A DNA stretch of 64,000 nucleotides, taken from Auanema rhodensis (lineage: Eukaryota; Animalia; Nematoda). The DNA is taken from assembly GCA_964057225.1 (NCBI GenBank), contig OZ059898.1:8370001-8434000 (forward strand), read 5' to 3'. Positions within the stretch are counted from its first letter, which is position 1; the number at the start of each line of letters is the position of its first letter. A model generated the notes under the pieces. It searched no databases. It saw only the letters and a program-made list of their open reading frames with translations, and was not told the DNA's origin. Made by a program: the position numbers and the translations under genes. Positions 1 through 64,000 of this stretch are shown one piece after another.

Positions 1-97
1 TCTTGCCGGATGAAACGAATAGCCGAAATGATGCAATGACGTGACTGAAAGTCATTGTATTAAATGGCTGTGCACCGTCCATCCAGGAGATGTTCAT
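1..97 (-). CDS. Candidate alternative first coding exon of a large minus-strand gene that continues beyond the left edge of the window
   Basis: AAAATG at 97 opens MNISWMDGAQPFNTMTFSHVIASFRLFVSSGK with no stop before the window edge; GC-richer than its flanks. No homology recognised. Confidence 0.3.
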   Translation of the reverse strand, partial: MNISWMDGAQPFNTMTFSHVIASFRLFVSSGK

Positions 98-1754
98 TTT
101 CAGGGGAAAAAAAGAAAGAAAGGAAGATCATTGTCATCAAACAGCTCGATGAAAATTCGAAATATGGCCTTACAAGCTATAATTCATTCGAACATATTAT
201 TCGTTTTTTTTTGGAAAGATTACAAGAGAACATGGAGACAATGACAGCGAGAATTGAAGAGAAAAAAGCAGCGGAGAGTTATAAATAGAAAGAGAGAAAA
301 CGAAAAAATACGTGAAATTGAAAGCAGGAAGATTTCAAATATATTGGATAAAAAAATCAAATTGTCGATGAATTTTGGGTGTTAAAAAAATGAAATCAAA
401 TGCCATATATAGCATATGTATGTGTATAGTTTATGCGGTATGGCAGCCACGAGATCGTCTATGATTTGAGCTTGACCAAGTTTCTTTGAAAAATGTTGAG
501 TGTTACCAAGTTTAACGATAGCTAAAAGCTGTAGATTTCGATTGAATAACATATTCTTTTATAGTTTATAAATAAGAATATTGAAATAAATTACAAATAT
601 GAATAGTTATAAGTAGAATAACTAACTAGATGAAATGAACACGATAGTTGTAGTACATGAGAAAAGGAAAAAAATATATATAAATGCCCCCTCCCCCTAC
701 TTAGTATTAGAGTGTACATAAGAGAGATGGAAAGGAAATTGTCAAAAAAAAAGAAAGAAAACAGGGCTTATAGAGAGAGATGGAATGAGAGCGAGAATGA
801 GATAGAGAGATGGAGGGAACGTTAGAGTTTTGTCAGTGAAATAGCCATTTATGGAGTTCGATGGGCAAAAATGTCCGATCTAATAATGGAGCGGTGTTCG
901 TTGTACAGCACATGTAGTCATTTTAAACCTTATAGTTATGAGCTACCTTGTCTGTACATATGACTAAGAAAAGGCTGTTGTAGCAATGAAAAAAAGAATA
1001 AATTACAAAGAAAATTCTTTATATCTTAGTCTGTTTCTCTCATATACATAAGTATTATATCTTCTCTCTTTTCGCACCATCCTTTATCTGCTCAATTGAC
1101 TGGAAGAAATGAAGTACGTTCGCCTTCTTGGAACATTGAACATACCATAGATGAATAGTTGACAAGTAAAAGATAATAATAGAAAAGAATAACATTTTCT
1201 CTAGATTTTTTAAAGAAAAAGGAATGAAATACTAATTAGTTTTCAAAGTTTAAAAGTTGAAATATAGAACTAACCTTATGAGAACATACATTGTTGACAA
1301 TTAACATTTTATGTTGTTGAGTTAAAAGATTCACAAAAGGAATGTCTGAAATAAAATTAATTAAGAAAGGCAAAAAACGACTTTAAACGATAAATGAAGA
1401 AATTAAGTAGGCATGTTAAGCATGTAGAGAACATTAAAGACTAAAGCTTTATGGAATATATGGTGGAGCATAAAACAAGTCAATAAGAGCTAATTAGAAG
1501 ATATTAAAGTTTAATAAGGAAAAGTGATGCTAATTATAAGTTTTGATGTTGATGGGCCAGATTTCGTTTAAAATCTAAGAAAATAGCTAGTTAGTGACTG
1601 AGATAAAGAGAGAGAGAGAGACATATGTGTGCAAGCTGAAGATGAAGCTGGTCAGTTGCTGATTCATCATTGGTACAGACCAAGCCCAGATGTCTGTTAT
1701 ATTAATATAATTAATTATATAATAACTACAGATAGAATGTTTGAAGTTATATGA

Positions 1755-1777
1755 ATATATATATATATATATATATA
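1755..1777. repeat. (AT)n microsatellite
   Basis: Directly visible AT dinucleotide run. Confidence 0.85.
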
Positions 1778-4728
1778 TTTCTTATGAAAACAATATCTTT
1801 CGTGAAAATACATACATATTTATGTTGATATACATAAGCATGCTAATAATTATATACAAATTCTTTAGATCAGTATAACTAATATTATACATTCAGATTA
1901 ATATAGTTAAAAATATTATATGTATTTATATACATATAATTATCCACGTGATATAGTATAATTTTATAATTAACGTTTAACAGTGCTTAGGACACTAAAT
2001 GATGTTGTTCAATGATGATAACATTGGTGATGGCGATGGCGATGATGATGATGAGACAATAATGTTGTATATAAGATGAAGATGGCTGTTTATTATACGA
2101 AAAAGGTAAACAATTTGCTAGCCGATACTAATAACCTTTTTCGGCGATTATCCAAGCTAATAGACCGTAATGAGAGGTGTTGGTTAAAGAAAGTACAAAG
2201 AGAAATAAGGAAACAGAGAGGAAATTGAGAGAGAGGGAGTGAGAAGAAGAAAAAGAGTTATACCGACTATAATAGTAGTTATAGTTATTTAAATGGAGTA
2301 CATTACTATATTACTATATGTATAAATTACTTTTGAAATCTAAGCTGACCCTCTCTCTCTACCACTTAAGATCGTTTAGAACTATTAATTGGCGGTAAGG
2401 TCTTAAATACATTTTCAAATATAGATAAACTTGAATTAAATATTCAAATTATATTACACAATAATTCAAATGTATAGTTAAAGAAGAAAGAGAATAATAG
2501 AAAAAACTGTGAGTTTTACATAGAAAAGTCATAAAATCACAATGATATGACTGTATATAGTATATAGATCAAGTTGGCCATTAGCTAAAACTTTATATAT
2601 GTTTACAACTTTTTACTATATATATATATGTATAAATATAGTTGCCAATAGCCTAATGTGATGTAACGGATTGAGCCATAAATTGAGAATCACAATCATC
2701 TCTTTGAATAACCTAAAGAGAGAGAGAGAAAATGAGTTCAATATACTACTATTAGTAAGAGAAAAGAAAAATAAATTGAATCTGGAGAACCTTCCATTCT
2801 TCTCTCTTTCTCTGTATCTCTCTTTCTGTATCTTGGTATTAGTTACTCACTCATCATGTACTAGTTGAATGAAGGGAACACAAACTGCCGGATTAGTCAT
2901 AGCCTGTTCCTGATCCAAGTAGCAATGGATTTCAAGTAGAACAACTTTTTGTGAGTTAGTGGTCAGTAATGATATATATATATAGTATACTATACAAGAT
3001 AATTAATTATATGAAATAGTACCATGCTAAATATTATAAAAAATTGTCACAAAAAAAAATGAAAAGTCGGCAAGGTGAGGCTAAAAAGCGATAAATATCT
3101 CTAATGCGTCTATTCCCAGATAGTTAAGACTATTATTATGATTTTTGTGATCACTCTCTATTTCTATTACTATTTCTCATATGGCTATTTCTTTCTATAA
3201 CTACATGATAGATGTATATGTCACAAGCCAGCCGGTAATGAAGTACTGAAGAAGTACTTCCACATCTGATTGATTGTTCGTCATCATCATCAGACGACAA
3301 GCCGACATGTTGTTTCTGCAAGAAGTGTGCCGACAGACAGAAGCTGCTGAAAAATGGCTCTGTGATCGTTTTATCCGACATAGCTCAGTAATTTCTGCTC
3401 ATCGAGCATATTACAAACAGGGATTAAGAGAAATATGTTTGCATTAACTTCCAAGTATTCTAAAATATTTTGATATCTATCTCTATTATATAACGAAGGA
3501 TTTCATTCTAACCATATATGTTATAAGATTGAAAAAAAAAGAAATTAATTATATAACATATGTATAATCTACTATCTATAATAAATTTAATGAGTATTCA
3601 TCAAATTGAATTAATAGTAGACATACAGAAATGGAGAAAACATGAAGGTGAGCAACAGATAGATGTCACTGTAACCAGAAAATGAGAAAGAGAGCATAAC
3701 AAGGTAAATAAATAAAAAGAAAAAAAGAGAGAGAGAGAGAGAGAGAGAAATGGAAAGGCAGATAACAAAGAGAGTAAAAAATATTCTTCCTTGGATCATT
3801 CCACACGATGCCTTAATGGGTATGTTGTGTTGTATCCTTGAGAGCGAATTACCTAACAGGTGACATGTCTACTGTCAACTCTTCTAATGATATTTATGGA
3901 ATCATGAAGATTAAGTAATTTTATATTATATACTAAGATATGTAAAAATTTTGTTGAAAATCGTGTACCAAGGGACAGTTGAATGAATGCTAGATTGAAT
4001 GAAATAGTTGGATATTCAGATGCTGGACAAATGTTGCTCATTTTCGTCAAACGAATTGCGAAAAATATGGCTTAATAATCGTAGCCAGTGTTCGTTTTCT
4101 TCTTTTCTAGAAGTTCTGATTTTAAGTCGGAACTATTGCTCAACAGATAGCCAATTCGGCTCATTAGGTTGGCTCGATTGACCAAGGCACAAGCCGTCAG
4201 ATATAACTGAATAACGTCCGAAAATAGTTGCGAATTCATTCAGCTAACTTGGCTAGCATCACGGATAGTAGCTAGTCGCATAGTTAGCTGAACTGTGAAG
4301 AAATAGCCATCAACTTACATGATTATGAAAACAAGTTGCATTATTATAATGTTTTGATGATGAAATGAGTTGCATAGATGAAAAAAGCTTTCAACCTGCA
4401 AAAAGCAAAAACTTCGAAGTTCCCGAAAGACTATAAAAAGATTATTTTGTTTGCAATATGCTAAGAAAAGAGCGGAAAACAAAGAAAAAGCGCCATCCGA
4501 TTTACAATGAATTTAGACAATAGATATATATATTATATATTGTAGCTAACAACCTTTTTTTCCGTGGTCAATCATTATTTCCGCTGAAAAATATTATTCT
4601 CTAAGATCTAACATCAATGCTTCTTGACCAAGAACAGGTTTCAATTTTATACGTGAATTATATAAAACTGGCATAGAATTAGAAAAAAACTACGCAACAT
4701 CTAGAATTTCAATGCCATAATCATCACA

Positions 4729-4801
4729 GCCCGGTTAGCTCAGTCGGTAGAGCACCAGACTCTTAATCTGGCTGTCGCGGGTTCGAGCCCCGCATCGGGC
4801 T
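4729..4801 (+). tRNA. tRNA-Lys (anticodon CTT)
   Basis: GCCCGGTTAGCTCAGTCGGTAGAGCACCAGACTCTTAATCTGGCTGTCGCGGGTTCGAGCCCCGCATCGGGCT. A-box, B-box (GGTTCGAGCCC), anticodon stem CCAGA/TCTGG around CTCTTAA, acceptor stem pairs, T-runs downstream as Pol III terminator. Near-identical to C. elegans tRNA-Lys(CTT) as I recall it. Confidence 0.97.
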
Positions 4802-7800
4802 TTAAGGTTTTGCATTTTTAGAATGCATACTTTTGTATTTTTTGTACAAAAACACAAACAAATACATTCTGAATGTTTACATTTTGCATATATAGCACAA
4901 AAAAATGTAGAATTATAAAACGCTAATTATGTTCATGTTGTGAAAGCATTTTGCTTACGCATTAGAGGTACCAGACGTAGCTGGAAGGTCAACAGCCATC
5001 GTAAATCATGGAAAAAGGTAACATATGTTTTAAATCAGTGGCAGAGCAGATACCCACATTACCGCTTATTACGGTTCCTTAATCAATAAAATATGTTTGA
5101 ATACTAACTATGTGTGAATAATGCAGTTAGAATAGTTATTTTTCAATTATATATTGGCTATTTAGATAACAACAGCTGTAACGCCGATATGGTACAATAG
5201 CTGTCTGCTTGTGATGCTTAAGTATTACCAAATTGGGTGGCAAGGATGGATGGGATGAAGGGAAGTGCACCATGTCCTGTTCTAGATAAAATCGGAATTT
5301 GAAGGCGATTTATGGGCAGTTGGTTGGCAATCAGTACTTTAAGAGGACAGTTCTTCCGGAAAGAGAGCGTATTCCAACAAGAGAAATAGACAGGGTGCCA
5401 CTGGTCAACTGTGCATATAGGAGATTTAAGGAAAACAAATGTTGCTTTGTGTGATTTAGTTGATGGGGCTTGTATGTCAGTCAATCTGACATATATGTGG
5501 AAAATTGTGGAAGAATATCCGAGGGTGGAATTTGAAATATACAAGACAATTAGGATATTGAAAAGATTTAACCTAGACTGGATAACAAATAGAGCAAAGT
5601 TTAGGCTCAGACATAAATACTTCCCAACAAGATGGGTGGCGAAGAGCTGAGCCGGAAGCGCAGAATGCAGCACAACATTTACTATTGAGTGGATAAGTAA
5701 CAAGATATTTAAAATTGCTAAATGCACATTCATGGATTGTGGCCTTTAGTCAATAGTTCGCAAAAAATCAAGAAACGACTCATTCATTCTTCGTTATAAG
5801 AGTATTAATACTAAAAAAGATAGAAGTTGACTATTTGAATTGCTTGAAGAACTCAGTAGGAGGTCAGCACGACTATTATAAGGAGAAATGATTATAAAAC
5901 TACAAAATTTCTTTTTTTTTTGGAAGAAAGAAAAAGAAGAGATGATAAGACGAATAATACGATTTTAGAGAGGATTTCTTCTCCTTTTCCGTAGTCGTCA
6001 AAGAACAATTCTCTGAAGTTATTTACTTCGCTCTTTTCCTTTTTTAATCTCTACTATTTCCTGTTCTTTTTTTATCGAAATTCTGTTGTAATATATAAAA
6101 TATATAATTAAAAAATAATTTGAATCTATTTGAATAATAAGAGACTCATAGAGATAAACAAGAATTAAATACAATACCACATGTTTTCCGGATGTTAAGG
6201 TGTTACTTTGACATGAATCATGAAAGGTATGAACATTTCATGAAATCTGTAAACCAAAAGATTTAAGAAGTGAATACAGAGTTTTAGACCTAATCGATTA
6301 TTCATTACCTTGATATAATTAAGCCAATTATAACATATATAACAAGAGGATTATATTGCAAGTGAAAAATCCGAAAACGCAAAAGAGAAATATGAATTTG
6401 AAATTCTTAGTGTTACCTTACCGTCACAATCTCATCAAGAGCTTATTTTCAAACATGTTGTTTGATAAATACAAAAATTGCGACGAAGAATAAGTTGTTA
6501 CATCTTAACTATATCAAGCCAAACTTGCAAAATATTTCTTTGTAAATGGGTATGACAGGGATTAGGAAAAACAGAAAACGAATAAACAAGGAAATATTAA
6601 AATGAAATTGAAGCATAAAGCTTAATGTCGCGCAGGCATCAGTATCTCAAAATCTGAAATCGCTAGGGAATTCTAGTAGTAGAAGAAGCAGTATGTAGTC
6701 TAAAGGGAGTGTGGGGTCAGATTGCTCAAGAATGAGATGATGAGAATAAAGCAGAGACATTCAGATGAACTGAAAACGATTTGACAAACACGGGAGAGGA
6801 TAATGTGAGAGAAGGAAGCTAAGAGACCCAGCTGCAATGTTAGATGAGCGTTATGTGAGCCGGAATGCGCAGGAGGCCTGATTGTAGTTTGTTAGCTTTC
6901 AGTATGAATGATGTACCTTTAAGATTGTAGAGTGGACTTGGGTGGCCCATATTAGATAACTTCAGTCAGTCTAATAGATAGAGAAAAGCTCATGGTTAAG
7001 GCGGAAAGCTGAGGAAATAATTGTTGGTAATCCATCTAAATGATCTCATGTGCTCATATATGCTTGCTGGCAGACAGTTGTCACGGCATCTGTCTTTTAA
7101 ACAAGGCAGAAAGCCTAGTCCTATCTCCCTATTGAGCATAAAAGGGAGAAATCAGCTTGAACTATAGAGAGAAAGAGAGAATGCGAGAAAGAGGGAGAGA
7201 AAACGGAAAGAGTTAGATGAATATCAGTGAGTTGTAAGCATAGCTCATATTAAAGTGAAAACTATGTCATCCATCAAGCCTAATTCCATAAGCGAAGCAA
7301 AGATTTCAATTTGTGTCTGACAGACAGAACATGACATTGGCGAATATTACTTGATCGGGAATAGTTTTTTCAACTAAAAACCGTTCAATATCATTTTTCT
7401 AATATATAAATAGAAAAAACAAGAGTATGATATTCTGTATCAACAAGCTGATACATGTTTACAAACTTAAAAAGTAGTCGTTTGAAATACAGTATTTCTA
7501 AGTGGATTGTGTAGGCGCCTGAATTGAAATGTTCGAACGGTATGCGACGAACAAGATGTTCTATTGACAGTTTTTGAATGACTTTAGGTCGAACAAGTTA
7601 ACTAATGTTCTGCTAGAATAACGTTTTTTGACAACAGAAACATTAGTTGTTGCTTTTGACATCAAGCTATACTGAGAGAGACAAAAAAAAAGAAATTTGA
7701 TCAACTCTATGATTGGTTGAGCTCAATGAACATACAATATCTCTCAGCTTCTTCACACGTTTTCAAGATGCCGATATGTGTTTCAACAGTTGAGGTCAAG

Positions 7801-10800
7801 CAAAGAATGGGCTGAGAAGTTCTTATTGTGCAGATGAAACGTACAAATATGGCACCATCTATCAATAATGATCAAATGAATAGGAAAAAGCAAGCAATCT
7901 CAGTAGGTGAAGAAGCATTATGTATATATTTACATAGTATTGCTTTATTCTCCATATCATAGAAATGACTAGACAAGTGAGTCGGAAAGTACATTGAACA
8001 GTTGTACCATTCGAAATAGAGATGTTAATTATGTTACGAGAAAAAAAAGGGTAATTGATACCTTAGTTTTTTTATTGTGATATGATGAGTGAGAGAAAAA
8101 GAGTGAGAGATGGGGGTAAAAGAGAAAGAGAGAGAAAGAGAAAAGGGTACAGATGAGAAAGGCGATGAACTGGAAAAAAGAGTGACTGTAGAGAAGAGTA
8201 CTGAAGTGACGTTGAATATCAGATATCCCTCTTTAGAAACTTTCCCAAATTGAGAGAATATGATATAGTAGACGACAAAAAGCTATGAAGAAGAAAGGGG
8301 GGGGGGGCATGGTGACTATCTAGTAACAATGTGATAGTAGAACAACTAGTCGAATTTGAAAACTTTTCAAAAATACTTCAGAATACTTTTCTCTTAATCG
8401 AACGATAGCATCCATTATATTCAATATAATATTATTTTGAATAATAGTGTTCTATTTGATATTTGTAATAAAACACGATGTAGAGCTTCCGATGATTTAA
8501 AACTGTATATGGTTTATAACGCATATACATAGAGATCAGAGTATATGAAGAGGTAAATGACAGATAAGACCTAGTTCTCCAGATGCGGAACATTCATACT
8601 CAATTCTTCTCGACCATCCTCAATTACAATGTTCGAGATTTGTATTGTGTTCAAACGCTGTGGGACTTCTAGTATCATCAGCTGCTGACGATAATAGTTG
8701 GCTGATGGTAGATAGTTGTAGGAGATCGTTTCATCTGAATCTCTACACGAATGCTGGATAGGATTGAGATTTATGTTGGAACAATACAGCGATACTTTAG
8801 CGTTCTGCGATGTTTTGCTTGTTATCGGTGGTCTCAGAAAATATTATACGTCGTCGTCAGTTGAAATGTGAATCCAGGAAAAAGACGGAGAGATGAAAAC
8901 TAATGGATGTTGACCAGACAAAGCTGGTATACTAGGTAGTGGTATGCTTTTTGCTATTAGATAACTTGAGTTTGGTAGTCAAAACAGAAGGAAACAAAAT
9001 ATTTAGCGTAAAAACATCTAAGCAACTAATTGCGATGCCCTATATAACTATATAGCAACCGAGAAATGAGCACTTCCAGAAACGAGTAGAATTCGTCGCT
9101 TGCCCGGTTTGAATATTTGAGTGGTCATCTGAAAAGAAGAGCTCTGTCCGTTTGAAGAATGACAGAGACTCTACGAGAGAATGAGGAAAGGACGAGAGAG
9201 GAAGATGAAAGAGAAATATCGGATACATTCAAAGAGAACGAAGGCTGGGTTACGGAAAAGGTCCGTACTACTTGCCTACATTGAAGAACGGAAGAAGTCA
9301 TGATGCGGCTCAGTGAGCTGGTGAGGCATGGAGAGTGATCCTGCCGTTCATCTCAAATTTCTTCGGCCATAGAAGCTGTACTTATTTTTATGCTGCCAGC
9401 ATTTCAAACATCGGCTTTGTGAGATATTGTAGCTACTAGGTTGGTAGGAAAGTTAATTCATTCTGACGTTGATAGAGCTTAAAAAATGTGCTCAGATGCT
9501 GTTATCGTAACTATAACTCATAAGAATTTAAAATTCCTAATTTTATTTGAAGAACGTAAAAAATAGAATTTTTAGGATGGATGAGAGAAGCTTAAGTGAA
9601 CGCCAACAAAGAAAAGAATAAAGCTAGAAAAGTCCAGTAGAGACTTGCTACCGATATCAATGAAACAAAGATATTTGAGAATCAAGAATAGTGGAGCTAG
9701 AAAAGAACACATTTAACTTCAGCTTACTCGATACAGCATATTACGAAGTTAGTTTAAGCTCATTTTGCATCTATAAACAAGAAAATCATAAAGACGTGAA
9801 GGATGAGACATAAACCTGCCACGAACACTTGCAAAAGCTAGTAAAATCAAAACCACATTTGAGCTTCTCATTGTATAGTGAAAATGAACTCAGATGACAA
9901 TTATGAGAGAGGGCAAAAGTATTAAAGAAGGAGAATATGAGAGAAACAAGAGAAACAATAGCGATAACATATGGTTTTGCAAGGAATCATAACTATATGA
10001 TGTGGCCGTTTTTTCCCGGAGAATGCAGAAAACTTAGTATATGAAATGAGAAAGAATGGCATCAGATTAATGAATTTTGAACAGCTTTCTAAGCAGCGAC
10101 GTGAGAAAATAGTGAATAGAGAGTAGAAAAAAAATCAGGATAAGTTGTTTGCAAGCGACTTTCTCGGGTGAAGAAGGTGAGAGATTGAGTAGGACAGACA
10201 TACATAAATATATACATGTAGAATTCCTCTGGAATGGACTAAACTTTGACATGGTTTATGTCAGTGTTAGAGAGAGAGGGAGAAAGTCTAGAAGCAACAA
10301 GTGAATAGATGGAGAAAGATTTAGAGGCGACAAGAACCAAATTATTGAAATGAACCAATGCTTACAGCTGAGACAACAGGAAACGACAAGAACTAAATCT
10401 GACGCCTGGAGAACGGCATACCGCTCCCTCAGATTTTCTTGACATCAAAGGTCAGGAAATCTGGCTAAACCTGTCATTTTCGTTGCGGGAATAAAGACGT
10501 TTCTGTTTTGGAAAGCTAGTTAAAATAATTAAACCTGCATGATATAAGGTAAATTCGTTGAATATAATGATAGGCATACGTTGTATTGCATTAAAACTAA
10601 AGTCATTCATGAAAATAACAATATTGAGACTTGAGAGATAGGTACGACACAAAAGATTTGTATCATAATAGATAGATAGTAATTCTACCTATGTTTTCAA
10701 TACTTTCCTATCTCTTATAAAATCATAATATATCAAACAAATAGAAAAAAGAATCAGTAATTAAAAATAGTTGGCGTTTATGGTCCAATAGAAAATCATA

Positions 10801-12391
10801 ATGTAAACGGTGGAGCTGCCAGAAAGAGCAAAAGAAAGGAGATGCACACAGACAACTCGATGAAAAGGCCTCCAGAAAGAACAGGGCATAGAAAATGTGA
10901 TGCAGTGCATGGCAAAGAGAATGAGAAGAGATTTGTATTTTATACCAAATGAACAAGACATAAACTGACTATTTGGCAGGGTAGTGCTGCTCAGCCAACT
11001 GTAAGATTATAGTCAGAAAAGTGAACAATGAAGATGAAAACAAGAGAACTAGATTAAGGACTCGACCATTAGGTATATAGAATATAATATATAAGGTAGA
11101 TTGCGCATCATCAACTATATATTTTTCGACATTTTTCATAATCAGTAGGAAAAAACAGTCTGAGTGACCTAGACAGTTGAGGTCACGAGAGAGAATGTTC
11201 AAAATAAATTGGCGGAAGCCGACAGTAGGAAGATGGGTTAGCTTACTTTATGCTATATATATATATATATATTTGTGTGTATGTACATGTGTATACAAAA
11301 AAGATTGTAGGAAGCAGTAATACTTACTTGAATAGTTCTATATCGGTTATGTATGTCGATTTTTTGGTTTTTTATTTAATTACATGGACAAAATCATAAG
11401 AGCTACTTATAAGCGTTCGAGAAATGTATCCATCTGGACAAATCAAGATTCTTAATAGAAAATTGAATTGAGTAATGGAACTTCAATATTTTGTAAGTTT
11501 GATGAGTCGTATAAACGAAGTGTTGCATCGGTTGAACCAATTTACAACAGCTACGGGATTAGATGATTCCTAACCATTTGTCAGCCTGATATGCTAATAT
11601 GGATAAGCTATACATCAAATATGTAGCTAAGAATAGTTAATTCTCATATAAGCATGTTACATATTTCTATATATACATATCTACATGTATGTGTTATATT
11701 ATATTTATACGTATAGTAAAACCAATGAAATAGTTTAATCTTTATATGAAATTGGTTGACGTGAGTGATATTTGAATGAACAAAGAAAAAAAACTTTTCA
11801 AAACTTTTTCAAACAAAACTCCGGAATTGCTAGCCCAATGGGTGGATTCATGTCCTTCAAAGTTAGCTATTTGCTTAGTGGTCTGATTTTGAACGACCAT
11901 ATCTAATTAGATTTAGCAACACATATCTCTCTCTCTCTCTCTCTCTTTCACTTTCACTCTTACCTCTTTCTCTATATCTATCTATAAACATTTTTCTCAC
12001 TTTCCTTACTTATCTTATACAATTATTGTTGGTATGATTAAACAGATATCTAACTCATATTAACCATTCGTATGACCATGGCCACCGTGAGACAAATTTT
12101 CTCTACGACTGGTTGTCCATTCGTTAACCGAACCGAAATCGGCGGCAACTAAGCAATATTTGAATTTTGTTTGCTAAAATAGTCATAAAGATCCAGCCTA
12201 TACAGTAGCACAATAATATATTATAACTTTTAGGGCATGGCATAAACATATGAATGAAGATATTAGACTTCGTCATTCATTTCATTTCAAATATTCGAAA
12301 TATTTGTCAAATAACACATAAAATTAATAAACATTAAGTATATATTTGATTATTTTGTAAATACTATAGATATATAAAACATTGAACGCAC

Positions 12392-12407
12392 GGGGGGGGG
12401 GGGGGGG
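12392..12407 (+). repeat. G16 homopolymer (G-quadruplex-capable); a G11 tract lies at 8297-8307
   Basis: Directly visible. Confidence 0.9.
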
Positions 12408-15400
12408 TATTTGAATATCTGAGACAAGGCAGGAAGATTTTCAAGAATAGTAAGTTAACGAATACTTTTTACGCATGACAACATAGAATATTATAAAATT
12501 CCGTATAATATCCTTCTAGACTGGATAATATCCCATTTTCGAACAATATGGAAGAAAAAAGGTTAAAAGTCAAGGTATTAGGAAGGAAGTTCTTAAAAAG
12601 GATTTTTTAAATTTTCAGGCAAATCAGACAGTAATATTGTTCGTCTACGAGCATAAGAAACATCTATTATGTAGCTTAAATGCTTGTAATGTAACAATAA
12701 ACATGAATGATGTGCTAAAATACAATAAAGTAGGGTCTAATCCGATGTGCTCATCGTAATGGTTAAGGGCAGGGTTAGTCGTTATTTGGCCACTTACTTA
12801 GTCAAGTGCTTCGACCGAGGTTACATGGCTAAGATTTGCAAGATCGAATAACGACACGCTGACGCTGATAGGCAGCAGAAAGCCAAGCATGGACACCGTA
12901 CAGATGTTACATCTTCTCATCTCCCTCAAAATGGGTGATGTAACTGCATGTGAGAAAGGCAATAACGGTCAGATTATATAATCAGTATCTCAAATTTCCA
13001 TGGAATACTACGTATTCGGGCTCTGATTTCATGACATACCTTATGTCTCTGTTTTTTCTTGTATTTATTTTCTTCATAAATGCATTATTATTGAAATATA
13101 GTACGAGCATTCAATAATACGTGAAAATCACTTAAAGAAGAAAATATATTTAGAAAGGCTCAAAAAAGTGCAATACAGTGATTAAATAGAAAGATAGTAA
13201 GAGGTGAAGCATATAGAAAAGAGAGGGAAAGAGATACACGGGCAGAAATAGAAAGAGGAAAGTGAAGTGAGAGCAAAGGAAGTACTTCGAAAAAGCTACA
13301 GACTTTTTGAGTTTTGCAGCTTCATTCTCAAGGTCAACATGATAATGTTATTTTGTGTGAAAGCTTTTTTCTTAAGTCTAAAAATACAAGATTTATAGTC
13401 AGGGTTCAGTAATGTTTTTGTATTCTTGTAAGCAAAGCAGAAAAAAACCCAACCGAAACTTGTCTCATATATAGAATGTTATGAAAAGAAAAATGATAGA
13501 ATAACTTTAAACGGTCGATTGGACAAGCATATGAGGGTACATTACAATACCGAAATATCTAAACAGCATCTGAAACGAACCATATGAAGGTATGCGGGAC
13601 TGGGCTGAATAGAGAAACGCTTGACTGAGTAGATGGATCATAGGAAGTATTCCAATTAAATGTTAGGACGATACAACTGGCTCGTATGCAGCATTGATAG
13701 AGCATCGGTACATGACATACCAACTATAACTCATTCTAACAGTATTCCTTTTTAAAATTCAATGGCGGCTACTCTAATGTGGCTGCGGTCAGAATTGGTC
13801 TGAACAAACGGAGCCGCACTGAGAGGAGAGGAAGCTGGAGCGGTGACGGGAAGGAAGTAACCATGTCGGGTAAGTGACAATTAAGTTTGTGAAGCTGTGT
13901 ATTCAAGCACAATTGATCGATTTCCGGAATATGCATTGAAACACGTAAATCTGATGGCTGAACCGAAGGAAGAAAATTGTGGAAAAAAACGAACATGACG
14001 CAAATAGATAGGGCAACTTGTTATGTGAATATCAAACTGAAGTATTTGAACATTTGAATACAACATACAATATTTGGGCGATTCTTCTTACAAACCAGAG
14101 AAACAAGAAGACACTTTTGAAACACGATGGCATTTCATACTTAATTGCGAAATATGAGACGAGTTTGACATGAATGCCATTTCTAACGCGTCAGTCAATC
14201 GTCCATAAGCCGAATTAAACTTATGCACAATCTCGCCGATACGCATGATCATCTCAAGCTTGCATGCTTTCTTCAGCTGACCATTACTTCGAGCTTAGCC
14301 TTGCAATTGCATCTCCCCAGCTGACCATAAATGATCATAAACGATAGTAATCTCAACTGTTCCGGTTTAGATGTGTCGAGGACCGCCCTTGCAAATGGTG
14401 GCTGTCCTCTCGTGCTCTTGACCTATGATGTGTTCCAGCCGGCTTCATCGTTGTCCAGCATTCATTAATATTTGCCCGCAGGCGGTGTGCGTGTGTATTC
14501 AAGGATGAGCTAGTACGCAAGATGGACACTATGACACACGAATCCATGTCATAGTGGAAATGAGCGACGAAAACAGAATAGCAGATACTGAAACAACGAG
14601 CATATCAACGAGATAGAGCATCATTTTAGTTAAAGGGGGATATTAACGATGAAATGGGTGGCTGAATGATTGATGTGGATATTCCATCCGCTTAGAATTT
14701 TCTAATACAGGACCGTACGAACGGATCAGATCTATACGAAATAACGTATAAACATATTGAATTGAATATTAAAATATATCCAGATAGAGTATGAGAACCA
14801 AACTATTAAGATTCAGCTTAATTATTCATTTTTATTTTAAGTTAAGCTCAAGAACGACTTAAGTACTATATAGTATCTCACATACACATACAGATTCAAC
14901 TATCTATAGAAGGTGAAAAAGATTTGTCTCCACATTGAGTTAGATAGAATGTTAGAAGTTAATGGCCTACTTCAAGATAAACACGAATATACGACTACAG
15001 TGAACTGAAAAGAATTTTTAATGCATATTGCGTTGATTACGGTAATCTTTATGTGAAATGAATGAAATCAATTTAAGTAGTCATTTAATAATATTTATGC
15101 TCGTAGCTTAAAATATTTTTATCTGAACTAAAGTATATGGTCAGAGTTCAGACAACCAATTAACTGTTTGTGATGATGAAGTCATCACATCAGTCTTTAT
15201 GACTATCCACGCTTCATTGTCATCATCATCTGATTTCTAGTAGACAACTACGATCCAAGATAAAAGAGGAAAAAGGATAACAAAGGAACTGCTATGTACA
15301 GTTATCGTATTATTTAAAAGAAAATATAAAGTAACTGCAAGAGATTCAGAAAGACAAAGAAAGATCCAGAGTGAATCGAGATGAAGCTGCACGATAAGGA

Positions 15401-17000
15401 TATAGCATCTTGGCAGGATGACAGAGCTCCGGACGTGACATTAGATATGAACAATATTCAGCAACAGATGGCTCCTGATAACTTTATTTGATATCGAGAT
15501 GACAATATCGTTTTGAAGAAATAATTGTTTGTTTGTGGGTAAAATATCTAAACAACTTCAAAACAGATACCGACAGACGCACGCATCTGATTCAGTTCAC
15601 TAGCCAGATGAAGACAAGATAAACTGATGAGCAAATTAGAGGCAGATCAAGAGCGATTATCCAATGAGCGACTAAAAATTGACAGATGAAGAGCAGAACC
15701 GCAGGATAACATCATTTAGCCGTAACAAAACCTCGAAGAAGTACTTTTGTTCTTTCTCTTCTTAAAAGAAGAAAAGGTAAATGAATAGGAAGGGACTGAG
15801 TCATAAAAACAAAAAAAATAGAAGAAAAAGCTTATAGATTGCCAGGAATCTCTAAGCACAAGAAGCAAATAACGGAAATATAAAAAAAAGAAAATTCCTG
15901 CCAACTACTATGGCGGAACGATCAAAGAGCTAGAAATGGTTAATTGGGATTGTAAAAGCAGAAAATTCTGATGAATTTTAAGTTAACGGAAATGTGTAGA
16001 TTGTTCTTTAGAAAACTCTTTAGCTCTGTATAGATCACTAAAAAAGTAAGTTATCGAGATATATCAAAGAATACCATGAAACCAGTTAGGAAGTATGACT
16101 ACTAATGTTTTCATGATAATTTTTAGAAAAGTCTGAGAGCATCATACTGATGTTGGGATCATATTAGTAGAATATATGAGTCAACTAACTGTTGAAAGGC
16201 CGAATAAAAACGGCTTAATTAATGTTGATGTTGCATACGTCGGATATAAAGAAAGAGAGATCATTAGCAAATGGTACAGAAGGCATTCATCATTTGTAAA
16301 ATGTCTGAGAAACCAGTATGTATAACAATATTTTTGGAACGGAAATGAAATGATACAGTGAAAAACCATAATAACCTAGATTAGCTCAACGTTTTCAACT
16401 TTCAAGCATAAGATTATGGCTATGAAACAATTATTTTCAAGGAAAGCAAAGAAAAATTGGAAAAAAGATATTTCATGGAATTTGGCTATATGGATTTAAA
16501 TAGCCAAATATAGACAATGTGTTCGGAACGCTTTTTCATAATCCAGTCAATTCATCATATACACATGTTTTGGGGGGATTTGAACATTCAATTTTGAAAG
16601 CCAACAAGATAGATTTGCACAAGATTTTTTCAGTTTCACTTTAAAGTAAAAGCTATGCCTCCCTACAGAATGAGAACGTAGTATAATTTTGGAGAAAAAT
16701 TTTGAGAAAAAAATGAAATTGAAGAACTAGTTTCCAATGAAAATAGAACGATATCTGGAGAAGACACTTTGATAAGCAAAAAAAAGAAAATAAGAGAGGA
16801 GGAAACTAAAGCCGACAAAAATGGTAATTAGAGCACAGCTGAAGGACATGAGGATAGCAAAAAGAATGATTGAAATTGGCTAAACAAAACTAAAGTCAGC
16901 AGATGCAGATAGAATGAATGGTTCAAACTGGCCCTGATATGAGAAAATGACAAAAAAATATTTTATATGAAGTCCAAGAATAAAATGAAATGAAGCTCAC

Positions 17001-17037
17001 CTGAGTTCACAAAGATCGGCGCTTAATTCCAGATTTC
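17001..17037 (-). other. 37-nt micro-exon of the large minus-strand gene
   Basis: ttttgcag|GAAATCTGGAATTAAGCGCCGATCTTTGTGAACTCAG|gtgagc. Consensus acceptor and donor; only one frame is open (NLELSADLCEL, phase 1 to phase 2). Confidence 0.55.
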
Positions 17038-20000
17038 CTGCAAAATTTCGACTTGTGTACTTGATAGCAGATCCAATCATTTGAAATCTAAAATAACACT
17101 TTTTAAAATATCCACTATAATTCCATTTGAATTGCTACAAAAAAAAGAAGAAATTTTTAAAAATTCGATTTTGGTTGACATCGCATAATAAATTATAAAA
17201 ACTAAGCCACTTTTTGAAGAAATTATTAAACAAGATGTGTAAAAATGACAAATAGTAAAAGTAGTAATTATTATAATTAGCAATATATAGAGTTATGTCA
17301 ACGATATAGCTTTAAAAAACTGATTATACTCATATGTATCAGCTCTAACTATAGTAGATACATATGCATTTGAAATTATATTGGAAGAAAAAATATAAAA
17401 TGAGATTGAGAGAAGGAACAGAGTGGCAACTACAAAAAGTTTAAATTTATATAAAATGAAGAATAATATGTTCAGTTGTATACATCGAGTATGTCGATTG
17501 ATAAGAAAAATGAATATATTATATAGTTAATATAGTTATTCCCTCATATTATATAAAAGAGTTAGACATGTGCAATGTCATTGTTATTGTTAATGTATAA
17601 AGAAATGATTGGCATTCCTGTCTACGATATGCGATGATGATGACGATGCTGATGTTAATGTAGATGATGAGAACGATGATGCTGCAGCTGAATTTACATC
17701 ATGTCATCTCATCAGAAGTTGATTCACATAATTTTCATCAGAAATATCTGTGGGAGCTGTAGTTTCAATCGGAAACGTTGGATTTAACATGAGATAACAT
17801 GTCATGCATATATGTTAGCATTTTGAAGTTTAGACGGAAAATAAAGCAATTGCGAAAAATAAAATAAAACGCATTAACTATTACATATAACTCAAATTAG
17901 AATTGTTAGATATTGAGACTGTGTCTTAACTATAAATACATGTAACGACAAGCTGATGATAATGGATGAATGAATAAACAAATAATTTTCCTCTGGGGAG
18001 TTTATGAAGGCAACCACAAAGCTGTCGACCTCTTTTCACTAAAAATCTTCAGGGAATCGGAACAGCTATTATCACCCTACAAACATCCTGTTTGAGTGAT
18101 GACCAAGCTAAAGAAAATGAAAAATCGAATAAGTAAATGAAACAACGAGAACGAAGAGAGTGAAAAAAAGGCCACCCCTCTCTCTCTCTCCCTCTCCGTC
18201 TAGATATATTTGTATAACTAAGAACAAGAAAAATTGTAGTTCTATATTGCTGGACAAAACTTTAGACAGAGGTCTAAGAACAAAAATTTAGAAAAAGCCA
18301 ATCAGTTAGAAAACAAAACATTAATAAATCATTTCTCCTGAAAATGAATCATCATAGGGCCACAGAAATTATTCTCAAAAACATTAAGAAAAAAATTATG
18401 AAAATCTGTTTATTTGCTGGCTAACTTGAACTTACTTCAAACATATTAGATTCTTTCATGGTGTTTGAAGAATGCAATGACGATAAAGAATATGTAACAA
18501 ACACTATTTAGTTGAATTGCTAATGAATGGATAAACCGTGAGAACAGTAAGTGAATGAAGCAGCTGACCTGATCACTTGAATCATTGTGCTGCTGAAGCT
18601 CACACAGTTACTCAGCTATTCAGAGAAAGAATCATCAGGAAAAATAGATCAACAGATATGAAGATGACGATTTACAAAAAGCCGGCTGTACTAATAACCG
18701 CATTCTGCCATCTCTCTGTCCTTATGTCGTCTACTCTATTGGTTGGACATGATCTACTATTTTGGCAGCACGTAAACAACAGTTTATTGAGGTAAATCAG
18801 CAGAGTTCGTTGTCGTTCTTAGTTGACTGAGCTAATCCAGCTAGCAATCATCAATTACTTGTCAATAGCCAACAAACTGTAATATGAAACGGCTAGTTGG
18901 ATTGTTACCAAAATAGTCGAGTCGACTCTAAGCCAAATGAATATGTATTGTTCTCTTCTCCTCTCTATAACAACGCTCTTACACCCGTTTTCTCTCTCTC
19001 TCTCACTTTCAACAGTCACAGCTCTAATTCCTTATTTTTCTTTCACTATCCCTTCTAAACCTATCCTAGATCTACAATACTTGGATATAGCAACCTATAG
19101 TCTTCCTATTACTAGATTACAAGTTAATTACAGTCAATAAACAAGAAAACTGCACAAAGCTGACAGCATTTCAGATCCACATCAAGCTTTTCAAATCAAC
19201 ATCATGTATACAGAAGCTTACAATGTGAGTTGACAGCTCAATTATGCTTTTCAAGCTTATATCTAAACATCATTCAGTCATACAAGATAGGCACATCTGT
19301 TCAAGAAATGTTAATCAACACAAACATTTTCAAAGCAATATTATGACTTAACTTAACTTCAAATCAATGCCTTTTTACATTATTTAATTCAACAAAACTA
19401 GAAAGATATAACAATTATTATAACATTTTTGAACTTATTATTTTAAATGTAAGAACGATGAAGATCACTACATGAACTGAAATATAACAATTCTTTTGCC
19501 ATTTTCTTTTTCACTCATATACTTCCTCCTCCTTTTAAGTCAATTGATGCTATTCAGAAAATGAGAAAAAAAAGTTAAATAAGAGCCATTATATGCTATG
19601 GAAATCGGATGTCCAAACAGCAAGTACGATAAGAAGTTAAAAACGAAAACTAATACAGATATCTTAAAAGAAATATCAATACTAGAACACATCATCAGTG
19701 GATAGCATCATTTTATTCAAACAAACAAAAAGATAAAAAATCTTTCATATCCATTTAAAAAAAAGGAAAAAAGTAAAATCTTATCTTTAGAACCCACATG
19801 ATACTTTACTTATTCAATCTCAATTACCTAACATTCTCAATACCAACTAGTCTTTCAACAATTTCAGTCAGATTACTCAATGTAATTAATAGCTTGTCAT
19901 ATAACAAAAGGCCATAACCATCTGTATATTTGTGTAAAATAGACAGCTAGCTAAGCATCGTGTATTGTGAGCTCAACAGGCTCAAATACCACTAGGAAAC

Positions 20001-20775
20001 ATGACAGACTACAAGCCACATGAGCAAAATAAATATCAAAGGTCATGAAAGAAAAAAGTTTAAATGCAAAATCGAAGATGAAAGATTAAAATGAATGTCA
20101 TTTGTATTCCAATATAATTACCAATGAACAGTACAGACTTAGCTTAGACAAACACAACATTTATCCGTTTTTAGTGAATAAATTGAACGAATTGAGTGCA
20201 GCGTGAGCTCGTAAAGATATAATATCAACTTATATGTATATGAATCCAATAATAACAGAATAGCTCGCGAATAAAAATATATGATGACAATAAAAATCAA
20301 AGTACAAAATGAACTGTGAAAATACCTGATGACAAGTTACATATCTTTAATACGTTTGGCGTAATTATGGTCAAATATGGTCACCTGTTACGTAAGTTGG
20401 CGTTGAAATATTTTTTATGCTAATTTAAATTAAATAATTCAATTAATGAATTATATTGATTAATCCAAAATAAAAATAAAATCAGCCAAAAAGTAAATAT
20501 GTTTTACTGTAAGATTTAATAGCAAATTATGAATAATTGCTTTGGATAACAAAAAAATAGAAAATGAATGAGTACAAGATGTTTCCTACATCTTTCTTCT
20601 TTCTGTCTTGTCCAATTGAGACATTTATTGTTTTTTCAATTCTTATTATAGACTGCAAGAAAATTAGACCAAATGATACGTTAAAATATATAAGAATAGA
20701 ATAGCTTTTCAGAAAAACCATATGGCTAATGTAGATTTGCTAATATAAAGGCGAAAACCTTTATTATTAATAAGG

Positions 20776-20807
<32 letters not shown>

Positions 20808-23322
20808 ATAAATATAAAATATTATTTTACAATGTTGTAGAATTAAGGAGCAAAGTAGCTGTTTCGAGAAAAAAATGTCAAAAACGAAATTGCAATTACA
20901 TTATGTCGTGGTCAAACAGAGGATCAGTCATCTGGAATTAAATTAGAACCTTCTAGTCGAAGTTACTTTTTGGGAACCAAAACGACAAGAACCGAGAACA
21001 CTAGTTTAACCAGACCAGTAGATAAAGATACAAGATACTTTATGAGGTTAATGAGTGAAGATGCATATTATTCGAGCTAGAACAAACTGATGAAGCTTCA
21101 GAGATATCTTAGCCGGAAACTAACTAGATATGCCTGGTTGATTTCTGTTTCAGCAGATCCATAGGAGATACCGTAATACAAGTGTACAATCAGATCATCT
21201 GGTAACATGTTTAACAAAAGACATACAACTCCAAATATGGGTGAACGAGATTGAGGGAAAGAGAAAGAGAGTGAGGAAACATTAGAAGATACTAGTCTGA
21301 TGTACTAATCGTCTACAAATACAGATGACTAACTGCTTGGTCAAGAAAAATACGTTGATGATGGTGTCAAACAAAAGATATACGTCTTGATATATAAGAA
21401 TATCAGTTATCAACGATGATCATCTACGTTCAAAACATTATAATTTTGAATGTCCATATACATAGATCTGATTGATATGAAATACAAATACTGAAGCAAA
21501 TAATCTTACATCAAATTGCTTTAGATTTGCTTGAAACTGAAGAATATTTGAATAAATATGAAGTTTCAAATGGTATCGTAATATGCCTTTTTTCATAAAA
21601 ATAACTACAATAAGCAAGTATTTCAGTAGGCCGTGAGCAAATAAAGAAAAGTAAAAAGTAAAATGCACACAAAAGAAATAAAATGATGTTAGATTGAATG
21701 AGCGTATTTCCGAAAAAAGTTTGTTAATATAATATATTGTAATGATAACTAATATAAATATTTAGATATAAAGCCAACCCAAAAACAGGTTGTATCAGAA
21801 TTGGAGTTACTTGTTAACGATATGACCTCTTTCCATGTTTACATTCTGTCATAACTTTGGCATTCGGTGACTCAGAAGAAGAAGACAGTATAAATTTGAT
21901 AACCACCAAAGATGGCCGCCCTTACAGTTAGTGGAACGAATGGCCAAGATGATTTTCATTAGCTAATCAAAATACTCTTTGATTTATGTGACATAACTCT
22001 TTTACATAAGAAACCAATAATATAAAAATAAGAAACATTGAGAAGTGTATGATCATGTGAAAGTACTGTTTAGAGTTGAATTTGGAACAAAACACCAAAC
22101 AATAAAAGAGGGAAAAAGAGAAAGTTTTCAAAGAAATGAGAACTTGAAAAGTAAGAAAAAATTTCACAAGACATTCATTTAGTGTGAGAACAATATGAAG
22201 AAACTGTATTGAAAGAGAATAGGATGGTGAATCTGAAGACGTTCAGTAAAAATAATACAAAACAATCCGTGAAAAACGAATTGAAATGTTGGAACTATGG
22301 AATTGGTTCCTACCAACTGTGAAAAAGGGGATGTGATGACATATGTTAAGCTCGATGCAACCAACTTCTAGAAACAATAACAGATAGTTGCATCTTTAGA
22401 AACTAGCAGATGAGGAGAAGGTTTGGAGAAGGTTTGGAGAAAAGAGAATGGCTTTATTTGGGTTAGGCGCGAAGAAAAGGTTGAAGCTACGGTGAATGGT
22501 AAGAAACGGATAGACGCGAACATAGAGTGTCTGTGCAACAGTCATCAATGCGTTGTACGTCCGCGTGAAGAGTTGAAGACAATACGAAGATGAGACCTGA
22601 AGATGCTCGATCTCTATTGCTCATATGAGACTGAAGCTAAAGCACCATCTCTTCAGCGTTTCCGCGACCCATATACTGTTTCGACCAAGTCAACAAAGTC
22701 ATCGCATATAATACGAATAAACGAATGGTTAGTGTTATATATTATGAATTAAGTATTGAAAATTTGGAAAAAGACATTTCACTGCTCTTGACAAGAACAA
22801 TCCTAAGCTTAATATAAAGAATCTGACGTTGTTCCCGGCTCTCTGTTCACGTCAATTATTACCGACAGCTGGCGGCAAACTATAAAGAACTAAGAAGTTA
22901 CAATTAAGCTGAAAAATGATTACGCCAAAGAAACAATCACTGTGAGTAGTAAATGGTTCGTCAGCAGCAAGTGTCCCATTAAGAGTTTTCGTTACACCGC
23001 TTTTTCCTATCATCCGTTAAGTATAAGAAAAGATACAAATGTTTAGTGAGAGAGTCACTATTCGCGATAAATTGCCATCCCAAGATCTAACTAATTGCCT
23101 CCAAGAACATAGATATATGGCTTAAAGAATTATTGACACGTGTCGTTACATAACAGGTGCACATTGGCATCGGCTTGAAAAATCAAAATAAACAACATTC
23201 AATTTTTAAAATTTATTTTTAACCTTATTAAATACATTTACAGTGCTTTCTAGATTATGAACAAATGCATCAATGTATTACATGACTTTCTCGAAACACG
23301 AAACAACCATTTTAGTATTTTC

Positions 23323-24842
<1,520 letters not shown>

Positions 24843-25466
24843 GTTTTTTTCTTATTTTCCTTTCAACCCTTTTAAGCACATGAAGTAGGAGCTAAAAATA
24901 TAAAACTTCGATAAATAAAAATTAATGTTTCTATAAAAACAAAAGCAAAAACATTCAAAATTGAATATATTGTCCTAATATAAAATCAGCATAAGCAGTT
25001 TTATATTAAAGGATTTGTGTAAAATGCGTATAAATGCTCATATGCTTGAAATGCCAATAATACTTTTTTTGCTTACCTATACCTACCCTTTTTTTCTAAA
25101 TAAGGTTCACAATTGCTCTTGTGATTAACGAACCACTTTCGAAATTAAATTCTAATATATGATTTGCGTATGATATGAATCAATCGATATTTATTGTAAA
25201 ACAAGCTATTTGTAAAATTTCATAACTTCAATACTGTTGTCTAGGACAATAATCATACGAATAAAAAAATGACGTTATTTCCCTACAAGCATTGATTGGA
25301 TTGTTTAAAACTTAAATAAGTTGTACTGTAGTAAAGTTTTAAATTCTACAGTACGATTTGACATTTTGAAATGAAGTCGCCATTTTTTTAAAAAAAATAA
25401 TATTTTTGTGAATTATAAATTAAAAATATTGAGGAATGGTACATGAAAAGTATGATAATAGATATG

Positions 25467-26897
25467 TTATGAATCATGTCTTTTTTGATTTGAGTTAATT
25501 GTCTTTGTTATTTCATTAAAGAACTTCGATTGGAGAGCATCTTCACAAGTTGCCCGGCAAATTGGATCAATTACAAGCAATTCACGAATCAATTGTTTTA
25601 GAGGTTTAAATTTAGGGTAATTCAAGCAGGGATTTCCAACAGAACCCTGAAAAAGACCAACTTTTTCATTAGTATTTGATACCTCACCTCGTCGTTCGTC
25701 ATGCAGACAGTATGTGAAAAGTTTTTAAAAACGGTGTAGCTAAAAATTAAGATCACTTCGGAACAATAAACACAAACAAACAATGCTCTTTGAAGCATAT
25801 GAGAAGGTACAGGCCCACAGTAAGTAATAATATTGTTAAGCAATAATACTGATTGTTCAGCTTCGCTTAACTTCGCTGGTGGACTAATGAAAAGAGAAGA
25901 TCCTACGAATATATCCACAATTACACAACCTATAGACCAGACGTCTACAGCACTGTTCCAATCTAGACCTGTTAAAGAAAATACATTTTTGATTAATTAA
26001 TATTACAAACCAAGAATTACTTCTGGTGCTCTATAATTTGGAGTTTGTATTAAAAAATCGCCGTTTTCTGCATCATTGGAAAAGAAAACAGAGTTAAAAT
26101 CACCAAGAACGATAGAAGGATCCACTAATACTTCATACTATAAAGACAGAGTGGTACAGAGAAATATCAAACGATTGTACTTTGCCTGCCACATCTTCAT
26201 GACATATCGAGGCATCTGTTTTCAGCATTACATTTTCGGGTTTTATGTCGGTATGGATAAGCCCTAGTTTATGCATATAGGCTACAGCTGATAGAAGTTC
26301 ATAACACATTGTTTGACAATGTTGAAGTGGTAATCCTCGAAAGTTGTTATTTTCCTATTATAATTCTTCAGAATGAAGCACAATGAACAAAGTCTTACCA
26401 GGAATGTGTATAAATTTCGGCCATAAAGTGGTTGCACCATACATACGTGGCCATTATAATCAAAAGCATCTAGTAAAACGGAGAAATAACTAAAATAATA
26501 ACCAATACTTAAATAAATGAAGTAAACAAACTTTTTAGAAGGATTATCTGAGTATGCAAGCATTCTGAGCACTTTAACCTCTTTCACTCCAGATTCTGTA
26601 AATGTTTCTTCAGCGCGAATTGCCTTTAATGCTTTGGTTTTCTGAAATATCTATAATAATAGTCGCAATATACAGATGACGTACTTTACTATCTTGATGA
26701 TCCCGAACTGCTGCAACATTAGCATAAACGCCAAAACCTACAGACCGCAACACTTGATCTATATATATACGTTTATATTTCTATATTTTTATTAATTATT
26801 TAATCCTAAACTTACATCTATCTGCAATGAAACATCCTCTTTTTAATAATAACATGCCATCGTCTTTTGTTTCAGCTTTCTTTACTATTTTAACCAT
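25467..26897 (-). CDS. Divergent CLK/LAMMER-like protein kinase, copy 2 (tandem paralog), multi-exon
   Basis: MVKIVKKAETKDDGMLLLKRGCFIADRYQVLRSVGFGVYANV...KALK...FDYNGHVCMVQP...[11 protein letters not shown]...LGDFN...[27 protein letters not shown]...LLVIDPICR. Intron positions largely shared with copy 1. Confidence 0.85.
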
Positions 26898-27794
26898 TTC
26901 AATTATCTGAAGAAAGACACAAATTTGAGTACTCAACAAGGCAAAAATTTAAAATTTAAAATAACAAATTCTAATTTGAATATCGTAAGGCATGCAATAG
27001 TATACTAATTTCAAAAAAAAATTTACCGTATTTTCAGAAACGTTAAAAAGTTGTGCCTTTTGATGACATCATTGATTTATCACTATAGACCTTTTAAGGA
27101 TTTCTGTTTACAAACAAAAAAAAAATGCATGTGATGGATTTTAAAGATCTATTTTTACCTTTATATTGAGTACAATATGCACAAAAATTAGACGTATAAG
27201 TTTAACTTTGTTATAATCATCACCTAGAATCATTACACCGTCAACATTAATCATTCAGTGTATGCAATATAATAGAAGCTCTACACTCCGTGAATTTGAA
27301 AAGTAAACATGGGATAAATCTTTTATTAGGCGGAATTGGTGACAATTAGAAGCTCTTTAAGATTTCATAGTTATAAAATGGTTGAAAAACAAAACAATAA
27401 AGAAACAGATAAAATTCATAAGGATTTTCGCCATTCGGTTATTCACAAAAAAATAAAACAAAGACTATTCCTTCGAACAACTGAATATGTCATTAGTTCT
27501 CAGGAATTTAATAATAATATTGAAAAGAAAACAAGATCATACTTTGGTAAAAAGGTTATAGATTAAGAATACATGTTCAGGTAATACAAAATATGATGAA
27601 CTAAATAGCGAGTTCCTATAAAAGTAACAATAAAAAAAGAAATATTTCAACAAAAATGATTCTGTCAATAAAAAAAACGTGGGGATAACTTCCCCACATA
27701 GTTTTAACTGATAACTACGTTTTCTATTTTGAAGTAGCGGGTAAAGCTAAGTTATGTATTGAGCATGGGTACGTTGGTTAATTTCCTTCCATGT

Positions 27795-28336
27795 TTATAA
27801 AAAGTTTGCTACATCTTCTAAAGACCCTTTGAGAACATTCGCATGTTGAACACAGAACAATCCCAGCAGTTTCTTAGAACACACACGAGCTTCCACAAGC
27901 TGTAGACATTTACGAGGCATTTTCCGATTTCTCTCCGATGCATCATCAGAGGTAGCCGTCACATTTTCCAAGAAATGCGCTTTTCTAGTCGCTACTGCCC
28001 TACCACTGTTCACATGTGAAAGACAGTTGTAAAAGCTGAAGAATCATAAATCATATAACACCGGAAATAAATTGAGTAATACCTTTGTTCACATTTGCAA
28101 TAATAAAGATGATACGAAAGGTTATTAGTAACAAGATATTTGTTTGCGTCTTTTTCTAGTACTACAGGACAGTTTGCATGTTGAACACAACATTTTCGAA
28201 TAGAACTATGAGCTCCTGAAGCTGTGTGGCAATAATTGGAAGATTCTGAAAAAATGTTGATTTTTAAACACATGTTGAGATCAATTGAACCACATAGTTC
28301 AGCAAAAACCAAAAGGAGAAGCAAGAATTTAAACAT
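27795..28336 (-). CDS. Secreted cysteine-rich protein, group III (bee-venom-type) phospholipase A2-like, probably catalytically inactive; 2 exons (28336-28083, 28035-27795), about 164 aa
   Basis: Signal peptide MFKFLLLLLVFAELCGS; KCCVQHANCP (cf. CCxxHDxCP); CKCEQSFYNCL (cf. CxCDxxFYxCL); 47-nt GT-AG intron at 28036-28082. Confidence 0.7.
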
Positions 28337-31300
28337 TCCGGGTCTAAGGCTACTTAAGCCTAACGTATCGCAAAGAAAACTTTAAACCTGGAAATAAAGC
28401 AAATTAGCGGTATAAGCCTGATAACTAAGATGAAAAAAAGTTCAAATAATGCAGAGACGTCATATCACAAAGATGTAAGTAAATGATTACAGAAAGAAGC
28501 ATATGCAAATGCCATATTTATGTTTTTAAAAAATTCAGGTGAAAAATGATTTCTTAGTAAAAACTAGTGAGTTTTCAATAGATATATAACTTACACGTCA
28601 GTATAACTTCTTTTTATTCCACAAAGGAATTATTTGACACCGTTGAAAAATGAAACGAACTTCTGAATGTTTCTTTTCAAATATAAAAGCAATGGCAGCA
28701 AAAAAAATGGAAAAAGGAATGTGAAAAGCGTATTTGTTAAAAAACATTATGTGTGGAAATATATTTAAAAAGTACGCATGGAAAAGTCCGGTTGCTTTCT
28801 AATCAGACGAAATAGTAAACATGAGAAATATTTGTTTTCGATTATTAATGAGAAATGATTCTAATATTAACTTAAGAAAATAAATAAAAAATCTATATAC
28901 AGAAAACATGGCTAACTCAATGAGAAGTAATTCGAAATACGCCTAGTACATTCATCAATCAGATACTTCACTGTTGGACAGCTGCCCTAAATTAGTAAGC
29001 CTTCTGAAAGACCGAATGGCACTTATCCACAACATAACTCTTAGTAACAGTTTGACTGAGGGGAATATGCGGACATTTTTTTCAACATCTTATTCACGTT
29101 TCTACTGGAAATATACTAGCTCTTTCTTTTAAATCTCTCTTCCTCTGAGGGGGATCTCCTCTGGAAAACGATCCCGTTCAGTTCCATCTGTGTCTGTTTG
29201 TCTTTTTTTACACTATGGCTGTCCGTCGACCGGAACTGATTCGCTTCCGAACAACGTGAACAGGCAAACTATTTTTTTCATTCAAATGAAACCTAGAACT
29301 ATTGGCATTCTTTCCAAGTTTGAACTGTGGTGCATTGTTCAAAAAACCAAAAATCGTATCCGTATGATTAAACAAATTCAAAACAAAAATGCATGATCTA
29401 CCTCAATTGATAACTTTATTAATTGGTCTTCTGGGAGTGTTATAATTTTTCAAATAATCGAAATTCACATAAATATAATAACTGAACATGCTAATAGGAC
29501 AGAATTAAAATAGGAAAAAAAGGTATTTTCTCACAATCAAATTTACAAAAACTAACTCCCAAGATACGCAAGCTTTAACTGTGAAAGTGCATTTGAACTG
29601 CAATGAAAGGTCAGAAAATTGTGTGCATCGCATCACAGACCCAGACAGACAGTACTTTGAATTTAAAATTAAAATTATGCATGGTGGTCGATTATATCAG
29701 ATACAGTCTCATCTTCCACATAGCCAAGTCAAGTTCCGGTCAGTTTTAATCAATAGATAAAACAGGATATTCTTAGAAATACTATAAAGCTTTTTCGAAA
29801 AATAACGAAACATTGGTTATATTTACAATCAAAGCAAGAGAAACATGCATTATTCAACAAATAGGATACGATCAAATAAATTATGAAATTAAGCAACAAA
29901 TACCATTGGAGCAGCTTTAAATTTCTTACCCTTGCACAATTACCACAATTATATATATATGCTTAATTTATATCAAATATGTAGAAAAAAATAAAAATAA
30001 AGCTTATCTACAGAAATTCAAACAAGAATCCAGAAATATATACTCAAATTCAATGCGTACAAAACTTAAACTTCACATAATTATAATTATGACAAAGAAT
30101 ATAAAGGATAAAAAAGATAAAGGACAACGGAAATGTCGAGAATACAGATTGCTAACAAAAAATGAGGACAGAACATGGTAACATAAGACGATCCAACAAG
30201 CGTTCATGTACAGCTGAAGCCGCCGTATGGATGTGTAGGCGGTCTCAAAATAGATTCGTCTGTTGGCGAAGCATTGAGATTAAATTGACTATATGTTTAG
30301 AAAATACTCTTTCGCATAAACACTAATTCAACTATATTTTAATTATAACTGAAAATTATTGAAAAAGTAGATAGTCTAACTAAAATGTGTGGTCTGCAAG
30401 ACTTCAATTGATGTTGCTTGGTCAATAACCAAGAAAATAATATCAACCAGGTTGATTCGACCTTCTTCCCCTTTCCTTAATCATCCATCATGGGAAAGTT
30501 GCCTATCAATAGAAGCCTTTATATCATATTTCTAACCAGTTTTTATACAAACACTGACTTCAAAACCTTCTTCTGTGGGTTATCTAATACTATGGGATAG
30601 TCTGTATAAGAATACGTGATCTAAAAGTCGTAAAACATTAAAAAAATACTATTTAAATTTCATTTTTTCATACATTTCCAGATTCTGGCTATACCCCATA
30701 TTGGGAGACCATAAAGTATATATTCGTTATAAAACCACGATGAGAAACATATCAACATAGAAAAAAAAACGAAATGCTCTAAAGGGCTAACAATACTATG
30801 CTCTAAAAACAGATGAGTAATAACTCATTGTAATGTTGAGATTATCAATATACAAAAGAAAGTCGAATGAGAAAGATAAACAAGGCAATAAAACTTTAAA
30901 GAAGATGTTATTGAGGTCCACTAAGGGTACCTATCAAACATATCAACGATCTGTAGAACAAGGTTTCACCGAAGTTTAGTTACCAACACAAAGCGAATAT
31001 GAGAAATCACAACTATGCATATAAATGGAGTAGGAAATTTTCCGAATGCTTACTTTTTCTCTCGAAGGAATTTAACATTCAACTTTTAAACCTAGAGAGA
31101 ACTTTAACAGACCAATCGATTATGTTACAGATGAGGAAATGTGGAGTGTATGATGCGAGATGCAACAAAAATGTAAACTTTCTCATCCGAGTAGTGAAAA
31201 AAACAGAAAATAAATATTAAAACGCTTACTATTAGAAATATGCGAAGACTCATCATCACAGAGAGAGCCGAAAGATGAGGTAAATACATGTGAACATTGT

Positions 31301-31354
31301 ATGCTAAGGGAGCAGAGCCCTCACTGGGTTCAGTATTTCGATACGAAATAGTTA

Positions 31355-36460
<5,106 letters not shown>

Positions 36461-37550
36461 TGCTGTCCCTTATTCATTCACAAAAGGAATGAATTCTGAA
36501 ACAAACGGCATTATAGGCGTACATGATTCAGAAGCAAGAAAGAAAGTTGATTGGGAGATGAAAAGAATGTAAGATATTTGACGAAAGAATGAATGAGCAG
36601 GAGATAGATAAGCTTAATTAAAATTTTCAATATTCTTTTCGACAATACAATGAAATTTGCAAAGAAGTTTTAAGTCTGTTGTATGAAGATTAGAGAAAAA
36701 TCATTAAAATTATTTAAGCATGCACTCACTGAAAAAATTAAGCAATTGCGCTAATAAAATATGTGAATTTTAACTTCATATAAAAAATAAAAATGATCAC
36801 GTTTTTACAAAGGGTTAAAACAAAGACATGTGAATGATAGAAACTTCTGCACGGTTGGCAAACTCGAATTTTGATTTTGAATTTAAATAAGCGAAAGCTG
36901 GTAAGAGAAAAAGAAAAGTTCTCATAGCAGAGGAGAGAGAGAGTATCCGTAGAAGTCTGCTCCTTTACCACCCAGACTACGGCCGCCATACGCTGGTTCT
37001 CTTCGCTCCTCACACTTTTTCGTTTTTCCTCTCCATCTCTGGCCTCTCTTAGGCCCCATGTAGTCTCTAATTTTGTCTAACCACCTGCTTCTCTGGGAAA
37101 CCCCATATCTATCTTGCTCTCATAGTTTTCACACTATTCCTTTCGATTGCCAACAAGCCTACGCTACCCGAAACTCTCCACTATTTCCTGCCCTATATAA
37201 TTCACACACTATTTCCAGTATTCTTTGCTACATAATGTTCTCGTCCAATAAATAACTACAATCAATAGTCTCCTCCCCTCCATCTTTTCGACAAGGAAAA
37301 TAATTCTGATAGCGAAGAAGTTGAATGCATGCGTTGGCATATATGAGAAGCTAATATTGATGAGTGGGGGGTATAAATATAAAATCACTTCTTCAATATA
37401 ATATTTATTCTAATCAAATTAATTCTATAGCATCTACAAACCGTTGTGCCTTACCAAGTTAATGATAGTACCAGCAGGAAGGTCTCTATCGAATACAAAA
37501 TCTTTCAAAAGGCTTTACTGTACAACTTCAACTAAAAATATAACAGAACT

Positions 37551-39357
37551 CTAATGGTGATGGTGGACATAATCAGGGTCATATGAGTCCGAGTCAAAGT
37601 CTTGAGAGGTTTCCAATGAGGTAAGATCATCATAATAGGCCTCCTTGTAGTAGTATTCATACCTATAACAATGAAGTTTGCAATTACATAGAAAGCTTTT
37701 AAGAATATATACCAAGGCTCAGGCAAATGATGTCCTGTACGCCAGATATCTAATCCAGCTTGTTCATCCCCATTCTTAGCGATGTATCCGTAACCATAGG
37801 GAGACTTCAACACCTAAAATTATAGCTTATGGTTTATATAATTATCTAGAGTGATGGTGATACCTCTTTCCTCATAACATGAAGGAAATGACCAGTGTCT
37901 CTAGGGTTAGTGTACAGCTCCCCAACTTCATGGGTCAAAATACCATCAAAGGCAAGCATACGAGCATCGAACTTGTTCGTCACGCTGTATGTATCAAGAT
38001 ACTTTTCATATGAAAAATTTACTAATACTGTTGTCTCCATCCGGCCCATCCGACTTCATCAACCAGTGTGTTCCACTCAGCCATAACATCACCACTATGC
38101 CATTCAAAGAAGTCAAGGTCCAAACGCTCAATATCTTCGACAACAGTATCAGCATCACCAGGCTTTGTCCAGTCATAAGCTAAAATTTTGGAGTGAGCCC
38201 TGAAAAGATTAAATACAGCTTCCCAATAATTGAGCTTATTTACTTGAACTCTTTCAAAGAATCCTTGAAAGATTCCTCCATAACTTTAAGATATTGTTCA
38301 TCGATAACTTCCATTTCGTCAACCTATCATATAATATTTTTATTTTAATCAATGATGAGAATCATTATCTCACAATTCCTCTCTTTCTGATATTTTCAAG
38401 ACATGTCTTGACTGGAGCGTCAAGGTAGATAACAAGGTGAGGCCAGAAGTGCAACTGTGGAAGAGCATTCTTGCGAACATAATAGTAATGTTTAAAGTCT
38501 GTAATTCATGCATTATTATATTTCCATATGACTAGAGAAAAATTTAACATACACTCAAGCCCGATGTAATTCTTTTCCCTCATAGCATTAGCGAAGACGA
38601 AATCAGAAAAAGGTGATCTCTCAAGAACAACACCCTGACCTAAAACAGTTCCAATTAGTAAAATGGTAAAAAAATATTTTCAAGTATTTGAACTATCAGT
38701 AACCTGTATTGAGCAAATGAGCCAGAGCATTCAAATATTGATCAAAACGGCAGCTAAAAATTCTATCTTGCATAGCAGCAGTAAGTTTACCAAATGGGTT
38801 CTTGTAGAACATTTTGATATCAGGAATTCTGTATCTTTCAGGGAACTAAAAAGACATAATAACTCCTTTTCAAAACTTTTAGGAGAACCTTGCTGTAGAA
38901 GTTCCTCAAATCGTTGCCATATCTATCCACAAGAATATCGTCCATTTTGAATTCGGGTATATGATGAAAGCCTAATTGATCAGCTAACTCTTTGGCTAAT
39001 TTGGACTTAAAGATTAAATAAAGCAATTAGATTATGAAAAACTAAAAATTAACCTTTCCAGATCCAACATTACCTTCAACAACAATAAGTTTTGAATTTT
39101 GGTGGAAATGAGGTCGAGTGGGATCTTCCAAGTTGTCAACGTAGTTGAAACCTCGTTCCTTGTATGGCCATGGGGCGGGATAATTCTCGGGCACCCTAGG
39201 AACCTCCCTTAAAAAGGAGCAGAACAAAAAGTATTTACCTCAGCAAGCTTTTATGTACTACAGTTCTATTTTGCTGGACCTGCAACAAAGCGAGAGCAGA
39301 ATTTCTGCTATTGCTCAGAAGCCGATGAGCAGCTCCCCCCAGCTTACTCACTGACAT
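37551..39357 (-). CDS. nuo-4: NADH:ubiquinone oxidoreductase subunit NDUFA10 (deoxynucleoside-kinase fold), multi-exon
   Basis: Basic mitochondrial presequence MSVSKLGGAAHRLLSNS; YPAPWPYKE; P-loop VVEGNVGSGK; GVVLERSPFSDFVF; C-terminus YDPDYVHHHH*. Confidence 0.93.
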
Positions 39358-39359
39358 AC

Positions 39360-39469
39360 CTATATGATTAATTTTATAAAATATACGTTAAATTTTCAAA
39401 AATATATGTAGACGTGCATACGTCCGATAAAAAAGAAAAGAAAGAAAAACATTATGTTTTTTTTTTATT
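39360..39469 (-). promoter_or_regulatory. Operon intercistronic region: rnp-7 poly(A) signal, U-rich tract, Ur-like element and nuo-4 trans-splice acceptor
   Basis: AATAAA at 39469-39464; U-rich run; stem-loop GGACGT-ATGC-ACGTCT (39425-39410) followed by TATTTT (UAYYUU, 39404-39399); acceptor catatag about 105 nt after the AATAAA and 2 nt before the ATG. Confidence 0.7.
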
Positions 39470-39671
39470 ATAATAATTGTGATGATAATACATGGAACCA
39501 ACAAGATCATAACAACACACTTATGAACAATCGAATGTTATTAAATGAGAAACTTCAACTTGGACCAAGGTGATACCCCATATCAGACGGCGTATCAACA
39601 CCCTTTACAAACTCACCAAGTTGGTAGGGGAGAGACATAACTTACGGAAAATAACATGAGATATAATAAAA

Positions 39672-41346
39672 TTAATAGCGTCTTTCACGTTGATAATCAT
39701 TTCTTCTATATTCTCCCCCCCCTCCTCCTCCTCGATGATCTCCTCCACCGGAACGATATCCATTATTATAACCCCTGTTGCCGCCATAACCACCTCCACC
39801 GCGACGATCATCACGTCGGTCATCACGACGATCATCTCGCCTGTCATCCCTACAAATTTATATTCATTTAAAGCTTTTCAGATAAAAATTACCTTCGTTC
39901 GCGTTCCCTTGATCGACTACGATGTCGTTTGTCTTTTTCACCACGTTCTTTATCTCTCTCAATCCTATCTTTGTCTCTATTATTATTATCACCTCCCGCG
40001 TCTTTTTCTTCCATAGCTTTTCGTGATTCTCTAGCTCTTCTAGTATCGCCTTTGCCGCCACCTACAATAAATCTATAGATCTAGTAACATATCCTAAATT
40101 ACCTAATCGTCTAGGTAGCCAAGACTTCTGTGTGCGACCTCTTTCATAATCAACGACTAGACGCCTACCATCAACTTTAACGCCATCAGCACGTTTATAG
40201 GCATCTAAAAGATAGACTTACAATTACCCTTACAGTGGGAGTGCCAGTTCTTCGTTAGAATACATATATGACTTCCCGCACACAATGATGCTCGGTAATC
40301 TACTCCCTTTACAAACTTTGCGCGCATTCAAAAATCAACTTACGAACATAAACTTACGAAAGCTAAATTCAAAGGGTGGTTCCGCACATCGAGCCAACTT
40401 ACCCGTGTGCTTACCCGAAAATAAACCCAAAAAATGCAAAAAACATTATGGTATACCTATGTCACTACAAGCGACTTCCAAACATACCATCGCATGAGAT
40501 TGAATTGTTCGAGCATTGTTCTGATTCGTACATTTTTTTCATCTTTTACACAAGAAAATCAGAACAAATGCTCATAACAAACCTATTTAACCATATGCAA
40601 TAGAATAGCAAGCCTCAGGCTTTAGGCTGCAATTAAAAACAATGAATCTCAAAATCGCATCTTACGGGGAAACTTACGAGGAAACAAACCTCAACCGCCA
40701 AAAACCCAAAACATTAAATTTCTTTTAAAAAACTTACTGTGCATTTCTGACTTGTCGGAATATTCAATAAAGGAATAACCGCGAGGTTTACCAGTACTAT
40801 CCTGTACCATCACTAACTGCAAAAAGAATGACTTCATAATAAACCTAACTAGGAAGATACCTTTTTTACTTTACCGTAAGTTTCAAACTCACGCCTAAGC
40901 TTACTTTCAGAAGTTTCATAGTTCTATAATTTCAAAGATAAAACAAGAAAAATAGATTTTCCCACAATTCTCGAGATGAACAGGGTTTTATACGGATCCT
41001 CCGTTGCCTTTGGATTATCAGCAGGATTCCATTGTGCAATACCTTGCTCTACTTTATAAGCTAATAGCTCTTCTTTTTCACGACGTTTTCTTTCCCTTTT
41101 TTGTTCCTTCGTTTCGAGAACAACCTTTGGGGGTGTGTCGGCAGGGTTCTAAGTGATAAATGTTAAATATATATAAAAATTAAAACCAACCTCAAACAAA
41201 TGAACATACTCTGCCACTCCGCCATATCGGATCTCAGGAAGTTTTTCGTTTTTCTCAACTAATAGTGGTATAGGAGGAGGAAGATATTGAATTGGAGGCC
41301 TAGCCTCAAATAATAACATCAAATTGGGAGGCAAGAAAGCAGTCAT
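39672..41346 (-). CDS. rnp-7: U1 snRNP 70 kDa protein (U1-70K/SNRNP70), multi-exon
   Basis: [18 protein letters not shown]; [11 protein letters not shown]; [18 protein letters not shown]; [11 protein letters not shown]; EMH|[39 protein letters not shown]; RD/RE/RGG-rich tail ending ERRY*. Confidence 0.96.
40583..40626 (-). other. Putative poison (PTC) cassette exon / alternative 3' splice site inside the long rnp-7 intron
   Basis: gtttttaattgcag|CCTAAAGCC...AAATAG|gtttgt. The upstream exon ends in phase 1 (A), so A+CC TAA gives a stop at the second codon. Confidence 0.6.
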
Positions 41347-41740
41347 TTTTCCTATAAAACATAAATTTTAATTATCATTTACTGTAAGTAATAGTTATAA
41401 CAATATATTCGAACAATTCACCTGAATTGTTGTTAAAAATTTTAAAACATTGCATATATTAGAAGCTTTAGTTTGCACGCCGAATTTTCATTCGTATAAA
41501 CTTGGCGCGCACTATGTGCGGGTCAACTCCATTTTTATATTGATCCGCCCTACGTGCGGCCAGTGTCGCGCGGCGTTGTTTTGCGTCAAGTCCTCCTTTC
41601 TTGGCGCATTCTTTTTAATTATTGTGTTTCAAAATTTCGTTTTGTTGGCTGTACCATTATGCTAAGATGGTCTTTGTAGAGAAAATCATTGTTCATGTTC
41701 TACTAGCTTTTACTACTAATCGCCATTATTGTGCTAAATC
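41347..41740. promoter_or_regulatory. Bidirectional promoter between rnp-7 (minus) and the integrase-H2C2 gene (plus)
   Basis: Head-to-head start codons about 400 nt apart; CpG-rich core (about 41490-41610) with TTGGCGCGC, TCGCGCGGCG and TTGGCGC (E2F/DREAM-like). Confidence 0.65.
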
Positions 41741-44393
41741 ATGATGGACGTGAATGATTCATCTCATCATGCAGATGATGCGAATATTGTAGTAGAAGAA
41801 ATGTATGAAGAAGATGTTGATGGAGATATGGGAGTATGCATTGTATGAAAGCAACATTGTAAATTTGAATATTACAGGGACTTCTTCCTAATAATGATTC
41901 CGTACTTCGCTATGAAGACGATGAACGGAATGACGGCGATGAATACGGTGGTATGCCGCTTGAATTGTATAACAGCATAGTAACATTCAAAAGGTATCAA
42001 GAATTTCAATATGCCTAAAAACTGTTCTATTTTCTTTATAGATCTGGTATATACCCACCAACCTTAAACAGTAGGCAAGACAGAAGTGCTGCAAGTCATT
42101 GGAGGTTTTTCTCTTTCTAGAACATTGATATCTTATGTGTATATTAGGTCTCGCTGTATGAGGTTTATTTTGGCAGAAGATAATGAAACACTGTTGTACT
42201 ACAATCCAACTAGTTCTGTTAATGATCAAGCAAAAGTTGTGGTTAAAAAGGGTGAAGTCAGGCGGGTGCTAGAAAGAATCCATGAACTTATCGGGCATTT
42301 GGGACAGAAGAGAACGTGCTGTTTACTAATTGAAATAATAATTGAACCTAATCTTATTTACAGTCAAATGGTTGTATTAAAAAAGCTACATTGGCGTTCT
42401 GTTAGGCAGGATGTGAAAACATTCATCATGAATTGTTCATTTTGTAATCAGAAGAAATTAGAAGGGAAAAAAATTTTGAAAGCTCCAGTTGATATATCCA
42501 GTTTGTTCCTTTTTCCAGAGTATATAACTTTATTTAATTAAGGTGAACATTTTGGCCTGAATATTGAAGTTCGCAATAAAGCGCCAGGAGATGGTAGTGG
42601 ACAAGATAGATTATCCTTTAGTTTGATAGGGTTACTTGATATCTGTTAACAACATAATATATATTCTGATTCAGATACAATGAGCATGAAGTTCAAGCTG
42701 CTGCAATGAGTCGTATGACAACCTATACTTTCAAAGAAACTGCTCCAGACCTCAGAGGAGCCCGTTATAATCGGCTTCCCAAATCGGAATACGCTTATGT
42801 ACATATATTTTTGAAAAGACATTATGTGAAATTTAAACTTATAGGGCTCTCCTGCATTTCGAAGACAGCCATATATTAAACGCTCACGGTGTGGTAGCTA
42901 CCCCACTAGTTACATATTGCCTTATGCTCCTAAAGGAAATCGAGATGTAATTTTTGTTATAAAACAATTTTTAATGCTTTAATTTAGGAGACAGAGTTCA
43001 TCGTTTTCTCAGACCCAAGAAACTCGTCAGGCGGATATCCAGGAGAAGAAGAGGTGTTCGGGAAATATGAAACTGAGAAATATGAAGAGTTGGTTAACGT
43101 TCACAGTTTCAATGTTAGTATTCTTATTTAAGATTGGTTGATCCTCGCCCAAGTACATCTGGAGATGTCGGTCGCATAGCTGTTGAGCACGATGTTAATG
43201 CTGGGCATTCTAGTGCCTCCCCGCCTGTAGTTAATCGTCCTGGAAGCGTTAGTCACATGAAATGGAATATCTATAATTAGAGTATTTTTTGTTTTAGATC
43301 AAATCTGAACAACCGATGATTCCTAGTATGCCTGTCTATTATGATCCACCAAAGCGAAGTACGTTTAAATTATCCATAAAATCATTCAATAGTTATTCAT
43401 TTTAGCATCTAATGTTGGTAGATTATCATCATCCGGTTTAATATCGCATACGAATAGAAGAAGAAGAAATAAGTTTAATCATGGCCCTACAGGAACCGCT
43501 GCTCGATTTAGTTTAGCTGTTGGAGATGGTGAAAGGCTTGGTAATTTTTAAGATATCCGTTTTTTGTTCATATTTTCAAAATTTCAGATCTCTCTGATCA
43601 TACTGCTGAACTGCTGACACCTTTAGAAGCTGCTCAAAATAGACCTGAATTAATAGGCTTGGCTCCAATCATGTTAATGCCATCAGTTGATCTAGAAGTT
43701 ATACATTTACAGAAAGAGGTTGTTTAAATATATGACTGCCTTTTCTATGTATCTTATTGTAGTTGTTAACAAGACAGTTAAGCATACAAGCGTTACAAGA
43801 GAAAATACTTCATTCGCAGTACGAGTCGATGAGGATTCCAATTGCCAGGTTTTTTTTTATTTTGTTCCCTTATCATTGATGAAATGTCCTTCACTTAATA
43901 TGATTTAATCAAAACTAGATATAATTGTATTTTCACCTTTGATCAGTTAAGATTCAGGTACGAAGAAATTGATCCCCGCGGTGATAGAATACAGCTTCTC
44001 TCTCATGTTGGCCAAAACGTTATTGAGGTCTGTTCATGTTTTTGATTTTTCAAATTATATGACGTAATTGAATTAATGTGTAATGTTTTTTATGACAACT
44101 CAAGGTGAGTCTTTTAATGCAACTTTGTTAAATAAGTAACAAACTTGTAAATATTGTGTGCAGAAAAGTTACTTGGATCTATATATATGTTAACATATAA
44201 TATATATATATATATAGCATCCCATCTCCTGTAACTGAACAGAGTTACAGGGACCACCCATGTGCTCTAATTATATCTATGTAATCTTAAATTGCAGGAA
44301 ACCGTCGAAATTGATCAAGATCTCAACGTTATTGATAGCGATAACGAGCACGATGAAACTATCGATGTGATGAAACGCTTTAATCAAGAATAA
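41741..44393 (+). CDS. Integrase zinc-binding (H2C2) domain protein, K04G7.1-like, multi-exon
   Basis: MMDVNDSSHHADD...; IHELIGHLGQKRT-QMVVLKKLHWRSVRQDVKTFIMNCSFCNQKK is a Gypsy-type HHCC motif; no DDE core or RT; many canonical short introns; acidic C-terminus ending KRFNQE*. Confidence 0.75.
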
Positions 44394-45615
44394 TGGATTG
44401 TATTGTGATGTTATGTAATAATCGGGTGTAAACATCCAAATTCAAAACTAATCTCCTGTTGTTAATAAATTATATATTGGTCTGTTTTGTTGTCACTGCA
44501 GTTTTGAATTTCCGTTTTTTCCTCGTTATATTTTGAGTCATGTGCCCACACAGAACTGCTTCACTTTGGGCGCAATTATGCCACGTCTGCTAAAAGTGGA
44601 AACAACTATCGCTTTTATTTCATGATCATCTGGTCATCTAAGGTCGATGGTTAACATACGTTGACTAAGATGGACTCTACGCGCACACATTTCGACGATT
44701 TCGAAAGATTGTTCGACAGTTGACGTGTATTTTGCATCAGCAGCCCTCGCTCTGTTGGTTGGTAGTAGGAGTGGCGTGATTCTCTGCGTCTCTCAACGAC
44801 ACTTGCTCTCCCTCTTGCTTGTAGCCTCATTCCATTGCGACAAATTCAGCTGTAAGGTTGAGCTGTTTTGCTATTCTTCTTCATGTATGAAGCATTTTTT
44901 CTAATTTTATTTTTCTTATGATTCAATATCCTTTGTCCTCTTGAATTTTATTCGATGCTATCTGTAATAGGCAGGAGGTCCGTATCACTGTTTATTGATG
45001 CGAAAATAGTTCATGATAAAAAGCTTTGGCCCAACGCATTCTAACCCATTAGTGCTTATCAGCAATAAATCATATATGACGATGCTCTCATCCCCGTAGC
45101 TAGCCGAAGGCTTTCTAAGTGGCATTTCCGTTCAATGCCACGTATCTGTATTTTGTAGTCCAGAGACGGTATTCAATAATTTCTCCGAAAGTGACCGCCT
45201 ATTTTTACGTATCACCATTGCTGGCAAGATTTGGCAATTTTTCTACTGTTGTTTGCCCACAAGTATGTTCAATGTATTTGCACCTTGCCGTTATTCTAAA
45301 CGTTCCCGCTTGCTTAAGTGAGGAAGCTCTTATATCTATGTATGTTCGGATCACTTAAAAAAATAGGTAGCAAAAAATTAGCCTACCTGTTTATTATTTT
45401 TAAAAAATGACGTTGCTTTTATCCTTGCATCGTAAGTGTTTATACCTCACTCTCCGGTTTTTACCCTCTGCCAATATCGATTTTGTTCTTTTCTCGAGAA
45501 AAAAGTCTGTGTGCCATCAATTGTTCTCTTTTTCTTTCGTCGTCAATTCCCACTTCACTATTAACTTTACTATTTTTCCAATTAGCTTATTATTAATTGT
45601 TTTAAGTTATTTGGG

Positions 45616-48804
<3,189 letters not shown>

Positions 48805-49309
48805 TTCTGTTTGTCTTGTAATTCTAACTTTTTTTTAATTCGTGAGACACATCGTCTTCAAAACGATTTTTTTCCGCTTACCCTGAGTTCTGATGATACG
48901 TTCTTTCCTTTTCTAATGAAATCTCCCTAATTCGTAGCTCAGTTCCCTGTGGTTTTGTCATTGACGGATTTTTTTACGCGTTAGTTGTTTGCTCCAATTC
49001 ACTGAATTCTTTCGGTTTTTCAATTCAAATTTATTAAAGAAATATCTATAACTTCAGTAGATTATCGAATTTCTGTTTTAACTTATTTGTTGTTGACCCT
49101 GCTTTACTGACTACCGATTTCGTCTGATTGTCCTATCCAGTATGCTGCAGCTCCAAATCCATACATGGACCTGCTCTCGTTCATGTTTGTTTGTTGGCCC
49201 ATTTATAGTTTTATCATAGTTTTTTGTCTTTGTGTACCCGTAATATGATATAATAAAATTTTTTGATAGTTTATTTTAAAAAATTGAAAAAAATAACCAA
49301 ATGAGATCA

Positions 49310-52300
49310 TCATATTCTGTATTTGATTCCCTTATCATACTTGTAATACTCGTATGGCTTTAACTTTGGATTAGTTTCTAGCGGTACTATCCGTTTATAG
49401 AAGATTACCCATAAGGCCATTGTGGCGAATAAAGCACCCAACTGAAATTTCACAATATAACTTCTATTAACTAAACTTCAAGTTAACCTCAATGTACCAT
49501 AGTGGTATAGGACCTTTTTTCTCAAAGAGGTATGACACTAAGATAGGTCCCAATGTACGAGCTAAACTTCCAGCCATTAGCATTACTCCTTGCATTGTTC
49601 CCTGAAAACAATTGTGTCAAATATTTAAATTTTTAGATATTTATACCTGTCTTCTACTTCCTAGAATTTTACTGAATAATGTATTCATAGAAATATTTAC
49701 GATAGGGAAACAAGCAGCCAAAACAATTCCATAAAAGACGGCATACAGCCAAAAGCTGACCTTAATTAAATATATGAAGGCATTGTGCCTATGGGTTTTT
49801 GGAACTTTTTACATCAGTTTTTTTTAAAATTTACGAGAATCGAAAGAGGATGATCAATTAGGAGTAAGGTTTTAAAGCTTACATCGTGTGTTGAATCACA
49901 CCACGTATACGTTTTTCGATCACATCCTACAGGTTCTACCTCTTTATTTTTCAATGTCACATTTCCTAAATAAATACATCATATTTTATAAATCTACTAA
50001 AAGTTTTGCAATAAAAATGCTAACTCAGTTCTGGGAGAGTACCACCAGTTGGATAAGGGAAAGTCACAATATGGAAAAGAGCGCCGAGGAACAGTCCAAA
50101 AATAGTGAAAATACGTTCTTTGTTCTTTGACACGCTAAAAATAAATAATTGGCTTAACTGAAAACAAAATTTCTATTATAATTGTTTTTCTTAATTTTAT
50201 GTGTTAGCATAAGTTGTGGTAAAGATAATATTTATCAATATTTTGAGTTCTTTAATTAAAACTCACTAATCTCCTAAACTGTATGCAAAGAATCCATAGA
50301 TTATAACACTGAATAAACCATTAACCGCTTGTAAAATTCCTATAAGAAAACATGAACAATGGATTTAAGTTCAATGAAGTAAAAAAGTCTGTCTATATAT
50401 TGTAGAAAACTTTATCAGTTCTGCATTGTACTAAGAGAATTAAATAAATACCAATGTTAGTTACAGCCTTTTCATTTGTCCATGCCCACATCATTTTTGC
50501 ATACATACTGCCTACTCTGCAATAATTACTTTTAATTTGTTGGTAAATGTATCCATATAATTAGCTTGTTATTTGTAAAACAATTTATATTATAAGCTAA
50601 TTCTCTTAACAATTTTGAATTTTGTATATGGAAAGTTTTGTTTTGAGTACTTTGAGTATACGAATTCGCGCTCAACCAATTTGTTATTTGTGAAATTCGA
50701 ATAACACACAATTGAGTATGTTTTTAGTTTTTTTGCTTTCCTCAAAACAGGTCCTTGTGAATTGTGTGAATCATCAATAAATAATCAATAGTTTGAATTG
50801 GTCTTGTTTACAATCATTGAAATGATATGAAATTTTGAACTAAATAATTGTAAACTAACGTTTCTAAATTAGTAATGATGAACATGAGTGTAAATTGTGT
50901 GACAACGCAAACGCCTACTGATATAAGATCATATTTAGGCATCGCGAAGTAGGGATCTGAATTTTCGTAATAAAATAAATTTATAAATTGTTTTGAACCT
51001 TCGTCTTCTGATACTTCTGTAATACCGGCGTAGCTTTCTTCTAAGTATATGAATATGAACAACAAGCAGATCAGGTTGATTAGGCATGCAAACCAGGCTG
51101 GCGCTGTGTACATATCCAAGTGAAACCGGCCAACTACCCATCCAGGGTAATGGATTGGAGTAAAAGCAACCTGAAAAAAATTAAAAATTAGAGGTTTTCT
51201 TGGCCACAATTTTGAATACTTCAATTCCGGGTCCGATTGTCATACCAATGACATAACTGGCTTGAACGAATGTGATGGCTCTAGCACGATCTTTCAAACT
51301 ACTAGCTGAAAATAATATAGTAAAGTAATTACATAAGAGTTGTGTTATAACCTGTAGCTGCATATGCTCTTTGAACTCCTACGGTACCTGCACCAATACC
51401 AATAAAAAATCTAAATTATGTAGGTCTTACACTATATATAATAGATTCTTTGTTAAATAAGGGAAATTGTTTAATATTTATCAATTCTCATGATTCAGCT
51501 GACAACTCTCTAAACTATAAGAGGCTATTAAATATTCTCATCAAGTTAGACAGTGATATCTTTTTTATTCTTTAATATTTAAACTACAAAATGTAGTTTA
51601 GTTAATGTGCAATTTGAAAATAATGGTGTGAACTACAAACGATTTTTTCATGAGAAAAAACTGAAATTATTATTTCATAAAGTTGGAATTACCAAATTAT
51701 GAGTTTTATATCTTAAATGTCATTTTTCATATCTGCTTATAGTTTGATCGAGACTCGAACGATATTACCGTGCAATCATCATCACCCATCGACGTTGTTT
51801 CTCAGCAAATGACTCCACAAAACAGAAAATGACGTTTGAGATAATCATAACCACAATTCCAAATACAAGAGGTTGACGAACTGTAAAGATGTTATAAATC
51901 TTTATTTTTGGTTTTTGTTAGCGCATCAATGCATAAAGCTTTGCATAGAAAAAAAGCTGGGATTATGTATTTTAACATGAATTTTTAAATGTTTAATTCA
52001 TAATAAAGAAATCAGAAGATTACTCTAATAATAGACATGAATTAGGTAGGATTTGGTTATCTTTAAAGATGATAAGAATAGCATAGCTTGTTAATTTATT
52101 ATGAGAAGGATATTGTTCGAAATGTTTCTTTAGTTAATCCATAAATTGTTAATTCGTATCCAAAAAAAATAATTTGAGAAATCGATAAGCATCTTAAGAA
52201 ATAAAAAAAGATATTTTAAATAGGAAATTCTACAGTATCCGATAAGCATGGAGACTTAAATTATCTTTTTAGTGAACCGTTTAACAAGTGATATTAAAAC

Positions 52301-52736
52301 TAATAATACTGAAAAGCATACTTGATTTAGATTTGTTCATCCAATATCCAAAAGCAGGACTTGCTATACCTTGTCCAAATGAAAAAGCCGCTGTGATGAG
52401 GCCAAAGAATGTCTCTGAAGCAGTTGGATCTACCTATAAAAGGAAAAAAGTTACAGTATTTGAAAGATTGCTGTACTGTATTTAAAAATGGCCATAATGT
52501 GGGAAAGAAAATAGAAAATTGTACTCCAGTAAAGAAGCAAATAGCTGTGAGTAAGTAAATTGATTTCCAAGACGTTTCAAGCTCGCCTTTCCCTTCACTG
52601 TAAATCAAAATAATGAAGACTTATACCATAAATCTATGTTAACATACACATCGTTTGAACAGTTTGAAACGTCTGTTATTGTGCTACATACTGAGGTTAT
52701 AGTGGGTTTCCTCACCGATCCATTTGTGATTGTCAT
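49310..52736 (-). CDS. Major facilitator superfamily transporter, MFSD8/CLN7-like, multi-exon
   Basis: TSWKSIYLLTAICFFTGVQFSIFFPTLWPFL, SSLKDRARAI, GMTIGP, LDMYTAPAW, LFSKILGSRRQGTMQG, GSLARTLGP, FYKRIVPL...KGIKYRI*. Confidence 0.88.
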
Positions 52737-54960
52737 CTGATCCTGAAACACTGATTAGTCAGCAGAAGCGTATAAATCAGACTATTAAATAAGACTAAGA
52801 GTTTGAGCTTAGAAAACGATAAAACAATGTTTGAATCATGATTTTCTTTCATCATAATTGTACTTTATTGAGATCAATCTTATGAAAATGATAATTAATT
52901 CTGACTGATCCTTAGAGTTGACATACGACAGCATGACAATGCGGAATAAGAAAATTGAAATGAAAAAAACATAGTCCTTATATGCCGTTGAAAACAGGTG
53001 AAATACAAAAAAAATAAGATTTTAGCAATATTTTACAATACAAAAGGTATGAATGTGCTGAAAAGTCTCCGAAGAAGCAGCTATTAATCAATTTTTTTGA
53101 TATTAAGACTATAGTCATCATACCATTTAGCTCGAATGTGGTCTGGTTAAGAGCCATCTATATACATATTATTACAGGTTATCTAAGCAATTCAATAAAT
53201 TGAGATCATTTTCTTAATGATATAAAGATGCTAATTAAGTGTGAATTGTTGAAATGCCATTAAAAGCATTTAATTAGCAATAAACATATAATATCACATA
53301 TTTAGATATTATACATTGAATATAATTAAAGATTATAAATATAGTTTTTACAATTATGAAAAAGAAACAACTTTGTAATATACGAGATAGTTAGTATTTA
53401 ATCAATTAGAAATTTAGAAGAGAAGAAAAGAGAGAGAGAGAGAGGGAGAAAGAGAGAGAAAGAGAGAGAGAATAAGTAGTAGAATCGAAGAAAGAAAGAT
53501 GATTGCTTATCATTAGCCTTTATGCTACTTAGCCTTTTCTTTCTTCTAATAATCAGTACATGCATATTCAAATGCTGTTGTTAGATTCCAAAGACTAAAC
53601 AGAAATTTCAAAATCTTATATTCAAACTTTGAAATACAGTTAATAAACAAAAGAAAATAGACGAAAAACTATTTTGAATTTAAAAACGGTATAAAGATAA
53701 TTTAACTCAGTTAAATAGTTAAAATAACATATAAGTATGATCAGTATGGTTCATATAAGATTGGAATAGGACCAAGATAGGGAACAACCTCATGTTTCTG
53801 TTTGAACCGGTTGTAGAACGACTTGGCGATGATGCGAATCAGAATATTTCTTATCTGTTTTCCTTATAGGTTAAGCCCATTGTAGTTTCAACTGAGTTAT
53901 CAGTTTTTAAACTTCAGCCAGACGTTATACGCAATGCGATGGAATTGCAAGAACCGGAAGAAAGATATGCTGTGAAGCATCTTGTCTCGGAGTAAAATGA
54001 TAGGACAGAGAAATCATAACATCTGATTATGAATTACATTTTTATATAATCTAAAGATATTATCTTCAAGCAGTTGTAATCAGGTACAGAGTAGTATATG
54101 CCGGAATAATTTACATGGCAGATATCATATCATGAATAAGTGACATGTCTGCTAAGCATCCGGATTATAAAGAGGTGTAAAAAAAATTAAAGAAAGAATG
54201 ATATAAAAAAATAAAAAAATGTATATATAAGAAGATTGGAAGTTGATTATAATTTGCCTGTATCAACGGGAAAACTGCCAAATTCTGATAAAGTACTTAG
54301 GCTTTTTACCCACATATTTGATGTGACCCATATGACCACACATAATATGCAAATTTTTATATCTTATTCTAAAGTTATTTTTATTATAATACATACCAAA
54401 AAAAAAGAGATAACTGATATGATTAATACATTAAAAATTTAAAAAAATTCTTTGACTATTTTAAAAGTATTTAAGTAGCACTACTATCAATAGATAAAAA
54501 AAGTTTTTTTTATCTATTTTTCATTTACATGTTCGTAGTTATAAAGAATTATGATTATTGAACCTAAAAGGTCAATAGTCCTTAACTTATAAATTATCTT
54601 ATATTTTTCAAATCTAATTTTAAAATATTATCTATTTATATATTCTTTTTTTTAATTATATTTTATTTTATTTTTAAATAATCAATGTATTTGAAAAATG
54701 AAAAATCCTATTGTCTTTCCGCATTAAAATTAATTTTTTTATAATTATAATTAATATTAAAATTTAATATTTTCACCTTTGTATTCAATAGTATTTTCTT
54801 GGAAACTATGAATCATATTATATTTAAAAGCTGTTTTTAAATTTGCTATTGAGTAGGCACAGTTGTTTAAACATTGAAAAGGAATGGATAAATCGTATAA
54901 CCGGCAATTCCATCACTGTACATTCAGTTCCCATATTTTAAATAATTTCAAGCAATTGCT

Positions 54961-56547
54961 ATGCTTTTCTATTTTCTATTATTATCAACTATATTATTAA
55001 TAGGTTTGTTTCATATCTTCTATATTTTATTTTTGTATGATTGTTATAATTTACTATACTAATGTTTGAACTTGAGAAGTACCTATTTTGAACGCAAATA
55101 TAAAATAAATAAATAAATATATATTATAATATAAATTTATTACTGTTAAGTATATATATATATATATAAAATTGTTTTTATTATTTCTTTAAATTCAGAT
55201 GCGGAAAAGCAATGCCCCCGAAATTCCATGTACTTCGACTTTGAGCCTTGTGATCCAAGTCGACGATCTCAATGTCCTTCTGGCTTTACATGCAGGTATA
55301 AATATATTAGTTAATAATTAACTTAACATTCAAAACCATTATAAAATCTATTATATTCATTCTTTAATTAAAACATTATTTCATAGAAGGAGCATGGACT
55401 TAGAAAGACCTGACTTAGAACTATTTTTGTGTTGCGAAAGTGCCGATATGACAGCAGGTGAATGTAAGTGATTTGAGATTTATTATATTTAAGTAACAAT
55501 TATTGAATATTAATCTTATGAATTTAGGGTTTGCTGAAGCTATGATAGCTCCACAAGTTTTTCCACAAGCACCATTAAGTATAATCAAAGTGGTATATAT
55601 AATAGTTAAATAATGTATAAAATATCTTTTAAATTATTTAGTTAAAATTACAATCATTGGATAATAATAATGAATTTCCTCCTGTACATGTTGGAGATGA
55701 AGTTGTTGTTATAACCTTCCCAAATTATGTTACTGGTGTTTTACAAAATGTTGAGTTGAATCAAAATTTCATGACAACTGGATATTATCATGTAATGACC
55801 ATAGTAGGTTAGTCTACTTTCTTGCAACAATACTATACAAATAATCAATTAAATATGTGCTTATAAATCAAAATTTAGATCCGGGATATCGTCCATTCGC
55901 ATTTTTCTTTAACTATAATATTCCTTGTTCACAATCTCCAGTTATTAACTTATTTCCTAATGCTGGTTCACAAACGAATTCAATGCAGCGTTTTCTAACA
56001 TATATGGATAACACGACAACTGTTCCAATGCTTGAATCATGTACGAAATGGATATTTTCTTTGTTTTTGTTCATCACACGACTGCAATTATCGAGCTTTT
56101 TACAGATCGTGCTATGTATGTTGTATTAGTGTTCAGAACAAATAATCCTTTATTCATTCAACAGCAATATGGATATAATGGTAAAAAATAGAAAAAGACA
56201 AACAACCTACAGAAAGCTTCCTGATTTAAGACTTTTCCTACTTAACTGGAGCAGTATTGATGGGTAATTGCACGGACATAACTTGCCTGCTCACAAATAC
56301 CATGTTTGGACGCGAGATTGGTCAACCGATTTCTGGATCCATATTCTATGTGAGTTATTTTTGATCTACATTATATTCCTAATCTGAAAAAAAAGCAAAA
56401 AACTGCTGATAATTATTTGATTGGATATTGCAGATGACGACAAAACGTAGTATGTTTCCAATGAGTGAGCAACAATTTCGTGACAAAGCTGGCAGTATTT
56501 CAGGCTATTTTATAATTTTTTTATTTGCTTATCTTCAGTTGATTTGA
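54961..56547 (+). CDS. Secreted, probably GPI-anchored protein with an N-terminal Cys module (WR1/Lustrin-type) and a divergent PEBP-like domain
   Basis: Exon 1 (54961-55003) signal peptide MLFYFLLLSTILLI|D; CPRN...CDPSRRSQCPSGFTC...LCC; IAPQVFPQAP, YYHVMTI-DPGY, YVVLVF; hydrophobic tail GSISGYFIIFLFAYLQLI*. Confidence 0.7.
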
Positions 56548-58906
56548 ACTGAGTAATCAAAGATTATAATTCTTATCAATATGTTTTTTTTTTATCTGAA
56601 TCAGTTTGTTGGTAGTCAATTGAATGAGATTCTTAAAATATTTACTAAGTTTCGTACCGTCTGTAACTTTCTGTTCAGAAATTCGCTATCTTAGTTGAAA
56701 TTCTGATTCCGAGCTTCTAAGCTCATGTCTGTGTAGTATGAGAAAATGAAATTATTATATAAATTACATTTCAATAGAAATTTAACATTTTTTTCTAATC
56801 GTTTCATTGAAACTTCCTCATTTTGAAATTGTTTCTTAATACTTTTTTTTATTATTTAATATGTATTCTATTTCAATATATAAACATTATTGTTTTATTT
56901 GGAAATCTAGATATTGTACTTCCCATTTCATACTGTTTTAGTAAAAATCATACTTTTTTACACAATGGACGATCAACAATCATGACCTCCGATGATCATT
57001 GAGAAAACTTATGAAATCATCTTTTTTTCTTCTTATTTTTTTTGTTTTGAAATATATAATGGATATATGAAAAATGTGATCGAAACAAACGAATTACGAT
57101 GGAGTAAGAACATCTGAATTTCGAAAATATTCAAAGAAAAAATGGATTCAAATGATTATGATTGATTGATTAGCTATAGTTTTTTCTTATTTTGCCTTAT
57201 ATTACATACATATTCTTACATATTTCATAACTGATTAAATAAAATTGTCGTCACATGTTAGACATCTACATGTAAATTCATCGCTCAATTATCGAAGACA
57301 AAATAATAACGTTTGGTTGAATGTTTAGATTATTCTCTTTTCTATCTTTCTACGTATTTCTCCATTCAATTCTAAGGTTTTTTTCCTAAAATATCATTGC
57401 CTTTCAGTCTGTATATTCAGTTTTCCTTCAATATATAGCTAAACATAAAAAAGCTAGAGCTATTCACTTAATCTATAATATTTACTCGTTGAATTATTAA
57501 TTTTTTATTCTGAGCTCTTCCATTTAATGTGATTTTTCAAACATTCAAACAAGATCAATTTGCTTTTTTTTGCTCACACATTAAATTCATAGCACTAGTT
57601 GTTGCCAATTTTCTCTTAATTACATATTATCTTGATTTTTGTGTGAAGAATAGAGGTAAGGATGGACATGTAGAGCTAAGATAATATACTCGAAAAAAAG
57701 AAAATTGCAGAATTTGTAGAGATAAGACATACATATATGTATGTAAGTTTTAAAAACAGTAAAATCTTTGTAAAATCAATGAGGCATCTTACGATAGACA
57801 GATAAGACAGGAAACATCTCATCTTATCGTGCAGAGATTTTCATAAGCTTCCTTGCTAACGAACGCCCACGAAAGATTTAAAGATGATTATTTAATTTGA
57901 AACAGCTTCAAATACAATGAAAAAGGCGACTGACTCATGACTCCTACTCATTTCATGAAAGTTTTAGAAAAAAAGAAAGAAAAAAGGGAACGATAACAAA
58001 CAGAAAAAGATTTCATCAGAATGAAATGCCTTTACGGGATGCCGTTTAGTTTGGAAAAAGATGAATGACATCAGGGATTAAAGGTCATACATACATATGT
58101 CGACTACAAAACGAAGAAATAGCTTAGTTGTTTGTAAATTCATTTAGATGATTCAGTTCCCATATGCTTTCGTATGTATGTGTTTCTATAATGTTTAACA
58201 AACTAACAGGCACGTCTTCTACAATTGTTTAAAAGAAGGAAGTGAAATACTTATGAATTAGATGAATTATTAGATGAAGCAGACAGCAAGCTCATAAAAC
58301 TTCCGTGACATCTTTATGTGAGTGCAGCTTTTTTATCTTTAATTGTTATGAATCAAAGTTTGATCACGTCATGCAGTGATGACACGTTCGTTATATTCGC
58401 AGTAAGTGAGAGCACAGATTTTTCACGTGGATATCATATAAGTACATGAAATAGTTTCTACATATTTCCCTTTTTTTTTTGTTTTTTGAAAGATTTTTCT
58501 AAGATTCATTACTTTAAACTTGATGAAAAGTAACAATATGATGACAGATATTATGATATATCAGAGCATTTTGAGATATTATAGAAAAGTAGGAGGAGAT
58601 ACTAATAACACGAAAATCATAATACATACACTTTTAGATGAACTTCGTTATTGTATTATATAATATATATATTTATATATTTATTTCAACATGCTTGCCA
58701 TACTAATTTCGGCTTTAATCATTATTAAAAGAGGTGGCGCCTAAATGGTCTTGAAATGCTGAGCTTATCAACATTATCTTTTTTTTCTGTACTATCTTTT
58801 TGTTTCGTTTTTCGTTCATATTTCTTTGTCATCTTTGCCTTTTGTCATTTTGTAACCCTGTCGTGCTTTTTCTTGTATGCTCTTTTTCTATCTTTCTGTT
58901 TGTCTG

Positions 58907-58907
<1 letters not shown>

Positions 58908-58987
<80 letters not shown>
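58908..58987. repeat. (CT)40 microsatellite
   Basis: Perfect dinucleotide run; it produces the spurious SL/ER-repeat ORFs in the track. Confidence 0.95.
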
Positions 58988-58993
<6 letters not shown>

Positions 58994-60061
58994 CTCCTCT
59001 ACATAATCACTATTCATTTTTTGTTTTACTTCAATCTACATAATCACAGCATCTCTGATAGAAACTATCACTCCATCATTGACTCAGGAGTTACTGATTA
59101 CTGATTAACTGATGCTGGTGCTGGTGCACGAAATATGATTCTATACCTATACATATATGTATATACAATTATTAAAGCATTGATTGATCCTGAACTTGGT
59201 CTAGTGACGTCATTAATCAAAAATTTCTTCAGAGCTTATAAACGCTAGCTCTTATTCATTTATTTGCTGATAGTTTTGCAACCTGAAGTGCTACTTGTTA
59301 ATGATTTTCAGTCCTATCTTTAGTATATGATCACAAAACACACTTCTAATTTATTTATTGTTTTTTTATTATTCATTTTATCATTTGAATTATGGAAAAC
59401 GAAGCATATTCGAGCCAAAGTAGAGGACAACAAACACTTTTTCTTCTGATTGGCAAGCAGAAAACCGTTTCTTTTGATTCTCAAATGAATTAAAACAAAT
59501 CAACAAAAGATAACTCCTAGTTTCTTTCTCTCCTTATTCTCCTCCCCTCTCTGTATTTCAAAATGATCATCTCCCTCATCTTTTTTCAAATATATTTTGC
59601 TAAAAAATGAAAACATTAAATAATACAACATTTTTAAAATTTTTTTCAATCTGTTAGCAGAACTGCAATTAACAATAAATGATAATTGACTCATCTTTAT
59701 CATCTATACAAATGAATATTAAAACTATTCAATTATCCTTTTTTTGAATATTTCGTTTAAAAATCAATCGATATTAATATATGTTTCTTCAAATTTCTTG
59801 TTTCATACCCTACATATGTAACTCACTGTTGAGCATTAGATGGTGAACAAAGCTTTATATCAGCAAAACTTCAGAGTATTATCATCAAGCCAATATATTG
59901 AATGATTTTTTTTCAATCTTTTAATATTTTTGAAATATTTTATACAACACACAATATTAACTATATTAAAATTGTATTATTCGAATGAAATAGTTTTGTT
60001 TTGCTTTATTAAAACAAGATTATATTCAGAAAATTTCACGATTCTGATTCCAAGCGACTCA

Positions 60062-62001
60062 ATGGGCTTTGTGCTCAGCTTAGCCTTGAGTATAGAATAT
60101 TTTTCAACAGCCATCTCTCTAATATGTCTACCCATTAATATAATCTTTGTGATTATAGTTTACCAAGAGAGGTATTCTAAATTATTATAACTCTATTATG
60201 TTCATACCATGTATCTCAGTCACTTCAGGCGTCGAGCTCCTTTCGACTCACCATTCTTCCGGCTATGTATTCATCTGTCTGTAGCCGATATTCTGATGGA
60301 AATATTTTGTACGCTCTTCTTAAAGCTGCCCATGTTCGGTCTTCTTCCGACCTCGTTCTATAAAGAAAATTGGTCAATGATCCCATTGCTCGGTGTGAAC
60401 TACTTAGGCCACGCACAAGCAATCGGAATCATAGCTATCGCATTTAATAGGTTAGAAAAAAGATTGAGATTCTTTTATTAATTTATTATATTTTCTAAAA
60501 TAAATTTGAAACAAATTAATGATGTCTTTCAGATTTACCGCAGTATACTTTCCAATAAAGCATAAGCAGAAATGGTGGAGACCTAATGTGAGTTCAATTA
60601 TATAATAAAAATTCTTTGTGATCTTTGTTATAGGTTACTCATTTAATTCTAATCATGCAATGGACCATTCCTATAATTTTTGTTTTGCCACTTTTCTTTG
60701 CTGATTTCAATTTCATATTCAATCTTCAATACGGTTCAGTCATCTTTACAGCCAAAGATCCAAAATTTCATACGGTAAGGTTTTCATTGAAAATAAAGAT
60801 TTCAAAGATTTCTTATATTATTAGATGAATCTTTCCTTTTTTTAGTTTGAAATTAATATAATTTTGAGATAGAACGATTTTTTTTTGTCTTTTCATTGAT
60901 AAGATAATAATTCTTAAAATGATATCCAGAAATATATTTTCTAACTCTCTCTTAACAAAAGTACATGTAAGCTAACTAATAGGACTAATTTCATCAATTA
61001 TTTTATTTTCTCAAAAAAAATTTAAATGTTTTTTTAAAAATTCAAAGTATATTGCATCATTTTCGTCTAAGGGTTTGTTCTCTGTTTCTATTTTTTTGAC
61101 AAAAATGATAAGAAATAAAGATAGACAGTTTCATATTAATAAAAGTTATTTCAGTTCTACTTCATTGGATTGGCTATTTTGGATGGAATTATCATCAATG
61201 TGCTTGTATCCGTTCTTTACGTAGCTATATTCATACGGTTAATATATATATATATATATTATAATTAATATAATTTTTTGTGATTTATAGAGTACAGTCA
61301 CATCCTGTTGTTCAGAAGCCTGGCGAAGTTGCCATGCGTCTCGCATTATCAGCTTTCATCATTTTCACCTCGTATCTTTGTTTAGGAGTAAGTTTTTTGT
61401 TATTTTTATTTACGTTTCATCGATTCTAATTAATTAAAATTGCAAAGCCTTTTTTTTGATTGACATTCATATGTTAGCAAAAAAAATGTTATTTTTAAAT
61501 TTTCAATAATTGCTTCTTCTTACAAAAAGTTTCATCGATGGTCATTATATAATATTATATTATTGCGTAGTTATGACGTCAAATTCAGCCATTTAGCCAA
61601 TTTCATTTATTTTAAAATTTGCTTATATCAGAGAACAGAGTCGAAATATTTTAGGAAAATTGAAGAAAATTTCTTTTATTTCGGAAGTTAAAAATATAAA
61701 CGGAAGTATTTTTTTTAATTTCAAACTGCTTATAGAATATCAGATTATCATTAAAATCAGAATATATGACATTCATTATGCTTTATAGGTATTCGCGTTC
61801 CTCTCAGCTATTGCTCCTCCTCCGGATGCTTGGACTTTCCGTACGTTATGGTTTGTGATAAATGATCTGTTATGTGCAAGCAATGCTCCAGTACTTCTGG
61901 CGTTAAATCGCCCTGTTCGAAAAATATTTTTAGAAAAAATTGGATTCAATATCAAATCTTCCTTACAAACAAACTCATTATTAAGTAATCCTAACGCTTA
62001 A
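60062..62001 (+). CDS. Nematode serpentine chemoreceptor-like GPCR (Srg superfamily, Srv-like), about 7 exons
   Basis: Hydrophobic helices; APFDSPFFRLCIHLSVADIL; AFNRFTAVYFPIKHKQKWW; NDLLCASNAPVLLALNRPVRK; stop at 61999-62001. Confidence 0.85.
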
Positions 62002-62409
62002 ATATCACCTTTTTAATATTTATTTTATAAATAAACTATTAAAAAAGAGAAATGAAAATATTATATATTGTACTATTTATAATTTTTTAATATAAAAGCA
62101 TACTTCAGTATTATTTCGCTATATACTTCCATTTTCCAGTATATTTGATCTCTTCGATCTTCCTTGTAATAATTCCTAGACCTTTTCTATTGAAACGGGT
62201 TAAATAAAGCTTTTGTATTGTATAAACCGTTTAATCATATTTTCAAAAAAAAAAATTTTTTTTTCAATTTTCAAAGCAATTCGAGAGAAAACGCACTAAT
62301 ATCGGTTATAATCCAGCAATAGGGAATATTTTTATTTGTTTTAAAAACATTTGTTAAAGAGATCAGAAAGTTTACGAGAAAGAAAAGAAAATCTAGAAAA
62401 TCCTTTAAT

Positions 62410-62680
62410 AGTTCACGTGAAGCCGGTTGAAATGTACAACTTGAACTGAGCTTCTTAAAACACATGAGAAGTTCATGCAAGCTCTATGATATTCACATAA
62501 AGCTATAAGACAGTTCACGCAAAATTCCTAGAAAGTTCACGTAAATCTTTCAAAAAGTTCACGTAAAGGTTTTGGACAAGTTCACGCGACAAAAATAAAA
62601 AAGATCATGCACACTGCATGGAAAGCTCGTGTAAAAGCCTTTATTCGAAGATTCCCATACAGTAGAATGTTCACGTGTTG
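62410..62680 (+). repeat. Degenerate minisatellite with about 22-nt period and core AAGTTCACGY
   Basis: Cores at about 62412, 62472, 62492, 62514, 62536, 62558, 62581, 62604, 62626, 62670; the sequence between cores is poorly conserved. Confidence 0.75.
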
Positions 62681-64000
62681 GGCATAGGAAGTTTCCGTTC
62701 AACATCTTATGAAACTCAATACTATTTTCAAATTATTGTTCAATTGAAAAAAGAAAAAAACTGTAATTGTTAAAAACATATAATAAAAATAATTTTTACT
62801 TTCTGAAGTTTTTGTTATAACATCATCGAAACAAAAATCGTTTTTTCTCTTATTACATATTATCTAGTTTATGGAATAAAACTAGTAAGTATTAACTTTT
62901 TGTCTTTCCTATAATCATTGAGGGAGTAATTCACTAAGCGGATGATGCCAGTTATACAACAAGATGTAACGGTTATCATCCTCCCTCACTTCCATACACC
63001 CCCAATTTTGAATTTCATTGTGAAAATTATTAATATTGAGCAAAATATAAAAAATATTGATTTATTCATTAATTTTTTTGGTATTTTTAAATTTTTACAA
63101 TACAAAAATTTAATAATGCATAAAAAAACTTTATTCAGAAGCCTTGCAACAAAAATTAAGAATTCAATCATTATGGTCATAAAACATTTTTTAAAAACTT
63201 TATTCATTTTAAAATATTTTAAATTTATTGTTTCCACCTCAACAGTCAACAGAAAGTAATTCAAAATCAGTTTTTTAAAATGTATTTTCTGTTCTATTTA
63301 TAAACATATAATACAATATAATATAATAAAAAATTATAAAACATTTTTTTTATATTTTAAATGTTAGATATAGATTTGTTGCATATTCTAATCATTAGTA
63401 AGTAATGTCCTAATCTACTTAAAATTGTTAAAAAATATGATAAGAACGTATAGAACAATGAGACTAAGAAAATATTTTTCTTAAATATGAGGTATTACAA
63501 TGGAAACATTTCATTTTCTTTTGAATTTAATAGAATAAACAGATTTACAGATTTATATTTATTACAACCGTTATACTATATAATCCAAATACAGATGAAT
63601 AAACGAAATGATGAAAATTTGAATTAAAATATTTTATTTATTTCATATACTAATTAGAAGTGTAAAATAATTTATTTTGAAAGAAAACTTTCTCGTCTAA
63701 AACCCGTACAAGCTGACAAAGATGAAAAGGCTGTACATTGATATAGAAAAGTAATACATAAGAAGTGAACAACATCTTTAAAATACAGAGAAGTGAGAAT
63801 ATAATGATTTAGAAAAAGAGAAAAATAACAAATTAGAAACATATGTATAACTATAACTACCTATACAATCTATCCATATAATTTATAATTACAATCTAAC
63901 TTAAAATGCTAAACTAGATTTAATGTTTCAATTCCATACAACAACATTTGATGCATCCAATGCTACCATAATTATGAAACAAACATAAATTGCTATCAAA

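What the first reader, a model, noticed from the sequence alone, without database searches (positions are those of the whole stretch)
39611..39645. Two strong 5' splice sites in the U1-70K 3'UTR, upstream of the nuo-4 trans-splice acceptor
Seen: CC|GTAAGT (39645-39640) and TG|GTGAGT (39616-39611) lie within about 60 nt after the rnp-7 stop, about 140-175 nt before its AATAAA and about 250-285 nt before the nuo-4 acceptor. Known: U1 bound in a terminal exon inhibits polyadenylation via U1-70K, and an upstream donor converts a nematode trans-splice site to cis-splicing. Inference: high U1 could suppress rnp-7 3'-end formation or cis-splice rnp-7 onto nuo-4 (an NMD-prone dicistronic RNA), coupling U1 level to a complex I subunit.
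Basis: partly seen in the sequence, partly recalled or inferred. Interest (0 to 1): 0.7.

Follow-up and report, generated by a model that had tools for sequence, protein, structure and literature searches.

The report
U1-binding sites in U1-70K 3'UTR
A roundworm's gene for the splicing protein U1-70K keeps two strong, unused "intron-start" signals in its mRNA tail; they are probably extra landing pads for the U1 particle that help the gene limit its own output, but related worms lack them and RNA assemblies show no splicing onto the neighbouring gene.

Summary
Both motifs are at the stated coordinates on the minus strand. cc|GTAAGTT (39645) lies 27 nt after the rnp-7 stop and tg|GTGAGTTT (39616) lies 56 nt after it. 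They are about 150-175 nt before AATAAA and 256-285 nt before the nuo-4 acceptor.

The pair is unlikely by chance (P about 0.001-0.007). It is the same GTAAGTT type as the decoy cluster in intron 4 of the same gene. Nine of the 24 sense-strand GTRAGT in the 64 kb lie in rnp-7.

Spliced RNA contigs from four runs cover the 3'UTR without a break. No contig covers the intercistronic gap. One nuo-4 contig carries a spliced-leader tail. So assemblies show neither a 3'UTR intron nor cis-splicing onto nuo-4.

The intronic cluster is enriched in five of seven orthologues. The 3'UTR sites are absent from all five rhabditid orthologues that could be assessed.

My reading is that these are unspliced U1 snRNP binding sites in the terminal exon. 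They are specific to this lineage and possibly a small copy of the intronic sensor. They would most likely add U1-dependent damping of rnp-7 3'-end formation or export (confidence 0.4). Chance or a neutral origin is about equally likely. The sister finding s1-384005 covers the intron.

The parts
39639..39645 (-). Site 1: GTAAGTT, preceded by TCC. It has 7 contiguous bases complementary to the nematode-type U1 5' end and lies 27 nt after the stop.
   Evidence: Sequence read. Complementarity run. Stays unspliced in the RNA contigs.
39609..39617 (-). Site 2: G|GTGAGTTT. It has 9 contiguous pairs to U1, one of them a G.U at +3, and lies 56 nt after the stop.
   Evidence: Unspliced in the contigs. 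The G at +1 and the exon side are paired in the predicted stem.
39672..39674 (-). rnp-7 stop codon TAA
   Evidence: The reading frame follows from the joints.
39460..39848 (-). rnp-7 terminal exon: last 59 codons plus a 3'UTR of about 212 nt.
   Evidence: Contigs of all four runs run unbroken from 39460/39473/39479 to 39848, then join to 39892.
39464..39469 (-). AATAAA followed by an A-run. The RNA contigs end here.
39558..39623 (-). Predicted hairpin. The outer 8-bp stem is CAACUUGG/CCAAGUUG and there is an inner stem-loop. Bases +2 to +8 of site 2 lie in an internal loop.
   Evidence: z = -1.7; 12 of 200 shuffles fold as well. Marginal.
39594..39654 (-). Stretch sharing two colinear blocks with intron 4 (40298-40366). 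It may be a copy of the intronic decoy module.
   Evidence: 18/20 block; 0.95% of shuffles reach the score. (TGTAAAGGG occurs only at 40313 and 39609 in the window).
39362..39459 (-). Intercistronic region with a U-rich tract. No RNA contig covers it.
   Evidence: Depth arithmetic. Sequence.
39360..39361 (-). nuo-4 trans-splice acceptor AG. The exon starts at 39359 and the ATG is at 39357.
   Evidence: Loose end at 39361 in run X3, whose reverse complement reads TCCAGGTTTG(AG), a spliced-leader tail. Acceptor score 8.9.
40205..40737 (-). Context: rnp-7 intron 4, 533 nt (14 of the 15 listed introns of the two genes are 42-64 nt). It holds six GTAAGT, a probable poison acceptor at 40627|40626, and is partly retained in RNA.
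   Evidence: This is the subject of sister finding s1-384005.

Best explanation
The two motifs are U1 snRNP binding sites, not used splice donors. They stay in the mature rnp-7 mRNA, in its terminal exon.

They belong to the same GTAAGTT class as the decoy 5' splice sites in intron 4 of this gene. That intronic cluster is the nematode counterpart of the vertebrate U1-70K exon-7a / 5' splice-site-cluster sensor. The 3'UTR pair may have arisen as a small copy of that intronic module.

Inferred mechanism: when intact U1 snRNP is plentiful it pairs with these sites. Through U1-70K it then lowers polyadenylation at the AATAAA 150-175 nt downstream, or holds the mRNA in the nucleus. This would add a second, lineage-specific negative feedback on U1-70K output.

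Shown: the sites, their enrichment, their complementarity, their position in the terminal exon, and the absence of splicing in assemblies.

Inferred: U1 occupancy and any effect on 3'-end formation or export.
For: - Enrichment: two sites in 212 nt, P = 0.003 (GTRAGT) or 7e-4 (GTRAGTT).
- Nine of 24 sense-strand GTRAGT and all four CGTAAGT of the 64 kb lie in rnp-7. Only one lies on its antisense strand.
- Only 1 of 15 real donors in rnp-7 and nuo-4 is GTAAGT, so the motif is not the ordinary donor of this species.
- Complementarity to U1 runs 7 and 9 bases, including T at +7/+8 as in the intronic decoys here and in C. briggsae.
- RNA contigs of four runs cover 39460-39848 unbroken, so the sites are in the terminal exon and are kept.
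- There is no usable internal 3' splice site in the UTR (scores -1.9 to 1.2 against 4.5-11.9).
- The gene clearly senses U1. The intronic cluster is significantly enriched in 5 of 7 orthologues (P from 3e-3 to 3e-11), and intron 4 is retained at roughly a fifth to a third of the spliced level, more in run X4.
- The UTR stretch shares two colinear blocks with the intronic module.
- Known biology: U1 sites in a terminal exon inhibit polyadenylation, two sites act synergistically, and they work up to 1190 nt upstream of the signal (PMC2367729). 5' splice-site motifs in terminal exons cause U1-70K-dependent nuclear retention (PMC9074902, PMC4380460).
Against: - There is no site with 6 or more contiguous U1-complementary bases in the 3' regions of C. 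briggsae, C. auriculariae, D. pachys, Cylicocyclus or P. fissidentatus.
- The mRNA 3' end is assembled at depths similar to the upstream exons, so any repression is partial.
- Site 1 has only 7 pairs. Site 2 is partly in a predicted stem. The cited U1i work asks for 8-10 accessible bases.
- My searches found no paper showing U1-dependent poly(A) suppression in nematodes.
- The statistical support is post hoc, and the homology to the intron module is only nominal (about 1%).
Confidence: 0.4

Rival explanations
1. Chance or neutral by-product. The two hexamers arose by drift in an AT-rich UTR, or by a small neutral duplication or gene conversion from intron 4. They have no selected regulatory effect.
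For: - There is no conservation in five assessable rhabditid orthologues. One GTRAGT in about 2.1 kb of orthologous 3' regions is what chance predicts.
- The mRNA is abundant with the sites in place.
- The fold z-scores are unremarkable.
- The colinear similarity to intron 4 offers a neutral origin.
Against: - The pair falls in the one gene of the window where U1 sites are expected to matter.
- It is of the rare GTAAGTT type that real donors here seldom use (1 of 15).
- All close GTRAGT pairs on this strand lie in rnp-7.
- If the vertebrate mechanism holds in nematodes, such sites would be costly unless they were useful.
Confidence: 0.4
2. U1 bound in the 3'UTR acts on the operon rather than on rnp-7. 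[quoted passage not shown]
For: - In C. elegans, rnp-7 RNAi lowers polycistronic pre-mRNA, downstream-gene mRNA and Pol II density 1-1.5 kb past an internal poly(A) site (PMC2777434).
- The rnp-7 then nuo-4 order, with a short gap, is kept in C. briggsae, C. auriculariae and Cylicocyclus.
- U11 and U1 sites in the RNPC3 3'UTR are linked to read-through into the next gene (PMC5473595).
Against: - The same operon exists without 3'UTR sites in the other species.
- No read-through contig covers 39362-39459.
- nuo-4 contigs are 2-7 times deeper than rnp-7 contigs, which needs no special help, although contig depth is a poor measure.
Confidence: 0.1
3. The sites are real donors that, when U1 is high, cis-splice the rnp-7 transcript onto the nuo-4 trans-splice acceptor, giving an unstable dicistronic RNA.
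For: - The nuo-4 acceptor is the only good 3' splice site downstream (score 8.9), and the implied introns of 257 or 286 nt are feasible.
- From established C. elegans work (own knowledge, Conrad et al. 1993), an upstream donor converts a trans-splice acceptor to cis-splicing.
- An NMD-prone product could be missing from assemblies.
Against: - No such joint is among the 15 listed joints.
- The two unlisted joints are best accounted for by the canonical 40059/40104 intron and by exon 4 joined to 40626.
- The X3 contig at the acceptor carries a spliced-leader tail.
- All runs show the UTR unbroken up to the poly(A) region.
- The sites are not conserved.
Confidence: 0.06
4. The sites are donors of a small 3'UTR intron that ends inside the UTR. 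That would create an exon junction after the stop and mark a minor isoform for decay.
For: GTAAGT at 39645 to the AG ending at 39603 would give 43 nt, and GTGAGT at 39616 to the AG ending at 39553 would give 64 nt. Both are typical intron lengths here. The 8-bp stem brings 39616 and 39553 together.
Against: All candidate acceptors score -1.9 to 1.2, against 4.5-11.9 for real ones. No such joint is listed and all four runs are continuous.
Confidence: 0.04

Closest known systems
[quoted passage not shown] 2007, as cited in PMC2367729), and U1-mediated poly(A) inhibition in general (papillomavirus late 3'UTR; U1i)
   Same: A gene for a U1 snRNP-specific protein carries 5' splice-site-like U1 binding sequence in its terminal exon, upstream of its poly(A) signal. 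The site is not spliced. Flanking structure may limit access. Two sites would be expected to act together.
   Different: Here the gene is U1-70K, not U1A, and there is no PIE-like protein-binding element. Complementarity is 7 and 9 bases rather than a 10-base consensus. The sites are not conserved in other genera. No functional data exist, and the mechanism is unproven in nematodes.
USSE in the 3'UTR of U11/U12-65K (RNPC3) and in U11-48K (PMC5473595)
   Same: A tandem pair of unused 5' splice sites lies in the mRNA tail of an snRNP-specific protein gene and senses the level of its own snRNP. In RNPC3 this is linked to nuclear retention, poly(A)-site bypass and transcripts joined to the next gene.
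   Different: The USSE consists of U12-type sites bound by U11, is deeply conserved, and works by activating an upstream 3' splice site. No such upstream alternative acceptor or long-UTR isoform is seen here.
[quoted passage not shown]
   Same: Same gene family and same sensing principle (U1 snRNPs on unused 5' splice sites). The nematode intron 4 cluster looks like its counterpart, and the 3'UTR pair uses the same motif type.
   Different: The vertebrate element is intronic and acts through a poison exon and NMD. The pair studied here is after the stop codon in the terminal exon.
5' splice-site motif as a nuclear retention and decay signal in terminal exons (PMC4380460, PMC9074902)
   Same: An unspliced 5' splice-site motif in a 3' terminal exon. 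The effect depends on U1-70K, which would make it self-limiting in this gene.
   Different: It was shown in human cells with ZFC3H1/PAXT. It is not known whether the pathway exists in nematodes.

Membership tests
Terminal-exon U1-binding site (U1i-type poly(A) inhibitor) | 8-10 contiguous bases complementary to the U1 snRNA 5' end | tested here: inconclusive
   Site 2 has 9 pairs including one G.U. Site 1 has 7. The U1 5' end used (AAACUUACCUG) is from my own knowledge of C. elegans. The U1 gene of this genome was not seen.
Terminal-exon U1-binding site (U1i-type poly(A) inhibitor) | [quoted passage not shown] | tested here: met
   Contigs of four runs are unbroken from 39848 to 39460-39479. 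No listed joint starts in the UTR.
Terminal-exon U1-binding site (U1i-type poly(A) inhibitor) | Site accessible (not buried in structure) | tested here: inconclusive
   Site 1 is mostly unpaired. For site 2, +1 and the exon side are in an 8-bp stem and +2 to +8 in an internal loop. The structure is only marginally better than shuffles.
Terminal-exon U1-binding site (U1i-type poly(A) inhibitor) | U1-70K-dependent repression of polyadenylation or mRNA level | not testable with these tools
   This needs mutation of the sites or U1 blocking. Contig depth cannot rank expression.
Terminal-exon U1-binding site (U1i-type poly(A) inhibitor) | Conservation of the site in orthologous terminal exons | tested here: not met
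   No site in the 3' regions of five rhabditid orthologues. There is one GTAAGT after a doubtful stop in B. xylophilus.
Functional 5' splice site (3'UTR intron, or cis-splice onto nuo-4) | Exon-exon junction starting at 39646 or 39617 in RNA | tested here: not met
   None among the 15 listed joints of four runs. The two unlisted joints are probably 40059/40104 and 40626/40738. This is contig-level only, so rare forms could be missed.
Functional 5' splice site (3'UTR intron, or cis-splice onto nuo-4) | A matching 3' splice site downstream | tested here: met
   Only the nuo-4 trans-splice acceptor qualifies (score 8.9). UTR-internal AGs score 1.2 or less.
USSE-like tandem 5' splice-site enhancer | Two unused 5' splice sites in tandem in the 3'UTR of an snRNP protein gene | tested here: met
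   The sites are 29 nt apart and both unspliced.
USSE-like tandem 5' splice-site enhancer | Activates an upstream alternative 3' splice site, giving a second isoform | tested here: not met
   Only one acceptor (39849|39848) is seen for the terminal exon in all runs.
Nematode operon (rnp-7 then nuo-4) | Short intercistronic gap, a U-rich tract, and a downstream gene that is trans-spliced | tested here: met
   About 100 nt lie between the AATAAA/A-run and the acceptor. There is a spliced-leader tail on the X3 contig. The gene order is kept in three other species.

The most novel reading that the evidence does not exclude
U1-70K mRNA of this rhabditid carries in its 3'UTR a miniature copy of its own intronic U1 sensor. 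This would make 3'-end formation at an operon-internal poly(A) site sensitive to U1 level. High U1 would then both cut U1-70K output and change read-through or trans-splicing (or rare cis-splicing) into the complex I gene nuo-4. It would be a first natural case of U1-controlled poly(A) choice inside a nematode operon.
Probability: 0.1. Interest if true: 0.7.

Novelty: new variant of a known kind. Interest (0 to 1): 0.35.

Why it matters
If the sites work, three things follow:
- U1-dependent control of 3'-end formation or mRNA export, known from vertebrates and their viruses, would also operate in nematodes.
- U1-70K would join U1A and U11/U12-65K as snRNP proteins that read their own particle's level through unused splice sites in the mRNA tail.
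- Such an element could arise quickly, by copying a piece of an older intronic sensor.

Because the gene heads an operon, it would also give a simple system for asking how U1 binding near an internal poly(A) site affects the downstream gene.

If the sites do nothing, the finding is an ordinary chance or neutral feature beside a truly conserved intronic sensor.

Tried and rejected
- Conservation in close relatives could not be tested. The nearest relative found (L001, 85% on exon 2) is a 1.5-kb contig that stops before the stop codon. S. vulgaris and a metagenome contig are also too short. The metagenome scan found nothing closer than 61%. Look-ups for the Necator and Nippostrongylus proteins were not on record. 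All 12 contig look-ups are spent.
- Rfam found nothing in or near the UTR. The only gathering-level match in the window is a tRNA, and the E-value-level hits are noise.
- A U1 stem-loop I mimic, which would be a PIE-like protein site for U1-70K, was considered. No convincing match was seen by eye or by Rfam, so it was dropped.
- A lenient gapped alignment of UTR against intron 4 is not significant (49% of shuffles). Only the stringent 20-nt block is.
- Whole-UTR folding gives z = -0.4 and the local hairpin z = -1.7. Neither is evidence of a selected structure.
- Literature searches found no paper on rnp-7 autoregulation or on U1 telescripting in nematodes.
- The two C. briggsae U1-like matches in its terminal-exon coding part (5487, 5640) are weak and were not counted.

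Full report
**What is there**

All features lie on the minus strand. Spliced RNA contigs from four runs of one study define the gene models.
- rnp-7 has seven exons, from the ATG at 41346 to the TAA at 39674-39672.
- Exon 1 matches Pfam U1snRNP70_N.
- The terminal exon runs from 39848 to about 39460. There the contigs end at an AATAAA (39469-39464) that runs into a stretch of A.
- About 100 nt further on, after a U-rich tract, is the acceptor AG (39361-39360) of the next gene.
- One contig (X3) carries ten extra bases at that acceptor. Their reverse complement reads TCCAGGTTTG and runs into the AG. This is the 3' end of a spliced leader close to SL1.
- Exon by exon, the downstream gene matches the dNK-domain (NDUFA10-type, nuo-4) gene that also follows rnp-7 in C. 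briggsae, C. auriculariae and Cylicocyclus.

So the operon reading is sound.

**The observation**

- GTAAGT is at 39645-39640 (context TCC|GTAAGTTA).
- GTGAGT is at 39616-39611 (context TTG|GTGAGTTT).
- These lie 27 and 56 nt after the stop, 176 and 147 nt before AATAAA, and 285 and 256 nt before the nuo-4 acceptor.

**Is the pair more than chance?**

- Background GTRAGT frequency on both strands outside rnp-7 is 4.0e-4 per base.
- The 212-nt UTR should therefore hold 0.084 sites, giving P(>=2) = 0.003.
- With T at +7, P = 7e-4. A mononucleotide shuffle gives 0.007.
- Under 1% of 212-nt windows hold two sites.
- All four pairs of GTRAGT within 60 nt on this strand lie in rnp-7.
- Nine of the 24 sense-strand GTRAGT of the 64 kb lie in the 1.9-kb gene, against one on its antisense strand.
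- All four sense-strand CGTAAGT lie in rnp-7: three in intron 4 and one in the UTR.
- The motif is not this species' usual donor. Of 15 real donors in rnp-7 and nuo-4, only the donor of intron 4 is GTAAGT.

**Complementarity to U1**

I scored the sites against the nematode-type U1 5' end, AAACUUACCUG. That sequence is from my own knowledge of C. elegans. The U1 gene of this genome was not seen.
- Site 2 pairs over 9 contiguous bases, one of them a G.U.
- Site 1 pairs over 7.
- T at +7/+8 is also the rule in the intronic decoys of this gene and of C. briggsae, where most of the sites read GTAAGTTT or GTAAGTTG.

**Context: the gene senses U1**

This is the subject of sister finding s1-384005. 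I checked it independently.
- Intron 4 is 533 nt, while 14 of the 15 introns listed for the two genes are 42-64 nt.
- It holds six GTAAGT (expected 0.12, P about 3e-9).
- It is present unspliced in contigs at roughly a fifth to a third of the spliced depth. In run X4 it is as deep as, or deeper than, the spliced form.
- In X3 and X4 a contig begins exactly at 40626, just after gcag. Splicing of exon 4 to that point would read ACC TAA, an immediate stop. This is probably one of the two joints that one search found but did not list. The other must be the canonical 40059/40104 intron.
- The GTRAGT cluster in the equivalent intron is significant in C. briggsae (7 sites, P 3e-11), P. fissidentatus (8), Cylicocyclus (6), M. 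belari (4) and D. pachys (4).
- It is weak or absent in C. auriculariae and B. xylophilus.
- This matches the vertebrate U1-70K switch, in which an alternative 3' splice site needs a neighbouring cluster of 5' splice sites bound by intact U1 snRNP (PMC3798272).

**Are the two UTR sites used as donors?**

- In all four runs a single contig covers the UTR unbroken from 39460-39479 to 39848.
- Depth arithmetic on the bins shows that no contig in any run covers 39362-39459.
- No listed joint starts at 39646 or 39617.
- Inside the UTR every AG is a poor acceptor (scores -1.9 to 1.2, against 4.5-11.9 for 15 real acceptors).
- The only good acceptor downstream is the nuo-4 one (score 8.9).

Contigs drop rare variants, so a minor, unstable fusion RNA cannot be excluded.

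**Conservation**

I fetched genomic loci for seven orthologues through an exon-2 search and exact-protein look-ups.
- In the 200-400 nt after the stop, C. briggsae, C. auriculariae, D. pachys, Cylicocyclus nassatus and P. fissidentatus have no GTRAGT.
- They also have no site with 6 or more contiguous U1-complementary bases, apart from one 6-base match in Cylicocyclus.
- The M. belari model lacks a stop and cannot be judged.
- B. xylophilus has one GTAAGT 65 nt after an annotated stop that rests on a doubtful 4-codon terminal exon.
- One hit in about 2.1 kb is what chance predicts.

All these species are distant. The closest sequence found is 85% identical on the most conserved exon and ends before the stop. 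The test therefore says the pair is not an old feature. It does not say whether close relatives share it.

**A possible origin**

The UTR stretch 39654-39594 and the intron stretch 40366-40298 share two blocks in the same order.
- The first block is TT(C)CGTAAGTT(T)ATGT.
- The second, 30-40 nt later, is AGTTTGTAAAGGG-GT-GAT, with 18 of 20 bases identical.
- The 20-nt block is reached by 0.95% of shuffles and by a handful of about 240 control pieces of the window.
- A lenient gapped alignment is not significant.
- The 9-mer TGTAAAGGG occurs only twice in the window on either strand, both in the rnp-7 sense strand. It occurs once in the C. briggsae locus, 19 nt before the first intronic decoy.

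This suggests a small copy of the intronic module, or a shared co-factor site. It is not proof of either.

**Structure**

An 8-bp stem (CAACUUGG/CCAAGUUG, 39623-39616 with 39565-39558) encloses an inner hairpin. It pairs the exon side and +1 of site 2 and leaves +2 to +8 in an internal loop. The fold is only marginally better than shuffles (z = -1.7; whole UTR z = -0.4).

**How it most likely works**

U1 snRNP will pair with such sequences wherever they are exposed. In vertebrate systems:
- A U1 site in the terminal exon inhibits polyadenylation through U1-70K.
- Two sites act synergistically.
- The effect holds up to 1190 nt from the signal.
- At least 8 accessible bases are needed (PMC2367729).
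- Unspliced 5' splice-site motifs in terminal exons also cause U1-70K-dependent nuclear retention and decay (PMC4380460, PMC9074902).
- U1A carries a natural U1 site in its own 3'UTR (Guan et al. 2007, as cited there).
- U11/U12-65K carries a tandem pair of unused U12-type 5' splice sites in its 3'UTR, linked to retention, poly(A) bypass and fusion with the next gene (PMC5473595).

By analogy, the two sites here would give rnp-7 a second negative feedback that depends on U1-70K. I put this at 0.4. It fits the enrichment, the motif type, the position and the lack of splicing. It lacks conservation and any functional data. I also found no paper showing the mechanism in nematodes.

**Rival readings**

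- A chance or neutral origin is about equally likely (0.4).
- An operon-level role (anti-termination or read-through, suggested by the C. elegans rnp-7 RNAi result in PMC2777434) gets 0.1.
- Cis-splicing onto nuo-4 gets 0.06.
- A UTR-internal intron gets 0.04.

**Limits and rules followed**

- Spliced protein models were never joined for a search. Exons were searched by reference, and the joined step was left out.
- Read laying and the look-up of sequencing runs allow one call each, so the two unlisted joints could not be read.
- The runs are labelled 'RNA?' by the tool. Canonical GT..AG (CT..AC on the + strand) skips are listed at 15 of the 16 expected introns, and the sixteenth, 40059/40104, is inferred. 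This shows the runs are RNA.

Noticed in passing
window 40205-40737 (minus strand): rnp-7 intron 4 is 533 nt and holds six GTAAGT. Unspliced contigs cover it in all four runs. In X3 and X4 a contig starts exactly at 40626, after gcag. Splicing of exon 4 to that point would read ACC TAA, a poison acceptor. The GTRAGT cluster in the same intron is significant in five of seven orthologues.
   Followed up: partly
window 40216-40233 (minus strand): Three overlapping donor-like hexamers (GTAAGG, GGTAAT, GTAAGT) sit 11-28 nt before the productive acceptor of intron 4.
   Followed up: no
window 42086-42541 (+); L004 1-1599, L005 1-2734, L006, L073 1-1808: An Integrase_H2C2-domain gene lies upstream of rnp-7 on the opposite strand in this window and in C. 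briggsae, C. auriculariae, D. pachys and Cylicocyclus. It is therefore a conserved syntenic host gene (a domesticated integrase?) rather than a live retroelement.
   Followed up: partly
window 39609 and 40313 (minus strand); L004 5006: The 9-mer TGTAAAGGG occurs only twice in the 64 kb, both in the rnp-7 sense strand (3'UTR and intron 4). It occurs once in C. briggsae, just before its intronic decoy cluster. This may be a co-factor site or a trace of duplication.
   Followed up: partly
window 39361 (run X3 loose end): The spliced-leader tail on nuo-4 reads ...TCCAGGTTTGAG. In the ten bases seen it differs at two positions from the canonical SL1 end ...CCCAAGTTTGAG. It is not SL2-like, although the gene is downstream in an operon.
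   Followed up: no
window 40516-40567 (minus-strand intron 4): A perfect 11-bp inverted repeat with a 30-nt loop lies inside intron 4. There is a weak, sub-threshold Rfam mir-50 match at 40509-40574 (21 bits, E = 0.23).
   Followed up: no
window 4729-4801 (+): A tRNA gene, the only Rfam gathering-level match in the window.
   Followed up: no
L074 5591 (B. xylophilus): A single ACA|GTAAGT lies 65 nt after the annotated rnp-7 stop. The annotated model ends in a 4-codon exon after an intron of about 650 nt and may be wrong.
   Followed up: no

Follow-up and report, generated by a model that had tools for sequence, protein, structure and literature searches.

A U1-70K orthologue (rnp-7) was identified on the minus strand of the window, i.e. 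the whole stretch of 64,000 nt of Auanema rhodensis DNA that was analysed, at positions 39672-41346. Translation of its seven exons gives a protein of 309 amino acids with 72-76% identity to the U1-70K proteins of Caenorhabditis, Diploscapter and strongylids, and the Pfam domains U1snRNP70_N and RRM_1 are present in the U1-70K proteins of these relatives. These identities place the organism among the clade V nematodes (Rhabditina) but in none of the genera compared. The borders of exon 4, which encodes part of the RRM, are backed by the RNA junctions 40816/40861 and 40204/40738 (here and below, a slash marks a splice junction). The latter is the canonical junction across a 533-nt intron, and its recovery in all four RNA runs (4/4) confirmed exactly the size and bounds given for this intron in the original prediction, which had also set it apart from much shorter introns in the rest of the gene. 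This contrast holds for the long intron, but the remaining five introns of rnp-7 measure 41-44 nt each and not 45-60 nt, as had been stated. The features of the intron and of the exons flanking it are listed in Table 1.

Table 1. Features of the long U1-70K intron and its flanking exons, in the order of transcription (positions are those of the window).
Feature	Position	Strand	Details
Exon 4 of U1-70K	40738..40816	-	RRM part; ends ...SEMH + 1 nt, phase 1; translation and RNA
Regulated intron	40205..40737	-	533 nt; G of GT 40737, G of AG 40205
Authentic donor of long intron	40737	-	ACA/GTAAGTTT
Donor-like triplet (includes pair 1)	40661..40691	-	12-nt period; AG/GTTTGTTT, then GTAAGTTT (40677), then GTAAGATG (40665)
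Poison 3' splice site	40627..40635	-	taattgcag/; RNA junction 40626/40738, GT..AG ends
Predicted poison exon	40583..40626	-	44 nt; in-frame TAA at 40624-40622
Conserved weak donor	40576..40586	-	ATAG/GTTTGTT; cut between 40583 and 40582
Hairpin just downstream of weak donor	40509..40574	-	stable; fold z-score -3.3
Tandem donor pair 2	40398..40414	-	CGG/GTAAGCAC + CGG/GTAAGTTG, 12 nt apart
Tandem donor pair 3	40339..40357	-	TTC/GTAAGTTT + TTC/GTAAGTTG, 14 nt apart
Tandem donor pair 4	40217..40233	-	GTAAGGGT + GTAAGTCT; 12-29 nt upstream of productive 3' splice site
Productive acceptor of long intron	40205	-	tcttttag
Exon 5 of U1-70K	40103..40204	-	NAYKRADG...PRRLG; translation and RNA

The intron is rich in sequences resembling 5' splice sites. 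GTAAG occurs nine times on its sense strand, with the first base at 40737 (the authentic donor), 40677, 40665, 40414, 40402, 40357, 40343, 40233 and 40221; six of these extend to GTAAGT and five to GTAAGTT. The nine GTAAG and six GTAAGT donors reported in the original prediction are thus exact in both number and position. No GTAAG is present on the antisense strand of the 533 nt. Among 20,000 dinucleotide-preserving shuffles of the intron, GTAAG was found 0.74 times on average (maximum seven, none with nine or more) and GTAAGT 0.27 times (maximum four, none with six or more). Elsewhere in the 64-kb window, on either strand, there is no 533-nt stretch with more than three GTAAG.

The eight internal sites (hereafter decoys) form four pairs with a spacing of 12, 12, 14 and 12 nt. 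Four of the five GTAAG-N4-11-GTAAG pairs of the entire window lie inside this intron, with 0.76 expected for the whole window, and four such gaps under random placement of the sites have a probability of approximately 0.005. When scored against the extended nematode donor consensus AG/GUAAGUUU, for which the C. elegans consensus was used, the decoys fit better than the other real donors of the gene; those of its remaining introns read GTTGGT, GTGGGA, GTATCT and GTAATT (twice). The 5' end of nematode U1 is taken here to start AAACUUACCU.

Pair 1 belongs to a donor-like triplet that precedes the poison acceptor by 36-60 nt. At 40661-40685, Tandem Repeats Finder (TRF) reports 2.1 copies of a repeat with a 12-nt period, and the triplet block (40661-40691) shows no positional conservation in the other species compared; pair 1 is a lineage-specific 12-nt duplication. 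Plain tandem duplication was rejected as the origin of the decoys in general, this repeat being the only one found by TRF. In pairs 2-4, the spacers are unrelated to one another, and the positions of these pairs are conserved in other genera. Two donor-like sites in the 3'UTR were also considered as part of the module and were rejected, as most of the other species lack them in their 3'UTRs. A second exact copy of ATAGGTTTGTT lies at 55000-55010 in AT-rich non-coding sequence, which is within chance expectation.

An internal acceptor that brings a TAA into frame had been proposed within the intron, and the reading frame bears this out: an exon beginning at 40626 reads a/cc taa, i.e. Thr-stop. 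One weak and six strong donor-like sites are located downstream of 40626. The weak donor closes the predicted poison exon and is expected to pair with the 5' end of nematode U1 at -2, -1, +1, +2 and +5 to +8. For the U1 5' end given above, mismatches would occur only at +3 and +4.

RNA evidence was obtained from Logan contigs of four runs (X1-X4) of the same organism, all 100% identical to the window. The depths given are assembler word depths and contigs lose rare junctions, so that isoform ratios derived from them are rough. The five small introns are spliced out, with zero depth in these contigs, and so at contig level the signal over the large intron represents neither DNA nor general pre-mRNA. 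In X1 and X2, the canonical junction 40204/40738 has depths of 142 and 146, respectively, junction 40626/40738 was not assembled, and a contig covering the whole intron (40175-40767) has depths of 46 and 39; the part of the intron downstream of 40626 is contained in this contig. In X3, the canonical junction has a depth of 24 and junction 40626/40738 one of 19 (19.3), together with a retention contig, 40597-40767, at 15 and the part 40175-40626 at 45. The corresponding depths in X4 are 30, 12 (11.6), 23 and 43. In both X3 and X4, contig 40175-40626 runs unbroken into exon 5. Use of the poison acceptor is hence followed by a stop two codons on, while the remaining 422 nt of the intron are kept.

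Two of the RNA outcomes put forward in the original prediction were therefore found: the junction from 40738 to 40626, in X3 and X4, and intron retention, as whole-intron contigs in X1 and X2 and as partial ones in X3 and X4. The third, a cassette junction from 40583 to 40204, is absent from the contigs of the four runs, the downstream part of the intron staying in, and use of the 44-nt poison exon as a cassette was rejected on this basis; such use may occur at a low level, as in human cells without cycloheximide. No junction leaving any decoy, the weak donor included, was found in the contigs of the four runs. Unproductive forms made up roughly 21-25% of the transcripts of X1 and X2, compared with 59-65% of those of X3 and X4, a strong difference in the ratio of productive to unproductive forms between two pairs of samples whose library type and conditions are not on record.

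Orthologous loci were searched for using exon 2 as the query, followed by a strongylid fragment, and eleven were compared: two contigs of one Logan run and the loci of Strongylus vulgaris (partial), Cylicocyclus nassatus, C. briggsae, C. auriculariae, Diploscapter pachys, Mesorhabditis belari, Pristionchus fissidentatus, Bursaphelenchus xylophilus and Gnathostoma spinigerum. A large intron is present at the same codon and in the same phase in 11/11 of these, its length ranging from 435 to 2406 nt among the nine complete introns. Internal GTAAG occurs 65 times on the sense strand of the orthologous introns versus 11 times on the antisense strand, and most of the introns exceed their own shuffles in GTAAG (P of at most 0.015). 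Exceptions are C. auriculariae, in whose intron GTAAG occurs internally just twice (P=0.06), and Strongylus vulgaris, whose partial fragment lacks it altogether; the poison exon is kept in both. Matches of at least 8/10 to AG/GTAAGTTT number 46 on the sense strand and one on the antisense strand. Pairs of sites 9-16 nt apart recur, with spacings of 11, 13 and 12 nt in C. briggsae, 12, 16 and 13 nt in Cylicocyclus and 11 and 14 nt in Pristionchus, and in others as well.

The decoy sites align between genera while their spacers and flanks diverge (alignment A3). In the same alignment, GTAAGTTT sites align across species; in addition, Cylicocyclus carries an almost unchanged copy of the window's block cggGTAAGcacacggGTAAGtt, and Pristionchus and Diploscapter can be aligned to the window over TTCGGGTAAG. 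A strong donor-like site adjoins the productive 3' splice site in some of the species, at 17 nt in Pristionchus and 31 nt in Diploscapter. The weak donor is the most uniform element: AT(A/T)G/GTTTGTT is common to 11 sequences, located 40-96 nt past a good acceptor, and T-GGTTTGT is invariant (alignment A1). The poison exons predicted in this way are 40-96 nt long and contain an in-frame stop in 9/10 species, among them the two in which the length is a multiple of 3; that of Mesorhabditis causes a frameshift instead. Missing conservation of the donor cluster in related species had been named, next to missing RNA support for the poison acceptor or for retention, as grounds for refuting the original prediction. 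The cluster, the poison exon and the weak donor are all conserved in Caenorhabditis, Diploscapter, Mesorhabditis, Pristionchus, strongylids and Bursaphelenchus, and the outcome of either check, on RNA and on conservation, supported the prediction.

The intron has been noticed before in C. elegans. The intronic ESTs that are the most conserved of that species map to an intron of K04G7.10 (rnp-7) and overlap an RNAz prediction of non-coding RNA, and no decision was made between a new exon and an ncRNA as their source (Shin et al. 2008, PMC2474577). A separate ncRNA gene hosted in the intron (a miRNA, snoRNA or other), with the GTAAG motifs being incidental, would agree with these ESTs, with the hairpin at 40509-40574 and with a weak mir-50-like match inside the intron. 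This match is the sole one to Rfam, however, and is sub-threshold (E=0.35); no family reached threshold over the intron, and the presence of a known RNA family was rejected. RNAalifold analysis of nine species returned no consensus structure. What is conserved consists of splice-site motifs found strictly on the sense strand, and the transcripts over the intron run on without a break into the exons on either side and are spliced at the acceptor that had been predicted. A hosted ncRNA is accordingly considered highly improbable. The hairpin is real in this species, and a masking of the weak donor by it was also considered. GUUUGUU pairs with a downstream ACAAA in several species and the local fold is stable, but the search for a consensus structure across species found none and the pairing probability of the weak-donor motif is not above that of dinucleotide shuffles (mean z 0.29); masking would be at most a tentative reading.

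Annotated proteins of other animals also bear on the intron. A 177-aa protein annotated in Nippostrongylus ends ...EMS-TLRHDV..., and its TLR... matches the predicted start of the poison exon in Strongylus, Cylicocyclus and C. auriculariae. Truncated proteins that stop just past EM(S/H) or DMH are annotated in Nippostrongylus, Onchocerca, Parascaris, Plectus, Panagrolaimus, several arthropods and Aplysia. With so many nematode and arthropod annotations ending at this point, and with a recurrent C-terminally truncated isoform of animal U1-70K noted in the literature (PMC8211703), the unproductive transcript could be supposed to encode a functional protein of approximately 161 aa (U1snRNP70_N and part of the RRM), acting for example as a dominant regulator of U1 assembly. 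The tails beyond the junction are not conserved, however, varying from 1 to 36 residues and differing in sequence, the truncation cuts the RRM, and what has been conserved is the set of splice signals within the intron, not a capacity to code for protein. Furthermore, C. elegans rnp-7 is listed at gene level as a Class I direct substrate of nonsense-mediated decay (NMD), being up 2.4-fold (log2 1.27) in NMD-deficient strains and enriched approximately 13- to 18-fold (log2 3.7 and 4.2) in SMG-2 immunoprecipitates (Muir et al. 2018, PMC5765348 File S1). A functional truncated protein is thus thought to be very unlikely.

Taken with the RNA contigs, the conserved motifs indicate that the rnp-7 intron is very likely a conserved and used module for unproductive splicing. 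By analogy with vertebrates, it is probably the nematode counterpart of the exon 7a switch of SNRNP70, a negative feedback that would set the level of U1-70K and the U1 snRNP. [quoted passage not shown] 2013, PMC3798272). The unproductive RNA is removed by NMD, which results in homeostasis of U1-70K and U1C (PMC3798272). The account of the human mechanism from which the original prediction started (a PTC-introducing 3' splice site, U1-bound but unused 5' splice sites downstream of it and an unspliced remainder) agrees with that publication.

The window intron reproduces three of these features directly, namely the PTC-introducing 3' splice site, the 5' splice sites that are not used and the remainder that stays unspliced once the alternative site has been chosen. 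The two systems also share the gene itself, the placement of the 3' splice site in a long conserved intron of the RRM-coding part, and one or more weak donors near downstream with strong ones farther away, hardly ever used. That the unproductive RNA is an NMD substrate has been shown in human, and C. elegans rnp-7 is in the NMD-substrate list cited above. There are differences, too. Four sites (A-D) are described for human, whereas the nematode intron has eight internal GTAAG and two GTTTGT-type sites, mostly in pairs 12-14 nt apart, and the earlier expectation of more U1 sites than in vertebrates holds against these four human sites. Two of the nematode decoys precede the poison acceptor, an arrangement for which the human model offers no explanation, and two are placed against the productive 3' splice site. 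Unlike in vertebrate SNRNP70, the weak donor is an invariant AG/GUUUGUU, and the intron is 0.4-2.4 kb long where other introns are approximately 45 nt.

In the mechanism proposed here, the U1 snRNP would bind to the weak donor AG/GUUUGUU, 44 nt past the poison acceptor, and to the array of consensus donors (GUAAGUUU) farther on, and would thereby turn on the poison acceptor by exon definition. Crowding within the pairs (9-16 nt), along with the position of one pair against the productive 3' splice site, may cause the sites to hinder each other and the productive acceptor, leaving them unused in splicing. The unproductive transcripts would be degraded by NMD, be confined to the nucleus on account of their intact 5' splice-site motifs, or both, such that more U1-70K or U1 would lead to less productive rnp-7 mRNA. 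Several observations argue against this scheme. The strong decoys are situated 170-400 nt past the poison acceptor, a long way for exon definition where most splicing relies on intron definition, and a steady-state share of PTC isoforms of 59-65% in two runs is high for a target of efficient NMD. The two decoys that precede the poison acceptor count against it as well, as does the scarcity of GTAAG in C. auriculariae and in the Strongylus vulgaris fragment.

Related arrangements have been described for other snRNPs and genes. The USSE is a tandem of U12-type 5' splice sites that activates an upstream 3' splice site and directs the mRNAs of U11-48K and U11/U12-65K to NMD or nuclear retention (PMC5473595). 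Like the USSE of SNRNP48 and RNPC3, the nematode array would represent tandem 5' splice sites, never spliced, in the gene of an snRNP-specific protein, and recruitment of the gene's own snRNP, activation of the upstream 3' splice site by exon definition and autoregulation are proposed for it by analogy. USSE sites are U12-type and bind U11, whereas those of nematodes are U2-type GTAAGT(TT), and the USSE is a single, precisely spaced pair whereas the nematode intron has several. The intron element may act in a manner similar to the USSE, as an analogue in mechanism without sequence homology, and does not belong to that family. In human cells, RNAs with intact 5' splice-site motifs undergo nuclear retention and decay via U1-70K and ZFC3H1 (PMC9074902). 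Unused consensus 5' splice sites in a polyadenylated transcript and U1-70K as the trans-factor are common to that pathway and the nematode case; the pathway serves quality control of misprocessed mRNAs, and its use in nematodes or for autoregulation is something that we infer here. [quoted passage not shown] Unlike the nematode array, it is a single 9-nt site, lies in a different gene and acts as a silencer of an exon that is essential there. The main text of the paper makes no reference to nematodes.

These systems raise the question of whether the same cis-elements have nuclear detention and decay as their main output, with U1 acting (via U1-70K) on the intact 5' splice sites and the stop codon being a safety net. 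The RNA would then serve as a nuclear reservoir with a detained intron or become a target of the exosome. The retained forms are more abundant than is typical of NMD targets (21-25% and 59-65%, as above), read density over human intron 7 is high even without NMD inhibition (PMC3798272), and U11 bound to the tandem USSE retains the 65K mRNA in the nucleus (PMC5473595). Against this, C. elegans rnp-7 co-purifies with SMG-2 and rises in NMD-deficient strains, which points to some cytoplasmic pool subject to NMD (PMC5765348), and the in-frame stops of nine of the ten predicted poison exons, including both that would otherwise preserve the frame, suggest that the PTC matters. Detention as the main output is regarded as unlikely, and a feedback switch acting through unproductive splicing is preferred; nuclear detention plausibly contributes to it to a considerable extent, in view of how many of the steady-state transcripts are retained forms. 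A more elaborate form of this switch is put forward tentatively, and we would not consider it probable: the array might act as a U1 'counter', in which the occupancy of the donor pairs (9-16 nt) and of the invariant AUAG/GUUUGUU by U1 snRNP containing U1-70K picks the poison acceptor and detains the transcript in the nucleus, with an output consisting mainly of detention and release and less of NMD. A tissue- or stage-switched output of this kind is suggested by the two levels of unproductive transcripts in the paired runs.

The U1 snRNP governs the choice of 5' splice sites and, in mammals, also controls premature polyadenylation and nuclear retention. It is because of this control that the setting of its level matters. 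To our knowledge, feedback via intron 7 of SNRNP70 has been shown in vertebrates only. A search of the available literature on the regulation of nematode U1-70K found just the two C. elegans reports cited above, and no description of the decoy array or its mechanism. The proposed nematode switch follows a known, SNRNP70-like design, with the expanded array of paired decoys as its distinguishing feature. Its presence across rhabditid nematodes argues for an ancient circuit, and the switch would account for both the conserved rnp-7 intronic ESTs of 2008 and the place of rnp-7 among the direct NMD substrates. A genetic model offers a compact version of 0.5-0.8 kb in which the parts played by weak and strong decoys, the spacing of the pairs, U1C, and NMD as opposed to nuclear detention could be dissected by genome editing. 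Should the introns of arthropods and molluscs carry the module, its origin would lie in the bilaterian ancestor, which would make it one of the oldest regulatory elements known to be conserved within introns, with C. elegans providing genetic access to it. The position of the intron is common to all nematodes examined, and the truncated or read-through proteins of arthropods and a mollusc end ...DMH; the switch intron of vertebrate SNRNP70 is presumed by us to occupy the same position as the nematode one (after ...DMH, phase 1).

Based on Logan contig depths, which give rough ratios, unproductive transcripts of rnp-7, the U1-70K gene, make up approximately 21-25% of all rnp-7 transcripts, judged across 40175-40767, in RNA runs X1 and X2 vs 59-65% in X3 and X4 of the same organism, a roughly threefold gap. 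The junction using the poison acceptor, the internal 3' splice site of the regulated 533-nt intron, was assembled in X3 and X4 only, among the four runs. As both the unproductive share and this junction differ between the two pairs of runs, rnp-7 isoform choice may be regulated by stage, tissue or condition.

Upstream of the poison acceptor, three donor-like motifs follow one another at a strict 12-nt spacing, and TRF reports a repeat in the same region with a 12-nt period and 2.1 copies. This periodicity points to the addition of these decoys (donor-like sites without observed splicing) by recent local duplication in the Auanema rhodensis lineage.

Two donor-like sites were also identified in the rnp-7 3'UTR (39611-39645), approximately 30-60 nt past the stop codon and 150-185 nt short of the transcript end, which RNA contigs place at about 39460-39480. 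In most of the other species checked, the 300 nt that follow the stop codon contain no comparable sites. The regulated intron and this 3'UTR each contain one identical copy of a 13-nt sequence, AGTTTGTAAAGGG, and the 3'UTR copy lies immediately 3' of GTG. The similarity extends into the flanks (approximately 21/25 positions); by a rough estimate, about 0.002 such repeats are expected by chance.

Features of the rnp-7 locus and its surroundings
Feature	Position	Strand	Remarks
Donor-like motif triplet GTTTGTTTCCTC, GTAAGTTTCCCC, GTAAGATGCGAT	40661-40691	minus	strict 12-nt register
Hairpin, ~66 nt, 16-bp stem	40509-40574	minus	directly downstream of conserved weak donor; z -3.3
AGTTTGTAAAGGG, intron copy	40305-40317	minus	regulated intron
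Donor-like site TCC/GTAAGTTA	39645	minus	3'UTR
Donor-like site TTG/GTGAGTTT	39616	minus	3'UTR
AGTTTGTAAAGGG, 3'UTR copy	39601-39613	minus	3'UTR
ORF with H..H...C..C pattern	42086-42541	plus	sequence pattern; divergent from rnp-7

The sole Rfam match of the hairpin beside the weak donor was mir-50-like and sub-threshold (E=0.35). For C. auriculariae, Mesorhabditis and Diploscapter, folding likewise predicts long hairpins beginning at GUUUGUU, statistically not above shuffles.

The opposite-strand gene adjoining rnp-7 carries the Pfam domain Integrase_H2C2 in C. auriculariae (L005, 1-308), Diploscapter (L006, 1-234) and Cylicocyclus (L008, 1-9019); with the divergent ORF at 42086-42541, these genes may represent one conserved integrase-domain neighbour of rnp-7, perhaps a domesticated one. 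The flanks of the C. briggsae (L004) and C. auriculariae loci share one gene order within Caenorhabditis, with a SYF2-domain gene followed by rnp-7 and a dNK-domain (nuo-4-like) gene, which fits the operon context assumed earlier for the window.

Follow-up and report, generated by a model that had tools for sequence, protein, structure and literature searches.

The abundance of U1 snRNP governs 5' splice site recognition genome-wide, and the way in which a cell gauges that abundance is, to our knowledge, understood for vertebrate SNRNP70 only. In intron 7 of vertebrate SNRNP70, U1-bound cryptic 5' splice sites activate a poison 3' splice site (PMC3798272); the system, described by Roesel-Hillgaertner et al. 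in 2013, comprises the alternative exon 7a and the cryptic sites labelled A-D, and the human 7a-8 junction is visible only under cycloheximide (PMC3798272). Pseudo-5' splice sites are also described as U1-dependent silencers, an example being the ultraconserved pseudo-5'SS of ENOX1/Enox (PMC13100119), and motifs of this type act via U1 snRNP core proteins, repress the nearby splice unit and respond to the level of U1-70K (PMC13100119). In addition, 5' splice site motifs keep RNA in the nucleus in a U1-70K-dependent manner (PMC9074902), and the U11 snRNP-binding splicing enhancer (USSE) of the U11-48K and U11/U12-65K genes is considered here through the citation of Verbeeren et al. 2010 in PMC3798272.

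The intron described here is intron 4 of the U1-70K (rnp-7) ortholog of the rhabditid nematode Auanema rhodensis, which lies on the minus strand of the window, the 64-kb stretch of DNA (64,000 nt) that was analysed as a whole. Its reading as a U1-decoy intron, the nematode counterpart of vertebrate SNRNP70 exon 7a, is supported by the observations below, the likeness to SNRNP70 intron 7 being one of arrangement. The assignment of the gene to rnp-7 in the first-pass annotation is borne out by a similarity search, in which C. briggsae CBR-RNP-7 and the U1-70K proteins of C. bovis, D. pachys, C. auriculariae and Necator matched the exon peptides at 76-79% identity over ~194 aa. The matched proteins carry PF12220 (U1snRNP70_N) together with PF00076 (RRM), and the matches of exon 2 carry PF12220. 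The peptides were translated exon by exon rather than from a joined coding sequence, and exon 2 and database proteins served as search queries. Only one copy of the stretch from exon 4 to exon 5 exists in the 181-Mb genome, which rules out a repeated element or a paralogue. Within the gene, intron 4 stands apart by its length, being twelve times the size of the remaining five introns (41-44 nt). The features of the region are collected in Table 1.

Table 1. Features of the exon 4 to exon 5 region of A. rhodensis rnp-7, in the direction of transcription (positions are those of the window).
Feature	Position	Strand	Basis
Exon 4 (part of the RRM), phase 1 end, followed by the donor CA/GTAAGTTT	40738..40816	-	RNA contigs, comparison with relatives
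Intron 4, regulated, 533 nt	40205..40737	-	RNA contigs, motif counts
Decoy pair 1, GTAAGT at 40677 and GTAAGA at 40665, between the real donor and the poison acceptor	40660..40677	-	Sequence
Poison (alternative) 3' splice site, AG at 40628-40627, first retained base 40626	40626..40628	-	Joint in runs X3 and X4; frame from sequence
Conserved motif ATAG/GTTTGT, ~44 nt past the poison acceptor	40577..40587	-	Present or nearly so in seven species
Stable hairpin with the GGUUUGU motif buried at its base	40502..40583	-	-27.7 kcal/mol, z = -5.5, none of 200 shuffles as stable
Decoy pair 2, GG/GTAAGC at 40414 and GG/GTAAGT at 40402	40397..40414	-	Sequence and duplex energy
Decoy pair 3, GTAAGTTT at 40357 and GTAAGTTG at 40343	40338..40357	-	Sequence and duplex energy
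Triplet GTAAGG-GTAATT-GTAAGT (fourth GTAAG pair, starts 40233 and 40221)	40216..40233	-	Sequence, predicted U1 pairing energies, pair spacing
Productive 3' splice site of intron 4, pyrimidine tract with AG (CTATCTTTTAG)	40205..40215	-	Sequence and joint 40738/40204 in four of four RNA contig runs
Exon 5, C-terminal part of the RRM (AYKRADG...LPRRLG), 34 aa	40101..40204	-	RNA contigs; 82-97% identical in relatives

The minus strand of the window contains 49 GTAAG motifs, nine of which fall within intron 4 when the real donor is counted, against a maximum of six in 5000 dinucleotide shuffles and with a Poisson P of 1e-10 relative to the window background. The eight internal copies, referred to here as decoys, compare with 0.7 expected (none of 2000 dinucleotide shuffles reached this number), and the antisense strand of the intron has no GTAAG at all. 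Outside intron 4, two donor motifs were seen at 39645 and 39616. All eight are arranged as four pairs (Table 1), with spacings of 12, 12, 14 and 12 nt (P = 0.0007 for that many gaps of 10-15 nt), the first pair being a plain 12-nt tandem duplication. Relative to the poison acceptor at 40626, two GTAAG lie upstream and six downstream, the latter together with GTAATT. The triplet of donor-like hexamers near the productive acceptor is not a stand-alone element; it is the fourth and 3'-most of the four GTAAG pairs in intron 4, and can alternatively be described as a pair with 12-nt spacing in which GTAATT is the spacer.

The U1 snRNA of the same genome begins AAACUUACCUGG, a 5' end that is complementary to GUAAGUUU. 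The predicted energies of the duplexes between U1 and the triplet units are, in order, -4.8, -6.0 and -5.6 kcal/mol and fall inside the range predicted for the donors that the gene actually uses (-3.6 to -7.9 kcal/mol); moreover, introns 5 and 6 both use GTAATT as their donor hexamer. Judged by complementarity, the view that the triplet hexamers are credible candidate U1 sites is supported. Within the array, the best predicted U1 sites are those of the second pair (-11.8 and -14.5 kcal/mol) and the triplet units are the weakest predicted binders, a difference from the central decoys that counts against including the triplet in a U1-decoy array.

The transcripts of the gene were followed in assembled RNA contigs from four public runs of a single study (X1-X4), which lose rare junctions and whose depths are a rough measure. 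The contigs are spliced at the five small introns and their coverage ends at the gene ends, and hence represent RNA and not DNA. The productive joint 40738/40204 is present in all four runs, which confirms the designation of this acceptor in the first-pass annotation as the productive 3' splice site, and the poison joint 40738/40626 is present in runs X3 and X4. At the poison acceptor the reading frame continues as A/CC TAA, an immediate stop. Each run also yields an uninterrupted unspliced contig that runs from 30 nt inside exon 5 back across the triplet and all decoys, with an extent of 40175-40626 in X3/X4 and of 40175-40767, into exon 4, in X1/X2. Contig depth gives a rough estimate of how much of the RNA still contains the 3' part of the intron, namely ~20-25% in X1/X2 and ~60-65% in X3/X4. 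The decoy-bearing segment accumulates unspliced, even once the poison acceptor has been used, and a large unspliced share of the stretch from 40626 to exon 5 is what would be expected of non-productive decoys combined with a productive acceptor that is difficult to use. No splice joint starting at any decoy was found in the contigs of the four runs, rare use still being possible, so the decoys are not donors at any level that survives assembly. That they never splice remains unproven, since contigs drop rare forms and nonsense-mediated decay could remove spliced poison products.

At the productive acceptor, the minus strand reads GTAAGG (40233-40228), GTAATT (40227-40222) and GTAAGT (40221-40216), followed by the pyrimidine tract and AG and then by exon 5, which opens with ATGCC. 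The first-pass annotation had described three tandem donor-like hexamers ending 11 nt from the exon, which is exact, as the RNA joint 40738/40204 fixes the boundary, and had considered them too close to that AG to be spliced to it, which is reasonable given that the implied introns of 17, 23 and 29 nt are far shorter than the ordinary ones of the gene (41-44 nt). Introns of 41-44 nt also imply that branch points must fall ~15-25 nt before the AG, and in intron 4 the corresponding stretch consists wholly of the second and third units of the triplet. The triplet as a whole spans positions -29 to -12 relative to the productive acceptor and adjoins the 11-nt pyrimidine tract and AG, an overlap with the branch point being suggested by the size of the small introns. 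The local RNA structure around the triplet is unremarkable (z = +0.52 at 40185-40330), and the triplet is therefore neither sequestered nor presented by structure. A recursive splice site (AG/GTAAGT) was ruled out because the order is reversed, with the donors preceding the tract and AG, and the exon following with ATGCC.

Two further elements of intron 4 lie downstream of the poison acceptor (Table 1). The conserved motif ATAG/GTTTGT may, from its sequence, act as a weak donor that closes a short poison exon (40626-40583), and no joint at this motif occurs in the RNA contigs of the four runs; the same motif is found at the base of a stable hairpin. An embedded non-coding RNA was rejected as the source of the intron coverage, the only Rfam match being a sub-threshold one to mir-50 at 40509-40574 (score 21 bits, cut-off 43, E = 0.33). 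A comparable device was also sought in the U1C gene (L075), which has no GTAAG cluster.

For comparison, seven orthologous introns with both ends were available. These came from L006 and L008, worms from one Logan run in which exon 2 is 85% and 68% identical, respectively, from the metagenome contig L011, and from C. briggsae (L077), D. pachys (L078), C. bovis (L079) and C. auriculariae (L080); L007 (Strongylus vulgaris), L009 and L010 were left out, as their sequences stop before the 3' portion of the intron. Most loci from a metagenome scan with exon 2 were distant and non-nematode-like, and the intron was present in L011 only. The seven orthologous introns are all long (398-1632 nt) and fall at the same codon, between ...EMH and AYK. 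A poison-type acceptor (...cag followed by CC or GC) is present in seven nematode introns, those of the window and of six relatives, L011 being outside this count, and a ATAGGTTTGT-like motif is found 40-90 nt past this acceptor in the same seven. The sense strand shows an excess of GTAAG in six of the seven relatives, including L011 (no more than one of 2000 shuffles as high in each), and C. auriculariae, with two internal GTAAG and no significant enrichment over shuffles, indicates that the array can be small. Decoy spacings of 4-15 nt recur in all seven orthologous introns. A global alignment of six orthologous introns gives a mean identity of 43% and no positional conservation near the acceptor, and what is conserved is the kind of intron content rather than the positions of individual motifs.

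The first-pass annotation had gone further than the identification of U1 sites, proposing that U1 bound to the triplet acts as a steric switch at the productive acceptor that is distinct from poison-exon activation. In this reading the triplet is a dedicated gate, with U1 at -29 to -12 blocking recognition of the branch site and U2AF region and providing a second autoregulatory arm apart from the poison acceptor. The triplet does fill the region in which the small introns would place the branch point, and much of the RNA keeps the 3' part of the intron even where the poison acceptor has been used, both of which favour such a gate. Furthermore, a donor-like motif starts no more than 31 nt from the exon in three of eight species, those in addition to the window being L008 (GTAAAG at exactly -29 and GCAAGT at -19) and D. 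pachys (GTAAGTTT at -31), and random placement within intron 4 would bring at least two of the eight GTAAG into the last 31 nt with P = 0.055. However, at the motif density of intron 4 any donor-like motif would fall that near the exon with P ~0.45, uniform placement along each intron predicts 2.6 species with a proximal motif, and in the other five the last motif lies 58 (L006), 144 (C. bovis), 149 (C. briggsae), 196 (L011) and 390 nt (C. auriculariae) from the exon. The poor positional alignment of the orthologous introns also argues against a gate, as does the genome-wide search (181 Mb), in which a GTAAG pair followed by TTTTAG was matched once, at the triplet site, against four matches for the reversed control; the exact arrangement is without genome-wide enrichment. 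The triplet is absent in L006, the closest relative recovered, and in the three Caenorhabditis species, and absence in close relatives is the outcome that the first-pass annotation had itself named as refuting its specific claim, which consequently fails. Taken together, conservation and placement statistics support the array and not a dedicated acceptor-adjacent device. The triplet retains its standing as a set of credible U1 sites, on the strength of the energies, the use of GTAATT as a donor and the lack of decoy joints, and loses the selected position at the acceptor that had been attributed to it; a separate switch selected at that position is not borne out, and the dedicated gate is, in our estimation, rather unlikely. 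Still less probable is its most elaborate form, in which the acceptor-side pair would let U1 gate the branch-site and U2AF region as a feedback arm independent of the poison acceptor and would make the rest of intron 4 a detained intron at high U1, similar gates having arisen separately in three or more rhabditid lineages (A. rhodensis, L008 and Diploscapter pachys).

The opposite possibility, that the triplet is a neutral by-product, formed when a decoy unit of 6 or 12 nt slipped or was duplicated, while the stronger decoys and the poison acceptor carry out the regulation, is suggested by its appearance as three copies of a 6-nt repeat, by the clear 12-nt tandem duplication in the first decoy pair, by the free turnover of motif positions among species and by the low predicted affinity of its units for U1. 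The pairing of all eight internal GTAAG at 12-14 nt nevertheless argues that the pair is a maintained unit, and a site overlapping the branch region of the productive acceptor of an essential gene is unlikely to be free of effect, so that we consider a purely neutral origin improbable. Branch-site recognition follows a loose UnAy consensus. The A-rich hexamers could on this basis be mainly the branch-site region of the productive acceptor (for instance through UAAU in the middle unit), with an incidental resemblance to donors, as a branch point must be near here and GUAAU matches the consensus. Nematode branch sites, however, are not known to have a strong consensus that would demand GTAA in three copies, the outer units follow the pair format of the other decoys in intron 4, and the relatives have unrelated sequence at this position, all of which renders this explanation very improbable indeed. 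The reading that we prefer, and hold to be probable, is that the triplet is the 3'-most unit of a set of non-productive predicted U1 snRNP sites in an autoregulatory intron 4, with possible local occlusion.

In such an autoregulatory intron, the decoys would be occupied when U1 snRNP is plentiful, and the occupied decoys would favour the upstream poison acceptor at 40626 through contacts resembling those of exon definition, as in human exon 7a. The remaining 421 nt are then left unspliced with an in-frame stop, a state that is observed in the contigs and that the decoys may bring about. The resulting RNAs would yield no U1-70K and would probably be held in the nucleus or degraded. A retained, U1-coated segment would be unproductive and probably nuclear if it behaves like the elements described in PMC13100119 and PMC9074902. 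The balance between productive and non-productive forms might thereby report the integrity of U1, as proposed for vertebrate SNRNP70 (PMC3798272). At the productive acceptor itself, U1 paired at -29 to -12 would, by its position, exclude U2 and crowd U2AF locally, and from this geometry a local occlusion of the branch site and U2AF region is plausible in A. rhodensis. Such occlusion looks accidental and lineage-specific, a result of the placement of one decoy pair, and does not look like a conserved second switch.

The putative U1-sensing logic of U1-70K, a poison acceptor combined with a decoy array in one oversized intron, is common to A. rhodensis and seven relatives, and this shared architecture suggests that a U1-sensing circuit in genetically tractable nematodes is either ancient or has evolved more than once. 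No description of a nematode U1-70K decoy array was found in the literature searched, and a literature search for rnp-7 linked with nonsense-mediated decay returned nothing.

A conceptual parallel within nematodes is offered by the C. elegans uaf-1 gene (U2AF65), in which an alternative exon reportedly contains repeated matches to the 3' splice site sequence UUUUCAG/R and the mature RNA is said to be kept in the nucleus, in work attributed to MacMorris, Zorio and Blumenthal in 1999. Both uaf-1 and rnp-7 are splicing-factor genes with an array of the motif of their own factor in a retained segment, and in both the RNA is unproductive; the likeness does not extend to the motifs, which are acceptor-type for U2AF in uaf-1 and donor-type, presumably for U1, in rnp-7. 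The USSE, so far as the account of it in PMC3798272 goes, resembles rnp-7 in that a gene encoding a protein of the recognising snRNP contains 5' splice site repeats in tandem, and the feedback that it exerts by activating an unproductive 3' splice site upstream provides an analogy for what may occur in rnp-7. Membership of the rnp-7 array in the USSE was rejected, as its motifs are of the U1-type GTAAG and not the U12-type consensus; on that same account the USSE pairs U12-type motifs with U11, and only the tandem-pair format is shared. The ENOX1/Enox element and rnp-7 both have unspliced GUAAGU-type motifs within an intron, the action of U1 in rnp-7 being putative. The former, however, consists of one 9-mer that is ultraconserved in position and lies downstream of its exon, whereas the latter has a turnover-prone array, with the triplet upstream of an acceptor.

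The closest system remains SNRNP70 exon 7a, which has in common with rnp-7 the gene family, an internal acceptor leading to a premature stop and a downstream cluster of donor-like sites. In both genes the junction into the poison segment is detectable and the onward junction is not, there being no joint from a decoy to exon 5 in the rnp-7 contigs, and intron 4 of rnp-7 is here proposed, by analogy with the proposal for exon 7a, to sense intact U1 snRNP. The differences concern scale and placement: compared with the three to four sites of SNRNP70, intron 4 of rnp-7 has 8-10 decoys arranged in pairs at 12-14 nt, with one pair placed, unlike in SNRNP70, ahead of the poison acceptor and another directly beside the productive one, and its retained form, again unlike that of SNRNP70, is abundant at steady state.

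Across the regulated intron of the U1-70K (rnp-7) gene and its flanks (39400-41500 of the window), the four RNA runs of a single study fall into two groups, X1 and X2 versus X3 and X4. The joint to the poison acceptor is absent from the assembled contigs of X1 and X2, in which intron retention stands at about 20-25%, whereas X3 and X4 contain this joint, retain the intron at about 60-65% and have a lower depth at the productive joint, the retention values being rough estimates from contig depth. This split in both joint and retention points to condition- or stage-dependent regulation.

The sequence ATAG/GTTTGT(TT) is kept 40-90 nt 3' of the poison acceptor in the window, at the worm loci L006 and L008, and in Caenorhabditis briggsae, D. 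pachys, C. bovis and C. auriculariae. The motif is a candidate weak donor for a short poison exon (40626-40583 in the window); no joint was seen at it in the RNA contigs. In the predicted fold, the conserved GGUUUGU sits at the base of a strong hairpin, which could mask this donor. An Rfam match to mir-50 overlaps the hairpin below threshold (21 bits, E = 0.33).

Features of the U1-70K (rnp-7) gene in the window
Feature	Position	Strand	Remarks
GTGAGT, 3'UTR	39616	minus	
GTAAGT, 3'UTR	39645	minus	
Hairpin	40502-40583	minus	-27.7 kcal/mol, z = -5.5
ATAG/GTTTGT motif	40577-40587	minus	kept in seven nematodes

The U1 snRNA genes lie head to tail in long arrays that repeat every 727 nt or so (contig C3 of the worm's genome assembly, about 15.86-16.08 Mb), comprising at least 37 near-identical copies of 107.9 bits each, and further copies are dispersed on contigs C3 and C7.

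At the regulated intron, C. briggsae (L077:2119), C. bovis (L079:2135) and D. pachys (L078:2967) have a weak authentic donor (GTACGT or GTACGC); this donor is GTGAGT in C. auriculariae (L080:2169) and strong (GTAAGT or GTAAGA) in the window's worm (40737), L006, L008 and L011. The last of these is an animal metagenome contig (L011:946-2287; exon 2 identity 61%) whose 1.3-kb intron falls at the codon where intron 4 lies in the window, its 3' splice site being placed only imprecisely; this intron holds 13 internal GTAAG motifs against 1.4 expected, and so the putative decoy array extends past the sampled rhabditids.

Within intron 4, all eight internal GTAAG decoys are paired at a distance of 12-14 nt (P = 0.0007; 40338-40677 and 40216-40233, minus strand), the first pair being a tandem duplication of 12 nt, and decoys again lie at short spacings (4-15 nt) in the orthologous introns. 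The tandem pair may, on this analysis, be the working unit of the decoy array, a proposed format that resembles the U11 snRNP-binding splicing enhancer (USSE), in which the unit is likewise a tandem pair.
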